A stretch of DNA of 64,000 nt from Clostridia bacterium (GTDB lineage: Bacteria > Bacillota > Clostridia > Christensenellales > DTU072). Shown piece by piece: positions 1 through 64,000 of this stretch. Every line of letters begins with the position of its first letter. Within the stretch, counting starts at the first letter, position 1. The stretch is taken from positions 1,905-65,904 of the forward strand of contig JAQVQU010000001.1 of the NCBI GenBank assembly GCA_028701415.1, given 5' to 3'. The translations under genes were made by a program, and so were the position numbers. Below the pieces are notes generated by a model. That model was not told the DNA's origin, searched no databases, and was given only the letters and a program-made list of their open reading frames with translations.

Positions 1-54
1 AGTGTTACCCATTTTTAAGGCGTCCATTAGTAAAGTATCTTTTGTAATTTTCAT
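1..54 (-). CDS. 5' end of a CDS that continues past the left window edge (product not assignable from 18 codons)
   Basis: Minus-strand ATG at 54-52 preceded by GGAGG (64-60, 5-nt spacer). It reads MKITKDTLLMDALKMGNT and stays open to position 1. Confidence 0.4.
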   Translation of the reverse strand, partial: MKITKDTLLMDALKMGNT

Positions 55-132
55 TTTTTCCTCCAATTAATTATGGTATTCGTAGTATATAACATGTGTA
101 CTTTAATTGACAACCATTTTTCCATCAAACAA

Positions 133-1089
133 CTACGTGAATAGGGTCAAAGCTGTAGGTATTGTTATTATGGAAATTAAAGTAGAAATAATAACCATTT
201 TTGCGGGCAATTTTGTCGGTTTTCCTAATCTTGAGCAAAACATCATAATATTGTTTGCAGAAGGGACTGCTGCTATAGTGATTAAATTTACTTTTAAAGG
301 TGACATATCATAAAATAATGAGATAAGCAGAATTAAACAGAAAGCTAGAATTGGGGAGATAATTAAACGGATAAAGGAAGAAATATAAGGTTTTATGTCA
401 GTAAAAAGCTCTTTAAAATTCATGTCTGATAATTCAATCCCCACAAGGGTCATTGCCAGTGGCCCAACCATAGTGGAGAAAAATTCGATGGAATTATGAA
501 GTCCTGTCAAAGGGTATTTTACAAAATTTATATTGAAAAGGTATAAAGGCAAAACAATAAGAAATGACAAAGTAGCAGGGTTTAAAAAAGCTTTTTTTAT
601 GTTCATCGTTTTTTTGTCTCCGGTAAGAACATATACGCCAAAGGTCCATGAAACAAGGTTAAACGCTGTAATGCCTGCTGTCGCGTATAATAAAACCAAA
701 GGATTCCCTGGAAACAATAGTTGAAGGAAGGGGATTGCCATATATCCAGCATTCCCAAAAGCGCCTGCGTAAGAGACCATTCTTTTTTCATCAGAGTCAA
801 CTTTTTTCAGAAGTAAATAGGAGATAAATTTCCCAATGAAGGCTAAAGAAATAATTAAGATTGAAACAAAGATAAAAACAACAACTAAATTAATGACAAC
901 GGAGGGATCGTAGTTTTGTTTAAGAAAAGAATTGATTGTAACAAAAGGGGTGCATACATATAGTAAAAGAACGGAAATAAAAGATACCGCCTGTTCTTTA
1001 ACAATCATATGTCTCTTAGCTATAATAAAACCTGGAATAGCCATAAATAAGAGCAATGCAACGCTTTCGAAACTAGCTTTAAATAACAT
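133..1089 (-). CDS. AEC (auxin efflux carrier) family membrane transporter
   Basis: 318-aa ORF that is hydrophobic throughout with multiple predicted TM helices. The sequence style is typical of AEC permeases. Its start overlaps the stop of the upstream ORF (TAATG at 1089). Confidence 0.75.
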   Translation of the reverse strand: MLFKASFESVALLLFMAIPGFIIAKRHMIVKEQAVSFISVLLLYVCTPFVTINSFLKQNYDPSVVINLVVVFIFVSILIISLAFIGKFISYLLLKKVDSDEKRMVSYAGAFGNAGYMAIPFLQLLFPGNPLVLLYATAGITAFNLVSWTFGVYVLTGDKKTMNIKKAFLNPATLSFLIVLPLYLFNINFVKYPLTGLHNSIEFFSTMVGPLAMTLVGIELSDMNFKELFTDIKPYISSFIRLIISPILAFCLILLISLFYDMSPLKVNLITIAAVPSANNIMMFCSRLGKPTKLPAKMVIISTLISIITIPTALTLFT

Positions 1090-1826
1090 TATTTTATAAC
1101 TCCAAATTTTTCTAAAAGAAGTTGCAACTCTTTAATCTCCCGTAGGCAATTATTAGTCTTGATGAGAGTATGATATAGTCCAATCCACATGGCATCCAAT
1201 ATAATTGGGTCATCATTATCTATTACGTGAAGAAATCCTTTAAGAAGCTTCAAACAATCATTTCTTAGCGTTTCAGAAATAAAATTGTCTCCAATAACCG
1301 AGTCAATCATTAAATTTATCCAATAAGAACATTCATCTTTTGTTTTGTCCGGAATAGATGAAGTAATAGTGGGTTCAGGAGCTGATACTTCGCTACTAGG
1401 ATTAATAGCTACGCCTAGATATAAATTTTTAAAACTAATCTCAAGAGGTCTAATAATACAGTCGCAAAATTTAACATAAGAGTCGTGAGGTTTGACACCT
1501 GGGAAGAAATTATTTATAAAATCAGTGGGAGAAATATTGGATTTATCAAACTCGAAGAGCAACCCAACGATTAAGGAAACTATTTGAATGTCTGATTTAG
1601 GAAGGGAGAATCTTGCTTCGTTGGAATTATTGTGAAAAAGAGCCTTTTTGTATTCTGATCTAAACGGAGCGGTTCTAGCACATTCTCCTATTATGGAAAA
1701 ATAATCAGGCCTAGAGACTAATATGTTGAGTATGTTTGAAATTGGTTTTTCTATTAGTATTAGACGAGAAGAAAAAAATAAATTAATTGATTCTTGAAAC
1801 ATCACAAGGTCTTTATTCATTTCCAT
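1089..1826 (-). CDS. hypothetical protein (245 aa), translationally coupled to the AEC permease
   Basis: Long uninterrupted ORF in an AT-rich genome. Its stop overlaps the AEC start codon. I recognise no family motif. Confidence 0.6.
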   Translation of the reverse strand: MEMNKDLVMFQESINLFFSSRLILIEKPISNILNILVSRPDYFSIIGECARTAPFRSEYKKALFHNNSNEARFSLPKSDIQIVSLIVGLLFEFDKSNISPTDFINNFFPGVKPHDSYVKFCDCIIRPLEISFKNLYLGVAINPSSEVSAPEPTITSSIPDKTKDECSYWINLMIDSVIGDNFISETLRNDCLKLLKGFLHVIDNDDPIILDAMWIGLYHTLIKTNNCLREIKELQLLLEKFGVIK

Positions 1827-1882
1827 TATCGAACCTCTTATCTATTGATTGATAAATAATAACACACAATTTTTCAAATGTC

Positions 1883-1911
1883 TTGCAATTAGATTTTTTA
1901 CATTGTATAAT
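1883..1911 (+). promoter_or_regulatory. sigma-A-type promoter for the crp/fnr-like gene
   Basis: TTGCAA (1883-1888), 17-nt spacer, TATAAT (1906-1911). Confidence 0.45.
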
Positions 1912-1962
1912 TAACTAAATTTTGTTGCCTAGGATACATCTTTTTTTAGGGGATTTTTTTGG

Positions 1963-2655
1963 ATGAATATTATTAAATTAATAAAAAAGAATGAGCTTTT
2001 CAAGAACTTTGACGATAAGGAAATTAACTCCATATTCGATTGTTTAAAGGGTAGAATCCTTAAATGCTCCAGAGGTAAAATTCTTTGTGAACAAGGAGCT
2101 TTGGTTGAAGAAATAGGCATTATTCTAGAAGGATCTGCAGTTAAATTTATCACAAAAGCTAATGGCTCAAAGGAAGTTGAGGAAATATTAAACGCAGGAG
2201 ATATGTTCGGTGAGATAGATGGATACAGCGTTGAAAGAAATTCTAGATTTTCTATAGTTGCTGCAGAAGATGCTACTGTTTTATATATCACTGTATCAAC
2301 AATAGTAAAACAGTGTGAAAAGACTTGTTCCTTCCATCAAAAATTACTTGAGAACACTTTAGAATACATGGCAAAAAAGATTCTTGGCATGCGAAAGGAT
2401 GCCGAATATTTATCTATAAAGAGTATGCGCCTTAAAATCGCCAAATTAATATACGAAAAGTACTTGGAACAAGGAACTACAAATGTTTCTTTGGGAATTA
2501 ATCGTAATGAAATGGCAGAGTATTTAAATGTCTCTAGGCCATCGATGTCCCGTGAGATGATAAAAATGAGAGAGGAAGGCATGTTTGATTTCTGGAAGGA
2601 CAAGATCACGATTAAGAACTTAGACGCTCTTGTTGCTATAGTAAACGCAAAATGA
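1963..2655 (+). CDS. Crp/Fnr family transcriptional regulator
   Basis: 230 aa. N-terminal cNMP-binding-like barrel (…GDMFGEI…) and C-terminal HTH (…NRNEMAEYLNVSRPSMSREMIKM…). Confidence 0.8.
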   Translation: MNIIKLIKKNELFKNFDDKEINSIFDCLKGRILKCSRGKILCEQGALVEEIGIILEGSAVKFITKANGSKEVEEILNAGDMFGEIDGYSVERNSRFSIVAAEDATVLYITVSTIVKQCEKTCSFHQKLLENTLEYMAKKILGMRKDAEYLSIKSMRLKIAKLIYEKYLEQGTTNVSLGINRNEMAEYLNVSRPSMSREMIKMREEGMFDFWKDKITIKNLDALVAIVNAK

Positions 2656-3575
2656 GACCTGAAATTGCAGTTTTTATATATATTTTATCAGGGATAATTG
2701 CTTTTTTTCTAGTTTGTTTATTATCATTTTTCCTGATTGTTTTTCATTATTTAAAAATGCTAGTTCACCCCCAAAAAAGAACTTTTGAAGAACTCATTGA
2801 ATATGAAGTTAAAGAAAAGAACTTTAACCGAAAATGGCTAGAAATACCTTTCTTAGAGATGAGAACAACCTCTGTATATGGTTACAATTTATTTGGACGT
2901 TTTTACCAGAAAAAAAATCATAATTCTTCCAAAATAATGCTATCTCTACATGGGCATAATTCCTGCTCTGTTTCTCAAATGAAATATCTTGATATGTTTT
3001 TTGAAGGCGGATTTAATGTTTTTATTCCAGACCATAGATATAGTGGTTTCAGCGAGGGGCCCTCAGTAACCTTTGGCATAAAAGAAAAGACAGATGTCAT
3101 AACTTGGATGGATGTTCTTCAAGAGAAATATCCTGAGGCTGAGTTTTATGTTTTTGGAGAAAGTATGGGTGCTGCTACTGGAATCATGGTATCGGCTGAG
3201 GATAAAAGAGTGAAAAAATTAGTGGAATATTGCGGTTTTGCAAATATACCTACTTTGATGAAACAACATATAAAAAATGATTTTTTAATTTATAAATTAT
3301 TTTGGCCTGCGATGAGGTTGCTATGTAAAATTATTTACAGATTTGATTTAGGCAAAAGCGATCCACTAGGTGCTATAGAAAAAATTGGTGTTCCAGTATT
3401 GATAATGCACAGTAAAGCAGATAGTGTTGTAGGGTATGAGAACGCAATGTTATTGAAAAATGCTAAGATGGAAGCTGACTTTGTTTCTTTTTCCGATAGT
3501 ATTCATGCTAGATCTATGGTTAAATATCCCGAGGAGTTTAAAGGAGCTGTACTGGAATTTCTTTCAAGGGATTAG
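2652..3575 (+). CDS. membrane-anchored alpha/beta-fold hydrolase
   Basis: 307 aa with an N-terminal TM helix and a GESMG nucleophile elbow (GxSxG). A later Asp (SKADSVV) and His (SIHARS) fit a Ser-Asp-His triad. ATGA overlap with the upstream gene. Confidence 0.8.
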   Translation: MRPEIAVFIYILSGIIAFFLVCLLSFFLIVFHYLKMLVHPQKRTFEELIEYEVKEKNFNRKWLEIPFLEMRTTSVYGYNLFGRFYQKKNHNSSKIMLSLHGHNSCSVSQMKYLDMFFEGGFNVFIPDHRYSGFSEGPSVTFGIKEKTDVITWMDVLQEKYPEAEFYVFGESMGAATGIMVSAEDKRVKKLVEYCGFANIPTLMKQHIKNDFLIYKLFWPAMRLLCKIIYRFDLGKSDPLGAIEKIGVPVLIMHSKADSVVGYENAMLLKNAKMEADFVSFSDSIHARSMVKYPEEFKGAVLEFLSRD

Positions 3576-3699
3576 AGGACCTAATTTTTGATAGAATATG
3601 TGTTTGAGAAGTATAGTGGTTTAGTTTTTGCAAATCCACAATATGAAGTATAAACTATAAAATTAAATGAAAAAAATTAGAAAACTAATATTTTTTTGT

Positions 3700-3728
3700 T
3701 TGACAAGGGTAATTCTAATTGATATTAT
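3700..3728 (+). promoter_or_regulatory. sigma-A-type promoter of the S10 ribosomal operon
   Basis: TTGACA (3700-3705), 17-nt spacer, TATTAT (3723-3728) preceded by TGa (extended -10). It lies about 180 nt upstream of rpsJ. Confidence 0.6.
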
Positions 3729-3906
3729 ATGTCAGTTGCGTAAAAACGCCAGATTTAACTATTGAATATTGCATTCCGTTTGAGTGTTAATTCCGTGTAA
3801 GAGAATAGTTAACATATTTAGGGCTGAGAAGCCTTTTATTTAGAAGGCAGTTTGACACACACGGACTAGTGTATAATAAATTGATTAATTTCAGGAGGAG
3901 ACAATC

Positions 3907-4215
3907 ATGGCAGGTCAAAAGATCAGGATTAAGTTGAAAGCTTATGACCACAATTTAATTGATGCATCATGCGAGAAAATTGTAGTGGCTGCAAAGGAAA
4001 CTGGGGCAAGCGTGTCTGGCCCGATTCCGTTGCCAACACAAAAAGAAATAGTCACTATTCTTAGATCGCCCCATAAGCACAAAGATAGTAGAGAACAATT
4101 TGAATTACGCACTCACAAGCGCGTAATCGATATATATAACAGCACATCAAAAACGGTTCAACAATTAATGAAAATGGACCTTCCCGGTGGCGTTGATATC
4201 CAAATCAAATTATAA
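3907..4215 (+). CDS. rpsJ: 30S ribosomal protein S10 (uS10)
   Basis: 102 aa with conserved uS10 sequence ([10 protein letters not shown]…SGPIPLPT). SD GGAGGAG upstream. First gene in the canonical S10-operon order. Confidence 0.97.
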
Positions 4216-4227
4216 AGGAGGCTCATT

Positions 4228-4881
4228 ATGCAAAAGGCAATCATTGGAAAAAAGCTTGGCATGAGCCAAATATTTACTGCTGATGGCACGATTATTCCAG
4301 TATCTGTTATTCTTGCGGGACCCTGCACAGTTGTACAGGTTAAAACTGCAGAAAAAGATGGTTATTCTGCCGTAAAAGTTGGATTTGAAGAAGTTGCACC
4401 TGAAAAATTGAATAAACCTAATGCGGGACAGTTTAAAAAATCAAATTTAACAGCCAACAAGGTTTTGAGAGAATTGAAGTTGGACAATAGCGCTGATTAT
4501 TCCGTAGGTGACAAAATTGGATGTTCTCTATTTTCCGTTGGTGATCATGTTGATGTGACTGGGAATACAAGAGGAAGAGGATTTACAGGAACTATCCAGA
4601 GATGGGGGACCCACAGGGGCCCTATGGCACATGGCTCCGGATATCATAGGGGAGTAGGATCTCTTTCCGCTAATAGTAGTCCTTCTAGAGTTTTTAAAAA
4701 CAAAAAAATGCCTGGTCAATACGGGAACGAAAAGGTAACTATACAAAACCTGGAAGTGGTAAGAGTTGATGAAGCAAGAAACGTATTGTTGATTTCGGGT
4801 GGAATACCAGGACCTAAAGGTTCCATAGTTTCCGTGAAATCTTCGTGCAAGTCTTCTTCCGGCTCGAGATGGATTAAATAA
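4228..4881 (+). CDS. rplC: 50S ribosomal protein L3 (uL3)
   Basis: 217 aa uL3 sequence (…VTGNTRGRGFTGTIQRW…). SD AGGAGG. Operon position fits. Confidence 0.97.
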   Translation: MQKAIIGKKLGMSQIFTADGTIIPVSVILAGPCTVVQVKTAEKDGYSAVKVGFEEVAPEKLNKPNAGQFKKSNLTANKVLRELKLDNSADYSVGDKIGCSLFSVGDHVDVTGNTRGRGFTGTIQRWGTHRGPMAHGSGYHRGVGSLSANSSPSRVFKNKKMPGQYGNEKVTIQNLEVVRVDEARNVLLISGGIPGPKGSIVSVKSSCKSSSGSRWIK

Positions 4882-4898
4882 TAGCGAGGAGTAGAGTC

Positions 4899-5519
4899 AT
4901 GATAAATTTTAAATTAATGGACACAAAGGGAAATGAATCTGGAAATATTGAATTAAACGAAAATGTTTTCAATCAACCTTACAATGAGGCTCTCATTCAT
5001 CAAGTAGTAGTTGCACAACTTGCAAACAAAAGGCAGGGAACCAAGTGTTCTTTAACTCGTGCTGAGGTTCGTGGGGGTGGAGCTAAGCCTTGGAGACAAA
5101 AGGGTACTGGGAGAGCTAGACAAGGGAGCATCAGATCCCCTCAATGGTATCATGGTGGAGTTGTATTTGCTCCGAAGCCAAGAGATTTTTCTAAAAAAAT
5201 TAATGTAAAAATGAAGTCAGCCGCTTTTTGTAGTGCTATAAGCCAAAAATTAAGAGATGGGAATGTAATTATTCTTGATGAATTGGAAATAAGTGAGCCT
5301 AAGACAAAATTGATGGCGGAGATATTAAAAAATATCGGAGTAGAAAAAACAGCTCTTATGGTTATGCAAGATAATAAAAATGTATTAAGAGCGGGTAGAA
5401 ATATAGAAGGTATAAGTATGATTAACGTAAATACAATAAACGTTTACGATATTTTACGCTTTCAAAAACTAGTCTTGACCGCTGAAGCCGTTAAGTCTAT
5501 CACGGAGGTTTACGCATAA
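4899..5519 (+). CDS. rplD: 50S ribosomal protein L4 (uL4)
   Basis: 206 aa uL4 sequence (…PWRQKGTGRARQGS…). SD GAGGAG. Confidence 0.97.
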   Translation: MINFKLMDTKGNESGNIELNENVFNQPYNEALIHQVVVAQLANKRQGTKCSLTRAEVRGGGAKPWRQKGTGRARQGSIRSPQWYHGGVVFAPKPRDFSKKINVKMKSAAFCSAISQKLRDGNVIILDELEISEPKTKLMAEILKNIGVEKTALMVMQDNKNVLRAGRNIEGISMINVNTINVYDILRFQKLVLTAEAVKSITEVYA

Positions 5520-5809
5520 TGAATTCATACGATATTATTGTTAAGCCTATTTTGTCTGAAAAAAGTAATGCAGGAATTCCAAACAAAGTATATACTTTCG
5601 AAGTTTCCGAATCAGCAACTAAAACTCAGATTAAGATGGCGGTAGAAGAGATTTTTAGTGTTAAAGTAATTAAGGTTAATACCGTAAACTACGATGGCAA
5701 AGTTAAGAGGAGAGGTCGTACTTCTGGTAGGACTCCTTCTTACAAAAAAGCATACGTAACATTGAGTGTTGATAGTAAACCTATAGAATTACTTGAGAAT
5801 TTGGCGTAA
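5519..5809 (+). CDS. rplW: 50S ribosomal protein L23 (uL23)
   Basis: 96 aa uL23. Start overlaps the rplD stop (TAATG). Confidence 0.95.
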   Translation: MNSYDIIVKPILSEKSNAGIPNKVYTFEVSESATKTQIKMAVEEIFSVKVIKVNTVNYDGKVKRRGRTSGRTPSYKKAYVTLSVDSKPIELLENLA

Positions 5810-5824
5810 TAGGAGGCAGAATCG

Positions 5825-6655
5825 ATGGGAGTAAAAAGATATAAACCAACAACCCCTGGGCGCCGTGGAATGAGTGTGTTAGATTTTTCGCACATCACTA
5901 CTACGGAACCTGAAAAAAGTTTACTAGTGAGTAAAAATAGTAATGCTGGTAGAAATGCAAACGGTAGAATAACTGTTAGGCATCAAGGTGGTGGTAACCG
6001 GGTTAAATATAGAATCATTGATTTTAAAAGAGATAAGGATGGTATTCCAGCAAAAGTTGCAACTATTGAATACGATCCAAATCGTACTGCAAATATTGCT
6101 CTTCTGAACTATGCTGATGGTGAGAAAAGATATATACTAGCTCCCTTGGGACTTAGTGTTGGGGATGAGATTATTAGTGGGACAGAAGGAGTGGACATAA
6201 AGACTGGAAATACACTTCCCTTGGCTAATATCCCAGTGGGTACAATGATTCACAATATTGAACTCCAGCCCAAAAGAGGGGGACAAATTGCACGCTCAGC
6301 GGGAGCTTCTGCTCAGCTTATGGCTAAAGAAGGAGGAAAAGCAACCCTTCGTATGCCAAGTGGTGAGATGAGATATGTTCCAGTACAATGTAGAGCTACA
6401 ATTGGACAAATAGGCAATCTTGATTATGAGAACGTAAGTTTGGGAAAAGCCGGAAGGCACAGACACATGGGTGTTAGACCGTCGGTTCGAGGTGTTGTAA
6501 TGAATCCTTGCGATCACCCACATGGTGGTGGAGAAGGCAAGTCTCCTATAGGGATGCCTTCACCCGTTACTCCTTGGGGCGTACCTACTCTTGGATACAA
6601 GACAAGGAATAAAAAAGCACGCTCAAATAAAATGATTATTAAACGTATCAACTAG
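5825..6655 (+). CDS. rplB: 50S ribosomal protein L2 (uL2)
   Basis: 276 aa uL2 sequence (…[13 protein letters not shown]…). SD AGGAGG. Confidence 0.98.
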
Positions 6656-6666
6656 GAGGAATAAGT

Positions 6667-6954
6667 ATGAGCAGATCTATAAAAAAAGGGCCATTTGTTG
6701 CCGATCATCTTATGAAGAAAGTTGAGGCTATGAATGCTTCTGGAGACAAAAAACCAATTAAGACTTGGTCGAGGTCTTCCACAATTTTTCCTCAATTTGT
6801 TGGACACACTTTTGCAGTGCATGATGGAAAAAAACATGTTGCAGTGTATGTTACTGAAGATATGGTTGGGTTGAAGCTTGGTGAGTTTGCCCCAACAAGA
6901 ACTTTCCGTGGGCACGGAGGAGCAAAATCAACCGCTCCGGCACCGAAGAAGTAG
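6667..6954 (+). CDS. rpsS: 30S ribosomal protein S19 (uS19)
   Basis: 95 aa uS19 sequence (…[13 protein letters not shown]…). SD AGGAGG. Confidence 0.97.
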
Positions 6955-6963
6955 GAGGGACAT

Positions 6964-7353
6964 ATGGCTACTAGAATCAGAGAGAAAACAAAAGCGCGCG
7001 AGGAATCTAAGGATACAAGACCTCAAGCAAAAGCAAAGTATATTAGAATATCTGCAAATAAAGTGAATGCGACTTTGGCCCTAATTCGAGGGAAAAAGTA
7101 TACGGAAGCTGTTGCTATTCTTAACAATTTAAATAAGTCTTCTAGCGAACCAGTATTAAAGGCACTTAATTCTGCAGCAGCAAATGCAGAAAATAATCTA
7201 AACATGAATAAAGACTCATTAGTTGTTGCAAAAGCGGTTGCTGAACAGGGGCCTACTCTAAAAAGATTTAGAGCAAGGGCAAAGGGCCGAGGAGCAAGAA
7301 TATTGAAACGTACAAGCCATATTTCAGTTGTGCTTGCAGAGATTCAAGGATAG
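6964..7353 (+). CDS. rplV: 50S ribosomal protein L22 (uL22)
   Basis: 129 aa uL22 sequence (…RFRARAKGRGARILKRTSHI…). SD AGGAGG. Confidence 0.96.
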   Translation: MATRIREKTKAREESKDTRPQAKAKYIRISANKVNATLALIRGKKYTEAVAILNNLNKSSSEPVLKALNSAAANAENNLNMNKDSLVVAKAVAEQGPTLKRFRARAKGRGARILKRTSHISVVLAEIQG

Positions 7354-7367
7354 GAGGATAGAGAGAA

Positions 7368-8090
7368 ATGGGACAAAAGATTAATCCGACAGGCTTTAGA
7401 GTTGGTGTCATATATCCTTTCAACAGTACTTGGTACGCTGGCAAGAGGGATTTTGGTAAGTTTCTAAAAGAGGATTATTTAATTCGAGACTATATTAAGA
7501 AAAATTATTACGAGGCAGCTATTTCAAAGATAATTATCGAGAGAGCTGCGGAAAATATAAAAATCGATGTATATTGTGGAAGAGTTGGTGTAGCTGTTGG
7601 GAAAAAACTTGATGCAAGAAGTAACACTGGAGATCAAAATCAGTCTTCTTCACAACAAACTTCATCTAATGAAAAGGGCATTAATGATATCAATAATGCT
7701 ATCAGAAAGATAGTTGGAAAAGATAGGAATTTTAATGTTAATATTCACGAGATAAAGAACACCGACCTAGATGCCCAATTAGTAGCCGAGAATATAGCGG
7801 CTCAATTAGAGAAAAGGACCCCCTTTCGTAGAGCGATGAAGGGTGCTATGAGTAGAACGCTTAAGGCTGGAGCAAAGGGAATTAAAGCAATGGTCAGCGG
7901 TAGATTAGATGGAAATGAGATTGCTAGGTCAGAAAGTTATCATGAGGGATCTATCCCTTTACAGACTATGAGAGCTGATATAGATTACGGTTTTTCGAAA
8001 GCTCAGACTACTTACGGAGTGTTAGGCGTAAAAGTTTGGATATACAAGGGAGAGATTTTCGAGAAATCAGGAAAAGGAGGTAATAACTAA
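7368..8090 (+). CDS. rpsC: 30S ribosomal protein S3 (uS3), with an insertion in the KH-domain loop
   Basis: 240 aa uS3 sequence ([11 protein letters not shown]…, …[17 protein letters not shown]…). SD GGAGG. Carries an extra 23 aa after GKK (see findings). Confidence 0.96.
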
Positions 8091-8091
8091 T

Positions 8092-8526
8092 ATGTTAATG
8101 CCTAAGAGAGTAAAAAGAAGAAAACAGCACCTTACTAAAACCAAGGGAAGAGCTGGAGTTGGGAACAAAATAGCTTATGGAGAATTTGGATTGGTTGCAC
8201 TTGAACCAGGAAGAATTACAAGTAATCAAATTGAGGCAGCTCGTGTAGCTATGACAAGGTATATTAAACGTGGTGGAAAAGTTTGGGTTAATATCTTCCC
8301 CCACATGTCTGTAACTCAGAAACCTGCGGAGACCCGTATGGGAAGCGGAAAAGGAACCCCAGAATATTGGATAGCTGTAGTTAAACCCGATAGAGTATTA
8401 TTTGAGATGGGGGGAATTACTGAAGAACTTGCAAGAGAGGCCCTTAGATTAGCTGCACAAAAACTTCCAATAAAGTGCAAGTTTGCAAAGAAGACTGATT
8501 TAGTGGAACAAGGCGGTGAAGCATAA
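8092..8526 (+). CDS. rplP: 50S ribosomal protein L16 (uL16)
   Basis: 144 aa uL16 sequence ([11 protein letters not shown]…). SD AGGAGG. Confidence 0.97.
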
Positions 8527-8771
8527 TGAAATCAAATACTTTTTTTGAAATGACTAATGAAGAATTGAACAATAAAGTTCAAGAGTTAAAAAAACAACTG
8601 TTTGAGTTGCGCTTTAAACAATCCGTATCTAAGTTGTCCAACCCTTTAAGCATAAATGAATGTAAAAAGGATATAGCTAGAGCCCTAACAATTCTTCGTC
8701 AAAGACAACTCGGGATTTCCGAAGAACCTACGAAGACAGTTAAGAAAAAGACCACAAAGTCTAAGGCATAA
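8526..8771 (+). CDS. rpmC: 50S ribosomal protein L29 (uL29)
   Basis: 81 aa uL29 core (…ELRFKQ…) plus a short Lys-rich C-terminal extension. Start overlaps the rplP stop (TAATG). Confidence 0.93.
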   Translation: MKSNTFFEMTNEELNNKVQELKKQLFELRFKQSVSKLSNPLSINECKKDIARALTILRQRQLGISEEPTKTVKKKTTKSKA

Positions 8772-8786
8772 TCGGAGGAGTTTGAA

Positions 8787-9044
8787 ATGGAAGAAAGAAA
8801 TTTAAGAAAGACCAGAGTTGGTGTAGTTGTAAGTAATACAATGGATAAGACCATCGTAGTTAAGATTGAGAAGAGGACTAAGCATCCAGTTTACAAAAAG
8901 TACATTGTTAGATCAAAAAAATTGTATGCTCATGATGAAAACAATGAATGTACTGTTGGTGATATAGTTGAAGTAATGGAGACAAGGCCCCTTTCAAAAA
9001 TTAAACGGTGGCGTCTTGTCAGTATAGTTGAGAAAGCAAAATAG
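8787..9044 (+). CDS. rpsQ: 30S ribosomal protein S17 (uS17)
   Basis: 85 aa uS17 sequence (…[16 protein letters not shown]…HDENNEC…GD…). SD GGAGG. Confidence 0.96.
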
Positions 9045-9056
9045 GAGGCAATACAT

Positions 9057-9431
9057 ATGATACAACCTCAGACAAGATTGAAAGTTGCTGATAATACTGG
9101 TGCGAAAGAGATAATGTGTATACGGGTTCTTGGCGGATCATTTGTTAGAAGCGGTGGAATTGGAGATGTTATAGTAGCTTCTGTTAAAACAGCTACCCCT
9201 GGAGGAGTTGTGAAAAAAGGCGATGTAATAAAAGCCGTAATTGTAAGAACGCACAAAGAGTTGCAACGCAAGGATGGGACAGTAATTAGATTTGATGATA
9301 ACGCAGCTGTAATAATTGATAATCTCGTTCAAAAACAACCCAAGGGAACGCATATTTTTGGACCTATCGCTAGAGAATTAAGAGAAAAGGGATATATGAA
9401 AATTATCTCTCTTGCTCCTGAAGTAATATAG
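9057..9431 (+). CDS. rplN: 50S ribosomal protein L14 (uL14)
   Basis: 124 aa uL14 sequence ([18 protein letters not shown]…). SD AGGAGG. Confidence 0.98.
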
Positions 9432-9441
9432 GAGGCATATA

Positions 9442-9996
9442 ATGGCTAAAACAAAACTTCGTAAAGATGATTACATTATGATTATCTCTGGTAAAGATAA
9501 GGGTAAGACTGCTCAGGTTCTTTCTGTTAATTCAGATAAAAATAGAGTCTTTGTAGAAGGCAATAATTTGTCTTCGGTAAATACTAAAGCAGTAAAAGCA
9601 AGAAAAGCAAGCGAGCAAAGTGGATTGATTAAAAGACCTGGTAGCATTGACATTAGCAACGTATTGCCGGTTTGTTCATCTTGCGGAAAACCTACAAGAA
9701 TTGGGATGCAAGTTGTTGAAGGGAAGAAAGTTCGAGTTTGTAAAAAATGCGGAGCTGTATTGATTACAAAAAAAGCAGCTGCAAAAGCAGCGGCGAAAGC
9801 AACTGTTAGGAAAAAAGTTGCGGTAAAGAAAGTGGAAACTGACTCAGATGCAATCATAAATAATCCCCAAGAAGTAGTATCCGCTCCAGAGCAGATTGCA
9901 GAAGACAATAAAACAAAAACAACCGTAAAAACCAGAAAGAAAATTGAGAAGCCAGCAACCGATTCTGAAAGTAACGGTTCCGCTGAAGATAAATAA
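9442..9996 (+). CDS. rplX: 50S ribosomal protein L24 (uL24) with a CxxC…CxxC motif and a ~75-aa C-terminal tail
   Basis: 184 aa. The N-terminal ~108 aa are the uL24 KOW fold (…[13 protein letters not shown]…). SD AGGAGG. The tail is Lys/Ala-rich then acidic. Confidence 0.93.
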
Positions 9997-10007
9997 GGAG
10001 GCGCATA

Positions 10008-10598
10008 ATGGCTAGCAAAAAAGAAGCAGTTGTAAAAGAGGCTCCTGCGCAAAGAGAAGTAAGAAGACTTCAAATCAAATTTAGGGAAGAAATTATCCCT
10101 GCAATGATGAAAAAGTTTGGTTACAAGTCTGTAATGCAAGTGCCAAAACTTGAAAAAATTGTCTTGAATATGCGTTTAGGGGACGTAAAAGAGAATGCGA
10201 AGAGTATGCAACTAGCAATAAAAGAATTAGAAACCATTTCGGGACAAAAAGCAATAGTTACTAAGGCTAAGAAGTCTGTCGCAAACTTTAAGATTAGACA
10301 GGGACAGTCTGTTGCTGCTATGGTTACTCTTAGGGCAGATCGTATGTGGGACTTCTATGATAAATTAGTTTCAATAGCGCTACCCCGTGTTAGAGACTTT
10401 AGGGGAATTTCTCCCAAAGCGTTTGATGGCAGAGGTAACTATGCTCTTGGGATCAAGGAACAACTTATTTTCCCAGAAGTATCATATGATGAAATCGAGC
10501 ATGTTCGTGGATTTGATATAAGTTTTGTAACTACGGCTAAGACAGATGAGGAAGCAAAAGAACTTCTAACCCTTCTTGGGATGCCCTTTGCAAAGTAG
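10008..10598 (+). CDS. rplE: 50S ribosomal protein L5 (uL5)
   Basis: 196 aa uL5 sequence (…[13 protein letters not shown]…) with a ~17-aa N-terminal extension relative to typical sequences. SD AGGAGG. Confidence 0.96.
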
Positions 10599-10607
10599 GA
10601 GGTAAAT

Positions 10608-10793
10608 ATGGCAAAAAAATCAATGATTAATAAACAACAGAGGAAACAAAAGTTTTCCACTCGTGAGTATACTCGTTGTTCAATATGCGGAAGACCACAT
10701 TCCGTTTTGCGTAAATATGGTATATGCAGAATATGTTTTAGAGAACTTGCTTACAAGGGGCAGATCCCCGGTGTTCGTAAGGCCAGCTGGTAG
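10608..10793 (+). CDS. rpsN: 30S ribosomal protein S14, type Z (zinc-binding)
   Basis: 61 aa with CSICGRP…CRIC (CxxC…CxxC). SD AGGAGG. Confidence 0.96.
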
Positions 10794-10804
10794 GAGGTAG
10801 AAAT

Positions 10805-11206
10805 ATGACAATGACAGATCCAATTGCAGATATGCTTACTCGTATAAGAAACGGTTTGGCGGCAAAAAGCCATTTCGTAGATATGCCCTCTAGCAAAATT
10901 AAACAAGCTATTGCAGATATTTTAGTTGATGAAGGTTATTTGGAATCAGCATCGGTTATTCAAACTGAAGGCCAAGTCCAAGATACCTTGCATGTTGTTC
11001 TAAAATATATCAACAAAGAGAAAGCGATTAAAGGACTGAAAAGGATAAGCAAACCTCGCCTGCGTGTTTACGCAAAAGCAACTGCTCTCCCAAAGGTTTT
11101 AGGGGGAATGGGTGTTGCTTTGATCTCAACTTCTAGTGGCGTTATGACGGATAAAAAAGCTAGAGAGATTGGGGCTGGCGGCGAAGTAATAGCTTACATT
11201 TGGTAG
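10805..11206 (+). CDS. rpsH: 30S ribosomal protein S8 (uS8)
   Basis: 133 aa uS8 sequence (…[13 protein letters not shown]…). SD AGGAGG. Confidence 0.97.
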
Positions 11207-11216
11207 GAGGTACAGA

Positions 11217-11765
11217 ATGTCTAGAATAGGTGTAAAGAGCATCAAATTAGGGCCTAATACAACTTTCGATATAAGTGATGAGGGTTTGATTACAGTTAAA
11301 GGCCCAAAGGGAATATTAAAGCAACAAGTTGCAAGCGCAGCCAAGATTGATTTTCAAAATAAAGAGGGATTGTTACACCTTGTTTTGAAGGAAGAGGGAA
11401 TTAAACAAAATGCTATGCATGGTCTCTATCGTTCTCTTGTTGCCAACATGGTCAAGGGGGTTGAAAAGGGTTTTGAAAAAAGACTCATCGTTAACGGTGT
11501 AGGATATAAGGTTGCTATGCAGGGAAAAACTCTTGTAATGAATATAGGGTACAGCAAACCAGTAAATTTTGATACTCCCGAAGGCATTACAATTTCAGTG
11601 GCAGGACCTACGGAGATTGTTGTTGAAGGATGCGATAAAACGATAGTGGGTCAATGTGCTGCAGACATAAAAGCAAAAAGAAAACCCGAGCCATATCATG
11701 GATATGGAATTAGGTACAAAGATGAAGTTATTCTCCGTAAAGAAATTAAAGCTGCGGGTAAATAG
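11217..11765 (+). CDS. rplF: 50S ribosomal protein L6 (uL6)
   Basis: 182 aa uL6 sequence (MSRIG…). SD AGGAGG. Confidence 0.96.
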   Translation: MSRIGVKSIKLGPNTTFDISDEGLITVKGPKGILKQQVASAAKIDFQNKEGLLHLVLKEEGIKQNAMHGLYRSLVANMVKGVEKGFEKRLIVNGVGYKVAMQGKTLVMNIGYSKPVNFDTPEGITISVAGPTEIVVEGCDKTIVGQCAADIKAKRKPEPYHGYGIRYKDEVILRKEIKAAGK

Positions 11766-11773
11766 GAGGACTT

Positions 11774-12142
11774 ATGATTAATAAACCAAATAAGAATGCA
11801 ATAAGGCAGAAACGCCATCTTAGGATTAGAAAGGATATTAATGGCTCAGAAAAATGTCCTCGCCTAAATGTATACAGATCAACTTCTCACATATACGGAC
11901 AGTTGATAGATGATGTGTCCGGAAATACATTGATTTCCGCGAATTCTGTTGAAAAAGAATTATCTGTTCAGCTGAAGGATAAGAACAAGGTTCAGCAGGC
12001 TGCTCTTGTTGGAGAGATATTAGGCAAGAGAGCTATTGAAAAAGGATACAATAAAATAGTATTTGACAGAGGCGGATATCTCTATACAGGTAGAGTTGCA
12101 GCTTTTGCAGACGGCGCAAGAAAAGCCGGACTTAATTTTTAG
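11774..12142 (+). CDS. rplR: 50S ribosomal protein L18 (uL18)
   Basis: 122 aa uL18 sequence (…[18 protein letters not shown]…). SD AGGAGG. Confidence 0.96.
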
Positions 12143-12153
12143 GAGATTTTGAT

Positions 12154-12675
12154 ATGGCAAGGAATGATAATAGAGAGAGATTTAATAAAGAACCCAAAGA
12201 CGAGTTGATTATGAAGACCGTGGATATTAAACGTGTCGCTAAAGTAGTTAAAGGTGGAAGAAACATGAGATTTTCTGCTCTAGTCGTAGTTGGAGATGGG
12301 CAAGGGCGAGTCGGTTGCGCAGTTGGAAAAGCGAAGGAAGTTCCAGAAGCAATAAAAAAAGCTGAAAAAGCGGCTACTAGCGAAATGTTTTCAATCGCAA
12401 GAAAGGGCTCGACGATTCCTCATGAAGTAATAGGTGTATATGGCAGAGGGAAAGTAATAATGATTCCCGCTGAGCAAGGGGCTGGTGTTATTGCTGGAGG
12501 TCCTGTTCGTGCGGTATTAGAAGCTTGCGGGATAGCAGATATAAGAACAAAATCTATTGGCACTAACAATCCAATCAATTGTGTGAAGGCGACGGTTGAA
12601 GGCTTAAAGAGTTTGCGTACAATTGAACAGGTTGCTGCGCTACGTGGCAAAAAAGTTGAAGAGATCTTGGGCTAG
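12154..12675 (+). CDS. rpsE: 30S ribosomal protein S5 (uS5)
   Basis: 173 aa uS5 sequence (…[22 protein letters not shown]…). SD AGGAGA. Confidence 0.97.
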
Positions 12676-12686
12676 GGAGGTAAGAG

Positions 12687-12869
12687 ATGTCGCAAATTAA
12701 AGTAACTTTAATGAAGAGCACAATTGGATGTTTGAAGAACCAAATTGATACTGTTACGGCTCTTGGACTTCATAAAATTGGTCAATTTAAGATTCACGAA
12801 GATAATGAAGTAATTAGAGGCATGATTTTTAAAGTAAAACACATGGTTCAGGTGGAAGAAGTAAAATAA
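12687..12869 (+). CDS. rpmD: 50S ribosomal protein L30 (uL30)
   Basis: 60 aa uL30. SD GGGAGG. Canonical position after rpsE. Confidence 0.93.
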   Translation: MSQIKVTLMKSTIGCLKNQIDTVTALGLHKIGQFKIHEDNEVIRGMIFKVKHMVQVEEVK

Positions 12870-12882
12870 ATAGGAGAATATT

Positions 12883-13326
12883 ATGAAATTACATACAATT
12901 GCTCCTGCGGATGGCGCAGTGAAATCTTCTAAAAGAATAGGAAGAGGTATAGGTTCAGGGCACGGAAAGACAAGCACAAAGGGACACAAGGGACAATGGG
13001 CCAGAAGTGGTGGTGGAGTTCGTCCTGGGTTTGAGGGAGGACAAATGCCCTTGACGAGACGTATCCCTAAAAGAGGCTTTAACAACCAGTTTTCAGTTGA
13101 ATATAGTATTGTTAACTTGGGTGATCTAAATGTTTTTGAAGAAGGGACCCTAATAAATTCTGAGATCTTACTGGATAAAGGAATTATAGGTAAATTATCG
13201 GTATCAGGAGTTAAAGTTCTTGGAGATGGAGAGTTAACTAAGCCACTTACAATTCAAGCCGCAAAATTTTCAAAATCAGCTTTAGAAAAGATTGAAAAGG
13301 CGGGCGGAAAAGCAGAGGTACTTTGA
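12883..13326 (+). CDS. rplO: 50S ribosomal protein L15 (uL15)
   Basis: 147 aa uL15 sequence (…[19 protein letters not shown]…). SD AGGAGA. Confidence 0.97.
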
Positions 13327-14669
13327 TGTTTAGAACTATTATAAACGCTTTTAAAGACAAAGAAATAAGAAAGAAGATTCTTTTTACTCTTGCTCTTTTA
13401 TTAATGTATAGGATTGGTTGTTTTGTCCCGATTCCTGGTTTGGATGTCCAGGCTATGGGTTTGACAACGATAGCTAACAATGATTTTCTACAATTATTAT
13501 CAACTGTTACTGGTTCAGCTTTCTCCAATGGTACAATTTTTGCGTTAGGAATAGTTCCTTTTATTAATTCTTACATTATTATGGAGCTTCTTACCTTAAT
13601 AATCCCTAAGCTTGGGAAACTTGCTAAGGAAGGAGAGGACGGAAGAAAAAAAATTACGCAATACACTAGGTATTTGGCAATTCTGTTAGCTTTGGTACAG
13701 GCTATAGGGATTATGTTCGTATGGAGAGAGTATATAAGCCCAGTATTTGGAACAACACCTGATGTTGCTGCTAATAGTGTCAATGAGATTTTTACAATGA
13801 TTTGTATAGTGGTTATACTAGTAGGCGGGTCTTCATTAGTTATGTGGATTGGCGAGAGAATAACTGAATATGGTGTTGGCAATGGCACATCTTTGATAAT
13901 TTTCATAGGTATTGTTTCTTCCTTGGGTTCTACCATATTAAACGCATTCATTACTATACCACAGCAGGTTCAAAGTGGTAATAGCACTGGAATTTGGTAT
14001 TTACTAGGCTTCTTTGCTATAATATTCCTCTTGATTTTAGCTATCGTATATGTTGATATGTCAGAAAGAAGAATAGGGGTAATTTACTCTGGTGGCAGAA
14101 TAGTAGGTAATAGGCAAACACAGTCTCAAACCACATACATACCCTTGAAAGTTAGCGCGGGTGGAGTTATGCCTATAATTTTTGCGTCATCCCTAATTAT
14201 GTTTCCTCAAATGATTATTCAATTCGGGGGATGGAGTACTTCTAAATTTGGATTATTTTGGTCAGAATGGATGGGTACAAACGGAAATTTATATGCTCCA
14301 TTTATGTTTTTGCTTATTATATTCTTTGCGTATTTTTATGCTCAAATTCAATTTGATCCTGATGATGTTGCTAAGAATCTAAAAGAGAGAGGAGGTACTC
14401 TTGTCGGCGGCATTTCTCCTGGGAAACCCACTTCAGAGTATCTAAGACGTATAAATCACAGACTTACGCTTTTCGGAGCATTATTCTTAGCTACAGTAGC
14501 TTTAGTTCCTACTTTGATTTTGCAACAAGTGGATGGTTTTTCTGATCTCGGCTTTGGACAAGCCTTCTCAGCAACAGGTTTATTGATCGTTGTTTCAGTC
14601 GCTCTGGAATTTGATAAACAGTTACAAGGACAGTTACTAGTTAAAAATAATAAAGGATTTTTGAAATAA
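13326..14669 (+). CDS. secY: preprotein translocase subunit SecY
   Basis: Multi-TM SecY sequence. I prefer the ATG at 13326, which overlaps the rplO stop (TGATG), over the in-frame TTG at 13323 given by the ORF track. Confidence 0.96.
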   Translation: MFRTIINAFKDKEIRKKILFTLALLLMYRIGCFVPIPGLDVQAMGLTTIANNDFLQLLSTVTGSAFSNGTIFALGIVPFINSYIIMELLTLIIPKLGKLAKEGEDGRKKITQYTRYLAILLALVQAIGIMFVWREYISPVFGTTPDVAANSVNEIFTMICIVVILVGGSSLVMWIGERITEYGVGNGTSLIIFIGIVSSLGSTILNAFITIPQQVQSGNSTGIWYLLGFFAIIFLLILAIVYVDMSERRIGVIYSGGRIVGNRQTQSQTTYIPLKVSAGGVMPIIFASSLIMFPQMIIQFGGWSTSKFGLFWSEWMGTNGNLYAPFMFLLIIFFAYFYAQIQFDPDDVAKNLKERGGTLVGGISPGKPTSEYLRRINHRLTLFGALFLATVALVPTLILQQVDGFSDLGFGQAFSATGLLIVVSVALEFDKQLQGQLLVKNNKGFLK

Positions 14670-15295
14670 TGAACATTGTATTATTAGGTGCACCAGGTGC
14701 AGGAAAAGGTTCTCAGGCTGTAGTTATGTCGGCACACTATGGTATCCCTCACATCTCAACGGGGGATGTCTTAAGAGCGAATATAAAGAATCAAACTGAA
14801 ATTGGTAAGCATGCCAAACAATTTATTGAAAAAGGATTGCTTGTTCCTGATGAAGTTGTTGACAAAATTGTTGCGGAGAGAATTTTACAAGAGGATTGTA
14901 AGAAAGGCTTTATATTAGACGGTTATCCAAGAACTATCAACCAAGCTGAATCTTTATCGAGAATAGCAAAGTTAGATTATGTGATAGTAATAGATGTTGA
15001 TTATTCTGTAATAGTTAAGAGAATATCTGGTAGAAGAATGTGCAGCTGTGGAGCAACATACAATACTAGCACTTACGATAGAGAAGAATGTGCTGCTTGT
15101 GGAAAAAAATTATTTATCAGAGATGATGATAAAGAAGAAACAGTATTAAAGAGACTAGAGGTATATGAAAAAAACACAGCGCCGCTTCTAGACTATTATA
15201 AAAAGAAAGGGTTGATTCTCAAGATAGACGGAAGCGAAACCGTGGAAAAGACATTTGAAAACGTAATAAAGGCACTTAATAATGCTGACAATTAA
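14669..15295 (+). CDS. adk: adenylate kinase
   Basis: 208 aa with a P-loop (GAPGAGKGS) and a Cys-containing lid (CSCG…CAACG). Start overlaps the secY stop. Confidence 0.97.
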   Translation: MNIVLLGAPGAGKGSQAVVMSAHYGIPHISTGDVLRANIKNQTEIGKHAKQFIEKGLLVPDEVVDKIVAERILQEDCKKGFILDGYPRTINQAESLSRIAKLDYVIVIDVDYSVIVKRISGRRMCSCGATYNTSTYDREECAACGKKLFIRDDDKEETVLKRLEVYEKNTAPLLDYYKKKGLILKIDGSETVEKTFENVIKALNNADN

Positions 15296-16025
15296 GAGCG
15301 ATCATGAAATAGAACTCATGCGAAAAGCAGGGGCTATTGTTAGAGATGTTCTTGAAATAGTTGGAAGTTATGCAAAGCCAGGTGTAACAACAAGAAAGTT
15401 GGATGCTATTGCATATGACTACATAAAAAAGTGTGGGGCTTATCCCTCTTTCCTGGGATATGGAGGCTTTCCAAGTTCTATATGTACTTCTATAGACGAG
15501 GAGATAGTTCATGGGATTCCATCAGGAAGAGTGATAGAAGAGGGTTGCCTATTGAAAATAGATGCTGGAGCTTGCCTTAATGGTTTCCATGCGGATGCTG
15601 CAAGAACTTTCTTAGTAGGTTATGTTTCCGAGGAAAAGAAATTGCTAGCAAGAGTTTGCGAAGAAAGTTTCTTTAAAGGAATTTCTATCTTAAAAGATGG
15701 GGTTAGATTGGGTGATCTAGGAAACTGTATTCAAACCTTTGTAGAAGAAAAAGGATATAGTGTTGTAAGAGAACTAGTAGGCCATGGAATTGGTAGAGAA
15801 CTGCATGAAGACCCGAGTGTTCCTAATTATGGAATAATGGGCAGAGGATTGAGACTAGCAAAAAACATGACAATAGCTATAGAACCGATGATTAATTATG
15901 GGACTAGAAAAGTTCAAATACTAGAAGATAACTGGACAGTTGTTACATTGGACGGAAAACCATCTGCTCATTATGAGAATACTGTCGTTATTAAAGATGA
16001 AGGCGTCGAGATATTGACATTGTAA
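15282..16025 (+). CDS. map: type I methionine aminopeptidase
   Basis: 247 aa MetAP sequence (…IKSDHEIELMRKAG…, …GHGIGRELHE…). Confidence 0.96.
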   Translation: MLTIKSDHEIELMRKAGAIVRDVLEIVGSYAKPGVTTRKLDAIAYDYIKKCGAYPSFLGYGGFPSSICTSIDEEIVHGIPSGRVIEEGCLLKIDAGACLNGFHADAARTFLVGYVSEEKKLLARVCEESFFKGISILKDGVRLGDLGNCIQTFVEEKGYSVVRELVGHGIGRELHEDPSVPNYGIMGRGLRLAKNMTIAIEPMINYGTRKVQILEDNWTVVTLDGKPSAHYENTVVIKDEGVEILTL

Positions 16026-16030
16026 AAAAA

Positions 16031-16312
16031 ATGAAAACAGTAAAGTCTTTGGAATTAGGTGAAATTGTATTTTCTATAGCAGGTAGAGATAGTGGCCGCT
16101 TTTACTTGGTTGTTGAAATTATAGATGACAACTTTGTGTCTATTGCTGACGGGGATTTGAGAAGAATTGATTCGCCTAAAAGAAAGAAGATTAAGCACCT
16201 TAAAACAGAGGGAATAATAATAGAAAAAATAAAAGAAAAATTAGAGCTTGAAAAGAAAATATTTGATGCAGAAATAAAAAGTGCTTTAAGATCTTTTAAT
16301 GGCTCAATATAG
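16031..16312 (+). CDS. KOW-domain-like small protein found between map and infA
   Basis: 93-aa ORF (…GEIVFSIAGRDSGRFYLVV…). A gene of this kind sits here in many Clostridia-type spc operons. Confidence 0.65.
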   Translation: MKTVKSLELGEIVFSIAGRDSGRFYLVVEIIDDNFVSIADGDLRRIDSPKRKKIKHLKTEGIIIEKIKEKLELEKKIFDAEIKSALRSFNGSI

Positions 16313-16326
16313 ATAGGAGATAATAA

Positions 16327-16548
16327 ATGCCAAAGGAAACTCAAATAGAGGAAGAAGGAACGGTAGTTGAGGTTTTGCCAGGTACCAAATTTAAGGTTGA
16401 ACTTAAAAGCGGTCGAGTGGTATTGGCCTATCTCGCTGGGAAGATGAGGCAACACTTTGTAAAAGTGTGTCAAGGAGATAGTGTTAGAGTTGCTTTTAGT
16501 CAGTATGATTTTACACAAGGAAGGATTATATACAGGAATAAAAACTAG
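16327..16548 (+). CDS. infA: translation initiation factor IF-1
   Basis: 73 aa S1-like IF-1 sequence (…EGTVVEVLPGTKFKVEL…GRIIYR…). SD AGGAGA. Confidence 0.96.
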   Translation: MPKETQIEEEGTVVEVLPGTKFKVELKSGRVVLAYLAGKMRQHFVKVCQGDSVRVAFSQYDFTQGRIIYRNKN

Positions 16549-16560
16549 GGAGGTAATGAT

Positions 16561-16677
16561 ATGAAAGTTAGACCATCAGTTAAACCTATTTGCGATAAAT
16601 GCAAAGTAATTAAGAGAGACGGAAAAGTAATGGTTATTTGCTCAAAATATCCAAAACATAAGCAAGTTCAGGGTTAA
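16561..16677 (+). CDS. rpmJ: 50S ribosomal protein L36 (bL36)
   Basis: Not in the ORF track because it is under 60 aa. ATG at 16561 follows SD GGGAGG. It translates to [38 protein letters not shown], with a stop at 16675-16677. Confidence 0.93.
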
Positions 16678-16705
16678 TTATCGATAAAGTGTATTTTCAT
16701 TTTAA

Positions 16706-16735
16706 TTGCTACTTTTTTGATAATTATGTTATACT
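16706..16735 (+). promoter_or_regulatory. internal sigma-A-type promoter for the alpha operon (rpsM-rpsK-rpsD-rpoA-rplQ)
   Basis: TTGCTA (16706-16711), 18-nt spacer, TATACT (16730-16735) preceded by TGt. Confidence 0.5.
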
Positions 16736-16772
16736 TTCGCAGTTAGTCTAAATACATAAAATACGAAAACAA

Positions 16773-16820
16773 TTTTTCAGGGCGGCTGAGCCCAAATGAT
16801 GAAGGGTTTCACCTGAAAAA
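16773..16820 (+). promoter_or_regulatory. structured 5' leader of rpsM (possible S4-type autoregulatory element)
   Basis: A perfect 9-bp stem, TTTTTCAGG (16773-16781) / CCTGAAAAA (16812-16820), encloses 30 nt. Those 30 nt contain further GGGC/GCCC and CCC/GGG complementarity. Confidence 0.4.
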
Positions 16821-16863
16821 CAAATATATATAATAGGAAAAACAAAAAAATGGAGGTTACCAA

Positions 16864-17241
16864 ATGGCTCGTATTGCAGGTGTGGATTTGCCCCGTGAGA
16901 AGAGAGTTGAGATAGGATTGACCTATATCTATGGAATCGGAAGAGTTACCGCTAATCAGATACTTGATATCTGTAAAGTTAACCCTGATACCAGAGTAAA
17001 AGATTTGTCGGAAGATGATGTGGTTAAAATTCGTTCATACATTGAAAATAATTTTCGTGTTGAAGGAACTCTCAGAAACGAAATAAGTCAAAATATTAAG
17101 AGATTACAAGACATAGGCTGTTATCGTGGTGTAAGGCATAGAAAGGGATTGCCAGTTAGAGGTCAATCTACAAAAACAAACGCTCGTACTCGAAAAGGAC
17201 CGAAACGTACAGTTGGTCGCGCAAAGAAAGCAGTCAAATAA
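16864..17241 (+). CDS. rpsM: 30S ribosomal protein S13 (uS13)
   Basis: 125 aa uS13 sequence ([14 protein letters not shown]…). SD GGAGG. Confidence 0.97.
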
Positions 17242-17268
17242 TAGTCTATAATTAGGAGGCATAATTTT

Positions 17269-17664
17269 ATGGCAACGGTAAAAAGATCAGCTATAAAAAG
17301 AAGAAAAGATTTAAAAAATATTGAGAAGGGGCAAGCTCATGTGCATGCGTCTTTCAATAATACTATAGTGACAATTACAGATATGAACGGTGGAACCATA
17401 AGTTGGTCTTCCTCGGGAAAATTGGGCATGAAGGGTAGCCGTAAGGCAACACCATACGCAGCTCAAATGGTTGCAGAGGATGCAGCAAAAGCGGCGAAGG
17501 AACATGGGCTTCGTACAGTTGAAGTGTACATCAAAGGTCCTGGACAAGGTCGTGAATCGGCAATTAGGGCATTCGAAAAATGTGACTTGTTGGTAACCAT
17601 GATTAGAGACGTGTCCCCAATTCCTCATAATGGTTGTCGCCCCCCAAAAGTCAGAAGGTTGTAA
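17269..17664 (+). CDS. rpsK: 30S ribosomal protein S11 (uS11)
   Basis: 131 aa uS11 sequence (…[15 protein letters not shown]…). SD AGGAGG. Confidence 0.97.
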
Positions 17665-17682
17665 TTCAGGAGGTTATTTAAT

Positions 17683-18306
17683 ATGGCAAAATATACAGGT
17701 CCTGTCTGTAAATTATGCAGACGCGAAGGGATAAAATTATTTTTAAAAGGAGAGAGATGTCTTGGGAGCAACTGCTCTTTTAACAAGAACCCCGTCCCTC
17801 CCGGACAACACGGAGCTTCTAGAAAAAAAGCTACCGCTTATAGTATTCAGCTAAGAGAAAAACAAAAGACAAAGAGGACATACGGATTAATGGAAGGTCA
17901 GTTTCATAGTTACTATGAAAAGGCTACAAACTTACGTGGTGTTACTGGCGAATTGATGTTAATTTTAATAGAAAGAAGGTTAGATAATGTTGTTTATCGT
18001 ATGGGAATAGCATCAAGCAGAGCTCAGTCAAGACAACTTGTTGGACATGGCCACGTTTGCGTTAATGGAGATAAAGTAAATATACCATCTTATTTAGTGA
18101 AAGCTGGCGATGTTGTTTCTATTAGAGAAAGCAAACAGGACAAACCGTTCTTCAAGGATCTGAAGTCGCAAAAAGTATCAAATTTGCCAAAATGGCTCTC
18201 TTTTGATCCTGCTACTTTAACTGGAAAAGTTGAAGCTTTGCCAGAAAGAGCTGATATTGATGTTCAAGTATCTGAACATATGATAGTTGAGTTATACTCG
18301 AAATAA
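17683..18306 (+). CDS. rpsD: 30S ribosomal protein S4 (uS4)
   Basis: 207 aa uS4 sequence ([16 protein letters not shown]…). SD AGGAGG. Confidence 0.97.
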
Positions 18307-18326
18307 TTCTTGGAGGGAACATAATT

Positions 18327-19283
18327 ATGATGGAAGTAAGAAAACCTAAAATACTAGTTGAAGATAATGCAGATGGGTCTGAGGCAGTTTTTACTGTAGA
18401 ACCCCTTGAGCGTGGCAACGGTATAACTTTAGGCAACAGTTTAAGACGCGTATTGAGTACAGCCTTGCCTGGAGTAGCAATTATAGGAATAAAGATCCAG
18501 GGTGTCCCTCACGAGTATTCTACTATAGATGGTGTTCGTGAAGATGTAATGGAAATCATTCTAAATTTAAAGGAAGTTGCTATTAAGGTATCTGATCCTG
18601 AGAAATTTGAGACTATAACAGTAAGGTTGGCAAAAAGCGGTTTAGGGGTTGTGAAAGCGGCGGATATTCATGTCCCGGCTGGAGTGGAAATTTCTAATAA
18701 AGATGCTTATATTTGTTCTCTGGAAGAAAATGCTTCCATTGACATAGATTTAACAATAGGAGCGGGCAGAGGCTATAAGTCTGCTCAAGATAATAAGAAC
18801 ACTAAATCTGCAATTGGGTATATTCCGATTGATAGTTTGTTTTCGCCTGTCAAATCAGTAAGTTATGAAGTTAGTAGCACTCGTGTTGAACAATCAATAG
18901 ACTATGACAAACTGAAAGTAAAAGTAAAAACTAACGGAGCCGTTACTGCTAGAGAGATATTATCTCTTGCTGCAAAATTGCTTAACGAGCATTTGTCATT
19001 ATTTATTAATCTTGTTGATGGAATGGATACAACACATATTTTCATAGATGGTCCTGATGATCAACCCATCAAACAACCAGGGGGAAACAGTATTGAAGAT
19101 TTGGAACTATCTGTTAGGCCTTTAAATTGTTTGAAACGTGCTGGTATTTTTACAATAGAGGATCTTCTAAAATTGACAGAGGATGATATGCTAAAAGTAA
19201 AAAATCTCGGGAAAAAATCTCTAGAGGAAGTTATGGACAAACTGTCTTCAATGGGATACACCCTTAGGACAAAGGAAGATTAA
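18327..19283 (+). CDS. rpoA: DNA-directed RNA polymerase subunit alpha
   Basis: 318 aa with RpoA N-terminal and C-terminal domains (…LELSVRPLNCLKRAGI…). SD GGAGGG. Confidence 0.97.
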   Translation: MMEVRKPKILVEDNADGSEAVFTVEPLERGNGITLGNSLRRVLSTALPGVAIIGIKIQGVPHEYSTIDGVREDVMEIILNLKEVAIKVSDPEKFETITVRLAKSGLGVVKAADIHVPAGVEISNKDAYICSLEENASIDIDLTIGAGRGYKSAQDNKNTKSAIGYIPIDSLFSPVKSVSYEVSSTRVEQSIDYDKLKVKVKTNGAVTAREILSLAAKLLNEHLSLFINLVDGMDTTHIFIDGPDDQPIKQPGGNSIEDLELSVRPLNCLKRAGIFTIEDLLKLTEDDMLKVKNLGKKSLEEVMDKLSSMGYTLRTKED

Positions 19284-19294
19284 GGAGAAACAAA

Positions 19295-19810
19295 ATGGCT
19301 AAAAATAAAAAATTAGGGAAGAGGACGGATATTCGCCTATATATTTTAAAAAATCAGGCTAGCGAGCTTCTTTGGTATGGGAAACTTGAAACCACACTTG
19401 ACAGAGCGAAATCAGTAAGAAGAATTGCGGAGAGAATGATTACTTTGGCAGTTAATTCTTATGAAGACACAGTGAAGGTGTATAAGGATAAACTTAACCA
19501 AAAAGAAGAAACCATAAAAGTTGAATACCAGAATGATGGGCCCAAAAAACTTGCAGCTCGTAGAAGAATTCTTGCAACCTTAAGAGATATACAAGAAATA
19601 CAAGGTGAAAAAGAAAAGAAGGCGGACTATAAAGAAAGAACTGCTGAAATTACTCATCCTTTAGTTGAGAAGATTTTTCGTGAATATGCACCTAAATATG
19701 CTGCTAGAGCCAAAGAGAAGGGTACTTCTGGAGGATATACTAGAATTATTAAACTAGGAGCTAGAAGAGGAGATGACGCTGAAATGTGTATCCTTGAACT
19801 AGTTGACTAA
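19295..19810 (+). CDS. rplQ: 50S ribosomal protein L17 (bL17), long form
   Basis: 171 aa bL17 core (…GGYTRIIKLGARRGDDAEMCILELV) with internal insertions. SD AAGGAGA. Confidence 0.94.
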   Translation: MAKNKKLGKRTDIRLYILKNQASELLWYGKLETTLDRAKSVRRIAERMITLAVNSYEDTVKVYKDKLNQKEETIKVEYQNDGPKKLAARRRILATLRDIQEIQGEKEKKADYKERTAEITHPLVEKIFREYAPKYAARAKEKGTSGGYTRIIKLGARRGDDAEMCILELVD

Positions 19811-19830
19811 ATGTTTCTAAGCTATAGTTT

Positions 19831-19859
19831 ACGCCGGCAAAATAGCCGGCGTTTTTTTG
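19831..19859 (+). terminator. rho-independent terminator of the ribosomal cluster
   Basis: ACGCCGGC (19831-19838), loop AAAATA, GCCGGCGT (19845-19852), then T7. Confidence 0.9.
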
Positions 19860-19924
19860 TATGTAGTAACAAAATTGACTTATTTGGGTTAGTTGTGATA
19901 ATATTCTCAGTAATGAGGGAAAAA

Positions 19925-20698
19925 ATGATACTTTTACTAGATATAGGTAACTCTAATATAAAGATTGGTTTGCTCGAGAATGATGAGATAACGCACTCTT
20001 GGAGAATTGCTTCTGACCATAACAAAACAGCGGATGAATTTGGTATGGTTTTTTACGACTTATTGATTAATGTAAAGAAGTCTTTTTCTGATGTAGAAGG
20101 AATTATTATTAGTTCAGTTGCCCCAGCTTTAAATTACACTATTGAACATATGTGTGCTTATTATACGAAGATTAAACCGATTATGGTTTCAACAAAGCTT
20201 AATCTTGGAATACAGATAGGTTATACTTTCCCGGACGAACTTGGGGCAGATAGAATTGTAAACTCTGTTGCTGCATATCATATTTATGGGGGCCCCTGTA
20301 TGGTCGTTGATTTTGGAAGTGCGACAACATTTAATATTGTTTCAGATGATGGTATATTTCTTGGAGGGGCAATTGCTCCAGGAATTAAATCGAGTGCAGA
20401 GGCATTAACAAATACTGCGGCGAAACTTCCTAGAATTGAATTATTCAAGCCTGAACAGATTATTGGGAGAACTACAGTTGCAAATATGCAGTCTGGTCTA
20501 ATCTATGGATTCACGGGATTGGTTGAAGGCTTGATAAAAGGTATGAAGGCCGAGAGCGGGTATGAAGAAGGACTAAAGGTAATAGCAACTGGGGGAATGA
20601 GTGAATTAGTAAACGATAATAAGCTTTTTGATAGAGTTGATAGAGCCCTTTCATTAAAAGGACTAAAGATATTATATAAGCTTAACAAAAGCATTTAA
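19925..20698 (+). CDS. coaX: type III pantothenate kinase
   Basis: Begins MILLLDIGNSNIKIGL… (CoaX signature) after SD GAGGGA. The ORF-track start at 19811 would run through the rplQ terminator, so I reject it. Confidence 0.88.
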   Translation: MILLLDIGNSNIKIGLLENDEITHSWRIASDHNKTADEFGMVFYDLLINVKKSFSDVEGIIISSVAPALNYTIEHMCAYYTKIKPIMVSTKLNLGIQIGYTFPDELGADRIVNSVAAYHIYGGPCMVVDFGSATTFNIVSDDGIFLGGAIAPGIKSSAEALTNTAAKLPRIELFKPEQIIGRTTVANMQSGLIYGFTGLVEGLIKGMKAESGYEEGLKVIATGGMSELVNDNKLFDRVDRALSLKGLKILYKLNKSI

Positions 20699-20715
20699 AA
20701 TAACAGGAGATTTTT

Positions 20716-21990
20716 ATGAAGAAAGTAGGTGTGGCACTTTTGGGCTTAGGAACAGTGGGTGGTGGAACATATCGTATTCTTACTGAGATGAGAGAGAAGA
20801 TTAAAGCTACAGATGGCGTTGATATCGAAATTATACACGTATTGGAGAGAAACCAAGACAGAATTAAAGAACTTGGAGTTGATCCCGCCATTGTATCGAC
20901 TGACATTAAAAATGTTTTAGAGGATCCTAGAATTTCTATAGTTGCTGAATTTTTTGGAGGGATTGAACCTGCAAGGTCATTTCTGATTCAATCTCTTAAG
21001 GCTGGAAAAAGCATCGTAACTGCAAACAAGGAAATGTTTTCAAAACACTGGTCTGAATTTGAATGTGCCGCGAAAGAAGGCAAAGCGGGAATTTACTTTG
21101 AAGCCACTTGTGTAGGAGGGGTTCCTATAATTAGGACGTTAACCGCAAGTATGCAGGGGAATATAATACAATCTATACAAGGGATCGTTAATGGAACAAC
21201 AAACTATATTCTTACTAAAATGGCAGATGAAGGTAAAAGTTACGATAGTGTTTTGAAAGAAGCACAACAACTAGGATATGCAGAAGCAAACCCATCTGCT
21301 GACGTTGATGGATTTGATAGTATGTATAAATTGTCAATTTTGTCAACATTGTGTTTCAACAAGAAGGTTCCCTTAAACAAGATATATCGCGAAGGTATTA
21401 CTGGGATAGACAAAATTGATATAGAAAATGGTAAAAAGTTTGGATATACACTTAAGTTATTGGCAATTGGAAAGCTTAACGACGGTAAAATCGAAGCTCG
21501 GGTACACCCAGCTTTTATAGCTGATGAAAACCCTTTAGCGTCTGTAAAAGGTTCATTTAATGCGGTCCTCATTAATGGTGATAATGTTGGGGATATAATG
21601 TTATATGGAAGAGGGGCTGGTGATCTTCCTACAGGATCAGCGATAGTATCGGATATTGTATATTGTGCCAGACAAGAGACTCATAAGCTCTCTTCTTTTG
21701 ACAATAGACCTGAAGCAGTAAGCGATGAGGATTTTGAGAACGATTTTGAGTGTGAGTACTATGTCAGGATGAATGTCATGGATAAGCCTGGGGTTTTAGC
21801 AAAAATAGCCGCATCCTTTGGAAAGTATGATGTTTCCATAAATAGTGTGGAACAAATAGCTTCAAAAGGATCTGCGAATATAATTTTTATGATTCATATG
21901 ACTCAAGAAAGTTACATAAACAAAGCAATTAAGGATATTAAATCTCTACCCGAGGTTTTAGCAGTTAATTCAATGATTAGGGTTATTTAA
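20716..21990 (+). CDS. hom: homoserine dehydrogenase (with C-terminal ACT domain)
   Basis: 424 aa with an N-terminal NAD-binding motif (GLLGLGTVGGG), a catalytic core, and a C-terminal ACT-like segment (…MDKPGVLAKIA…). Confidence 0.9.
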   Translation: MKKVGVALLGLGTVGGGTYRILTEMREKIKATDGVDIEIIHVLERNQDRIKELGVDPAIVSTDIKNVLEDPRISIVAEFFGGIEPARSFLIQSLKAGKSIVTANKEMFSKHWSEFECAAKEGKAGIYFEATCVGGVPIIRTLTASMQGNIIQSIQGIVNGTTNYILTKMADEGKSYDSVLKEAQQLGYAEANPSADVDGFDSMYKLSILSTLCFNKKVPLNKIYREGITGIDKIDIENGKKFGYTLKLLAIGKLNDGKIEARVHPAFIADENPLASVKGSFNAVLINGDNVGDIMLYGRGAGDLPTGSAIVSDIVYCARQETHKLSSFDNRPEAVSDEDFENDFECEYYVRMNVMDKPGVLAKIAASFGKYDVSINSVEQIASKGSANIIFMIHMTQESYINKAIKDIKSLPEVLAVNSMIRVI

Positions 21991-22031
21991 TTAGTCTTTT
22001 CAACATCAAACTATTTTTACGCTTATTTAAT

Positions 22032-22058
22032 AAACAGGTATTTCGATACCTGTTTTTA
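22032..22058 (+). terminator. rho-independent terminator after hom
   Basis: AAACAGGTAT (22032-22041), loop TTCG, ATACCTGTTT (22046-22055), followed by a T-rich tail. Confidence 0.8.
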
Positions 22059-22115
22059 ATTTCACACTATTTACACAAATATAGTGATATAATTTTGATA
22101 AATGGGAGATGTGTT

Positions 22116-24032
22116 ATGAAAGGATTATACAAAAGCAATAATAATTTAGACAATGCAGATGAGTCTCAAATAATAAAAAAGAAAAAAATGAACAGAAAGA
22201 CTAAAGTTTTTCTTATATCTGGAGTGGCATTAATTCTTGCCTCTGCTATAGTAGTGGGATGTCTTGCTGCATTTTTACCCAAAATTCCGATTCATGAACC
22301 TGAGCAATATTCTGTCGTACAGTTTTCAAGCAAGAATGCTTTATTAGCGAGATTGGTTGCGGATGGACAGTCTTTTGATTCGATATTTGGAGGATGGCGA
22401 TCTTCTTCATCTATGGATTTAGGAGCTCCAACCGCAAACATTGCAATGGACGATTCTGAACTAATAGATACCCAACACTCTTCAACAAATGTTCAAGTCG
22501 AAGGGCTTGATGAAGCAGATATAGTTAAGGTTGATGGAAATTATATATACACATTAAGCAATAATGTGCTTCGAATAGTGGAAGTAGCTTCTGGCCAAAT
22601 GGAGGTCGTTTGGACAAGCGATTTTAATGAGAACAATTTCTATGCGGATGAAATTATGCTATACGAGAATGTGTTAGGAGTTCTAGGACGTTCATATACT
22701 GCTGATTCAGGAGAATTTCTTCCAGATTACTCAGAACCTTCATCCGATGATTCAGGTGATTATTCGATTTATTTTTACGATTATAGTTCAAGTATGATTG
22801 CTATACGTTTATATGATATTACTGATAAATCATCACCAATTCTAGTTAACGAGATTAAACAAAGTGGTTATTACAACACTGCTAGGTTGTCAGGAAGCAC
22901 TTTATACTATGTAGCCCAGTATAACTATTACAACTACGATGTGGGATCTATACTCCCTAAAGTGCAAAATTCAAGTGGCGAAGATATTGTAGAAATGGCT
23001 TTGGAAGATATATATTATATTGAGGGCCTTCCCCAAAATACATATACTACTGTTGGTAAAATTGATTTAAGTGGAACTATTTCACATGAATATAGTTCAT
23101 TTATTGCCGGATCAGGGACAGTATATTTTTCAGGGAATAATATTTATCTATGCGACTATAATTATTATCCCCAGTTTGTGTCAAATGGTTTTGTTTCCAT
23201 TAGGGACGATTCTGTGTCAGGAACAACACGAATAGTAAAAATTCAAGCAGATAACCTTGAAATTAGTGCTGTAGGGGAAGTCGAAGGTATTGTTAGTGAC
23301 AGGTATTGGTTGGATGAATTTCAAGGAAATTTAAGGATTGCTACTGTCTCTGGCTGGAACCAATATTCGAATGTTTTTGTTTTAAATAATAATCTTGAAG
23401 AGATTGGGAAAATTACCGGAATCGCACCAGGAGAATCAATTTATTCTGTTAGGTTTACTGGAGAAACTGGATCGATGGTCACATTTAGACAAGTTGATCC
23501 CTTGTTTCTTTTGGATTTATCTAATCCATTTAATCCTAGTATATCTGAAGGATTGAAAAAGGAGGGAGTATCTTATTATCTTCACCCAATTTCAGGCACA
23601 GATTTTACGATAGGACTTGGTCGAGAAACTGATGAAAACGGATTTTCACAAGGTATAGAAATTGTACTTTTTGATTACAGCGGAGAGGAAGCAGAAATTG
23701 TAGGCGCCCCAATTTTTGTAGGTGAGGACTTATATGCTTATTCAGAGGCTTTATATAATCCTAGGGCAATTTTGTATGATAAAGAAAAGAATATATTCGC
23801 TTTTTCAGCTGATTATATGGCTGATTCTTATAATTACAATTATTCTAATGGGTATTTTATTATAGGATTCTCTGAAGGAGAGTTAGAGATTAGAAAAGAA
23901 ATTCAACATAATGGAAGTTCTATCAATAGGGCTGTAATTGTAGGGGATTATTTGTACGTTATTTCTTCAGCCAAAATTACTTCACATTCTATATCTGAAA
24001 ATGTAATTGGGGATGTTTTTTCTACTCTTTAA
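22116..24032 (+). CDS. membrane-anchored beta-propeller-domain protein (secreted, function unknown)
   Basis: The ATG at 22116 follows GGGAGA; the ORF-track TTG at 22095 is less likely. It has an N-terminal TM anchor. Motifs are typical of the C-terminal beta-propeller family (…TNVQVEGLDEADIVKVDGNYIY…, …SVRFTGETGSMVTFRQVDPLFLLDLSNP…). Confidence 0.75.
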   Translation: MKGLYKSNNNLDNADESQIIKKKKMNRKTKVFLISGVALILASAIVVGCLAAFLPKIPIHEPEQYSVVQFSSKNALLARLVADGQSFDSIFGGWRSSSSMDLGAPTANIAMDDSELIDTQHSSTNVQVEGLDEADIVKVDGNYIYTLSNNVLRIVEVASGQMEVVWTSDFNENNFYADEIMLYENVLGVLGRSYTADSGEFLPDYSEPSSDDSGDYSIYFYDYSSSMIAIRLYDITDKSSPILVNEIKQSGYYNTARLSGSTLYYVAQYNYYNYDVGSILPKVQNSSGEDIVEMALEDIYYIEGLPQNTYTTVGKIDLSGTISHEYSSFIAGSGTVYFSGNNIYLCDYNYYPQFVSNGFVSIRDDSVSGTTRIVKIQADNLEISAVGEVEGIVSDRYWLDEFQGNLRIATVSGWNQYSNVFVLNNNLEEIGKITGIAPGESIYSVRFTGETGSMVTFRQVDPLFLLDLSNPFNPSISEGLKKEGVSYYLHPISGTDFTIGLGRETDENGFSQGIEIVLFDYSGEEAEIVGAPIFVGEDLYAYSEALYNPRAILYDKEKNIFAFSADYMADSYNYNYSNGYFIIGFSEGELEIRKEIQHNGSSINRAVIVGDYLYVISSAKITSHSISENVIGDVFSTL

Positions 24033-24084
24033 AAAATATGAGCTTAAAGTAAAGTAGGGATGAATTTCTATAATATAACCAAGG

Positions 24085-24113
24085 AAAAACCTGATTAACT
24101 ATTAGGTTTTTTC
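24085..24113 (+). terminator. probable rho-independent terminator
   Basis: AAAAACCT (24085-24092), 11-nt loop, AGGTTTTT (24104-24111), then T. The stem is AT-rich. Confidence 0.45.
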
Positions 24114-24130
24114 TTGTAAATGCCGTAGCG

Positions 24131-24159
24131 TTGACTGAAAATATGGGGGATGATATAAT
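24131..24159 (+). promoter_or_regulatory. sigma-A-type promoter placed to start transcription at the ATG of the next gene (leaderless mRNA)
   Basis: TTGACT (24131-24136), 17-nt spacer, TATAAT (24154-24159) preceded by TGa. Six nt separate the -10 from the ATG at 24166, and there is no SD. Confidence 0.6.
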
Positions 24160-24165
24160 AAGAAA

Positions 24166-24567
24166 ATGGATAAAAAAGCTTTTTCTTTATTAAGTGTTTT
24201 TGTGGAAGCATCAAAGGATGGTGAATATGTGGTTTTTGAAAAGAAGGACCTCATTGAGTCAATCAGCGGATATAATGAAGGGGGATTAGAAGAACTAGAT
24301 TCAGCAATAAAATACCTTGAGTTAAAAAAACTTATCGATATAAAAATCTCAGATTCTATAAATATTGCAGTAAAACCAACTCCAGATGCATATATTTTTG
24401 TAGAACTTGAGCAAAAAAGTGTAAAAAGAAAGAACCAAGCAATACCTAGTATCTTTCCGTCAATCTCAAACAAGAAGATAATACTTTTTCTGCTTTTTAG
24501 TGGAATTATTGGTGGAATTGTAGCTGGCATAATTATTATAATTGCTCAGACCTTTTTGTTGAAATAA
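24166..24567 (+). CDS. small tail-anchored membrane protein, N-terminal wHTH-like domain (hypothetical)
   Basis: 133 aa. Soluble N-terminal ~95 aa and one C-terminal TM helix (ILFLLFSGIIGGIVAGIIIIIAQTFLL). Confidence 0.6.
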   Translation: MDKKAFSLLSVFVEASKDGEYVVFEKKDLIESISGYNEGGLEELDSAIKYLELKKLIDIKISDSINIAVKPTPDAYIFVELEQKSVKRKNQAIPSIFPSISNKKIILFLLFSGIIGGIVAGIIIIIAQTFLLK

Positions 24568-24932
24568 TGATATTAAGTAAAAAAGAAAAAATATTAATGG
24601 AATCGATTTATAACGCTTCTGTAAACTCTGGCCAGTGTATTTTGACACCTACAGATATTTTGAAAATTATCCCATATAAATATGATTTTAGAGAAGAGGA
24701 CATAGAAAAAACTATGGAAGCTTTAAAAATTGAAGGTTATTTTGAGTATGACAGGGCTTTCAAAAAGAACGAAATGGTTTATTGTATAGTATTAAAAGAT
24801 AAGGGGAAATCATATTTACGAGATAAAAAAACAGCAAAAAAGAATTTGTACATTAAAATCGCGGTTACTGTTTTGTGCGCTGCATTAGGTTATCTTATTA
24901 GGGTTATTATTGGGGCTATCATAGGGAAGTAG
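24567..24932 (+). CDS. small tail-anchored membrane protein, same architecture as the upstream gene (hypothetical)
   Basis: 121 aa. ATGA overlap with the upstream gene. One C-terminal TM helix ([25 protein letters not shown]). Confidence 0.6.
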
Positions 24933-24970
24933 CGCATCATCCAGAATTTATAGAGTATTCCCGATATAAT

Positions 24971-26935
24971 ATGGAAAAATTGAATAAATTTAAAATTACT
25001 GCTGATTATTCTCCTTGTGGGGATCAAATCGAGGCTATAGATATATTAACAAAAGGAATACTTGCAGGAGAGGAGATGCAAGTTCTGCTTGGTGTAACTG
25101 GAAGTGGCAAGACATTTACTATGGCAAATGTAATCCAAAATGTTCAAAAACCAACATTGGTAATGGCGCATAATAAGACCCTAGCCGCTCAACTATGTAA
25201 TGAATTTAGGGAGCTTTTTCCCAACAATAGAGTAGAATATTTTGTTTCATATTATGACTATTATCAACCTGAGGCATATATACCAAGAAGTGATACTTAC
25301 ATAGAAAAAGAAATTCAGCTTAACGATGAAATTGATAAATTGAGACACAGTGCGACCTCATCTTTAGGAGAAAGGTCGGATGTAATAGTGGTTGCTTCAG
25401 TTTCGTGTATTTATGGACTTGGAGCCCCTGAAACATATTTTAAGAATGTTATCTCACTAAGGAAAGGAGAGCATTATAATAGAGAAGATATTATTGATAA
25501 GTTAATTCTGAATCAATACAAAAGAAATGATATTGACTTTGTCAGAGCAACTTTTCGTGTCAAGGGGGATGTGATTGAAATATTCCCTTCAGGGTCAAGC
25601 AACATCTGTCTAAGAGTAGATTTCTTCGATGATCTTATTGAAGATATATATGAGTTTGACCCAACGACAAGAAAAATACTGAATACTTTGTCCCATGCAG
25701 CGATTTTTCCTGCCTCACACTATGTCGTTGGGGATTCAAATCTCGATAATACACTCGAAATAATCAAAAATGATATGGTTGTCCAAGAAAGACTTTTTTT
25801 GAGCCAGGGAAAGCTTATTGAAGCACAAAGAATAAGGGAAAGAGTATCTTATAATTTGGAAATGATAAAAGAAATAGGGTATTGCTCAGGAATAGAAAAT
25901 TATTCCAGGTACTTTGATGGAAGAAAGCCTGGTGAACCTCCATTTACCCTAATAGATTACTTTCCAAAAGATTTTCTTCTATTTATTGATGAAAGTCATA
26001 TGACCCTTCCTCAAATAAGAGGGATGTATAATGGTGATAGGGCAAGAAAGACAAATTTAGTTGAATATGGATTTAGACTTCCTGCGGCTTATGATAACAG
26101 ACCTTTAAATTTTCAAGAGTTTAAGAAAAAAGTTAATCAAGTTATTTGTGTTTCGGCAACTCCAGCGGAATATGAATTGAAAAATTCATCAATAATAGCT
26201 GAACAATTAATTAGACCAACAGGTTTAGTAGACCCTGAAATATTTGTTCGAAAAACAGAAGGTCAAATTGATAACATAATCTCGGAAATAAGCAAGGCAA
26301 TTGAAAAAAAAGGAAGGGTACTAATAACAACATTAACTAAAAAAATGGCAGAAAACTTGACAAATTATCTTAAAGAAAATGGAATAAAAGTTGATTATAT
26401 GCATAGCGATATTGATACTCTTGATAGAATAGAGATTATTACCAAACTTAGAAAGGGAGACATTGATGTGATTGTTGGAATTAATTTATTAAGGGAAGGA
26501 CTTGATATTCCAGAGGTAAACCTAGTAGCAATATTAGATGCTGATAAAGAAGGTTTTTTGAGATCAAAATCTTCCTTAATTCAGACAATTGGACGTGCGG
26601 CAAGAAATAAAGAGGCAAAAGTAATTATGTATGCGGATAAGATAACGGATAGTATTAAAGAAGCTATCGCTGAGACAAACAGAAGAAGAGAAAAGCAGAG
26701 AGACTATAATTTGAAAAATAATATTGAACCAAAAACTATCATAAAACCTATAAAAAATACTCTAATAATTTCGAAAAAAACAGAAAAAAATAAGAACACT
26801 ATGTCGAAAAAAGAGATTAATTCAGAGATTGAGAGATTGTACGGTTTAATGGCTGTTTCCACCGCTACTTATGATTTTGAAACTGCAATAATATTGAGAG
26901 ACAGGATTTCAGAGCTTAAGAAATTTAAAGGATAA
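24971..26935 (+). CDS. uvrB: excinuclease ABC subunit B
   Basis: 654 aa UvrB sequence (…[12 protein letters not shown]…[10 protein letters not shown]…) with a C-terminal UVR motif. Confidence 0.97.
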
Positions 26936-26978
26936 ATTAAAGGATTTGGATAAATGACCTACTAATGGAGGAAGTTGA

Positions 26979-29804
26979 ATGCGAGAAAGCATTTATGTCA
27001 AAGGAGCAAAGGAAAATAATTTAAAAAATATAGATGTTGAGATTCCACGGAATAAACTTGTTGTTTTAACCGGGCTTAGTGGGAGTGGCAAGTCTTCTTT
27101 AGCATTTGATACAATTTTCGCCGAAGGACAAAGAAAATATATGGAAAGCCTATCAAGCTATGCTAGGCAATTTTTGGGACAAATGCAAAAACCAAATGTA
27201 GAGTATATCGAAGGCCTCTCGCCATCAATATCTATAGATCAAAAGACAACATCGAATAATCCAAGATCTACGGTAGGAACTGTTACAGAGATATATGATT
27301 ATTTCAGGCTACTTTTTGCAAATGTCGGAGTCCCACATTGTCCGGAATGTGGGAAGGAAATACAGCAGGTCTCAATAGATCAAATTACTGAAAAAATAAT
27401 GGCTTTTTCAACTGGTAGTAGAGTAGTAATACTAGCCCCAATAGTTAGGGGTAAAAAGGGAGAGCATAAGAAGATCATAGATCATTATAGAAAAGAAGGA
27501 TATCTGAGATTAAAAATTGATGGCACAATTATTTCTATTGAAGAGGAAATTATTCTTGATAAAACGATAAAACACGATATATATATTGTAATTGATAGGC
27601 TCCTTGTTAAAGAAGGTATGCAAAGAAGATTAACTGACAGCGTTGAAACTTCATTAAAAATTTCAGGAGGAATGGTTATCGTTGATGTTGAAGGAGAAGA
27701 AACTCTTTTTTCAACAAAATATGCCTGCCCCAATTGTGATATATCTTTACCTGAGCTTACTCCAAGGATGTTTTCCTTCAATAGCCCTTATGGTGCTTGT
27801 CCAGCTTGCTTGGGTCTAGGAGTTAAGATGGTGATTAGCCCCAAAAAACTTATAATGAATGAGAATCTATCCTTAAGAGAGGGGGCTTTAAAAATTAACG
27901 GTTGGAGTCTGTTTGAATATCCTTCTTTAATTCGTAAAACTTTTCGAAATCTAAGCCAAAAGTATCACTTTTCTTTAGATATTCCCTGGAAGAGTATTCC
28001 AGATAAAATTAAAGAAATAATAATGTTCGGAGAACCTGGTTTTGAGAGAAACATTGTATCTGCTAGTGAGAGCGCAGAAGGGGAGCTTTTCGCTGGCTTT
28101 GTTAATATTTTGAAAAAAAGATATTTGTCCACAAAATCTGAGGGAGTAAAACAGGATATACAAAAATACATGGATCCACAGCCTTGTACTCTATGTGGGG
28201 GAAAAAGACTGAAAAAGGAAGTAATGTATGTTACTGTAGCCGGTAGAAATATTGCAGAGTTATGCGATATTCCAATTGACTTACTTCATAATTTTTTAAA
28301 TAAACTTATTCTATCTGAACGTCAGGAAATAATTGCCCGTCCAATACTCAAGGAAATTATGGCAAGATTGTCATTTTTATCTAAAGTTGGTTTAGGGTAT
28401 CTTAATCTTTCGAGATCAAGCGGGTCTCTAAGCGGGGGAGAGAGCCAGAGGATTAGGTTAGCAACACAAATTGGAAGTGGTTTAATGGGGGTAATCTATA
28501 TTCTAGATGAGCCAAGCATTGGATTACATCAAAGAGATAATAAAAGACTATTAGAGGCATTAATTAATCTTAGAAATCTTGGCAATACACTTATAGTGGT
28601 TGAACACGATGAAGAAACAATGCGTGCAGCAGATCAGATTATTGACATAGGTCCTCTTGCTGGAGAAAAAGGGGGTTATTTGGTAGCACAGGGTACAGTA
28701 TATGATATTATATCTTGTCCTAACTCTATTACTGGCGATTTTCTATCTGGAAGAAGAAAGATTAAAATTCCAAAAGAAAGAAGAATTCCTGATCATAGAT
28801 TTTTATCAATAATAGGCGCCTGCCAAAATAATTTAAAAAACATTGATGTTGATATACCGGTTGGTTTGTTTACCGTCATAACAGGAGTGTCCGGAAGTGG
28901 TAAATCATCCTTAATTTCTGAGATTTTATATCCTAGAGCATCTAATTTGTTAAACAAGTCGGAACTTATCGAGGGCAAATTTAATGAGATTACCGGACTT
29001 GATTACTTTGATAAAGTTATTAACATTGATCAGAGCCCAATAGGGCGAACTCCTCGATCTAATCCAGCGACTTATACGGATCTTTTTACTCCAATTAGAA
29101 ATCTTTTTGCTTTGACACCTGATGCAAAAGCAAGAGGGTATTCTGCGGGAAGGTTTAGTTTTAACGTAAAAGGCGGACGTTGTGAAAATTGTGAAGGTGG
29201 AGGGATTATTCAAATTGAGATGCATTTCTTACCAGATGTGTATGTTCCTTGCGAGATATGCGAAGGGAAAAGATATAATAGAGAAACATTGGAAGTGAAA
29301 TATAAGGGTAAATCTATTTATGATGTGTTGGATATGACAGTTGAGAATGCAGTAATTTTTTTTGAAAACATACCTCAGATTTACCGAAAGATTAAGTGCT
29401 TGCATGATGTAGGTTTGGGTTATATCAAATTAGGACAACCCTCAACAACTTTATCTGGAGGAGAGGCGCAGAGAATTAAACTGGCAAGTGAGTTGAGCAA
29501 AAGATCTTCTGGAAAAACTTTATATATTCTTGATGAACCTACCACAGGTTTACATTCCGCAGATGTTGAGAAACTTCTGTTGATGTTACAAAAACTTGTA
29601 GATCTTGGAAATACTGTGGTGGTTATTGAGCATAATCTCGATGTTATAAAGACTGCAGATTACATAATAGATTTGGGCCCTGAGGGGGGAGATGCTGGTG
29701 GATACGTGTTAGCTCAAGGGACACCCGAACAAATATCAAACATAAATACTAGCTCAACTGGGATATTTTTAAAAGCAGCTCTTGAAAGAGACAGGATAGA
29801 TTAA
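26979..29804 (+). CDS. uvrA: excinuclease ABC subunit A
   Basis: 941 aa with two ABC ATPase modules ([18 protein letters not shown]; LSGGE signatures) and zinc-finger Cys clusters. SD GGAGG. Confidence 0.97.
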
Positions 29805-29828
29805 GGAGATATTTTGATTTTGCGTCAA

Positions 29829-30437
29829 TTATTTATGTAAGTAATTTCCTTCAGAGGCTTTTTCGGGAATAGAATCAATAGAATTCGAAGAAGGTTTTAG
29901 CCTTCTTTTTTTAAAGATAGTCTTATCAAGAATTAAGTAGAGACCATAAGTAATAGCAAGATTGATTCCTAGCATCAAGGACTGCATAGGAATTCTTCCT
30001 GCTAAATAAACCCAGAAAGTTTTTCTCCCTTGAGCATACATGAGATATAAGCCTAGTGTATTAAGCGTTAAAGTAGTTACAAGATAGATTCCTAAAAAAC
30101 TTATAAGAAGTAACAACATTGGGGGAACATTTTTAATTTTGAACGTTAGTCCGGGTATTAGCCCCATCATTCCCGACCCAAGAGTAATAAGGGGGATCCA
30201 GGGCCCTTTAGGGGCGATTATCACTCCTAATCCATCACCGATTAATCCAACCAATAATCCAGGTATCGGGCCTAGAAAAGCTCCCGCAAGAACGCAAGGT
30301 ATGTAATTGAAGGATACAGCTGTTCCAAGAATAGAAAAGGGTATTGTGAAGGCATTTAGAACTACGCTTATCGCGGCGAACATTGCTGTATATGCAATAG
30401 TTTTAGTTGATAAATGTTTGATAGTGGTTTTTTTCAT
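29829..30437 (-). CDS. folT: ECF transporter S component, folate family
   Basis: 202 aa, about 6 TM helices, ECF S-component-like. It lies directly downstream of a THF riboswitch. Confidence 0.8.
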   Translation of the reverse strand: MKKTTIKHLSTKTIAYTAMFAAISVVLNAFTIPFSILGTAVSFNYIPCVLAGAFLGPIPGLLVGLIGDGLGVIIAPKGPWIPLITLGSGMMGLIPGLTFKIKNVPPMLLLLISFLGIYLVTTLTLNTLGLYLMYAQGRKTFWVYLAGRIPMQSLMLGINLAITYGLYLILDKTIFKKRRLKPSSNSIDSIPEKASEGNYLHK

Positions 30438-30443
30438 GAAAAC

Positions 30444-30581
30444 GTCCTCCTTGATGCAGAGAGGACAGCCGAAATAAGATATAAATCTTGCAACGGACGC
30501 GATATGTTACCGCAGGAATTTCCCTTTCGTTCGTGAACGACATCCCATTTCACGACACTTAACGCAACACATCTACTCTGC
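30444..30581 (-). promoter_or_regulatory. THF (tetrahydrofolate) riboswitch with an SD-sequestering hairpin
   Basis: The minus-strand RNA reads GCAGAGUAGAUGUGUUGCGUUAAGUGUCGUGAAAUGGGAUGUCGUUCACGAACGAAAGGGAAAUUCCUGCGGUAACAUAUCGCGUCCGUUGC. This matches the conserved THF-I core as I recall it (AGAGUAG…GCGUUAAGUG…GGGAUGUCG…ACGAA…GCGUCCG). Downstream, GUCCUC/GAGGAC (plus coordinates 30461-30466 / 30444-30449) pairs across the GGAGG SD. Confidence 0.85.
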
Positions 30582-30587
30582 AATTTT

Positions 30588-30616
30588 ATTATATCATTCA
30601 AATTTTCAAATCACAA
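30588..30616 (-). promoter_or_regulatory. promoter of the THF riboswitch-folT unit
   Basis: On the minus strand: TTGTGA (30616-30611), 17-nt spacer, TATAAT (30593-30588) preceded by TGa. The predicted start is near 30581, the first G of the riboswitch. Confidence 0.6.
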
Positions 30617-30684
30617 CGAAATCACTAACACTTTTTTGCTTGCTTTCGTGCGTATGTTTATATGTATAAATATATAGCATTTTG

Positions 30685-30713
30685 TTGTATTTGAAAGGTT
30701 ATTGTGGTAATAT
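30685..30713 (+). promoter_or_regulatory. candidate promoter of the 1581-aa surface protein gene
   Basis: TTGTAT (30685-30690), 17-nt spacer, TAATAT (30708-30713) preceded by TGg. Confidence 0.4.
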
Positions 30714-30767
30714 CTTAATGTTTTTAGACTTGTAACTAAAAAGTTCTAATGACTATTAACTTGTTTT

Positions 30768-33700
30768 ATGGTGGTAATGATGAAAAATAAGAGATACCTT
30801 TTTATACTCCTCGCTTCTTTATTAGCGTTTTGTTTAATGTTTTTAGCTGCTTGTCAACCTCCAGATATTCCTTCAGATGAAGATCCGGAGATTCCGGATG
30901 AGACTGTTGTTTCAGATGGATTGCTTGTTTCAAACGGTTACTTTTCAAATATTGGAAGTACTAATTCTTCAACGAAGTATTTAAAAAGTTCTGTCCCAGG
31001 ATGGACCGCGGTAAACGGCGCCAAAGAAATCAATGCTACCGGAATAGTTATGGGTGTTATTGATCTTGAGATTAACAAGTTTCATGAAAATAAGACTTCT
31101 TTGATAAGTGACTTTAATGATTATCCCGGTTTAGGTATTTCTACAAAATATGACGAAGAAAAAGCTGATTGGGAGGATACTAATGCACTTGTTATTGGCA
31201 TCCCAAGTACCTTGGATAAAGGGTCAATTTATTTTACTTCAGGAGAAATAACCGTAGAAAAAGACAACTACTATGTTTTGAATATTGATGTATACACCGA
31301 CTTAGTCAAAGAACTTGCGGATACAAAATCAGGAGCGGCAATTTGTTTAACGGATGGGGTTTTTTCAGAATACATTTCAATTGACACTGAGAAGACTTGG
31401 AAAAAATACAATTTTTATATAAAGGGCAACGGTTATGAGGATAGAAAATTTAAAATTCAATTGTGGCTCGGGCATGGTCCTGAGAACAACGGAACCACCC
31501 CTAATCCATATTTAGCTTCAGGAGTAGTGCTATATGATAATGTCCTTTTGAATAAAATTGAGGAAACCGAGTACAATGACATAGCTACCGATATTGATAT
31601 TCAAGAGACTGTGTATACAAGTGTGGGAGGTGTTTCAAACATTAGCACCAGATTAGACTTAGCATACCCCGATCCTGCAATGATGCAATATTCCCCTTAC
31701 GATGCGACTAGCAAGTATTCTGGCAGTACAATGTATTATTATTCTGCAAAAAAAGGAACTACGCCTAATTATAATTTTATAGTTGGTGGTAATGATTTAA
31801 CATCTGTTGACCGCGAAAATTTCCCCGTTTACACAACGACAAAGACGGATACTTTCCCTGTAGGTGTTTTTGACATGTCGAAATTATATTCTTTTGTTAA
31901 TGATACTCCAACTAACACTTATGGAACAATTTACACGTCTTCTGGAGGATTTAAATCTCCTCCTTATGATGATTTTTATAAAAAGGTCGGGAATGAATGG
32001 ATTTTTTCTTTAGCAGGAAGTAACGGTTCGACAGGAAGGGGGGAAAATTCTAGTTATGATACCAATGCTTTATTGGTATATCATCCTAACTATGCAATAA
32101 GCGGGGCAGGATATAAGAGCAAAAGTAAACTTCAAATAGAAAAGAACACATACTACAAACTTTCAGTTTGGGTATATGTTTGGGTCCCTGAGATGACGGA
32201 GCCAGCTCAATTGACTGGAGATGATTTATCCGATCCTGTGAAAGTTGCTGCTTATGAAGAAAAGAAAGCAGAATATGATAAGTATTATGAATATTATAAT
32301 AAGGATAGAGATGTTGCTGCCACATTTAGAGTTTCTGGGGCTTCTGTTTCTCAAGATTCAAGCTTAGAAGTTAAATCTACTGGGTGGGGAAGCTGGCAGG
32401 AATTAACCATAAAAATAAAAGGTAATGAATTATCTGAAAGACAACTGAATTTTGAACTCTGGTATGGAGAGGGAAAGTGGGATAGCGATACTCTTTATCC
32501 GGGAGCATGCTTATTCGATGATATCAGAATATCTGAATATAACGATGAGACTATAGTTGATGCAGGGGAAGACCCGAATGAATATTATCAACTATCGATT
32601 CTTCAAACAGGTGACTTTAAGTATTTTGGCTTAATAGACAATAGTCCTGTATCTCAAAATGTATTTACTACTCTGGAAGAAACGAATACCCTTTGGTCTC
32701 ATGAACTCGTAGATCAAAGGACCAGTTCATCCTCTTATTCAGCAGGAATTTTAGGAGGACTAAGTGGATTTATTGATTTTACTGATCCAAGTTCAATAAC
32801 CGTTGAAGGTTTGGAAGGGTTAACTGAGGGGCCAAAAACAATTAGTATTAAATACAATAACGTTTTGACTCCCCATGATGTTTTTATGATTAACCATATT
32901 CAACCTACTGCATCAAGCGCAAAGTTTGTTATAGAAGAGGATGATATTTTGGAGGAATCTAATTTACAATCCTTACTTCTCGTAAATCCTAATAGCTTCT
33001 ATCGTTTATCTATGTGGGTTAAGAGTGCTGGAATTACTAAAGGAAAAGGCGCGACAGTATCTGTTTATGCGGGTTCAAGCACTTCTGCTACCGCGCAGTA
33101 TACTGGAATTAATAGTGATGAATGGATAGAATTAGTTCTTTATGTTCAAGGACGTTCAGTTACTTCTGAAAGGCTTAATGTAGGGGTTACTTTAGGGTCT
33201 GGAGATATTTTTACGCCAGATAGTCATTTAAATGGTGCATTTTTTATGACAGCTATGACTTGGCAAAAAATTACTTATGAAGAGCATAAAAATGCGGATA
33301 CGACACAAACAAATGTTAAAAAACAGACTTTAAGTGAGACCAGTGGGGGAACCACTTCGGGGATAACCAATGGTTTCTTTAATAACATAGAAACTTCGAA
33401 TTACGATAATTTAGACTTATTCGATGAAGATGGAAATTTGGTTGGAACTGCGACTCCATCGAGTTGGAATAAAACTGAAGCTAAAACATCTTTAACGAAA
33501 CCTGCACTTAAATTATCTGACAATCATTCGAAACTTACCTGGGATTCAGTAGATAAAGCCACCTATTACTATATTTTTATGAACAAGTATCTAGACGGGG
33601 ACAAAACAATTGACAATGTCATGGTTGGACGGGTTGCTGCCCCAACAACAGAGTACCCCATTTCATACAATGGGTCCTACTACATTAGAGCACTTGGAGG

Positions 33701-35513
33701 GACTTTATCGCAAGACAAGATGTTCTCTGCCTCTTCATCAGTTGTAACTGCAACAAAAATTGAAGGAGGAACCAAGCCTGAAAAGTACGATGATACAGAT
33801 AAGGATATTTTTAACATAAAAATGGGCGTTGTAAACTATTTGTATTATGAGGATTTTGACGTCGCCCAAAAGAATGATATGTATGGAGATCCTTCCCAAG
33901 GTTACTTCAAGAGTACTTCAAGTAATAATCTGCTATTGATAAGTTCAGAATTAGACACTTATACGGGGTATACAATGTCTAGTTCCCATACAGTATACAA
34001 AAACAAATATTATGTGATTTCCGTTTGGGTGAGAACATTAAATGGGGCAAAAGCCTCTATTACACTTAAGAATCCTTCCTCCGCACTTGCCTTAAAGGAA
34101 TATTCCGACAGTAATTTTGACGTAAATGGAGAGTACATTGGATTCGTCAATATTGATACAGATGGAGAATGGATACAATACAGAATGTTGATTAATTCTA
34201 CTTTAGCTGATGGAAGAATCTCAATAGAACTCTTTTTAGGAAATCAATATGCAGAGGAGATAGCCTCAGGAGAAGGAGAGGATGATATTAACTATTCACA
34301 AGGCCTTTCTAGAGGAACAGTATTATTTGATGATATTAATATTAAAGAATTGACCACAGAAGAAGCATATAACCTTGAGGCATATGGACAAACAAGCCCA
34401 AATGAAGTATCTGAGTCCGAATGGCTCCAAGAGAACAAAACAGATGTACCATATACTCTTTTGGAAAATAGTGATTATATTGGCTTACTTTACAAGAATA
34501 AATATATCTTCAAGATTATGGACTTCACTGTAGACTCATTTGATAATTATACTGATGCTACCGATGATTTTATTGGACATGTTCCTGGGGCATATAATCA
34601 TAAAGATGCACAGGATGCAGTGGCCTATACAACTCCCACCGAAGATGCGGTTCCGTCCATGCTATATGGCGTGTACAGCGATAGACAGCTTACAGAAAAG
34701 GTATATGAATATCTTTATGAAAGTGGTTTTGAGGAGGAGGAAATTGATTCTTTCTTGACTTCTGGAACTAATGGCAATGGTCGTTATTTCTTAATGTTAG
34801 CGAATGTTGAGGATAATGGTCAGTATTATGAGCAGAAAACTGGATTTGAAGCAGAAGCAGGGGCATATTATGAGATTAAATTTTGGGCTAAGCTCCTCGC
34901 TGAAGAGGGTAATAATGCCGAATTTAGATTTATATATGGGAATGATACAACTAAATGGTCAACACTTAACATTGAAGGTAATTTAATGACCGAGTATAAG
35001 TTTTATGTATTTAATGAAGATACTGAAAGCGCCGTTTCTAGCAATAAGATCTCTTTCCATCTAGGCACAAATGATGGTCTAGTTGGTGGAAATGATACGA
35101 AAAACTTTTTCAAAGGGATTCTTATCGTTGATGATATTAGCATAATAAAAATGCCTGCTGGAGAAACAACTGAAACCGCTTATGCGCAGATTGAAACAGA
35201 AAGGAAATATACTTTTGCAGCAACAGAAGAGGAGCCAATACCAGTGGACCCCGATCCTGAGGAAGAAACAGAAAAACCAAAAGTTGATCCCCAAATTTGG
35301 CTTTTAATTGCATCAATCGTGATAGGCGCAATGCTTCTTGTGACGATAATAGTTTTAATAGTAAGAAGGATTGGTAAGAGAATGAGCAAAAACAAGAAAG
35401 TTGTTATACAAAGTAAGGTTCCTGCTTCTGGTCTATCTATAAAGAAATCTGGAACAAAAGATAAGGGCAGAAAGGAGCTTCAAAATAGTGATCTAGATAA
35501 GTTTAATGATTAA
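30768..35513 (+). CDS. giant surface protein: N-terminal lipoprotein signal, about five CBM-like beta-sandwich modules, one Fn3-like module, C-terminal TM anchor
   Basis: 1581-aa ORF; the start is ambiguous among ATGs at 30768/30777/30780. Signal peptide with lipobox LAAC. A module signature recurs (YYVLNIDVYT, YYKLSVWVYVW, FYRLSMWVKS, YYVISVWVRT, YYEIKFWAKL). C-terminal acidic linker, TM helix (IWLLIASIVIGAMLLVTIIVLIV) and basic tail. Confidence 0.7.
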   Translation: MVVMMKNKRYLFILLASLLAFCLMFLAACQPPDIPSDEDPEIPDETVVSDGLLVSNGYFSNIGSTNSSTKYLKSSVPGWTAVNGAKEINATGIVMGVIDLEINKFHENKTSLISDFNDYPGLGISTKYDEEKADWEDTNALVIGIPSTLDKGSIYFTSGEITVEKDNYYVLNIDVYTDLVKELADTKSGAAICLTDGVFSEYISIDTEKTWKKYNFYIKGNGYEDRKFKIQLWLGHGPENNGTTPNPYLASGVVLYDNVLLNKIEETEYNDIATDIDIQETVYTSVGGVSNISTRLDLAYPDPAMMQYSPYDATSKYSGSTMYYYSAKKGTTPNYNFIVGGNDLTSVDRENFPVYTTTKTDTFPVGVFDMSKLYSFVNDTPTNTYGTIYTSSGGFKSPPYDDFYKKVGNEWIFSLAGSNGSTGRGENSSYDTNALLVYHPNYAISGAGYKSKSKLQIEKNTYYKLSVWVYVWVPEMTEPAQLTGDDLSDPVKVAAYEEKKAEYDKYYEYYNKDRDVAATFRVSGASVSQDSSLEVKSTGWGSWQELTIKIKGNELSERQLNFELWYGEGKWDSDTLYPGACLFDDIRISEYNDETIVDAGEDPNEYYQLSILQTGDFKYFGLIDNSPVSQNVFTTLEETNTLWSHELVDQRTSSSSYSAGILGGLSGFIDFTDPSSITVEGLEGLTEGPKTISIKYNNVLTPHDVFMINHIQPTASSAKFVIEEDDILEESNLQSLLLVNPNSFYRLSMWVKSAGITKGKGATVSVYAGSSTSATAQYTGINSDEWIELVLYVQGRSVTSERLNVGVTLGSGDIFTPDSHLNGAFFMTAMTWQKITYEEHKNADTTQTNVKKQTLSETSGGTTSGITNGFFNNIETSNYDNLDLFDEDGNLVGTATPSSWNKTEAKTSLTKPALKLSDNHSKLTWDSVDKATYYYIFMNKYLDGDKTIDNVMVGRVAAPTTEYPISYNGSYYIRALGGTLSQDKMFSASSSVVTATKIEGGTKPEKYDDTDKDIFNIKMGVVNYLYYEDFDVAQKNDMYGDPSQGYFKSTSSNNLLLISSELDTYTGYTMSSSHTVYKNKYYVISVWVRTLNGAKASITLKNPSSALALKEYSDSNFDVNGEYIGFVNIDTDGEWIQYRMLINSTLADGRISIELFLGNQYAEEIASGEGEDDINYSQGLSRGTVLFDDINIKELTTEEAYNLEAYGQTSPNEVSESEWLQENKTDVPYTLLENSDYIGLLYKNKYIFKIMDFTVDSFDNYTDATDDFIGHVPGAYNHKDAQDAVAYTTPTEDAVPSMLYGVYSDRQLTEKVYEYLYESGFEEEEIDSFLTSGTNGNGRYFLMLANVEDNGQYYEQKTGFEAEAGAYYEIKFWAKLLAEEGNNAEFRFIYGNDTTKWSTLNIEGNLMTEYKFYVFNEDTESAVSSNKISFHLGTNDGLVGGNDTKNFFKGILIVDDISIIKMPAGETTETAYAQIETERKYTFAATEEEPIPVDPDPEEETEKPKVDPQIWLLIASIVIGAMLLVTIIVLIVRRIGKRMSKNKKVVIQSKVPASGLSIKKSGTKDKGRKELQNSDLDKFND

Positions 35514-35520
35514 AAGAAAG

Positions 35521-35546
35521 ATGGGCAGAGATGCCCATTTTTTTTA
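35521..35546 (+). terminator. rho-independent terminator
   Basis: ATGGGCA (35521-35527), loop GAGA, TGCCCAT (35532-35538), then T8. Confidence 0.85.
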
Positions 35547-35566
35547 CTATTTGCAATCTTGTACTA

Positions 35567-35595
35567 TTTACTTATTTTATTAAGTGTTATATAAT
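35567..35595 (+). promoter_or_regulatory. candidate promoter of the rnf operon
   Basis: TTTACT (35567-35572), 17-nt spacer, TATAAT (35590-35595). Confidence 0.5.
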
Positions 35596-35628
35596 CAATG
35601 GAGTATATTTTACTTAAGGGAGGGTGTT

Positions 35629-36927
35629 ATGCAATTGACGTTTAAACACGGCATTCACCCAAATGATAATAAAGAATTTTCTAAAGACTTTTTCTTTGAA
35701 ATTATGCCTGTCGGTGAAAGAGTTTATATTCCACTCTCTCAACATATAGGAAAACCAGCATTGCCAGTTGTTCAAAAAGATGATTATGTAAAGGTTGGTT
35801 CTCTTATCGGAGAAGCCCAAGGTTTTATTTCCGCACGGATTCATAGTTCGATATCTGGAAAAGTGAGTGGGATTATTAATAGACCCAATTCTAATGGGGT
35901 AATGACCCCACATATAGTTATCGAGAACGATTTTTTGTATAATGAGGATTTTTTATCTCCGCTCTTAGATTTTGAACAAAATTCTATAATTAATCGAGTT
36001 AAGGAATGTGGCATAGTAGGGTTAGGAGGAGCTACTTTTCCTACCCATGTGAAGCTGATGCCAAAGAACAAAATTAAGGCATTAATAATTAACGGATGTG
36101 AATGTGAGCCATATATCACAACTGATTATAGATTAATGCTTGAAAAACCTTCAGAAATAATGGAAGGGATTGAATTCGTTAGAAAAGCTCTGGGCGTGAA
36201 TTTGTCTTACATAGGTATAGAAGGAAACAAAAAGGATGCAATATATAGTTTGGCACAATTCTCAGAGACAGAAGTTCATCTTTTTAAGCAGTTAAAAACA
36301 AAGTACCCACAAGGAGGGGAAAAACAACTGATATATTCCATAACAAAAGAAATAGTCCCAAAAGGTGGTTTACCTTCGGATATAGGTTATGTTGTCTTAA
36401 ACATATCTACTGTTTATGCAATATATGAGGCTGTTAAGTTGGGAAAACCTTGTTTTTCTCGTTATATGACTGTCTCGGGGTCAGGGATTAGAAGACCCGC
36501 AAATTTATTTGTTAGAAATGGAATCCCCATTTCCGAAATAGTTGACTATTTAGGTGAAGAACAGGGGGTTGTAAAGGTGGTTCTTGGAGGCCCGATGATG
36601 GGCGTTTCCTTGCACAGTTATAGTCCAGTTACTACAAAAGGCAGTTCTTCTTTGCTGTTATTGAAAGAAAAGGAGATTAGAGAAATAGAACCCACACCAT
36701 GTATTAATTGTGGGCGCTGTGCTTCAGTATGCCCCATGAATTTATTACCAATGATGACAGATAAATTAATATTAAAAGGCAATACAAGCGAAGCAAATAA
36801 ATACTATCCCATGAGTTGTATAGAATGTGGATGTTGTGCATATGTCTGTCCCGCAAGGCGTCCTTTAGTACAATCCCAAAGACTTGCAAAAAAACTTGTT
36901 AATAAGAATAAAATAATCCCGGCATAG
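35629..36927 (+). CDS. rnfC: Rnf complex subunit C
   Basis: The ATG at 35629 follows GGGAGGG. RnfC sequence (…GIVGLGGATFPTHVK…) with two CxxCxxCxxxCP ferredoxin motifs (CINCGRCASVCP, CIECGCCAYVCP). Confidence 0.92.
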   Translation: MQLTFKHGIHPNDNKEFSKDFFFEIMPVGERVYIPLSQHIGKPALPVVQKDDYVKVGSLIGEAQGFISARIHSSISGKVSGIINRPNSNGVMTPHIVIENDFLYNEDFLSPLLDFEQNSIINRVKECGIVGLGGATFPTHVKLMPKNKIKALIINGCECEPYITTDYRLMLEKPSEIMEGIEFVRKALGVNLSYIGIEGNKKDAIYSLAQFSETEVHLFKQLKTKYPQGGEKQLIYSITKEIVPKGGLPSDIGYVVLNISTVYAIYEAVKLGKPCFSRYMTVSGSGIRRPANLFVRNGIPISEIVDYLGEEQGVVKVVLGGPMMGVSLHSYSPVTTKGSSSLLLLKEKEIREIEPTPCINCGRCASVCPMNLLPMMTDKLILKGNTSEANKYYPMSCIECGCCAYVCPARRPLVQSQRLAKKLVNKNKIIPA

Positions 36928-36940
36928 TTTGAGGAATAAA

Positions 36941-37957
36941 ATGAAGTCAAAGTTTTTAGTATCTTCTTCTCCACATATAGGAAATTACCTTACTACAAAG
37001 AGAATTATGATTCATGTTATAATTGCTCTTTGTATTCCACTTGTGGCCTCCACAGTAATTTTTGGGTTGTATAGCCTATTTATTGTGTTTTTGGCAGTAG
37101 TATCTGCAGTATTTGGGGAATGGTTATTCAATATTGCGACTAAAAAAAATAGTACAATAGGCGATTTTTCTGCCGTTGTTACCGGTATGATTCTCGGAAT
37201 GAATCTTCCTCCTTCAGTTCCTTTTTATTTTCCTATAGTAGGAGGTATCTTTGCTACAATGCTAGTTAAAATGCTTTTTGGTGGAATTGGGCAAAATTTT
37301 GCAAATCCTGCTGCTACTGCAAGAATATTTTTGACTCTTTCATGGACAGGCCAAATGACTAAATTTATGGCTCCTTTAACCTATTCAAATGGTATTTCCG
37401 ACTTTTTTGCTGGTTTTACAAAACTGTATGTGACGACCGCAACTCCTTTAGCTGAAATTAAAGGGACAGCACTTACTGGAATGGTTGATTTAGATTTACT
37501 TGACTTATTTTTAGGGAGAATAGGAGGAAGTATAGGCGAAGTAAGTGCAATCGCAATATTACTTGCAGCTTTATATCTTATAGTTTTTAAAATAATTGAT
37601 TGGAGAATTCCATTGGTCTATGTTCTTACAATCGCAATTCTTGCCTTGATTTTCTACGAAAATGGATATCGATATATTTTACCATCGATATTATCTGGTG
37701 GAGTGTTATTTGCAGGAGTTTTTATGTTTACCGACTATTCTACTTCTCCACACACTCGCCTAGGAGTATGCATTTTCGCTTTTGGGGGCGGTTTGATTAC
37801 AATGCTAATTAGACGTTTTGGAGGATTTAATGAGGGCGCCTGTTTTTCGATATTATTGATGAATCTATTAGTTCCATTTATAGATCGCGCCTTTAAGCCC
37901 AAACCGTTTGGATACAAGAGGGTAAAAGCGGAAAAGAGTGAGGCAAAAAATGGTTGA
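36941..37957 (+). CDS. rnfD: Rnf complex subunit D
   Basis: The ATG at 36941 follows GAGGAA. Polytopic NqrB/RnfD-like sequence (…SSSPH…, …FMFTDYSTSP…). Confidence 0.9.
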   Translation: MKSKFLVSSSPHIGNYLTTKRIMIHVIIALCIPLVASTVIFGLYSLFIVFLAVVSAVFGEWLFNIATKKNSTIGDFSAVVTGMILGMNLPPSVPFYFPIVGGIFATMLVKMLFGGIGQNFANPAATARIFLTLSWTGQMTKFMAPLTYSNGISDFFAGFTKLYVTTATPLAEIKGTALTGMVDLDLLDLFLGRIGGSIGEVSAIAILLAALYLIVFKIIDWRIPLVYVLTIAILALIFYENGYRYILPSILSGGVLFAGVFMFTDYSTSPHTRLGVCIFAFGGGLITMLIRRFGGFNEGACFSILLMNLLVPFIDRAFKPKPFGYKRVKAEKSEAKNG

Positions 37958-38627
37958 TTTGCTTAACGAGAAAAAGGAAAATTTGGTCGAAGAGACTAAT
38001 AACTTTGAGCCTATGAAAGATAATGGGTCTTTGAAACGACACTTTAAAGGTAAAAAAATTAATGAGAGCTTAAAAATTATTATAGTTCTTGGATTAATTG
38101 CAATGGTGGCATCAATAATGTTGGCAGTTGTAAATTTTTATACAAAAATTGATGAAAACCAACAAATTTTAGATGAAATTGGCTCATTATATTCTTCAGA
38201 GATTAGTACAACTGTTGATGTATCCTCAATTTCAAATTATTTAGGAACCGAAATTAAGGCATATTATATTGCCGATGATGGGGCAAATATAATTGTTGCA
38301 AAAGCAAATAAGGGAGATAAAGTCTGCTATAATGCTACTGGAATAACTATAATTGTGATTATAAAAGAAGGGTTAATTGAAAAGGTGGTATCTTTTTCAC
38401 ATTCGGAGACTCCAGGCCTTGGAGAGAGGGCTCTTAGAGAAGAATATTTAAATCAGTATGAAGGTATTAATACTGACTTGATTTTTATTCCAGAAGGTGA
38501 TTTTATTTCTACTCCTGAATTTAATTATTTTAACCCATCAGTAATCACTGGTGCAACTTATTCATCAAACGGAGTTTCCCTTGCAGTTAAGGCTGCAGTA
38601 AAAGCTTATAGATCAAGAGGTAATTAA
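37950..38627 (+). CDS. rnfG: Rnf complex subunit G (FMN-binding)
   Basis: N-terminal TM helix plus an FMN_bind-type motif (…ITGATYSSNGV…). The start is ATG 37950, or in-frame GTG 37938. It overlaps the rnfD end. Confidence 0.85.
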   Translation: MVDLLNEKKENLVEETNNFEPMKDNGSLKRHFKGKKINESLKIIIVLGLIAMVASIMLAVVNFYTKIDENQQILDEIGSLYSSEISTTVDVSSISNYLGTEIKAYYIADDGANIIVAKANKGDKVCYNATGITIIVIIKEGLIEKVVSFSHSETPGLGERALREEYLNQYEGINTDLIFIPEGDFISTPEFNYFNPSVITGATYSSNGVSLAVKAAVKAYRSRGN

Positions 38628-38629
38628 TT

Positions 38630-39352
38630 ATGATCGAAAAGACGGAAAAACTCACATTTAAGGATATAACTTCTCCATTTACCAATGGTATTATAAATAA
38701 TAATGCCACTTTTAGATTGGTACTAGGAACTTGTCCAACTCTTGCTATAACAACTTCAGCTTCTAACGGTATAGGTATGGGGCTATCTGTTTTATTTGTC
38801 TTGGTGTGTGCCAATGCTATAGTTTCTATTCTTAGAAACATTATACCAAGAAAAGTGAGAATACCCGCGTATATACTTATAATTGCGACTTTTTCAACAA
38901 TAGTTGAAATGGTAGTTAGGGCTTTTCTTCCAGATTTGTATGATAAACTTGGTCTTTTTCTCCCATTAATAGTGGTTAATTGTATTCTTTTAGCACGAGT
39001 AGAAAGCTTTGCTTCGTTGAATAGGGTGATTCCCTCTATAATGGATGGAATAGGAATAGGTTTGGGTTTCACTTTCTCGATAACATTGATAGGAATTGTC
39101 AGAGAGTTTTTGGGAGCGGGTTCTTTTTTTGGAATCCCAATTAATTCAATTATTTCAGCTGAATTACCAATGACATTTTTCATCCTTCCCGCTGGAGGTT
39201 TTATGGTTTATGGTTTTTTAATGGTTATATTTAACTCAGTCGTAGATAAAATACAAAAAAGTTTAGAAAATAGAAATCGAGTTAATTTAGGTTCTAGATC
39301 CGTTAATGCTCACATTTCCACGCCCGAAATAGATACACAAGGAGGGAAATAG
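38630..39352 (+). CDS. rnfE: Rnf complex subunit E
   Basis: 240 aa polytopic NqrD/RnfE-like sequence (…LVLGTCPTLA…). Confidence 0.9.
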   Translation: MIEKTEKLTFKDITSPFTNGIINNNATFRLVLGTCPTLAITTSASNGIGMGLSVLFVLVCANAIVSILRNIIPRKVRIPAYILIIATFSTIVEMVVRAFLPDLYDKLGLFLPLIVVNCILLARVESFASLNRVIPSIMDGIGIGLGFTFSITLIGIVREFLGAGSFFGIPINSIISAELPMTFFILPAGGFMVYGFLMVIFNSVVDKIQKSLENRNRVNLGSRSVNAHISTPEIDTQGGK

Positions 39353-39353
39353 T

Positions 39354-39935
39354 ATGCCTTATTGGTTATATCTGGTAATTGGAGGGATTTTTATTAATAA
39401 TTTTGTTCTTTCAAGATTTTTAGGTATATGTCCTTTCTTGGGCGTGAGCAGAAAAACTGAAACTGCACTGGGAATGGGCTTGGCAGTTATTTTTGTTATG
39501 GGAATGACTAGCATCATAACATTTGGTTTAAATTTACTTCTGAAAGAATTGAACATTCAATACCTTCAAACAATTGTTTTTATTTTAGTTATCGCTGCTT
39601 TAATACAACTTATTGAGATTGTTATCAAGAGATTTGCTCCTTCTTTGTATACTGCGCTCGGAGTATATCTTCCTTTGATTACTACAAATTGTGCAGTATT
39701 AGGCGTCGCTATCATGAATGTTACTGAACTTGCCACACAAAATATATTCACTTCTTTTGTTAACGGTATTAGTTCAGGAATAGGATTCACACTTGCTTTG
39801 TTAATTATGGCGGGTATTAGAGAAAAACTAGAGTATTCAGAAATTCCTGAAAAATTCAAAGGATTTCCCATAACGCTGATTACTGCATCTATTATGGCTA
39901 TGGCGTTTACCGCGTTTGCAGGCCTAAGTTTTTAG
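39354..39935 (+). CDS. rnfA: Rnf complex subunit A
   Basis: 193 aa polytopic NqrE/RnfA-like sequence (…NNFVLSRFLGICPFLGVS…). Confidence 0.9.
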   Translation: MPYWLYLVIGGIFINNFVLSRFLGICPFLGVSRKTETALGMGLAVIFVMGMTSIITFGLNLLLKELNIQYLQTIVFILVIAALIQLIEIVIKRFAPSLYTALGVYLPLITTNCAVLGVAIMNVTELATQNIFTSFVNGISSGIGFTLALLIMAGIREKLEYSEIPEKFKGFPITLITASIMAMAFTAFAGLSF

Positions 39936-39951
39936 GGAAGAAGAGGAAAAA

Positions 39952-40767
39952 ATGGATTTTAGCAAAGAAATTTTATATCCAGTAATTATTTTAACAGGAA
40001 TAGCAATATTTTTTTCTATCTTGATAGCTATTTTTAGTAAAAGATTTGCGATAAAAAAAGACCTGCAGGTTGAAACTGTTTTAGGATTGCTTGCAGGGGC
40101 AAATTGTGGTGCTTGCGGATATGCCGGATGTGAAGCTTTTGCAAAGGCTCTTGTAAAAGGAGAGGCTAAATTAAGCATGTGCAACGCAACAAATAAGGAA
40201 TGTAAGAAAAAAATTGGTGCATTACTTGGGACGGATGCTTCTGATGAAGAAACGGTTGTAGTCTGTGCTTGTATCGGGGGCATAATGTGCGAGGATAAAT
40301 ATGAATATCAAGGCTATGGTGATTGCGCAAGCGTTGAATTGTTATCTGGGGGGCGTAAATCCTGCCCAACGGGTTGTATTGGAATGAGTACTTGTGTTTC
40401 AAGCTGTCCTGTGCATGCAATTGACATCATAAAAGGAGTTGCTGTTGTCAATCAAAGTAAGTGTATTCATTGCGGTATTTGCGTTCTTAATTGCCCAAAA
40501 TCGCTTATGAAAAGAATTCCGAAAAAAGCTATGTACTTTATAGCTTGTTCTTGCCATGAATCAGGGAAAAATGTGAGAATTAATTGTAAGGTTGGGTGTA
40601 TAGGTTGCGGAATTTGCGCAAAAGTCTGTCCAGAAGGAGCTATAACCATGGTGGACAATTTGCCTGTTTTTGATTATGATAAATGTATAGGATGTGGTGT
40701 TTGCGCAGATAAATGCCCTTCCAAATGTATCAAGGAACTGGTGTTGCCACAAAAAAATGATGAATGA
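39952..40767 (+). CDS. rnfB: Rnf complex subunit B (polyferredoxin)
   Basis: 271 aa. N-terminal TM helix, an NCGACGYAGC motif, and several 4Fe-4S CxxCxxCxxxCP motifs. Confidence 0.9.
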   Translation: MDFSKEILYPVIILTGIAIFFSILIAIFSKRFAIKKDLQVETVLGLLAGANCGACGYAGCEAFAKALVKGEAKLSMCNATNKECKKKIGALLGTDASDEETVVVCACIGGIMCEDKYEYQGYGDCASVELLSGGRKSCPTGCIGMSTCVSSCPVHAIDIIKGVAVVNQSKCIHCGICVLNCPKSLMKRIPKKAMYFIACSCHESGKNVRINCKVGCIGCGICAKVCPEGAITMVDNLPVFDYDKCIGCGVCADKCPSKCIKELVLPQKNDE

Positions 40768-42589
40768 AAGGGTTTTGTTGAAAAGAATCCATGCTTGTCT
40801 TCTTGCTTTTATAGTATCTATTGTATTTTTATTTGTTTCATGTAAACCTATTGAATCAAGTAATATTCAGTATTTTGAAAATTTTTCTTCTACTTCAGCT
40901 TATTCTTCGATAACTGAAAGTCTTAGACTTCCAGAAGGGGTAACTATTTCACAATACGATGGTTTAACGGGAGTATTTGTAACACAAAAAAAATATTTTG
41001 ATAGTTCTGATGAATATCGATATGGGTTCTGTACTGTAGAACAGGATTTAATTTCCCCAAGGTTTACAAATGTAATGGATATACGTGGGGACTATGCTGT
41101 TGTAAGCATGCCTTTTTCTACTGGTGATACTTATGAATATCGAGTTGGTATTGTAAAGATAAAAGGAGAAGGAAGCAATATTATTAGTTCAGATTACGGA
41201 TTTTCTTATAGCTATATTCCCTCAATAACTCAATATGCGATGCTTGACAATAACTATGTTGCTATCATGGGCAGTAAAAGTTCTACATCTACCACCTATA
41301 ATGAAGCCACGATCTATGATTATACTAGCGCTAATGGGCTGTTAGAAATAGCAAAAATTGATGATATTTCAAATTATACAAAGTTCTATTATGCAGATGG
41401 TTTTTTAATTACACAGTCTCCAGGTATAGCGAGGGTATATTCAATTAATGAAATAAACGAGGATGGATATTTAACGCTAAATAGTTATTTTATGCCTTTT
41501 GATGAAGCGGATGGGTTTTCTAATTCAATGGTAGAAATTAACCCATATTATTTAGGAAATGATTGGTTTATTTTTACGGGAATCTATGCCTCTACTGAGG
41601 AATATGATACATATGAGATTGTTAAGCCCCTTGAAAACGATGATGACACCCTTTATTACATGACCATTCGTAGTAAAAGATACAATGCATCTACTGGCCA
41701 ATATTATGATTCTGATAGGGTTTCCCTTGTTGCCAATCAGTACACTAGTCTTCTAGTAAAAGACATTGCTAATATTATGAATATTAGTAATTCAAGCGAA
41801 TATATTAATGTAGATGATGAGGATTTGACTCAAAGATTATATAGCCCTCCTGTGATTCCCACCAGTGAAATAATAAAAGAAGGATATTCTATAGTATATT
41901 CTTATTTTCCTTTATATGCTGAAGATAATTCAGTAAGCTTTAATGATACATTCCAAATCTATGATCAGAACGCAAATAGACTTACTGTTCCCGAGGCTTT
42001 GATGCCAATTGTATATGTAGATGGAATCGGATTGCAAAATATTGACCCTAATTTTTCTTTGCCCGGAAGGGAGGTTGGTTATCATAACTATTTAGATGGG
42101 CAAAGAGTTATTCTTAAACAAATAACTGATAGGATTGTATATGACCCATATATGTTGCACAACGGCATGATACTTGCAATGGAGTTTAATTTAGACCGAC
42201 CGGGTATTAACTGTTCTGCAGCATTTGACCTTAACGGAAATCAAATAACCCCTTTTGATTATGATGTATTCTCTCCTTATTTTGGAGAATATGCTATTGC
42301 GGGAAAGAATGAAAAATCTGGGGAAAAAGATTTTTTTAAGTATTACAGGATTGATAAAACAGGAAATGTTTCCCTAATAGATAAGTTTGTCTTTTCAATC
42401 CACAACGGTGTGTATGTGACAAAGGAAGAAGGAAAATTTGCGTTGTATTCAAATAGTGGGATGAAGTTACTGAGTGCAGATAGCTCAGACATATCTATAG
42501 TGGATGACTTTTTTGTTGAAGGGAAATATATTTCATCTCATGTAATTACCATTGAAAATGGTGGGGGAGTAATTTATAAACTTGGTTAA
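40757..42589 (+). CDS. putative lipoprotein with WG-repeat-like modules, overlapping the end of rnfB
   Basis: ATG at 40757 (MMNERVLLKR…), 11 nt inside rnfB. Signal peptide with a lipobox-like FVSC. Segments resemble WG/KWG repeats (…YRYGFCTVEQDLISPRFTNVMDIRGDYAVVS…, …YYRIDKTGNVSLIDKF…). Confidence 0.6.
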   Translation: MMNERVLLKRIHACLLAFIVSIVFLFVSCKPIESSNIQYFENFSSTSAYSSITESLRLPEGVTISQYDGLTGVFVTQKKYFDSSDEYRYGFCTVEQDLISPRFTNVMDIRGDYAVVSMPFSTGDTYEYRVGIVKIKGEGSNIISSDYGFSYSYIPSITQYAMLDNNYVAIMGSKSSTSTTYNEATIYDYTSANGLLEIAKIDDISNYTKFYYADGFLITQSPGIARVYSINEINEDGYLTLNSYFMPFDEADGFSNSMVEINPYYLGNDWFIFTGIYASTEEYDTYEIVKPLENDDDTLYYMTIRSKRYNASTGQYYDSDRVSLVANQYTSLLVKDIANIMNISNSSEYINVDDEDLTQRLYSPPVIPTSEIIKEGYSIVYSYFPLYAEDNSVSFNDTFQIYDQNANRLTVPEALMPIVYVDGIGLQNIDPNFSLPGREVGYHNYLDGQRVILKQITDRIVYDPYMLHNGMILAMEFNLDRPGINCSAAFDLNGNQITPFDYDVFSPYFGEYAIAGKNEKSGEKDFFKYYRIDKTGNVSLIDKFVFSIHNGVYVTKEEGKFALYSNSGMKLLSADSSDISIVDDFFVEGKYISSHVITIENGGGVIYKLG

Positions 42590-42595
42590 AGGAGA

Positions 42596-43579
42596 ATGCA
42601 GTTATCTATGGATACTATCTTAGGCGGGCCTGAATTAATTGATTATGGCGCTTCTCTAATTAAAAAGGGAGAAATCGTTGCGTTCCCAACAGAGACAGTT
42701 TATGGTTTGGGCGCTAGTGCTTACAACGAAGATGCGGTAAAGAAGATTTTTATTGCAAAAGGAAGACCTCAGGATAATCCGCTAATAGTTCATATTTCTT
42801 CTCCAATAGATGCGGCCGAAATTGCGATAGGGATACCCGACGAGGCATATGTTTTATGGGAAATATTTTCCCCAGGTCCTTTAACTTTGGTTCTAAATAA
42901 AAGCAATAATATTCCAGATATTGTTACAGCGGGATATAAAACTGTTGGACTTAGGATTCCTAACAATGAAATCGCTTTATCGCTAATAAATAAGTCGGGA
43001 CTTTCTTTAGCTGCCCCATCAGCAAATATAAGCGGAAGAGTAAGCCCTACTGAAGCAATGCATGTTTACAAGGATCTACATGGTCGAATCCCTCTTATAA
43101 TAGATGGAGGGCAATGCACAATTGGAATAGAAAGTACCGTTTTAGATCTAACAAAAAATATACCTATTATTCTTAGACCAGGCTTTATTACTCCGGAGCA
43201 GATAGCAGAAAGTATAGGAAAAGTTATTAATCACAAGGGAGAAATTATTAAAGCGGAATCTCCTGGAATGAAGTATTCTCACTATATGCCAAATTGCCCT
43301 TGTGTTTCGGCAGTGACAACCGATTCTGCCTGTGAGTTATACGATAAAAATAAAAATGCAATAATTTTAGGAACTAATTCTTTTGTTGAATCCTGTGGTA
43401 GCAGGGCAGTCTTTAGACTTGGGGATAATCCGAGCGATTGCATGAAGAATATTTTTAAAGCTCTCAGAGACTCTGAGGAATTATACAGTTTTATTATAAT
43501 AGAAAGTTTTAGAGACAAACATGGATATTTCGCATTACATAATAGGTTGTCAAAAGCTACTAAAGGTATTACTTATTAA
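42596..43579 (+). CDS. tsaC: L-threonylcarbamoyladenylate synthase (Sua5/YwlC long form)
   Basis: 327 aa with YrdC-domain motifs (…FPTETVYGLGA…, …KGRPQDNPLIVHI…) plus a Sua5 C-terminal domain. Confidence 0.88.
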   Translation: MQLSMDTILGGPELIDYGASLIKKGEIVAFPTETVYGLGASAYNEDAVKKIFIAKGRPQDNPLIVHISSPIDAAEIAIGIPDEAYVLWEIFSPGPLTLVLNKSNNIPDIVTAGYKTVGLRIPNNEIALSLINKSGLSLAAPSANISGRVSPTEAMHVYKDLHGRIPLIIDGGQCTIGIESTVLDLTKNIPIILRPGFITPEQIAESIGKVINHKGEIIKAESPGMKYSHYMPNCPCVSAVTTDSACELYDKNKNAIILGTNSFVESCGSRAVFRLGDNPSDCMKNIFKALRDSEELYSFIIIESFRDKHGYFALHNRLSKATKGITY

Positions 43580-43592
43580 AGGAGGAAGAATA

Positions 43593-44042
43593 ATGAAAAT
43601 AGGAATAGGCTGTGATCATGGAGGAGTAGTATTAAAGGGGGCCGTAATTGAGGCTATAACCGAAGTCGGGCATGATTATTATGATTATGGTACTTTCGGG
43701 CAAGAATCTGTTGATTATCCTGATTACGCAGAAAAAGTATGCAAGGCTATTATAAATGGCGAAATAAATAAAGGTATACTAATTTGCGGAACAGGTATTG
43801 GCATATCTATTGCCGCCAATAAATTCAAAGGAATTAGGTGTGCACATGTGACTGATGAATTTCAGGCACAAATGAGTGCTGAACACAATGATGCCAATAT
43901 GATTGCTTTAGGTGGTAGGGTGTCGGATGAAATTTCAACGAAAGCAATGGTGAAAAGATTTCTCGAGACAGAATTTGCGGGGGGAAGACATAAGAACAGG
44001 GTTGATAAGATTTTAAGGATAGAGGAGAAAAATTTCAATTAG
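43593..44042 (+). CDS. rpiB: ribose-5-phosphate isomerase B
   Basis: The ATG at 43593 follows AAAGGAGG (MKIGIGCDHGG…). The ORF-track start at 43521 overlaps tsaC and lacks an SD. Confidence 0.9.
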   Translation: MKIGIGCDHGGVVLKGAVIEAITEVGHDYYDYGTFGQESVDYPDYAEKVCKAIINGEINKGILICGTGIGISIAANKFKGIRCAHVTDEFQAQMSAEHNDANMIALGGRVSDEISTKAMVKRFLETEFAGGRHKNRVDKILRIEEKNFN

Positions 44043-44285
44043 AATAATTAAATCAAAAACTGTATTAGAACTTTTATATTTTTGTTCATCGTAATTATTT
44101 TTGTTTGTTGCACTTTTTTCATTTTATATCCTAGGATATGCAAGGCAACCTGAAGATAACAATGATTCAGGGGACCTAGAAGAAGATATTTCTGGGCATG
44201 AGGATTATTAAAAGTATTCAATTATTTTACAATGACTTTCTATTTTATTATTGATACAATATAAAACATCAAGGAAAACATTTGT

Positions 44286-45302
44286 ATGACTGAAAAAAAC
44301 TTACCTTTATTATTAGAGCCGTTTATAGCCGACTATTTATGGGGCGGATCAAAACTTATTACTGAATGGGGAAAGGATCAACGTAAGACAAAGATAGCGG
44401 AGACTTGGGAACTGTCTGCTTTTCCAAATAAAGAAAGCATAGTTTGCTCTGGCCCACTTATTGGAAAGAATCTTTCTTCAATACTTAAATCTGATCCTGC
44501 CATTTTTGGCAATAGAATCAAAGATTATTCGGAGTTTCCTCTGTTAATAAAAATAATAAATGCAGAGCAAAATTTATCAATTCAGGTTCATCCCTCTGAT
44601 TCTTATGCAAAAAGGTATGAGGGCCAACTTGGGAAAAGCGAAATATGGTACATTGTAGAGGCATCTGAAGGTGCAGAGATATTTCTAGGATTTAACAAGG
44701 AAGTTTCAAAAGAAGAAATAGTGGATAGGATTAAAAACTCTACACTATTGGATGTTCTAAATAGATTGCCTGTAAAAAGAGGGGATGTAATTACTGTGAA
44801 ACCTGGTACAGTTCATGCACTACTTAAGGGATTATTAGTAATAGAAATTCAAGAAAACAGTAATTTGACCTATAGAATTTTTGATTATGGAAGAAAGGAT
44901 TCTTTTGGAAAAGAGAGGGAATTGCATATAGAAAAGGCTTTAGAGGTTATTAATTTCGAAAAATATGATAACTCAAAAATTAATTCCTCAGTTATAATTC
45001 AGGATGATTCAAGAAATTCTTTAAGGGTATTAGATGAAAATGAATATTTTTATGCAATTGAAATTATCATGACGGAATCAATGAAAGTATATTGTAGAGA
45101 TTCATTTATTTCATTAACTTTAGTGGAAGGTGAAGGAAAGTTTTCCTCTGGCGAAACCATAAAGAAAGGAAATACTTTTTTACTTTCTGCAGATACAGAG
45201 TATAATATCAGAAACATTAGAGAGGAGATAAATTTTAAAGCTATAGCTGTTACTTTAGGAAAAAATATGGAGGAGAAAATTAATGTATTATTTAGGAATT
45301 GA
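44286..45302 (+). CDS. manA: class I mannose-6-phosphate isomerase
   Basis: 338 aa. Cupin PMI motifs (…LSIQVHPSD…, …GTVHAL…). Confidence 0.8.
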   Translation: MTEKNLPLLLEPFIADYLWGGSKLITEWGKDQRKTKIAETWELSAFPNKESIVCSGPLIGKNLSSILKSDPAIFGNRIKDYSEFPLLIKIINAEQNLSIQVHPSDSYAKRYEGQLGKSEIWYIVEASEGAEIFLGFNKEVSKEEIVDRIKNSTLLDVLNRLPVKRGDVITVKPGTVHALLKGLLVIEIQENSNLTYRIFDYGRKDSFGKERELHIEKALEVINFEKYDNSKINSSVIIQDDSRNSLRVLDENEYFYAIEIIMTESMKVYCRDSFISLTLVEGEGKFSSGETIKKGNTFLLSADTEYNIRNIREEINFKAIAVTLGKNMEEKINVLFRN

Positions 45303-46227
45303 TGTCGGAGGTATGAGTATTAAGGGCGGATTAATAGATGAGAAAGGCAATATATTATTCAAGGAATCAGTCCCGACTATGCCCGAAAGAGATTATAAAG
45401 ATATTATTGAAGACATTGCTGCTCTTTGTGATACATTGATAGGAAAAGAAAACTTGAAAAAAAATGATCTAAAAGGTATAGGAGTAGGCATTCCTGGGAC
45501 TATTGACCCCGAAAAAGGGGTAATTGTATATGCAAACAATATTAACTTTAAGAAAGTTCCAATTAAAAAGGAATTATCAAAATATTTTACTTGTCCTATT
45601 AAAATAGGAAATGATGCAAATGTGGCTGCCTTTGGAGAATTAAAATTTGGAGCGGGGAAAGGGGCTAGGGATTTAATCTTGATAACACTTGGCACAGGAA
45701 TTGGGACCGGAATAATAGTCGACAATCAAATCATTCTAGGTAAAGGTGGTGCAGGTGGAGAGGGCGGGCATATTGGATTTAAATATAATGGTAAAAAGTG
45801 TAGCTGCGGGAAAAGGGGTTGTTGGGAGGCCTATGCATCCGCATCTGCTCTAATAAAAATGACAGAGAAAGCTATTTCTAAAAATCCACTTGGGGTTATG
45901 GCTGAAGTTGCAAGGGAAGAGGGGAAGGTTTCTGGGAAGACAGCTTTCATCGCAGAAAAAAAAGGGGATAAAGAGGCACAAAAGGTTGTTTCAAATTATG
46001 TAAAATATGTATCCGATGGGATTATTTCTTTAGTTAATATTTTTCGTCCTGACTTAGTTTTAATCGGAGGGGGAATTTCTAATGAAGGAGATGCCTTAAT
46101 GAAGAGAATCCAGCAAAGAGTAAATCGTTTTAGTTACGGTGGAAAGATTAATCCTAAAATTACAATTAAAAAAGCTTTACTTATGAATGATGCTGGAATT
46201 TTAGGCGCAGCGGCGCTTTGTATTTGA
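45283..46227 (+). CDS. glcK: ROK-family glucokinase
   Basis: 314 aa. N-terminal GIDVGG motif and the ROK zinc motif (CSCGKRGCWEAYAS). Confidence 0.82.
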   Translation: MYYLGIDVGGMSIKGGLIDEKGNILFKESVPTMPERDYKDIIEDIAALCDTLIGKENLKKNDLKGIGVGIPGTIDPEKGVIVYANNINFKKVPIKKELSKYFTCPIKIGNDANVAAFGELKFGAGKGARDLILITLGTGIGTGIIVDNQIILGKGGAGGEGGHIGFKYNGKKCSCGKRGCWEAYASASALIKMTEKAISKNPLGVMAEVAREEGKVSGKTAFIAEKKGDKEAQKVVSNYVKYVSDGIISLVNIFRPDLVLIGGGISNEGDALMKRIQQRVNRFSYGGKINPKITIKKALLMNDAGILGAAALCI

Positions 46228-46322
46228 TTATTGTAGTTATTTGTTTGAAATTATTTATTTAAAAAAGCTTCCTTATTTTTCATTAAAGAAGTGTTTAATT
46301 TTATGAGTGTACGAGAGGAATT

Positions 46323-48101
46323 ATGAAGAGTTTTGATGAGATATTATATCTAGTTGAAAAACCTGCTAGATATATAGGTGGAGAGTTTGGCCTCCCGAAA
46401 TTGAAGGAAAAATATGAGGTAGCATCTTGTATAGTGTTCCCTGATATGTATGAAATAGGGATGAGCAATCTTGGAATTAAGATTTTATATAATATTCTGA
46501 ACTCTATTGAAGGTGTTATTTGCGAAAGATGTTTTGCTCCTTGGACAGATATGGGTGTTCAATTGAAGGAAAATTCGATCCCCCTTATGTCCCTTGAATC
46601 TAAAAAATCATTGAAAGATTTCGATTTTTTAGGTTTTAGTATACAATATGAACTTTTATTTTCAAATGTTCTATATATTTTGGATTTGGCAGGAATACCT
46701 TTTAGAAGTGCAGAAAGAAACAACGATTTTCCTTTGCTTATTGCTGGAGGCCCTTGCAGTGCTAATCCCGAACCTTTTGCAGATTTTTTCGATATTATTT
46801 GCATCGGAGAAGGGGAAGAAGTGGTTTCTCAAGTAGCTGAAATAATAAAAATTTTTAAGGGAGATAGAACTAGGATATTGGAGGAATGTGCCCGGGTTGA
46901 AGGCTTATATGTTCCCTCTATACATAAAGAAGCAGGAATAACTAGTGAAAAAATTGTACGGAAGGCAATAGTGAAGGATTTGAATTCCTCTCAGTACCCA
47001 GTTAAGCCAATTGTTCCCAATATTCCCGTTGTCCATGACAGACCTGTGGCAGAATTGTATAGAGGATGCTATTCCAGCTGTAGATTTTGCCAAGCCTCTT
47101 TTTTTTATAGACCTATACGCAAAAGATCACCCGAGGTTTTAAAAAAACAAATAATTGATATGATAGATTTTTCAGGAGCGGATGAAATCGGTATATCTAG
47201 TTTATCTACTGGGGACTATCCCTGCTTAGAGGATCTTTTTAGTTTGATACTCCCGGAAGTGGAAAAAAGAAGAGTTAAACTTCAGCTGCCTAGTTTAAGA
47301 CTGGATAGTTTTTCTCCAGAACTTGTAAGGAATGCTAGAAAAACAGGAAGTTTAACTTTTGCTCCTGAAGCTGGTACGCAAAGATTAAGAAATGTAATAA
47401 ATAAAAATATTACTGATGATGATATCGAGAGAACTGTTAAAATGGCCTTTCTATCGGGATATAAAAGTGTGAAGTTGTATTTTATGCTGGGTCTTCCCTC
47501 TGAGACCGAGGAAGATATATTGGGTATAGCAGAAATAGCTAGAAGAATTAAGCGTATTTACAAAGAAGTTACGAATAGAAATGATTTAAACATAAATATC
47601 TCTTCATCGATTTTCGTCCCTAAACCTCTAACTCCTTTTCAGTGGGCAAGACAAATTACTCAACAAGAAATGAAGGATAAGCATTTTCTTTTGCGAAAGG
47701 AATTAAAGTCCATAAAAGGGGTGAATTATAGTTGGAGTGATGAAAACGTGTCTTTACTTGAATGTATTTTTGCTAGGGGGGACAAAAAGTTATCAAAAGT
47801 AATAGAGGAAGCTTATTTAATGGGTGCAAAATTTGATAGTTGGAATGAGCACTTTAAATTTGATATTTGGAAGGAAGCTTTTTTAAAACATAAAATTAAT
47901 TACGAAGACTATACTTTAGAAAAAAAATTGGAGAATATTTTACCTTGGAGTTTTATTGATTTTGGAGTAAGCGATAGTTATTTGAAAAATGAATACAAAA
48001 AATCTCTCCTCGAAACAACAACTGAAGGATGTAGAAAAGAATGTAAAGGTTGTGGCGCAAATAGGCTTGGGAAATGTGAGACTTTAGGGGGTTCGATATG
48101 A
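46323..48101 (+). CDS. B12-binding-domain-like radical SAM protein (the family usually paired with DUF2344)
   Basis: 592 aa with the CxxxCxxC motif (CYSSCRFCQA). Followed with a 4-nt overlap by its usual partner ORF. Confidence 0.8.
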   Translation: MKSFDEILYLVEKPARYIGGEFGLPKLKEKYEVASCIVFPDMYEIGMSNLGIKILYNILNSIEGVICERCFAPWTDMGVQLKENSIPLMSLESKKSLKDFDFLGFSIQYELLFSNVLYILDLAGIPFRSAERNNDFPLLIAGGPCSANPEPFADFFDIICIGEGEEVVSQVAEIIKIFKGDRTRILEECARVEGLYVPSIHKEAGITSEKIVRKAIVKDLNSSQYPVKPIVPNIPVVHDRPVAELYRGCYSSCRFCQASFFYRPIRKRSPEVLKKQIIDMIDFSGADEIGISSLSTGDYPCLEDLFSLILPEVEKRRVKLQLPSLRLDSFSPELVRNARKTGSLTFAPEAGTQRLRNVINKNITDDDIERTVKMAFLSGYKSVKLYFMLGLPSETEEDILGIAEIARRIKRIYKEVTNRNDLNINISSSIFVPKPLTPFQWARQITQQEMKDKHFLLRKELKSIKGVNYSWSDENVSLLECIFARGDKKLSKVIEEAYLMGAKFDSWNEHFKFDIWKEAFLKHKINYEDYTLEKKLENILPWSFIDFGVSDSYLKNEYKKSLLETTTEGCRKECKGCGANRLGKCETLGGSI

Positions 48102-48742
48102 TCACAGTTAAATATTCAAAACTATATTATTCAAGATTCTTATCCCACCTTGATTTGCAAACTATCATTAACAGAGCCCTTAAGAGGGCAGGGTTTATAG
48201 TTAATTACTCTCAAGGATTTAACCCTCATCCGATATTGAAAATGTCTCCCCCGATTCCATTGGGGATAAAGTCTTCAGCTGAATATTTTACAGCGGATTT
48301 ACTTGTTCAAAATAAGGAATACTTTTTGGATAAATTGCAAGCAACTTTGCCAGAGGGGATAAAACTTAATGCCTTTTGGACGACTGAAACACAACCGCGA
48401 ATTGCGGCATTATCTGTAAATACAGGATACTCTTTTAAAAATTTGGATAAGTATGTTGTAAAGAAAATTTTGGAAGAAGAACAATTAATCGCTTGTGAAT
48501 TCAACAGCGTTCCTGAAGGCTTGAAAATTTTGGAAGATTTAGGCGGAGGGTTGTTTATCGTATTGCCCTCTGGAAAGAATAATATTAGAATCGATACATT
48601 TATTTCTTTTTTGAGGGAAAAATTTTCCCTTCACCAAACAGTAATTGATGTTGAAAAAACGATTTTGTTTTTGTCCTATGATAACGAGATAGTAAACGCT
48701 GATAAATATCTAGATTTTTTAAGCAAAAAATCTCTTTTTTAA
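48098..48742 (+). CDS. radical-SAM-associated protein (DUF2344-like)
   Basis: 214 aa (…YSRFLSHLDLQTIINRALKRAG…). ATGA overlap with the radical SAM gene. Confidence 0.7.
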   Translation: MITVKYSKLYYSRFLSHLDLQTIINRALKRAGFIVNYSQGFNPHPILKMSPPIPLGIKSSAEYFTADLLVQNKEYFLDKLQATLPEGIKLNAFWTTETQPRIAALSVNTGYSFKNLDKYVVKKILEEEQLIACEFNSVPEGLKILEDLGGGLFIVLPSGKNNIRIDTFISFLREKFSLHQTVIDVEKTILFLSYDNEIVNADKYLDFLSKKSLF

Positions 48743-48880
48743 GATCAAAAGACCGTAGGCGTTTTTTTCTTGCTTTTGTATAATATAATATGATAATCTA
48801 TACTAGCCGCACAAAAAAGGCTTTATTAAGGTGTTTTTACGCCGCCTTAATGGCGAGTTCCTAAAGGGAGGTAGATAGGT

Positions 48881-49186
48881 ATGTACGCGATAGTAGAAAC
48901 AGGTGGAAAACAGTATAAAGTGCAAACTGGTGAGACATTCAAGGTTGAACTTCTTTCCGCGAATCTTGGTGAGATTATCAAGTTACCAGTATTATTGGTA
49001 AGCGATGAAGGGAAAGTTATTACGGGCAATGATCTTTCTGGTAAGTATGCAGAAGCTGAAGTTGTATTTCATGGTAAATCGAGAAAGATTGACATTTTTA
49101 CATATAAGGCAAAGAAAAATGTACGTAGAAGAAAAGGCCATAGACAACCTTATACAGAGTTAAAAATCAACAAAATAGTTCTATAA
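48881..49186 (+). CDS. rplU: 50S ribosomal protein L21 (bL21)
   Basis: 101 aa (MYAIVETGGKQYKV…). SD GGGAGG. Confidence 0.97.
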   Translation: MYAIVETGGKQYKVQTGETFKVELLSANLGEIIKLPVLLVSDEGKVITGNDLSGKYAEAEVVFHGKSRKIDIFTYKAKKNVRRRKGHRQPYTELKINKIVL

Positions 49187-49489
49187 ATGATTTTTGTGAA
49201 AGTAAAAAAATCTCCTGACAACAAGTATATAATAACAGTTTTTGGACATTCGGGATATGCAAAGTCGGGGAAAGATATTGTATGTGCAGCTGTTTCGGCG
49301 ATTACTCAAGGAGCAGTTGTTGGATTAAGAAAGGTACTTAACGAAAGTGTTACGGTAAAAACTTCTGATGGATATTTGTCTTTTGAAGTGGATGACAATG
49401 AAAAGACGAGAATAATTATTCTTACAATGTCAGAAGCAATAAAGGATCTTGTTAATCAGTATCCTAAACACATAAAAATGGAGGAATAA
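49187..49489 (+). CDS. prp: ribosomal-processing cysteine protease Prp
   Basis: 100 aa (…GHSGYA…GKDIVCAAVSA…) between rplU and rpmA. The downstream L27 carries a cleavable N-terminal extension. Confidence 0.88.
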   Translation: MIFVKVKKSPDNKYIITVFGHSGYAKSGKDIVCAAVSAITQGAVVGLRKVLNESVTVKTSDGYLSFEVDDNEKTRIIILTMSEAIKDLVNQYPKHIKMEE

Positions 49490-49492
49490 GAT

Positions 49493-49777
49493 ATGTATAT
49501 TAATATTCAACTTTTTGCCCATAAGAAAGGTGGCGGAAGTTCAAAAAATGGAAGAGATAGCAATGCCCAAAGACTGGGAACAAAAAGAGCTGACGGACAA
49601 TTGGTTCCTGCGGGTTCAATATTGGTAAGACAAAGAGGGACTAAGATTCATCCTGGGAATAATGTGGGTAGAGGAAAAGATGACACTCTTTTTGCTCTTG
49701 TTACAGGTGTAGTAAGATTTGAGAGAACCGGCAAAACAAAAACTCAAGTAAGCGTTTATTCTGAAGTAGAAGCTTAA
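49493..49777 (+). CDS. rpmA: 50S ribosomal protein L27 (bL27) with an N-terminal propeptide
   Basis: 94 aa. [17 protein letters not shown]… (Prp site …F/AHKK). Confidence 0.97.
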
Positions 49778-49798
49778 TAAGTAGAAATCTCATTTCTT

Positions 49799-50656
49799 AT
49801 GAAATATAGTTTTATACAAAATGGAATTGAGATTATAGATAAAAGTGAATTTAATCCCAAGCACATTTTAGAGTGTGGACAAGTTTTTAGATACCAAAGT
49901 GAGAGATTGGGATACAAAATTTGGGCAAAAAATTCAGTTTGTTACTTGATTTGTGAAAAAGAGCATGATATAATTAGCACAAACCACCGAGAGGAGTTTG
50001 TGCATTTTTTTGATCTAGATAGAAATTATTCTGAAATTAAAAAAAACCTATTAGAATTTCCTTTTATGAAAAATGCAATAGAACATGGTTACGGGATTAG
50101 AATATTAAATCAAGATCCTTTCGAGATGGTTTTATCCTTCATTATTTCTTCAAATAATAACATACCAAGGATTAAAGGAATTATTGAAAGATTGTGTGAA
50201 CGAAGTGGAGAAACGTCCGATTGTGGGTTACGATTTCCTTCACCAGATAAATTGAGAAATAAAAGCATTTCTTTTTTTCAAGATCTTGGTGCTGGATATA
50301 GAGCTAGGTACTTATACGATACAGTTGATGCGATTAACAATGGCTTTTCTCTAGATATTCAGGAAATGTCAACAATAAATGCAAGAAAACACCTGATGAG
50401 ATTGACTGGAGTAGGAAGAAAAGTCGCAGATTGTGTTCTATTGTTTGGATATCATAAAACCGATGTGTTCCCGACTGACACATGGATAGATAAGATATAT
50501 GTTGAATTATTTGGTGAAAATAATCTATCCCGGGAACAAAAAGCAGATTACTTATCGGATTATTATGGTGATTTAAGTGGGTATGCCCAGCAATACCTTT
50601 TTTACAAGAGGAGAAGCGGGAATAAAATAAAATTAGATTGTATTTCGGAGGATTAA
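49799..50656 (+). CDS. ogg: 8-oxoguanine DNA glycosylase / HhH-GPD family DNA glycosylase
   Basis: 285 aa. HhH-GPD motif (…LTGVGRKVADCVLLFGY…D…). Confidence 0.7.
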   Translation: MKYSFIQNGIEIIDKSEFNPKHILECGQVFRYQSERLGYKIWAKNSVCYLICEKEHDIISTNHREEFVHFFDLDRNYSEIKKNLLEFPFMKNAIEHGYGIRILNQDPFEMVLSFIISSNNNIPRIKGIIERLCERSGETSDCGLRFPSPDKLRNKSISFFQDLGAGYRARYLYDTVDAINNGFSLDIQEMSTINARKHLMRLTGVGRKVADCVLLFGYHKTDVFPTDTWIDKIYVELFGENNLSREQKADYLSDYYGDLSGYAQQYLFYKRRSGNKIKLDCISED

Positions 50657-50658
50657 TT

Positions 50659-51252
50659 ATGAACAAACCCAAAATGATTGTGCTTGCTGATATAGCTGCA
50701 TTGAAAGTATCGTGTGTTGGCTTCCAACAGATTATAAAAAACTTAGAAACAAAGTTTGATGTTGTGTCTTGTAAGTTTTATGGCTATGTTGCAAAACGTA
50801 ATCGTGACTATAATGAATACATCGCAGCCAATGGTTTTGAGACTTCTTTGCCAAGTGCTAGCAGGCGCAGAAATAAGCTTGATAGTCGCCAAGTTATAGA
50901 CAGTGCGGATGTTGCCGCTGTAGGTAAAATTGATGCTGTTGGGTTAATCGTTGGGGAAGGAGACATTCTACCCGTGGTAAATATGTTTAGTACTAAAGGA
51001 ATTGATACATATGACATAAATATTAATGAAGGAAAGTATACATATGCTTATACTGGATTTATAGCGGTGCCTATTTCATCTTTGAGAGAAGGTTATGCTG
51101 CTCCGCCAACAAGAAAATCTCAAACTTCAGCTGCTCCTAAAAAAGCTCCTAAGCCAGTTGTCCAGCCAGTTAAAAAGGCAGATAACCCATATGTTGCTGA
51201 AGCAAAGAAAATCCTGGACGCAAGTGATTTAATGAATAAATATCGTAGATAA
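50659..51252 (+). CDS. NYN/LabA-like domain protein with a Pro/Lys-rich C-terminal tail
   Basis: The ATG at 50659 follows GGAGG. NYN-like pattern (…KFYGY…, …LIVGEGDILPVVNMFSTKGIDTY…). The assignment is tentative. Confidence 0.45.
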   Translation: MNKPKMIVLADIAALKVSCVGFQQIIKNLETKFDVVSCKFYGYVAKRNRDYNEYIAANGFETSLPSASRRRNKLDSRQVIDSADVAAVGKIDAVGLIVGEGDILPVVNMFSTKGIDTYDININEGKYTYAYTGFIAVPISSLREGYAAPPTRKSQTSAAPKKAPKPVVQPVKKADNPYVAEAKKILDASDLMNKYRR

Positions 51253-51269
51253 GACAAAAAATATATTTT

Positions 51270-51301
51270 ATACAGACCTGAAAAAGGTCTGTATTTTTTT
51301 G
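51270..51301 (+). terminator. rho-independent terminator
   Basis: ATACAGACC (51270-51278), loop TGAAAAA, GGTCTGTAT (51286-51294), then T7. Confidence 0.9.
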
Positions 51302-51354
51302 CATCCAAAAGTACTTATGTTATAAAAATTAAGCAGTACTAACAGTGCTTTTGT

Positions 51355-51382
51355 TTGAAATTTTTTATGATAGTGTTATAAT
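51355..51382 (+). promoter_or_regulatory. promoter of the 2-oxoacid:ferredoxin oxidoreductase operon
   Basis: TTGAAA (51355-51360), 16-nt spacer, TATAAT (51377-51382) preceded by TGt. Confidence 0.55.
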
Positions 51383-51412
51383 TAAATGATAGATTTTTAA
51401 AGGAGATAAGAA

Positions 51413-51619
51413 TTGGCTAGAATTATTATTGATCCTGAAGTTTGTAAGGGGTGTGGAATATGCGTAAGTGTATGCCCCATAAAAATTTTAAAGATTTCAA
51501 ATATAGTGACAAACAAAGCTGGATATTTTGTTGCAGAAGTTGTAGAAGACAAATGTATAGGTTGTTGTTCTTGCGCTATTATGTGCCCTGATTCAGCGAT
51601 TTCAGTATTAAAGCAGTAG
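51413..51619 (+). CDS. 2-oxoacid:ferredoxin oxidoreductase, delta (2x[4Fe-4S] ferredoxin) subunit
   Basis: 68 aa. TTG start 7 nt after AAGGAG. Motifs CKGCGICVSVCP and CIGCCSCAIMCP. Confidence 0.85.
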   Translation: MARIIIDPEVCKGCGICVSVCPIKILKISNIVTNKAGYFVAEVVEDKCIGCCSCAIMCPDSAISVLKQ

Positions 51620-51630
51620 GAGGCAGAACG

Positions 51631-52695
51631 ATGAAACAACTAATGAAAGGGAACGAAGCTATTGCCGAAGCTGCTGTAAGAGGTGGATGTAGGGCTTTTT
51701 TTGGTTATCCAATAACTCCACAAAATGAAATTCCTGAATACATGAGTTTTAGAATGTCTGAGGTAGGAGGCGTCTTTCTACAAGCCGAGAGCGAGATTGC
51801 TGCAATAAATATGGTTTATGGGGCAGCAGGTTCTGGGGCTAGGGCGATGACATCAAGTTCAAGTCCAGGGATCAGTTTGAAACAAGAGGGAATCAGCTAT
51901 ATTTGTGGAGCTGATTTACCCTGTGTAATAGTAAATATGGTTCGAGGCGGTCCGGGACTTGGGGGAATTTTGCCTGCACAGTCAGATTATTTTCAAGCAG
52001 TTAAAGGTGGGGGCCATGGAGACTATCATATGCTTGTTTATGGCCCTAGTACGGTTCAGGAAGCAGTGAATATTATGTATGATGCTTTTGATAAAGCAGA
52101 TAAATACCGGCTCCCAGTTATGCTACTTGGGGATGGGATGCTCGGCCAAATTATGGAAGCGGTAGAACTGCCTGAGATGAAGGATGTTAATTCGTTTCCG
52201 AAAAAGAAATGGGCCACCGATGGAAGCGGAATTGGGGCTGATAGAAGGGTAATTAATTCACTTTTTATTGATCCAGATTCATTGGAGAAGCAGAACCATA
52301 GTCTATTCTCAAAATATGAGTTGTTAAAAAGAAATGAAACTCAATATGAAGAGTATATGACAGAGGATGCGGAGTATATCCTAGTTGCTTACGGGACAGT
52401 TGCAAGGGTTTGCCGTAGTGCAGTAGATATATTGAGAGAAAGAGGGATTAAAGCAGGCCTTTTTAGACCGGTTACTTTATTCCCATACCCAACGAATAGG
52501 TTATATCAAATAGCTGACAAAGAGGAACTAAAGTATTTCCTCTCAGTTGAATTATCTATGGGGCAAATGGTCGAAGATCTAAAGTTAGCCGTTAATGGGA
52601 AGAAAAAAGTAAAGTTTTTTGGAAAAGTTGGCGGAAATGTTATGAGCCCAGAAGAAATAGTAGACAATTTAGTTTCAAAAATTGAGGAGAACTGA
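51631..52695 (+). CDS. 2-oxoacid:ferredoxin oxidoreductase, alpha subunit
   Basis: 354 aa KorA/VorB-like sequence (MKQLMKGNEAIAEAAVRGG…). Confidence 0.88.
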   Translation: MKQLMKGNEAIAEAAVRGGCRAFFGYPITPQNEIPEYMSFRMSEVGGVFLQAESEIAAINMVYGAAGSGARAMTSSSSPGISLKQEGISYICGADLPCVIVNMVRGGPGLGGILPAQSDYFQAVKGGGHGDYHMLVYGPSTVQEAVNIMYDAFDKADKYRLPVMLLGDGMLGQIMEAVELPEMKDVNSFPKKKWATDGSGIGADRRVINSLFIDPDSLEKQNHSLFSKYELLKRNETQYEEYMTEDAEYILVAYGTVARVCRSAVDILRERGIKAGLFRPVTLFPYPTNRLYQIADKEELKYFLSVELSMGQMVEDLKLAVNGKKKVKFFGKVGGNVMSPEEIVDNLVSKIEEN

Positions 52696-53441
52696 TGGAA
52701 ATTTTATATAAGAAATCTAGAATGCTTACAGATACTCCTTTGAGTTATTGTCCTGGATGTACCCATGGAATAGTACACAAGCTTCTGGCTGAAACCCTCG
52801 AAGAAATAGGCGCAGAAGGAAATGTAATAGGTATTGCACCTGTAGGATGCTCAGTATTTGCATATAAGTTTTTTAACTGCGATATGCAACAGGTTGCACA
52901 TGGAAGAGCCCCGGCTTGTGCTACAGGGATAAAGAGGTGTAATCCAGATAAAATAGTGTTTGCTTATCAAGGAGATGGAGATATCGCAAGCATAGGAATT
53001 GCAGAAATCATTCATGCCGCTGCTCGGGGGGAGAATATTACAGTAATTTTTATTAATAATGCCATTTATGGAATGACAGGAGGACAGATGGCCCCCACCA
53101 CTTTGGTTGGTCAAAAAACCACCACCACCCCTTATGGCAGGGTTGTGGGGATAAATGGTAATCCTATTAGATTATGCGAGATGATTGCAACTTTGGATGG
53201 CCCTTGCTTTGTTTCTAGGGTTTCAGTTTCAGACCCAGTCAATGTTAGAAAAGCAAAGAAGGCAATAAAAAAAGGTTTTGAAAATCAGATTAATAAGAAA
53301 GGATTTTCTTTGATAGAAGTACTATCAACTTGTCCAACTAACTGGCATATGAATCCAGTACAGTCGCTAGACTATGTAAAAAATGAAATGACAAAAATTT
53401 TCCCTTTAGGTGTATTCAAAGACTGTCAGGAGGGTAATTAA
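52695..53441 (+). CDS. 2-oxoacid:ferredoxin oxidoreductase, beta (TPP-binding) subunit
   Basis: 248 aa. TPP motif region (…GDGD…NNAIYGMTGGQ…). Start overlaps the alpha-subunit stop. Confidence 0.88.
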   Translation: MEILYKKSRMLTDTPLSYCPGCTHGIVHKLLAETLEEIGAEGNVIGIAPVGCSVFAYKFFNCDMQQVAHGRAPACATGIKRCNPDKIVFAYQGDGDIASIGIAEIIHAAARGENITVIFINNAIYGMTGGQMAPTTLVGQKTTTTPYGRVVGINGNPIRLCEMIATLDGPCFVSRVSVSDPVNVRKAKKAIKKGFENQINKKGFSLIEVLSTCPTNWHMNPVQSLDYVKNEMTKIFPLGVFKDCQEGN

Positions 53442-53980
53442 TGGAACAAAAGATCATTATTGCAGGTTTTGGCGGACAAGGTGTTTTGAGCCTAGGGCAA
53501 TTAATAGCATATGCTTCCATTGAGGAGCACAAAGAGGTAACCTGGCTTCCCTGTTACGGCCCTGAGATGAGGGGAGGAACGAGCAATTGTAGTATCGTTA
53601 TAAGCGATAAAATAATTGCCAGCCCCATTGTTGACTGGGCAGATTGCGTGATAGTGATGAATAGACCGAGCCTTGAAAAGTTTTCTCCCAAAGTTAAAGC
53701 TGGGGGAATATTAATTATTAATAGTTCACTTATTCCAGACTCTTACGAGAAGGCAAATCTCTGTGTTATTAAAATAAAAGCTAATGAATTTGCTGAGGAA
53801 ACAGGAAGTGTGAAAAATGCAAACCTAGTTTTGTTAGGAGCTTATGTCGGCAAAAGTGGTATTTTTTCCTTGGAAACGATTTCAACAGTAATTAATGAAA
53901 AGTTTAGCGGGAAACCAAAATTGATTCCTGGAATTAAGGAAGCTTTCAGAATTGGATATGAGATTGGGCAAAAATACTGA
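53441..53980 (+). CDS. 2-oxoacid:ferredoxin oxidoreductase, gamma subunit
   Basis: 179 aa (…IIIAGFGGQGVLSLG…). Start overlaps the beta-subunit stop. Confidence 0.88.
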   Translation: MEQKIIIAGFGGQGVLSLGQLIAYASIEEHKEVTWLPCYGPEMRGGTSNCSIVISDKIIASPIVDWADCVIVMNRPSLEKFSPKVKAGGILIINSSLIPDSYEKANLCVIKIKANEFAEETGSVKNANLVLLGAYVGKSGIFSLETISTVINEKFSGKPKLIPGIKEAFRIGYEIGQKY

Positions 53981-54056
53981 AAATATTGACATGTATTATT
54001 TATGTTTCATTATAGTCTCTAGCTTCCTATAAGAAAGCTAATTATAAGAGGATATT

Positions 54057-55544
54057 ATGAGGAAATCCGGAGTTTTATTACCTATAACTGCGCAAATGGG
54101 TGAGTTTGGCATAGGTGATATGGGGCAAAACTCTCGCTTTTTTTTAGATTTCATAAAACAAATGGGTTTTTCTGTTTGGCAAGTTCTTCCGGTTACGGCT
54201 ATTGGCAACGGTAATTCTCCTTACAGTGGCTTTTCCGCTTTTGCTGGGAACCCTCTACTAATTGATCTATATTCTCTTGACAATCTTTTATCCTTTGAGG
54301 AAATAGCAACTGCAAAAATAGACTCTCCCTATAAGGTTGAATACAATAAAGCTAAGGAAAATAAAACAAGGCTTCTAAGGTTAGCTTTTTCTCGATGTAA
54401 CGAAGAATACAAGAAAAATATAAACACTTTTGTTGCAGAGAATTCCTATTGGGTGGTTGATTATGCTCTCTATTCAGCGATTAAAGAGAATACTGGAAAG
54501 GAATGGTATGAATGGGAATATTCAATTAAACTAAGGGACAAAAAAGCAATAGATAATATAAGAAATCAATTTAAAGAGAGTATACAATACTATTATTTTG
54601 AACAGTATGTATTTTTCTCACAATGGTTAAGTTTGAAAAATTACGCAAATTCAATAGGTGTAAAAATATTAGGAGATATGCCAATATATATTTCTTATGA
54701 TTCTGTTGATCTTTGGATAAATAATATAGATTTTTTGTTAGATGAAAATCTCAAACCTACATTTAAAGCGGGGGTCCCCCCCGATTATTTTTCAAAAGAA
54801 GGACAGTTTTGGGGGAATCCTTTATATGATTATAAAAAAATGAAAAATAATGGCTTTAAATGGTTAAAATCAAGAATTGAGCACAATTTATTCCTTTATG
54901 ATATTTTAAGGATAGATCATTTTAGAGGACTATATGAATATTGGGCTGTTTCCCCTAACGCCACCTCTGCTAAAGAAGGAAAATGGGAGAAAGGGCCCGG
55001 TCTAGCTCTTTGGGATAATATTGGGCTAGAATCTATTAAAGATAGGATTGTAGCAGAAGATCTTGGAATAATAGATGATCATGTTTGCCAATTTAGAAAA
55101 AAATTAGGATTTCCGGGAATGAGAGTGGTACAGTTTGGCTTTGATGGGGATAAACATAACCTGCACCTTCCACATAATTTTGAAAGCAATACTTATGCTT
55201 ATACTTCAACCCATGATAATCCCCCAACTTTAGGCTGGCTTTATAGTCTTTCTGCTGAAGATAGATCTCGTGTTTTGGATTATTTTGGCTTTTATGATAA
55301 TGACTGGGGCTCAGGTGGTAGACAAGCTCGTAGCACTAAGCAAATATCCAGGGTTTTATTCTCTTCTGTAGCGGATAATGTAATTATTCCGATGCAAGAC
55401 TTGTGTTCATATGGGTCTGACACGAGAATTAATGTTCCAGGTGAACCTTTTGGAAATTGGGAATTTAGATGTACTCTTTCATCGTATGAGGATATAGATG
55501 TCGGATTTTTTATGCATATGAACAACATATACGGAAGGAGTTAA
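54057..55544 (+). CDS. malQ: 4-alpha-glucanotransferase (amylomaltase)
   Basis: 495 aa GH77 sequence (…RKSGVLLPI…, …LRIDHFRG…, …GTHDN-type STHDNPP…). Confidence 0.9.
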   Translation: MRKSGVLLPITAQMGEFGIGDMGQNSRFFLDFIKQMGFSVWQVLPVTAIGNGNSPYSGFSAFAGNPLLIDLYSLDNLLSFEEIATAKIDSPYKVEYNKAKENKTRLLRLAFSRCNEEYKKNINTFVAENSYWVVDYALYSAIKENTGKEWYEWEYSIKLRDKKAIDNIRNQFKESIQYYYFEQYVFFSQWLSLKNYANSIGVKILGDMPIYISYDSVDLWINNIDFLLDENLKPTFKAGVPPDYFSKEGQFWGNPLYDYKKMKNNGFKWLKSRIEHNLFLYDILRIDHFRGLYEYWAVSPNATSAKEGKWEKGPGLALWDNIGLESIKDRIVAEDLGIIDDHVCQFRKKLGFPGMRVVQFGFDGDKHNLHLPHNFESNTYAYTSTHDNPPTLGWLYSLSAEDRSRVLDYFGFYDNDWGSGGRQARSTKQISRVLFSSVADNVIIPMQDLCSYGSDTRINVPGEPFGNWEFRCTLSSYEDIDVGFFMHMNNIYGRS

Positions 55545-55545
55545 A

Positions 55546-56025
55546 ATGGCATTAATTTTATTAAAGATTAATCCTTTTAGCACTGATGAACTGATAGCAG
55601 ATGCTTTTTCTTTGTATAATAAGCTTTTTAACCCCGAATATATTTTTAGCTCTTCAGTAAATATTTTTAGAAAAGATGGAAAACCGAGTGTAGAAGGGTT
55701 TCAAGGATATATAAGTGTCTCTCATTCAGATAACATATATGCCTGTATAATAGACAATAATCCAGTGGGAATTGATGTGGAAAAACACAGAGATCTTGAC
55801 TTTTCAAAAATTTCTAAAAGATTTTTTGGACAAATCATAAACAATAAATTAGATTTTTATGAACATTGGTGTAAAGCTGAGTCTATAGCAAAAAGTAGAA
55901 ATACACCTCTTATTAACGCTTTGAAAATGGATCTAGAGAGAGAAGCTAAAGTTATGGATATTTTTGAAAATATGACAATGTGTTATTATAGTTGTTCAAC
56001 TACTATATTATATTTTCAACAATAA
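55546..56025 (+). CDS. 4'-phosphopantetheinyl transferase superfamily protein (short form)
   Basis: 159 aa. PPTase motifs (…GKPSV…ISVSHSD…, …VGIDVEK…, …WCKAESIAK…). Confidence 0.7.
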   Translation: MALILLKINPFSTDELIADAFSLYNKLFNPEYIFSSSVNIFRKDGKPSVEGFQGYISVSHSDNIYACIIDNNPVGIDVEKHRDLDFSKISKRFFGQIINNKLDFYEHWCKAESIAKSRNTPLINALKMDLEREAKVMDIFENMTMCYYSCSTTILYFQQ

Positions 56026-56047
56026 CAGTCACGATATACTCTTAAAA

Positions 56048-56076
56048 TTGACTTTTTTCCAAGTGATATGTATAAT
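56048..56076 (+). promoter_or_regulatory. promoter of the lipase-like lipoprotein gene
   Basis: TTGACT (56048-56053), 17-nt spacer, TATAAT (56071-56076). Confidence 0.55.
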
Positions 56077-56108
56077 TGAGAACATATTTGGTTATTACGT
56101 GTGGTGAA

Positions 56109-57881
56109 ATGCGCAAGTTATTATTTATTATTTTATTTTTTATTTTTTTATTTTCAACTGCATTTTTTTCTGGATGTAAACCCACTGATGAAGCAGAGAC
56201 TTTTGATTTAGACATAGATTTGGCCTCTATTCAAAAACCTGTTGATCTTCCTGAGTATTCTTTGGAGATAGAATGGTTTGATTCTAATGGAGACACGACC
56301 TCTTTTGTGAGAAATAAGCCAGTTATGATCCTTTTTAATGGGTATTCTGAATTTAGTCGAAAAGAAAGTTTAACCCTTCCTGAAGATATTTATGGTCCAT
56401 CTAGCCCTGTTGTTAGTAGTGGTATCTCAGCAAATTTAAAAAGAGATTTAAGTTATTATTGGAGAAAACTAGTCCCTCAGTTTAATGTAGGGGTTTTTCA
56501 TTATGAAAATTTTGCGGACGATGCTACAAACATACTGAATTCAAAAATTTACCAGTCCTCGGCATGTTCGTACAAAACTGATGGAGATGTTATTTCTTCC
56601 GTAGAATTTAACTTAACTGAGGCGTTTTTCTCTGCCTGGAAAAAAGTAATCGATCAAAATTTACTTACAGGTAGTGATGGTATGAGCATATTAGAGGTAA
56701 GATTTATCGGAAACTCTGTTGGCGCAAATTTAGCGATTTCTTGTGCTGACTACATTTTTGCCGCATATGAGCAAAATCTAATACCTTCATTTTATGTTCC
56801 TAATAGACTTACCTTGACAAATCCTTGGTTTTCAAATGATGTGGATTCTTTAACTACCGTGGATTTTCGAAAAGATGTAAGTATAAATTCTGCTTTAAAG
56901 TATAATGAGCAAAGAATCCGTGAGCTAGCTCAAAAAGGGGTTGTATTTGAGATAATTGAGGGAGACCCCTACTTTTATAGTAGTTATTCAAATAAATATG
57001 ATGGATGTACTGAATTGATTTTTGGGGAGAATACTAAACTTGTTTGGGAAGATGGGGAAGACACAGATTTATATGATTCAATAAAGAGCAATAGTGCGTA
57101 CTTGACTTTTACGGAAACTTTTAGTACACAGTATTCAGATTCATACAAAAAATATGACAGAGCGATTTTAGATTGGTATCTATATTCAGCCGGGGGAAGC
57201 GATAGTAGCAGTATTACGACCCTTAGAGCAGGGTTTAAACCCGTTTATGATTCTTGGGGGCATCCTTCGGTAACGCACAATAGTTACACTGAAAGCACTA
57301 CAAATGGATATTCAATGAAATATGGAATTAGTGCCTGGACTCCAACCACATATATAAGAGCTGTAAGGGGAGTAGAATACACTATGAAAATTTACAATTC
57401 CGCAGGTTCAACTGATAATGTAATGACAAAATTTCAGTCTGAAGCTAGACAGATGTCAAATATGACTATGGTAAATGGGTTTTTTATATGTGGGTATATA
57501 TATCAATCGGATATTTCTGGTTCATTTGTTGATCTTCGTCCTGGCAAGGGACTTTCCAGCTATACTTTTGGTATAGTAGCAACTCCCGACGAAGAGTATT
57601 CGACAACCGAACAGATATTTACAGTTAAGACAGAGGAAGATGGATTCTATAAGTGTATGCTCAATGAAGATCTATATGCCTGCAACATCAGGATTAATTT
57701 GGTTGCGCCTTCCCCAACTCATCAATTCTATCCTGAAGAAGAGATAAAAACTGGAAACGTATGGGAACTTTCGGATGTAAACTCAATAGGAAGAGATGGT
57801 ATTTCAGCGACTATGTATGGAACTGAAAATAGTAATTTTTATATAATGATTAGAAATTGTGGGTTTTTTATACAAGAATAA
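56109..57881 (+). CDS. putative lipoprotein with a lipase/esterase-like N-terminal domain
   Basis: ATG at 56109 (MRKLLFIILFFIFLFSTAFFSGC, lipobox-like FSGC). GNSVG fits the GxSxG nucleophile elbow. The C-terminal ~200 aa has no motif I recognise. Confidence 0.55.
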   Translation: MRKLLFIILFFIFLFSTAFFSGCKPTDEAETFDLDIDLASIQKPVDLPEYSLEIEWFDSNGDTTSFVRNKPVMILFNGYSEFSRKESLTLPEDIYGPSSPVVSSGISANLKRDLSYYWRKLVPQFNVGVFHYENFADDATNILNSKIYQSSACSYKTDGDVISSVEFNLTEAFFSAWKKVIDQNLLTGSDGMSILEVRFIGNSVGANLAISCADYIFAAYEQNLIPSFYVPNRLTLTNPWFSNDVDSLTTVDFRKDVSINSALKYNEQRIRELAQKGVVFEIIEGDPYFYSSYSNKYDGCTELIFGENTKLVWEDGEDTDLYDSIKSNSAYLTFTETFSTQYSDSYKKYDRAILDWYLYSAGGSDSSSITTLRAGFKPVYDSWGHPSVTHNSYTESTTNGYSMKYGISAWTPTTYIRAVRGVEYTMKIYNSAGSTDNVMTKFQSEARQMSNMTMVNGFFICGYIYQSDISGSFVDLRPGKGLSSYTFGIVATPDEEYSTTEQIFTVKTEEDGFYKCMLNEDLYACNIRINLVAPSPTHQFYPEEEIKTGNVWELSDVNSIGRDGISATMYGTENSNFYIMIRNCGFFIQE

Positions 57882-58006
57882 TCATTATTTCTTTTGAATT
57901 CAATTATCATTTAATTGATTAATTAGTTGATATAATAAATCTTTTGGATTCTATCATTTTTAATAATCAAGACCTATTTACTATATTTTTAGTTTTTTTA
58001 GAGATA

Positions 58007-58035
58007 TTGAAACCTCCCATTTTAATTGTTATAAT
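58007..58035 (+). promoter_or_regulatory. near-consensus sigma-A promoter of the structured RNA locus
   Basis: TTGAAA (58007-58012), 17-nt spacer, TATAAT (58030-58035) preceded by TGt (extended -10). Confidence 0.7.
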
Positions 58036-58041
58036 AATGAT

Positions 58042-58263
58042 GGTCTAGGAAACGTTGGGTTAAGCTGAATTGAAACCCCAATTAATACACAGGGCATACG
58101 AAGTCCTTCCTTTCAGTTATGTCAAGCCTCCCGAGGGTACTCGATGTCAGGGGAAGACAGAGTGTATGGAATAGTTAGCCCACCTGCTTCGTGCGGGTTT
58201 GCGTATTGCTTGATTTGACGAGTCTTAGCTAGGAGCATATTGGAAAATATGCTCCTTCTTTTT
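58042..58263 (+). ncRNA. unclassified GC-rich structured RNA (~220 nt): a stand-alone sRNA or a terminator-type riboswitch leader
   Basis: Bounded by the promoter above and an intrinsic terminator. 47% G+C (90/190 nt, 58041-58230) against 16% in 57901-58000. Multiple nested complementary segments (see findings). No SD-led ORF. Confidence 0.6.
58231..58263 (+). terminator. rho-independent terminator ending the structured RNA
   Basis: AGGAGCATAT (58231-58240), loop TGGAAA, ATATGCTCCT (58247-58256), then TCTTTTT. Confidence 0.85.
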
Positions 58264-58357
58264 ATACAGTCCCCTTTTTTATTTGATATAATTCTTACAA
58301 TAATGTAAACTAACTATGGAAAAAATACAAATTTTTAATAATTCAAGGAGGATTACA

Positions 58358-59053
58358 ATGGAGTACACAAATGAAGTGGAAAAAATGTTTTGCGTAACAA
58401 AAGGATGCAACCACGGACCGTCTCCAATACCTGAAGAGGGAAAATGGATTCAGGCTAAGGAAATTAAAGATATTAGTGGATTAACTCATGGAGTTGGGTG
58501 GTGCGCACCTCAACAAGGAGCTTGTAAATTAACACTAAATATAAAAAATGGTGTGATTGAAGAAGCTTTAGTAGAAACCCTCGGATGCACTGGAATGACT
58601 CACTCTGCGGCAATGGCTGCCGAAATTCTTACAGGTAAGACTATCCTTGAAGCTTTGAATACAGATTTAGTTTGTGATGCAATTAATACCGCGATGAGGG
58701 AACTATTTTTACAAATAGTTTATGGAAGAAGTCAATCAGCTTTTTCTGAAGGAGGTCTTCATATCGGCGCTGGGCTTGAAGATCTAGGCAAAGGACTAAG
58801 AAGTCAAGTTGCCACAATGTACTCTACTTCGAAAAAGGGAGTTAGATATCTTGAGATGGCAGAAGGGTATGTTACAAGACTTGGATTAGATAGTAATAAT
58901 GAAGTAATTGGATATGAGTTTGTTAAACTAGGGCCAATGATGGAACAAATCACTGTCAAAGGAATATCGCCAGAAGTAGCATTAAAGAGTTGTACTGGTA
59001 AATATGGGCGATTTGATGAAGCAACAACAATTATAAATCCAAGAGTCCAATAA
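58358..59053 (+). CDS. NifU/IscU-N-like domain protein with a C-terminal extension (function unknown)
   Basis: The ATG at 58358 follows AAGGAGG; the ORF-track start at 58316 lacks an SD. IscU-like pattern (…GWCAPQQGACKLTLNIKNGVIEEALVETLGCTGMTHSAAMAAEILTGKTILEAL…). Confidence 0.6.
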   Translation: MEYTNEVEKMFCVTKGCNHGPSPIPEEGKWIQAKEIKDISGLTHGVGWCAPQQGACKLTLNIKNGVIEEALVETLGCTGMTHSAAMAAEILTGKTILEALNTDLVCDAINTAMRELFLQIVYGRSQSAFSEGGLHIGAGLEDLGKGLRSQVATMYSTSKKGVRYLEMAEGYVTRLGLDSNNEVIGYEFVKLGPMMEQITVKGISPEVALKSCTGKYGRFDEATTIINPRVQ

Positions 59054-59065
59054 GGGAGGTTTTCT

Positions 59066-60067
59066 ATGAGTATAAATTTTGAAGGATTTGAAAGAAGAAT
59101 TGCAAAAATATCTGCTTTTTTAGAAGGAGCAGGAATTTCTGGGTTTGAGGACGCTAGAAATATATGCTTGCAAAAAGGTATTGATGTAGAAAAAATAGTT
59201 AAGGGCATACAACCAATCGCATTTGAAAATGCAGTTTGGGCATATACTGTTGGCTGTGCTTATGCAATTAAAAAGGGGATAAATAAGGCTTCTGTTGCTG
59301 CTGAGGCAATTGGACAAGCCCTCCAGGCTTTTTGCATTCCTGGCTCTGTAGCCGATGTAAGGAAAGTCGGACTTGGTCATGGGAATTTAGCTGCTATGCT
59401 ATTAAGAGAAGAAACACAATGTTTTGCGTTTGTGGCTGGACATGAAAGTTTTGCTGCCGCAGAAGGCGCTATAGGGATCGCAAAGTCAGCAAATAAGGTC
59501 CGTAAAAATCCACTTAGAGTAATCCTCAATGGTCTTGGTAAAGATGCTGCTTATATAATTAGCCGAATAAACGGGTTTACTTATGTTCATACAAAATATG
59601 ATCAATGCACAGACGAACTAACAATAGTAAGGGAACTCCCTTTTAGTGAAGGTGAAAAATCTAAGGTTAAATGTTATGGGGCTGACGATGTGAACGAAGG
59701 TGTAGCAATTATGATAAAAGAAGGTGCTGATGTAGGAATTACAGGAAATAGTACAAATCCTACAAGATTTCAACATCCAGTTAGTGGAACCTATAAAAAA
59801 TGGGCTATCGAAAATGGAAAGAAATATTTTTCAGTTGCAAGTGGTGGGGGTACTGGCAGGACTTTACACCCTGACAATATGGCGGCTGGTCCAGCTTCCT
59901 ATGGATTGACCGATACAATGGGAAGAATGCATGGAGACGCTCAGTTTGCGGGATCCAGTTCTGTTCCTGCTCACGTTGAGATGATGGGCTTAATAGGGAT
60001 GGGAAATAATCCTATGGTTGGAGCCACAGTAGCGGTCGCGGTTGCTGTCGAAGAGCATTCAAAATAA
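59066..60067 (+). CDS. GGGtGRT-family protein (function unknown)
   Basis: 333 aa. Contains the eponymous motif SGGGTGRTLHP (GGGTGRT at 59843-59863). SD GGGAGG. Confidence 0.75.
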   Translation: MSINFEGFERRIAKISAFLEGAGISGFEDARNICLQKGIDVEKIVKGIQPIAFENAVWAYTVGCAYAIKKGINKASVAAEAIGQALQAFCIPGSVADVRKVGLGHGNLAAMLLREETQCFAFVAGHESFAAAEGAIGIAKSANKVRKNPLRVILNGLGKDAAYIISRINGFTYVHTKYDQCTDELTIVRELPFSEGEKSKVKCYGADDVNEGVAIMIKEGADVGITGNSTNPTRFQHPVSGTYKKWAIENGKKYFSVASGGGTGRTLHPDNMAAGPASYGLTDTMGRMHGDAQFAGSSSVPAHVEMMGLIGMGNNPMVGATVAVAVAVEEHSK

Positions 60068-60078
60068 TATCAATAATT

Positions 60079-60099
60079 TGTGGATTTTTATAATCCACA
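60079..60099 (+). other. perfect 8-bp hairpin between the GGGtGRT gene and the tRNA
   Basis: TGTGGATT (60079-60086), loop TTTAT, AATCCACA (60092-60099). No U-tract follows. Confidence 0.3.
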
Positions 60100-60104
60100 A
60101 TAAT

Positions 60105-60180
60105 GCTAATGTAGCACAGTCGGTAGTGCGGTTCACTCGTAATGAACAGGTCGCTGGTTCGATTCCAGTCATTAGCTCCA
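60105..60180 (+). tRNA. tRNA-Thr (anticodon CGU), CCA encoded
   Basis: Folded by hand. Acceptor GCTAATG/CATTAGC. D arm GCAC-AGTCGGTA-GTGC. Anticodon arm GTTCA-CTCGTAA-TGAAC. Variable loop AGGTC. T arm GCTGG-TTCGATT-CCAGT. Discriminator T followed by CCA. 76 nt. Confidence 0.93.
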
Positions 60181-60183
60181 AAA

Positions 60184-60210
60184 ACACCCCAGTTTATCGG
60201 GGTGTTTTTC
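60184..60210. terminator. bidirectional rho-independent terminator (tRNA-Thr and the convergent ABC operon)
   Basis: ACACCCC (60184-60190), 8-nt loop, GGGGTGT (60199-60205). It is flanked by an A-run upstream and a T-run downstream. Confidence 0.85.
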
Positions 60211-60251
60211 TTTAAAGCTAAGATTTAAAAATTTGAGAAGAAAAAGAATTT

Positions 60252-60941
60252 TTAGCGGAAGATATCAATATTGATTTTTCCATCCTTGATTTCAATATTT
60301 CTGTCAGCTTTTTCCGCAATTCTTCTATCGTGGGTAATAATAATAAAAGTAGTTTTAAATTTTTCATTTACCTCTCTAAGCAAGGTATATATTTTTTCCG
60401 TTGTATCTGAGTCAAGATTTCCCGTTGGTTCATCAGCTAAAATAATGGAGGGGTTATTAATCAATGCCCTTGCAATTGCCGTTCTTTGTTGCTGTCCCCC
60501 AGACATTTTTGTAGCTAGGTTATTTTTAACACTAGATAAGCCAACTAAATCAATAAGTTCATTAGCTCTTTCAATTACTTCTTTGCTTGGTTTATTATTT
60601 TTCATATAGTATGGGATAAGAATATTTTCGTAGGCAGTAAATTCAGGCAATAAATAATGAAACTGGAATATAAAGCCCATGGTATTGTTTCTCAGGTCAG
60701 CTAATTCAGTCTTTTTCATCGAATCGGTTCTAACCCCATTAATATATAGTTCCCCAGATGTTGGTTTATCCAATGTTCCAATAATATTTAAAAGAGTACT
60801 CTTGCCGCTACCAGACTGTCCTATTATAGAGTTAAAGCTACCCCTGATAATATCTAAATTAATATCGAAAAGAACTTGGGTTTGAAATTCCCCATTACCA
60901 TAAATTTTATTAATATTTTTTAATTGTAGTATATTATCCAT
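60252..60941 (-). CDS. ABC transporter ATP-binding protein (MacB/LolD/FtsE-type)
   Basis: 229 aa. Walker A GQSGSGKST, signature MSGGQQQR, Walker B ILADEPTG. Confidence 0.9.
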   Translation of the reverse strand: MDNILQLKNINKIYGNGEFQTQVLFDINLDIIRGSFNSIIGQSGSGKSTLLNIIGTLDKPTSGELYINGVRTDSMKKTELADLRNNTMGFIFQFHYLLPEFTAYENILIPYYMKNNKPSKEVIERANELIDLVGLSSVKNNLATKMSGGQQQRTAIARALINNPSIILADEPTGNLDSDTTEKIYTLLREVNEKFKTTFIIITHDRRIAEKADRNIEIKDGKINIDIFR

Positions 60942-62118
60942 TTCTAATTACCTCGATTGGATCAAGCTTTGATGATTTTGCCGCAGGAATTAATGAAGCT
61001 AAAGTAGATGCAATTATAGCTATTAGTGCGGATAAAACTATAAATCCCGGATTAAGTTGCATAGGAATCAATGGCGTTCCATCTGGGTTAAGAGCAAAAG
61101 TAGTAAACAAGACTATTAGAGAGATTCCAAGAAGTATTCCTAAAATGGCACCCATTAAACCCAAAAGGAAGCCCTGTGTGAGAAAAATTGTACTTGCCAT
61201 CGAATCCTTGATACCCATTGCTTTTAATATCCCTATTTGTTTTTGTTTTTGTATAACTGAAATTATTAGAACACTTGCTATACTTAAAACTACAGATATA
61301 ATTACAAAGATCTGAATCATTAAACTAGATATCGTTTGTCCGTTAAGCCCAGACAATAAACTTTCATTTTGCGTTTGCCAATCTGTTGCTATAAGATTAG
61401 TATTATTGCCTAGTATTTCTTCTATCGAGACAGTAATATTTGGGGAATTAAAAACATCATCAACTTGAATTTCTATCGATGTAATTTTTCCCGGAGTTTC
61501 AAATATTGTTTGGGATGATTGGAGGTCAGTTATGATCCAAGTTTCATTTAAAGAGGAAACCTTTAAATCAAAGATACCAGAGACAACAAGAGTCTTCTTT
61601 TTATTTAATAAGGGTAGAAAAACCTTTATTTCTTCTCCTATGGACTTATCATTTAATTCGGAAAATTCCTTTCCAATAATAACTTGATTAGTATTCTGGA
61701 TAGGCATGTTTCCTTGCACTAATGAGTTTGAAAGTTTATAAATTCCATTTGCTTCTTCTAAAGATAAACCTCTAATTAGTACATATTCAGAAGTAATAAC
61801 ATCTTCATTATCTTGATTTTTTACCAGTACAGATGTATTATCCAGGGATGCTGAAACATAAGTTGTTCCCTCTGTTTCTTTAATTTCAGCCAGTAAAGAT
61901 TCATATTCCGTTATATACTTATCTTCAGAAACAGAAGAAACAGTTATATGAGAAGAACTTCCTACGGTTTTATCTACTAAACTTGTTTGGAGTCCCTGAA
62001 TCAATAAGCCTATAAATAACTGAACAGAAACCCCAATCGCGATTCCAAATGTAATTAATATAGTTTGACCTTTTGAGGATTTGAGGAATCTTAAGGCAAT
62101 TTTGAAAGGAAGTAACAT
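60934..62118 (-). CDS. ABC transporter permease, FtsX/MacB-type (4 TM helices plus a large extracytoplasmic domain)
   Basis: 394 aa. N-terminal TM helix, ~230-aa extracytoplasmic domain, C-terminal FtsX-type 3-TM bundle. 8-nt overlap with the ATPase gene. Confidence 0.85.
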   Translation of the reverse strand: MLLPFKIALRFLKSSKGQTILITFGIAIGVSVQLFIGLLIQGLQTSLVDKTVGSSSHITVSSVSEDKYITEYESLLAEIKETEGTTYVSASLDNTSVLVKNQDNEDVITSEYVLIRGLSLEEANGIYKLSNSLVQGNMPIQNTNQVIIGKEFSELNDKSIGEEIKVFLPLLNKKKTLVVSGIFDLKVSSLNETWIITDLQSSQTIFETPGKITSIEIQVDDVFNSPNITVSIEEILGNNTNLIATDWQTQNESLLSGLNGQTISSLMIQIFVIISVVLSIASVLIISVIQKQKQIGILKAMGIKDSMASTIFLTQGFLLGLMGAILGILLGISLIVLFTTFALNPDGTPLIPMQLNPGFIVLSALIAIIASTLASLIPAAKSSKLDPIEVIRNG

Positions 62119-62119
62119 A

Positions 62120-62785
62120 TTAATTTATCTCCTTTTTTTCAATTTCAAGAGATAAAATGTCCTCATATGTGTGCAGGAGAATGTCCGCCCCAATTGATAA
62201 TACTGCAGAAGGATTATTATTGAATGCTTGACCTCCTACAGCAATCATTACTTTTCCTTTTTCTTTTTCTTTTATTGCAGAGATGATTTTTTTTGCAGAA
62301 ACTAAATTAAAGTAATTTGTAATACTAAGTGCAAAAATATCGATTTTATTATAATCCAAAGCATTAATAAACTCTTCCTTTGGGGTGCTAGCTCCGACAT
62401 ATATGCTGTTAAATCCAGCTAATGTGAAGAAATCAGAAATCATTCTAGCTCCAATTTCGTGATATTCTCCATCTGGGCAAATCACAGCAACGGTTTTTCC
62501 ATTATATGAATTAAAATTATTTTTTAGTTTAATTATAAACGGATAAGCATTTTCAAGTATTGTTCTTACAATCGAACTTCTAATATGCTCCTTCCAAATG
62601 CAAATATTTTTATCTTTTAAATTACATCCAATATCATTAAGTGCCTTTGCTAATACTTTTGTATAAATGCTCACTATATCCTCAGGCGAAGATGCATTAT
62701 TAAATTGAGAAATAATAAGAGAGACACAAGCTTCTTTGTCTTCATTATTCAAAAGGTTCGAAAATTTCTCATACAATATATCCAT
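62120..62785 (-). CDS. stand-alone cobalamin(B12)-binding-domain protein, CarH/LitR-like sensor module without a DNA-binding domain
   Basis: Start at 62785 (MDILYEKF…, GGAGG 5 nt upstream); an in-frame ATG at 62797 is also possible. Helical cap region with …WKEH… and a Rossmann-type B12 domain with …ICPDGEYHEIG… (E-x-H-x-x-G). Its stop lies 1 nt from the permease ATG. Confidence 0.7.
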   Translation of the reverse strand: MDILYEKFSNLLNNEDKEACVSLIISQFNNASSPEDIVSIYTKVLAKALNDIGCNLKDKNICIWKEHIRSSIVRTILENAYPFIIKLKNNFNSYNGKTVAVICPDGEYHEIGARMISDFFTLAGFNSIYVGASTPKEEFINALDYNKIDIFALSITNYFNLVSAKKIISAIKEKEKGKVMIAVGGQAFNNNPSAVLSIGADILLHTYEDILSLEIEKKEIN

Positions 62786-62815
62786 ATTTACCTCCATATG
62801 CTTACCAACAGATAT

Positions 62816-62916
62816 TATTGTTTATATGCAATTATGTCAATCCCATTAATCAATTATTTCTCTAATTTGTGACTTTGATACAGAAAATTTTCTAATTTAT
62901 TAACATATAAACAATA
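62816..62916. repeat. 13-bp perfect inverted repeat in the divergent promoter region
   Basis: TATTGTTTATATG (62816-62828) and its exact reverse complement CATATAAACAATA (62904-62916), 75 nt apart. Confidence 0.7.
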
Positions 62917-62982
62917 GTCTATATTTTGGTATTTACTTGATATTTGACATGTGATAAAGTATTTAGGAGAGATGGAGGGTAT

Positions 62983-63966
62983 ATGGAGATTTCACAAAAA
63001 GTAAAGCTATTAAAAATTCTGGAAATTTTAACTTATAACACTGATGAAGATCATCCTTTAACCACAAAAGAAATATTAATTAAGTTAAATGATATCGGGA
63101 TCAAGTGTGACCGGAAGACTCTTTATAATGATATTGAGGTTTTAAATGCCAACGGATATGAAATACTTGTTGAGAGAAAGAACTACAATGAATATAAAAT
63201 TGTTGACAGGACGTTTGAGGTCCCAGAAATCAGAATTCTGATTGATGCTGTTACTTCTGCTAACTTTATTTCTCAAAAAAAGACAGACATGTTAATTAAA
63301 AAGATGGATTTGCTAGTTGGGGCTCCTAAGCACAAAGAGTTAAAGAGCTCATATAATTGGGTTAATCATTCAAAAACTACAAATGAATTTGTATATTATT
63401 CAATTGATTACATAGATAGAGCCATTCAAGATAACAAAAAAATTTCTTTTCAATATTTTGATATAGACCTTTCAGGGAAAAGGGTTTTTAGAAAATCAGG
63501 CGAAAGGTACATTCTAAATCCATTGGCTTTAGTCATTAACGAAAGCAAGTATTATTTGGTTGGTTTTTCAGATAAGTATAAAGACACATCAATATACAGA
63601 GTTGATAAAATGGATAGAGTAGAAATCGAGTCTGAAGATAGAACAGATATATCTTGTTTAAAAGATTATGACCTCGAAAAAATGATGACCGAAACAATTA
63701 GAATGTTTACTGGAGATAAGAAAAAAATACATCTGATTTGTGAAAACTCCCCTGATATAATCGTGCAGCTGAAGGACCAGTTTGGAGATTCTATTTCTAT
63801 GTTTGAAATGCCAAATAATAAATTTTCAGCTCATTTTGAAGCAAGAATAAGCCCTACTTTTTATAGTTGGGTATTCACTTATCAGGACAAAATAAAAATA
63901 GTTGCTCCTTCTGAAGTAGTTGAAGAGTATAAGCAACAATTAAATAAATCCTTATCCCAATATTAA
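62983..63966 (+). CDS. WYL-domain transcriptional regulator (HTH-WYL-WCX, YafY-like)
   Basis: ATG at 62983 (MEISQKVKLLKILEIL…DHPLTTKEILIKLNDIGI… = N-terminal wHTH). The middle region looks WYL-like (…ISFQYFD…YILNPLALVINESKYYLVGF…). GGAGGG upstream. Confidence 0.8.
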   Translation: MEISQKVKLLKILEILTYNTDEDHPLTTKEILIKLNDIGIKCDRKTLYNDIEVLNANGYEILVERKNYNEYKIVDRTFEVPEIRILIDAVTSANFISQKKTDMLIKKMDLLVGAPKHKELKSSYNWVNHSKTTNEFVYYSIDYIDRAIQDNKKISFQYFDIDLSGKRVFRKSGERYILNPLALVINESKYYLVGFSDKYKDTSIYRVDKMDRVEIESEDRTDISCLKDYDLEKMMTETIRMFTGDKKKIHLICENSPDIIVQLKDQFGDSISMFEMPNNKFSAHFEARISPTFYSWVFTYQDKIKIVAPSEVVEEYKQQLNKSLSQY

Positions 63967-64000
63967 GCTATAATTTTGTTTATTTTGATTACCTTAAGAT

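Follow-up and report, generated by a model that had tools for sequence, protein, structure and literature searches.

6S RNA is a well-known regulator of bacterial RNA polymerase and an abundant stand-alone sRNA, which is usually encoded by a single gene per genome and sometimes by two. In Escherichia coli, it is processed from a longer ssrS-ygfA transcript and linked to ygfA. Ms1 RNA, ~300 nt in length and restricted to Actinobacteria, binds the core of RNA polymerase. The 6S cycle, including a rearrangement driven by the short product RNA (pRNA), has been described for the 6S RNAs of E. coli and Bacillus subtilis, and in E. coli the 3' bubble strand forms a hairpin with the 3' strand of the downstream duplex once pRNA synthesis unwinds this duplex (PMC8876501). 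Ms1 of Actinobacteria has been described as a 6S-like, rod-shaped sRNA interacting with RNA polymerase (PMC9130861).

Here, we describe an RNA gene from an uncultured member of the Clostridia, located in a DNA stretch of 64,000 nt that is referred to as the window throughout and whose positions are used for all coordinates unless a locus is named. The element at 58041-58229 (+ strand) is very probably a divergent 6S RNA (SsrS) with its own extended -10 promoter and intrinsic terminator. It resembles 6S/SsrS RNAs and especially the Firmicutes 6S-1 type (B. subtilis bsrA), as it measures ~190 nt, forms an independent transcription unit, is built from the same rod parts and features G/C pairs flanking the bubble as well as the CCCACCUG motif on the 3' side. 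With E. coli ssrS it shares the overall layout of an open-promoter mimic; in contrast to ssrS, it has its own terminator and its neighbor is mostly a lineage-specific gene of 580-630 aa. Neither Rfam nor sequence links the present family to Ms1.

Results

A promoter and a terminator bracket a GC-rich element

The element had been noticed as a GC island between a near-consensus promoter and an intrinsic terminator, and all sequence strings quoted in this original prediction were recovered at the positions given for them. Its base counts were exact as well: G+C accounts for 90 of the 190 nucleotides at 58041-58230, for 16 of the 100 nucleotides at 57901-58000 and for 35% of the whole window. The sigma-70/SigA-type promoter (58007-58035, + strand) consists of the -35 hexamer TTGAAA (58007-58012), a 17-nt spacer and the extended -10 element TGTTATAAT (58027-58035); matching 11 of 12 consensus positions plus the TG extension, it was the top promoter-like site in a scan of 57000-59500. 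The RNA body (58041-58229, + strand; ~189 nt), whose 5' end was placed from the promoter position and the start of conservation, scores 231.9 bits on the plus strand with the covariance model R1 described below and 16.8 bits on the minus strand, and an RNA encoded by the antisense strand was rejected on these scores. In the terminator (58231-58263, + strand), AGGAGCATAT (58231-58240) pairs with ATATGCTCCT (58247-58256) ahead of TCTTTTT (UCUUUUU in the RNA). A terminator scan scored this region as an 11-pair stem, and the related locus L001 carries a compensatory A-U to G-C change in it. On the plus strand, the minimum free energy (MFE) of the element is -72.7 kcal/mol (z = -2.66 against dinucleotide shuffles), with a long stem joining the 5' and 3' ends.

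The mechanical ORF list holds only two frames within the element, encoding 34 aa (58070-58174, + strand) and 38 aa (- strand). The Shine-Dalgarno sequence is absent, which agrees with the earlier statement that no ORF led by such a sequence lies inside. The RNA ends 129 nt upstream of a gene on the same strand for a NifU_N-like protein (58358-59053), which is followed by a gene for a GGGtGRT protein (59066-60067). The second extended -10 element reported upstream of the NifU-like gene, TGATATAAT, is likewise present (58284-58292). The gene upstream of the RNA encodes a 601-aa protein, in which no Pfam domain was found.

The fold is conserved among uncultured Clostridia

Clostridia and Christensenellaceae MAGs contain many homologues of the NifU-like protein. 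In a synteny search based on this protein, the RNA was found upstream of a NifU homologue only in L001 (90% identical protein), and the homologues in L003/L005 (84% identical) and L006 (81%) had no such RNA upstream. The strict pattern AGCCCACCTGC-N3-9-GCGGGTTTG returned 19 loci from metagenome contigs; L017 (identical to the window) and L025 (96%) were real and the other 17 were chance matches. Promoter hexamers, RNA body and terminator stem are alike in the window, L025 and L001, while the flanks, including the sequence further upstream, have diverged. From these three copies, the covariance model R1 was built and searched against contigs carrying homologues of the 601-aa protein, which range from 99% down to 28% identity and whose neighborhoods supplied divergent copies of the RNA. 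R1 matched L027 (196 bits), L028 (142 bits), L029 (97 bits), L030 (50 bits) and L032/L033 (47 bits), and the RNA was not found by R1 in L034/L035, where the 601-aa protein homologue is 31% identical. In an alignment of eight sequences, 94.3% of the cells were paired and 22 of 53 pairs had changed on both sides; no shuffle equaled this and slid controls reached 35-47%.

A scan of species-representative genomes with a degenerate pattern derived from the conserved 3'-bubble block returned 54 loci. Of these, 30 were confirmed by R1. They all lie in MAGs of Clostridia, among them Firmicutes bacterium ADurb.Bin080 (with 230 bits the closest one), an uncultured Christensenellaceae bacterium, several Ca. 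Stercoripulliclostridium species and Christensenella sp. UBA3944. Seven pattern matches in Pseudomonas/Stutzerimonas and ~17 others outside the Clostridia were judged unrelated, as R1 recognized none of them, and in three Pseudomonas/Stutzerimonas loci scanned at the Rfam gathering threshold no 6S RNA was called. There is one full-length copy per contig and, among the scan matches, one per genome, the exception being a contig-end fragment in one MAG.

The collection of homologues and the covariation check that had been proposed together with the original prediction resulted in alignment A5, which comprises 33 sequences (30 distinct) fitted to the covariance model. Here, 92.5% of 1464 cells are paired, and 32 of 53 pairs (183 cells) have changed on both sides; in 500 shuffles, none of these values was reached, and slid controls are 35-48% paired. 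The closing stem (helices 1 and 2), with changes on both sides in 18 of 19 pairs, is the most variable part of the RNA and the best supported one. The apical hairpin shows compensatory changes at all four pairs, such changes being visible already when the window is compared with L025 and L001. Neither the bubble-flanking helices nor the 3'-bubble hairpin vary, and they therefore carry no covariation evidence; they were also part of the search pattern of the genome scan. Independently of the model, MAFFT and RNAalifold on 16 divergent copies recovered the terminal arm and predicted a 6-bp 3'-bubble hairpin. The fast-evolving closing stem was not aligned by MAFFT and not recovered from these 16 copies, and it was therefore checked by folding each sequence singly: MFE structures contain the end-to-end closing stem in 30 of 30 cases, with a mean of 19 pairs as compared to 6 after shuffling of the 3' 40 nt. 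As a rule, the terminal arm and the 3'-bubble hairpin appear in these single folds as well, and body length across members varies between 167 and 194 nt, as the apex of the arm is shorter in some members and longer in others. In ~30 species-level genomes of uncultured Clostridia, compensatory substitutions have kept the fold intact, and the proposal of a self-contained structured RNA gene is confirmed by its own promoter and terminator and by its conservation and covariation among 30 distinct homologues.

An unbranched rod with a central bubble

In the consensus fold of R1, which was built from the three close copies, 53 pairs are arranged in eight collinear helices with zero branch points, and RNAalifold on the same three sequences also gave an unbranched rod with a central bubble. 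The rod proceeds from a long closing stem via an internal loop and a short G/C-rich helix to a large central bubble and a long terminal arm. The 5' strand of the closing stem (58045-58065, + strand) pairs with its 3' strand (58208-58228, + strand) in two helices, 58045-58050/58223-58228 and 58053-58065/58208-58220, followed by the internal loop (58066-58072/58201-58207). Beside the bubble lies helix 3, the equivalent of "P2" or the downstream duplex, formed by AAACCCCA (58073-58080, + strand) and UGCGGGUUU (58192-58200). This P2-like helix is highly conserved with little variation, is 88% paired in the 30 distinct sequences and is placed by the Rfam 6S model on its own helix 38-42/145-149. Both strands of the central bubble are unpaired in the consensus; the 5' strand AUUAAUACACA (58081-58091, + strand) is A/U-rich and variable in sequence among homologues, and the 3' strand occupies 58182-58191 (+ strand). 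The bubble is flanked by the AACCC/GGGUU helix on one side and by the invariant GGGC/GCCC helix on the other (helices 3 and 4). The latter, in which GGGC (58092-58095) pairs with GCCC (58178-58181) in every sequence, closes the terminal arm (58092-58181, + strand). This arm contains internal loops as well as the helices 58107-58110/58168-58171, 58114-58123/58156-58164 and 58127-58130/58150-58153, and carries the apical hairpin CGAG-GGUA-CUCG (58132-58143, + strand) at its tip.

Part of the nested complementarity listed in the original prediction is found in this fold. CGAG/CTCG (58132-58135/58140-58143) is supported at four of four pairs by the compensatory changes mentioned above, and CCTC/GGGG (58127-58130/58150-58153) is present with one compensatory pair and three pairs that never vary. 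The pairings ATACAC/GTGTAT and GGGC/GCCT, the hairpin ACGAAG/CTTTCaGT and the long-range alternative ACGAAG/CTTCGT are absent from the conserved structure, and ATACAC falls in the single-stranded 5' strand of the central bubble.

The 3' strand of the bubble is part of a further element, the hairpin ACCUGC-UUCGU-GCGGGU (58182-58198, + strand; 6 bp, 58182-58187/58193-58198), with a predicted energy of -8.3 kcal/mol on its own and predicted pair probabilities of 0.9-0.96 in the free RNA. Its stem is invariant, and its loop differs among homologues in sequence and length (4-7 nt). Since the hairpin takes up the 3' strand of the P2-like helix, the two are mutually exclusive, and a thermodynamic competition is predicted between the AAACCC/GGGUUU helix and the ACCUGC/GCGGGU hairpin. 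The free-RNA ensemble favors the hairpin, which makes the exact ground-state bubble uncertain. As in B. subtilis 6S-1, the 3'-bubble hairpin would thus exist already in the free RNA, here by prediction (PMC8876501). In contrast to 6S-1, however, it uses the 3' strand of the adjacent helix and resembles in this respect the release hairpin of the E. coli type, with 6 bp as compared to 9 bp in E. coli 6S RNA. Judging from these predicted structures, the family may join a pre-formed hairpin as in B. subtilis 6S-1 with an E. coli-like use of the adjacent helix strand.

The family grades into the curated 6S RNAs

At the gathering threshold, the Rfam search of the whole window gave only a THF riboswitch (30489-30582, minus strand) and a tRNA (60105-60177), and nothing at the element in the window or in 10 related loci, where the relation to 6S RNA emerged from permissive scans of short stretches only. 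Of four weak matches from a permissive scan of 57950-58400, one was to 6S RNA (RF00013), with 11.5 bits (E = 5.3) over the partial model positions 38-149 and thus below the RF00013 gathering score of 46.4 bits; in view of this weak alignment, the MFE structure was read as a 6S-like rod. For L001, the sole Rfam match is a full-length 6S alignment with 17.6 bits (E = 0.13), and permissive scans of L030 and L032 also gave full-length alignments to RF00013, with 34.6 bits (E = 1e-5) and 43.3 bits (E = 9e-8), respectively. In L081, the UBA3944 locus, the score of 57.5 bits lies above the gathering score, and the 6S match (2305-2498 of that locus, minus strand) coincides with that of R1 (2311-2496, E = 4e-9). 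The family therefore grades into curated 6S RNA, with scores rising from the window copy to L081. The sequences have diverged so far that most relatives of the window copy stay below 46.4 bits: the gathering scan covered 20 of the 54 genome-scan loci, and L081 was the only one to pass among the 17 family members included.

RF00013 is the only Rfam family that matches the homologues consistently and over the full length, and the earlier exclusion of 6S RNA by eye could not be upheld. Shared with the 6S consensus are GGG...GCCCACCUG beside the bubble and AAGCC...GGGGAAG in the apical region, where GCCCACCUG of the 3'-bubble region corresponds to CCCACCUg of the Rfam consensus. The 189-nt body falls within the ~180-200 nt of a 6S rod and combines a closing stem, a terminal stem-loop and covariation. 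It further includes a single-stranded central bubble with conserved G/C-rich flanks, which never vary and on which covariation is silent, and a sequence able to form the 3'-bubble hairpin, for which the functional role is suggested by comparison with described 6S RNAs (PMC8876501). As the window copy itself scores below the gathering threshold, its 6S membership rests on transitive homology and architecture. The element had been said to fit no recognized RNA class; its conserved fold is the 6S architecture, and its homologue L081 passes the curated 6S threshold. A confident Rfam hit, which according to the original prediction would leave the RNA real but not novel, accordingly exists in a transitive sense via L081, with 11.5 bits for the window copy itself.

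Genomic neighborhoods and alternative readings

An extended -10 element of the form TGnTATAAT precedes nearly all homologues at an equal distance (TATACT in 4 of 29), and a hairpin with a T-run follows directly 3' of nearly every one, these hairpins differing from each other. The RNA gene is most often located downstream of the lineage-specific 580-630 aa gene, which has no Pfam match: ~20 of the 31 fetched loci include a homologue of the 601-aa protein, whose gene precedes the RNA on the same strand in 18 cases, and the two are sometimes separated by RimK-like and Sm_multidrug_ex genes. The arrangement in the window, where the RNA ends in a terminator and lies 129 nt ahead of the NifU-like gene on the same strand, could also be read as a terminator-type riboswitch or leader, in which a ligand-sensing aptamer uses the 58231-58263 terminator as expression platform for the NifU-like/GGGtGRT operon. 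This arrangement recurs in L001, L027/L063, L028/L053, L069 and L077. However, no more than 7 of 31 loci have the NifU-like gene on the same strand after the RNA, whereas the RNA and the NifU-like gene are on opposite strands in L036/L029, a NAD synthase gene follows instead in L030, and the NifU homologues of L003/L005 and L006 lack an upstream element altogether. The conserved position upstream of NifU that a cis-acting leader would show is consequently not found. Moreover, the terminator stem does not overlap with the conserved fold, as the RNA is already sealed by the closing stem immediately ahead of the terminator, which leaves no anti-terminator alternative, and the unbranched rod offers neither a junction nor a pocket typical of aptamers. 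A separate extended -10 promoter is located between terminator and NifU-like gene; the NifU-like/GGGtGRT operon has its own promoter (58263-58292), and the RNA does not control it in cis. The riboswitch or leader reading is largely refuted by synteny and appears very improbable. Since the NifU linkage is not conserved and promoter and terminator accompany the RNA nearly throughout, we regard it as an autonomous sRNA gene, which was also the preference stated in the original prediction. T-box or other riboswitch classes and a tracrRNA-like RNA were rejected as well, with neither an Rfam match nor the context in their support.

The scores below the Rfam gathering threshold for the window copy and most homologues, together with the confinement of the family to one group of uncultured Clostridia, could alternatively reflect a new class of stand-alone structured sRNA that is unrelated to 6S RNA and shares the rod with an internal loop by resemblance only. 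Yet, homologues found by the window-derived model reach 57.5 bits on Rfam 6S over the full length and in the same register, and no other Rfam family matches consistently. Length, architecture, bubble-flanking G/C helices and the CCCACCUG motif all fit 6S RNA, as do the competition of a 3'-bubble hairpin with its neighboring helix and the single copy per genome among the scan matches, so that we consider a separate class improbable. There is hardly any chance that the element is an accidental GC-rich patch or a small protein gene, for which the overlapping 34-aa (+) and 38-aa (-) frames of the mechanical ORF list could speak. Substitutions in the helices are compensatory, indels among homologues are located in loops and are not multiples of three, and the homologue alignment contains no conserved reading frame, just as a Shine-Dalgarno sequence is absent. 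In addition, the R1 scores are strand-specific (231.9 bits on plus against 16.8 bits on minus), and promoter and terminator bracket the folded RNA precisely. With near certainty, the element belongs to the 6S family as a divergent member and is neither a new RNA class nor a riboswitch.

Discussion

As a 6S RNA, the element would act through its shape: the rod with its open bubble would mimic an open promoter and fill the active-site cleft of the RNA polymerase holoenzyme carrying the housekeeping sigma factor. Accumulation of the RNA, e.g., in stationary phase, would then damp SigA-dependent transcription. Upon a nutrient upshift, the polymerase would copy the 5' bubble strand from ~58081-58091 into AAACCCC (58073-58079) and produce a short pRNA, whose hybrid with the 6S RNA would open the AAACCC/GGGUUU helix. 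GCGGGU, set free in this way, could pair with ACCUGC of the 3' bubble strand to form the hairpin, and the polymerase would be let go. The mutually exclusive P2-like helix and 3'-bubble hairpin match the pRNA-driven rearrangement reported for described 6S RNAs (PMC8876501). By this analogy, 58081-58091 is the putative template region where pRNA synthesis starts, and sequestration of the holoenzyme with pRNA-triggered release may be ascribed to this RNA.

There is a small chance that the element is instead a functionally diverged, 6S-like paralogue of a Christensenellaceae/Stercoripulliclostridium-like clade, perhaps acting on a different sigma holoenzyme or by a mixed release mechanism. Such a mixed mechanism might combine a pre-formed 3'-bubble hairpin of the B. 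subtilis type with an E. coli-type competition with the downstream helix. In this reading, the recurrent place of the RNA gene just downstream of the 580-630 aa gene might not be a mere matter of inherited gene order but point to a functional link.

With the element read as a divergent 6S RNA, nothing biologically unexpected is added, and the main value of the finding lies in a sensitivity gap of the Rfam 6S model in this Clostridia lineage. With 1 of 17 members passing at the gathering threshold, the 6S RNAs of an entire group of uncultured Clostridia from gut and digesters would escape the curated model, and genome annotations of these Clostridia would consequently come without their 6S gene. 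In this context, alignment A5 could seed a better 6S model.

Genomic neighborhood and distribution of the 6S gene

The divergent 6S RNA has a copy in L017 (JGI contig Ga0265294_10003189) with 100% identity to the window over 228 nt, which makes it probable that the window derives from this organism or from an almost identical one. The closest named genome is that of Firmicutes bacterium ADurb.Bin080 (L038, MWEH01000119.1), whose NifU-like protein is 98% identical to that of the window and whose RNA shows 96% identity, as measured on the homologous locus L025, which stood in for L038 with an equal score in R1 (the covariance model built from the window copy and its two closest copies) and an equal aligned sequence.

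Beyond these relatives, the pattern AGTTMGCCCACCTGY-N3-9-GCGGGT, derived from the conserved 3'-bubble block of the RNA, was matched exactly in seven Pseudomonas/Stutzerimonas species (L040, L048, L050, L051, L068, L083, and L084). R1 recognized none of the seven contigs (0/7), and an Rfam scan of three of these loci at the gathering threshold gave 6S in 0/3; the matches are probably a conserved part of some other gene.

Upstream of the 6S gene, the window encodes a 601-aa protein (56076-57881, +), in which the Pfam search found no domain and whose N-terminus, a hydrophobic segment followed by ...FFSGC..., resembles by eye a lipoprotein signal. Its homologues (28-99% identity) were found in Clostridia MAGs only, and 18 of the 31 loci examined carry the 6S gene downstream of such a homologue and in the same orientation. 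Further upstream lies a 159-aa ORF (55546-56025, +) without a Pfam match, which may be a divergent member of the PF01648 family (ACPS, 4'-phosphopantetheinyl transferase), as this domain is found in the gene at the equivalent position of the homologous locus L030 (1732-2193), a gene that follows the one for a GH77 4-alpha-glucanotransferase. Elsewhere in the window, a tetrahydrofolate (THF) riboswitch aptamer was detected at 30489-30582 (-) as a full-length match to Rfam RF01831 (78.6 bits, E = 2e-16).

On the other side, a tRNA-Thr with anticodon CGT (60105-60180, +) directly follows the GGGtGRT gene, and the same tRNA is located 3' of this gene in the relatives L027 (8024-8096) and L028 (7974-8046). 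Past the 6S terminator and ahead of the NifU-like gene, the promoter scan revealed an extended -10 promoter at 58263-58292 (+; TATACA, 18 nt, TGATATAAT; 10/12), separate from that of the 6S gene. Since the NifU-like/GGGtGRT pair thus has a predicted promoter of its own, it is probably transcribed independently of the 6S RNA.
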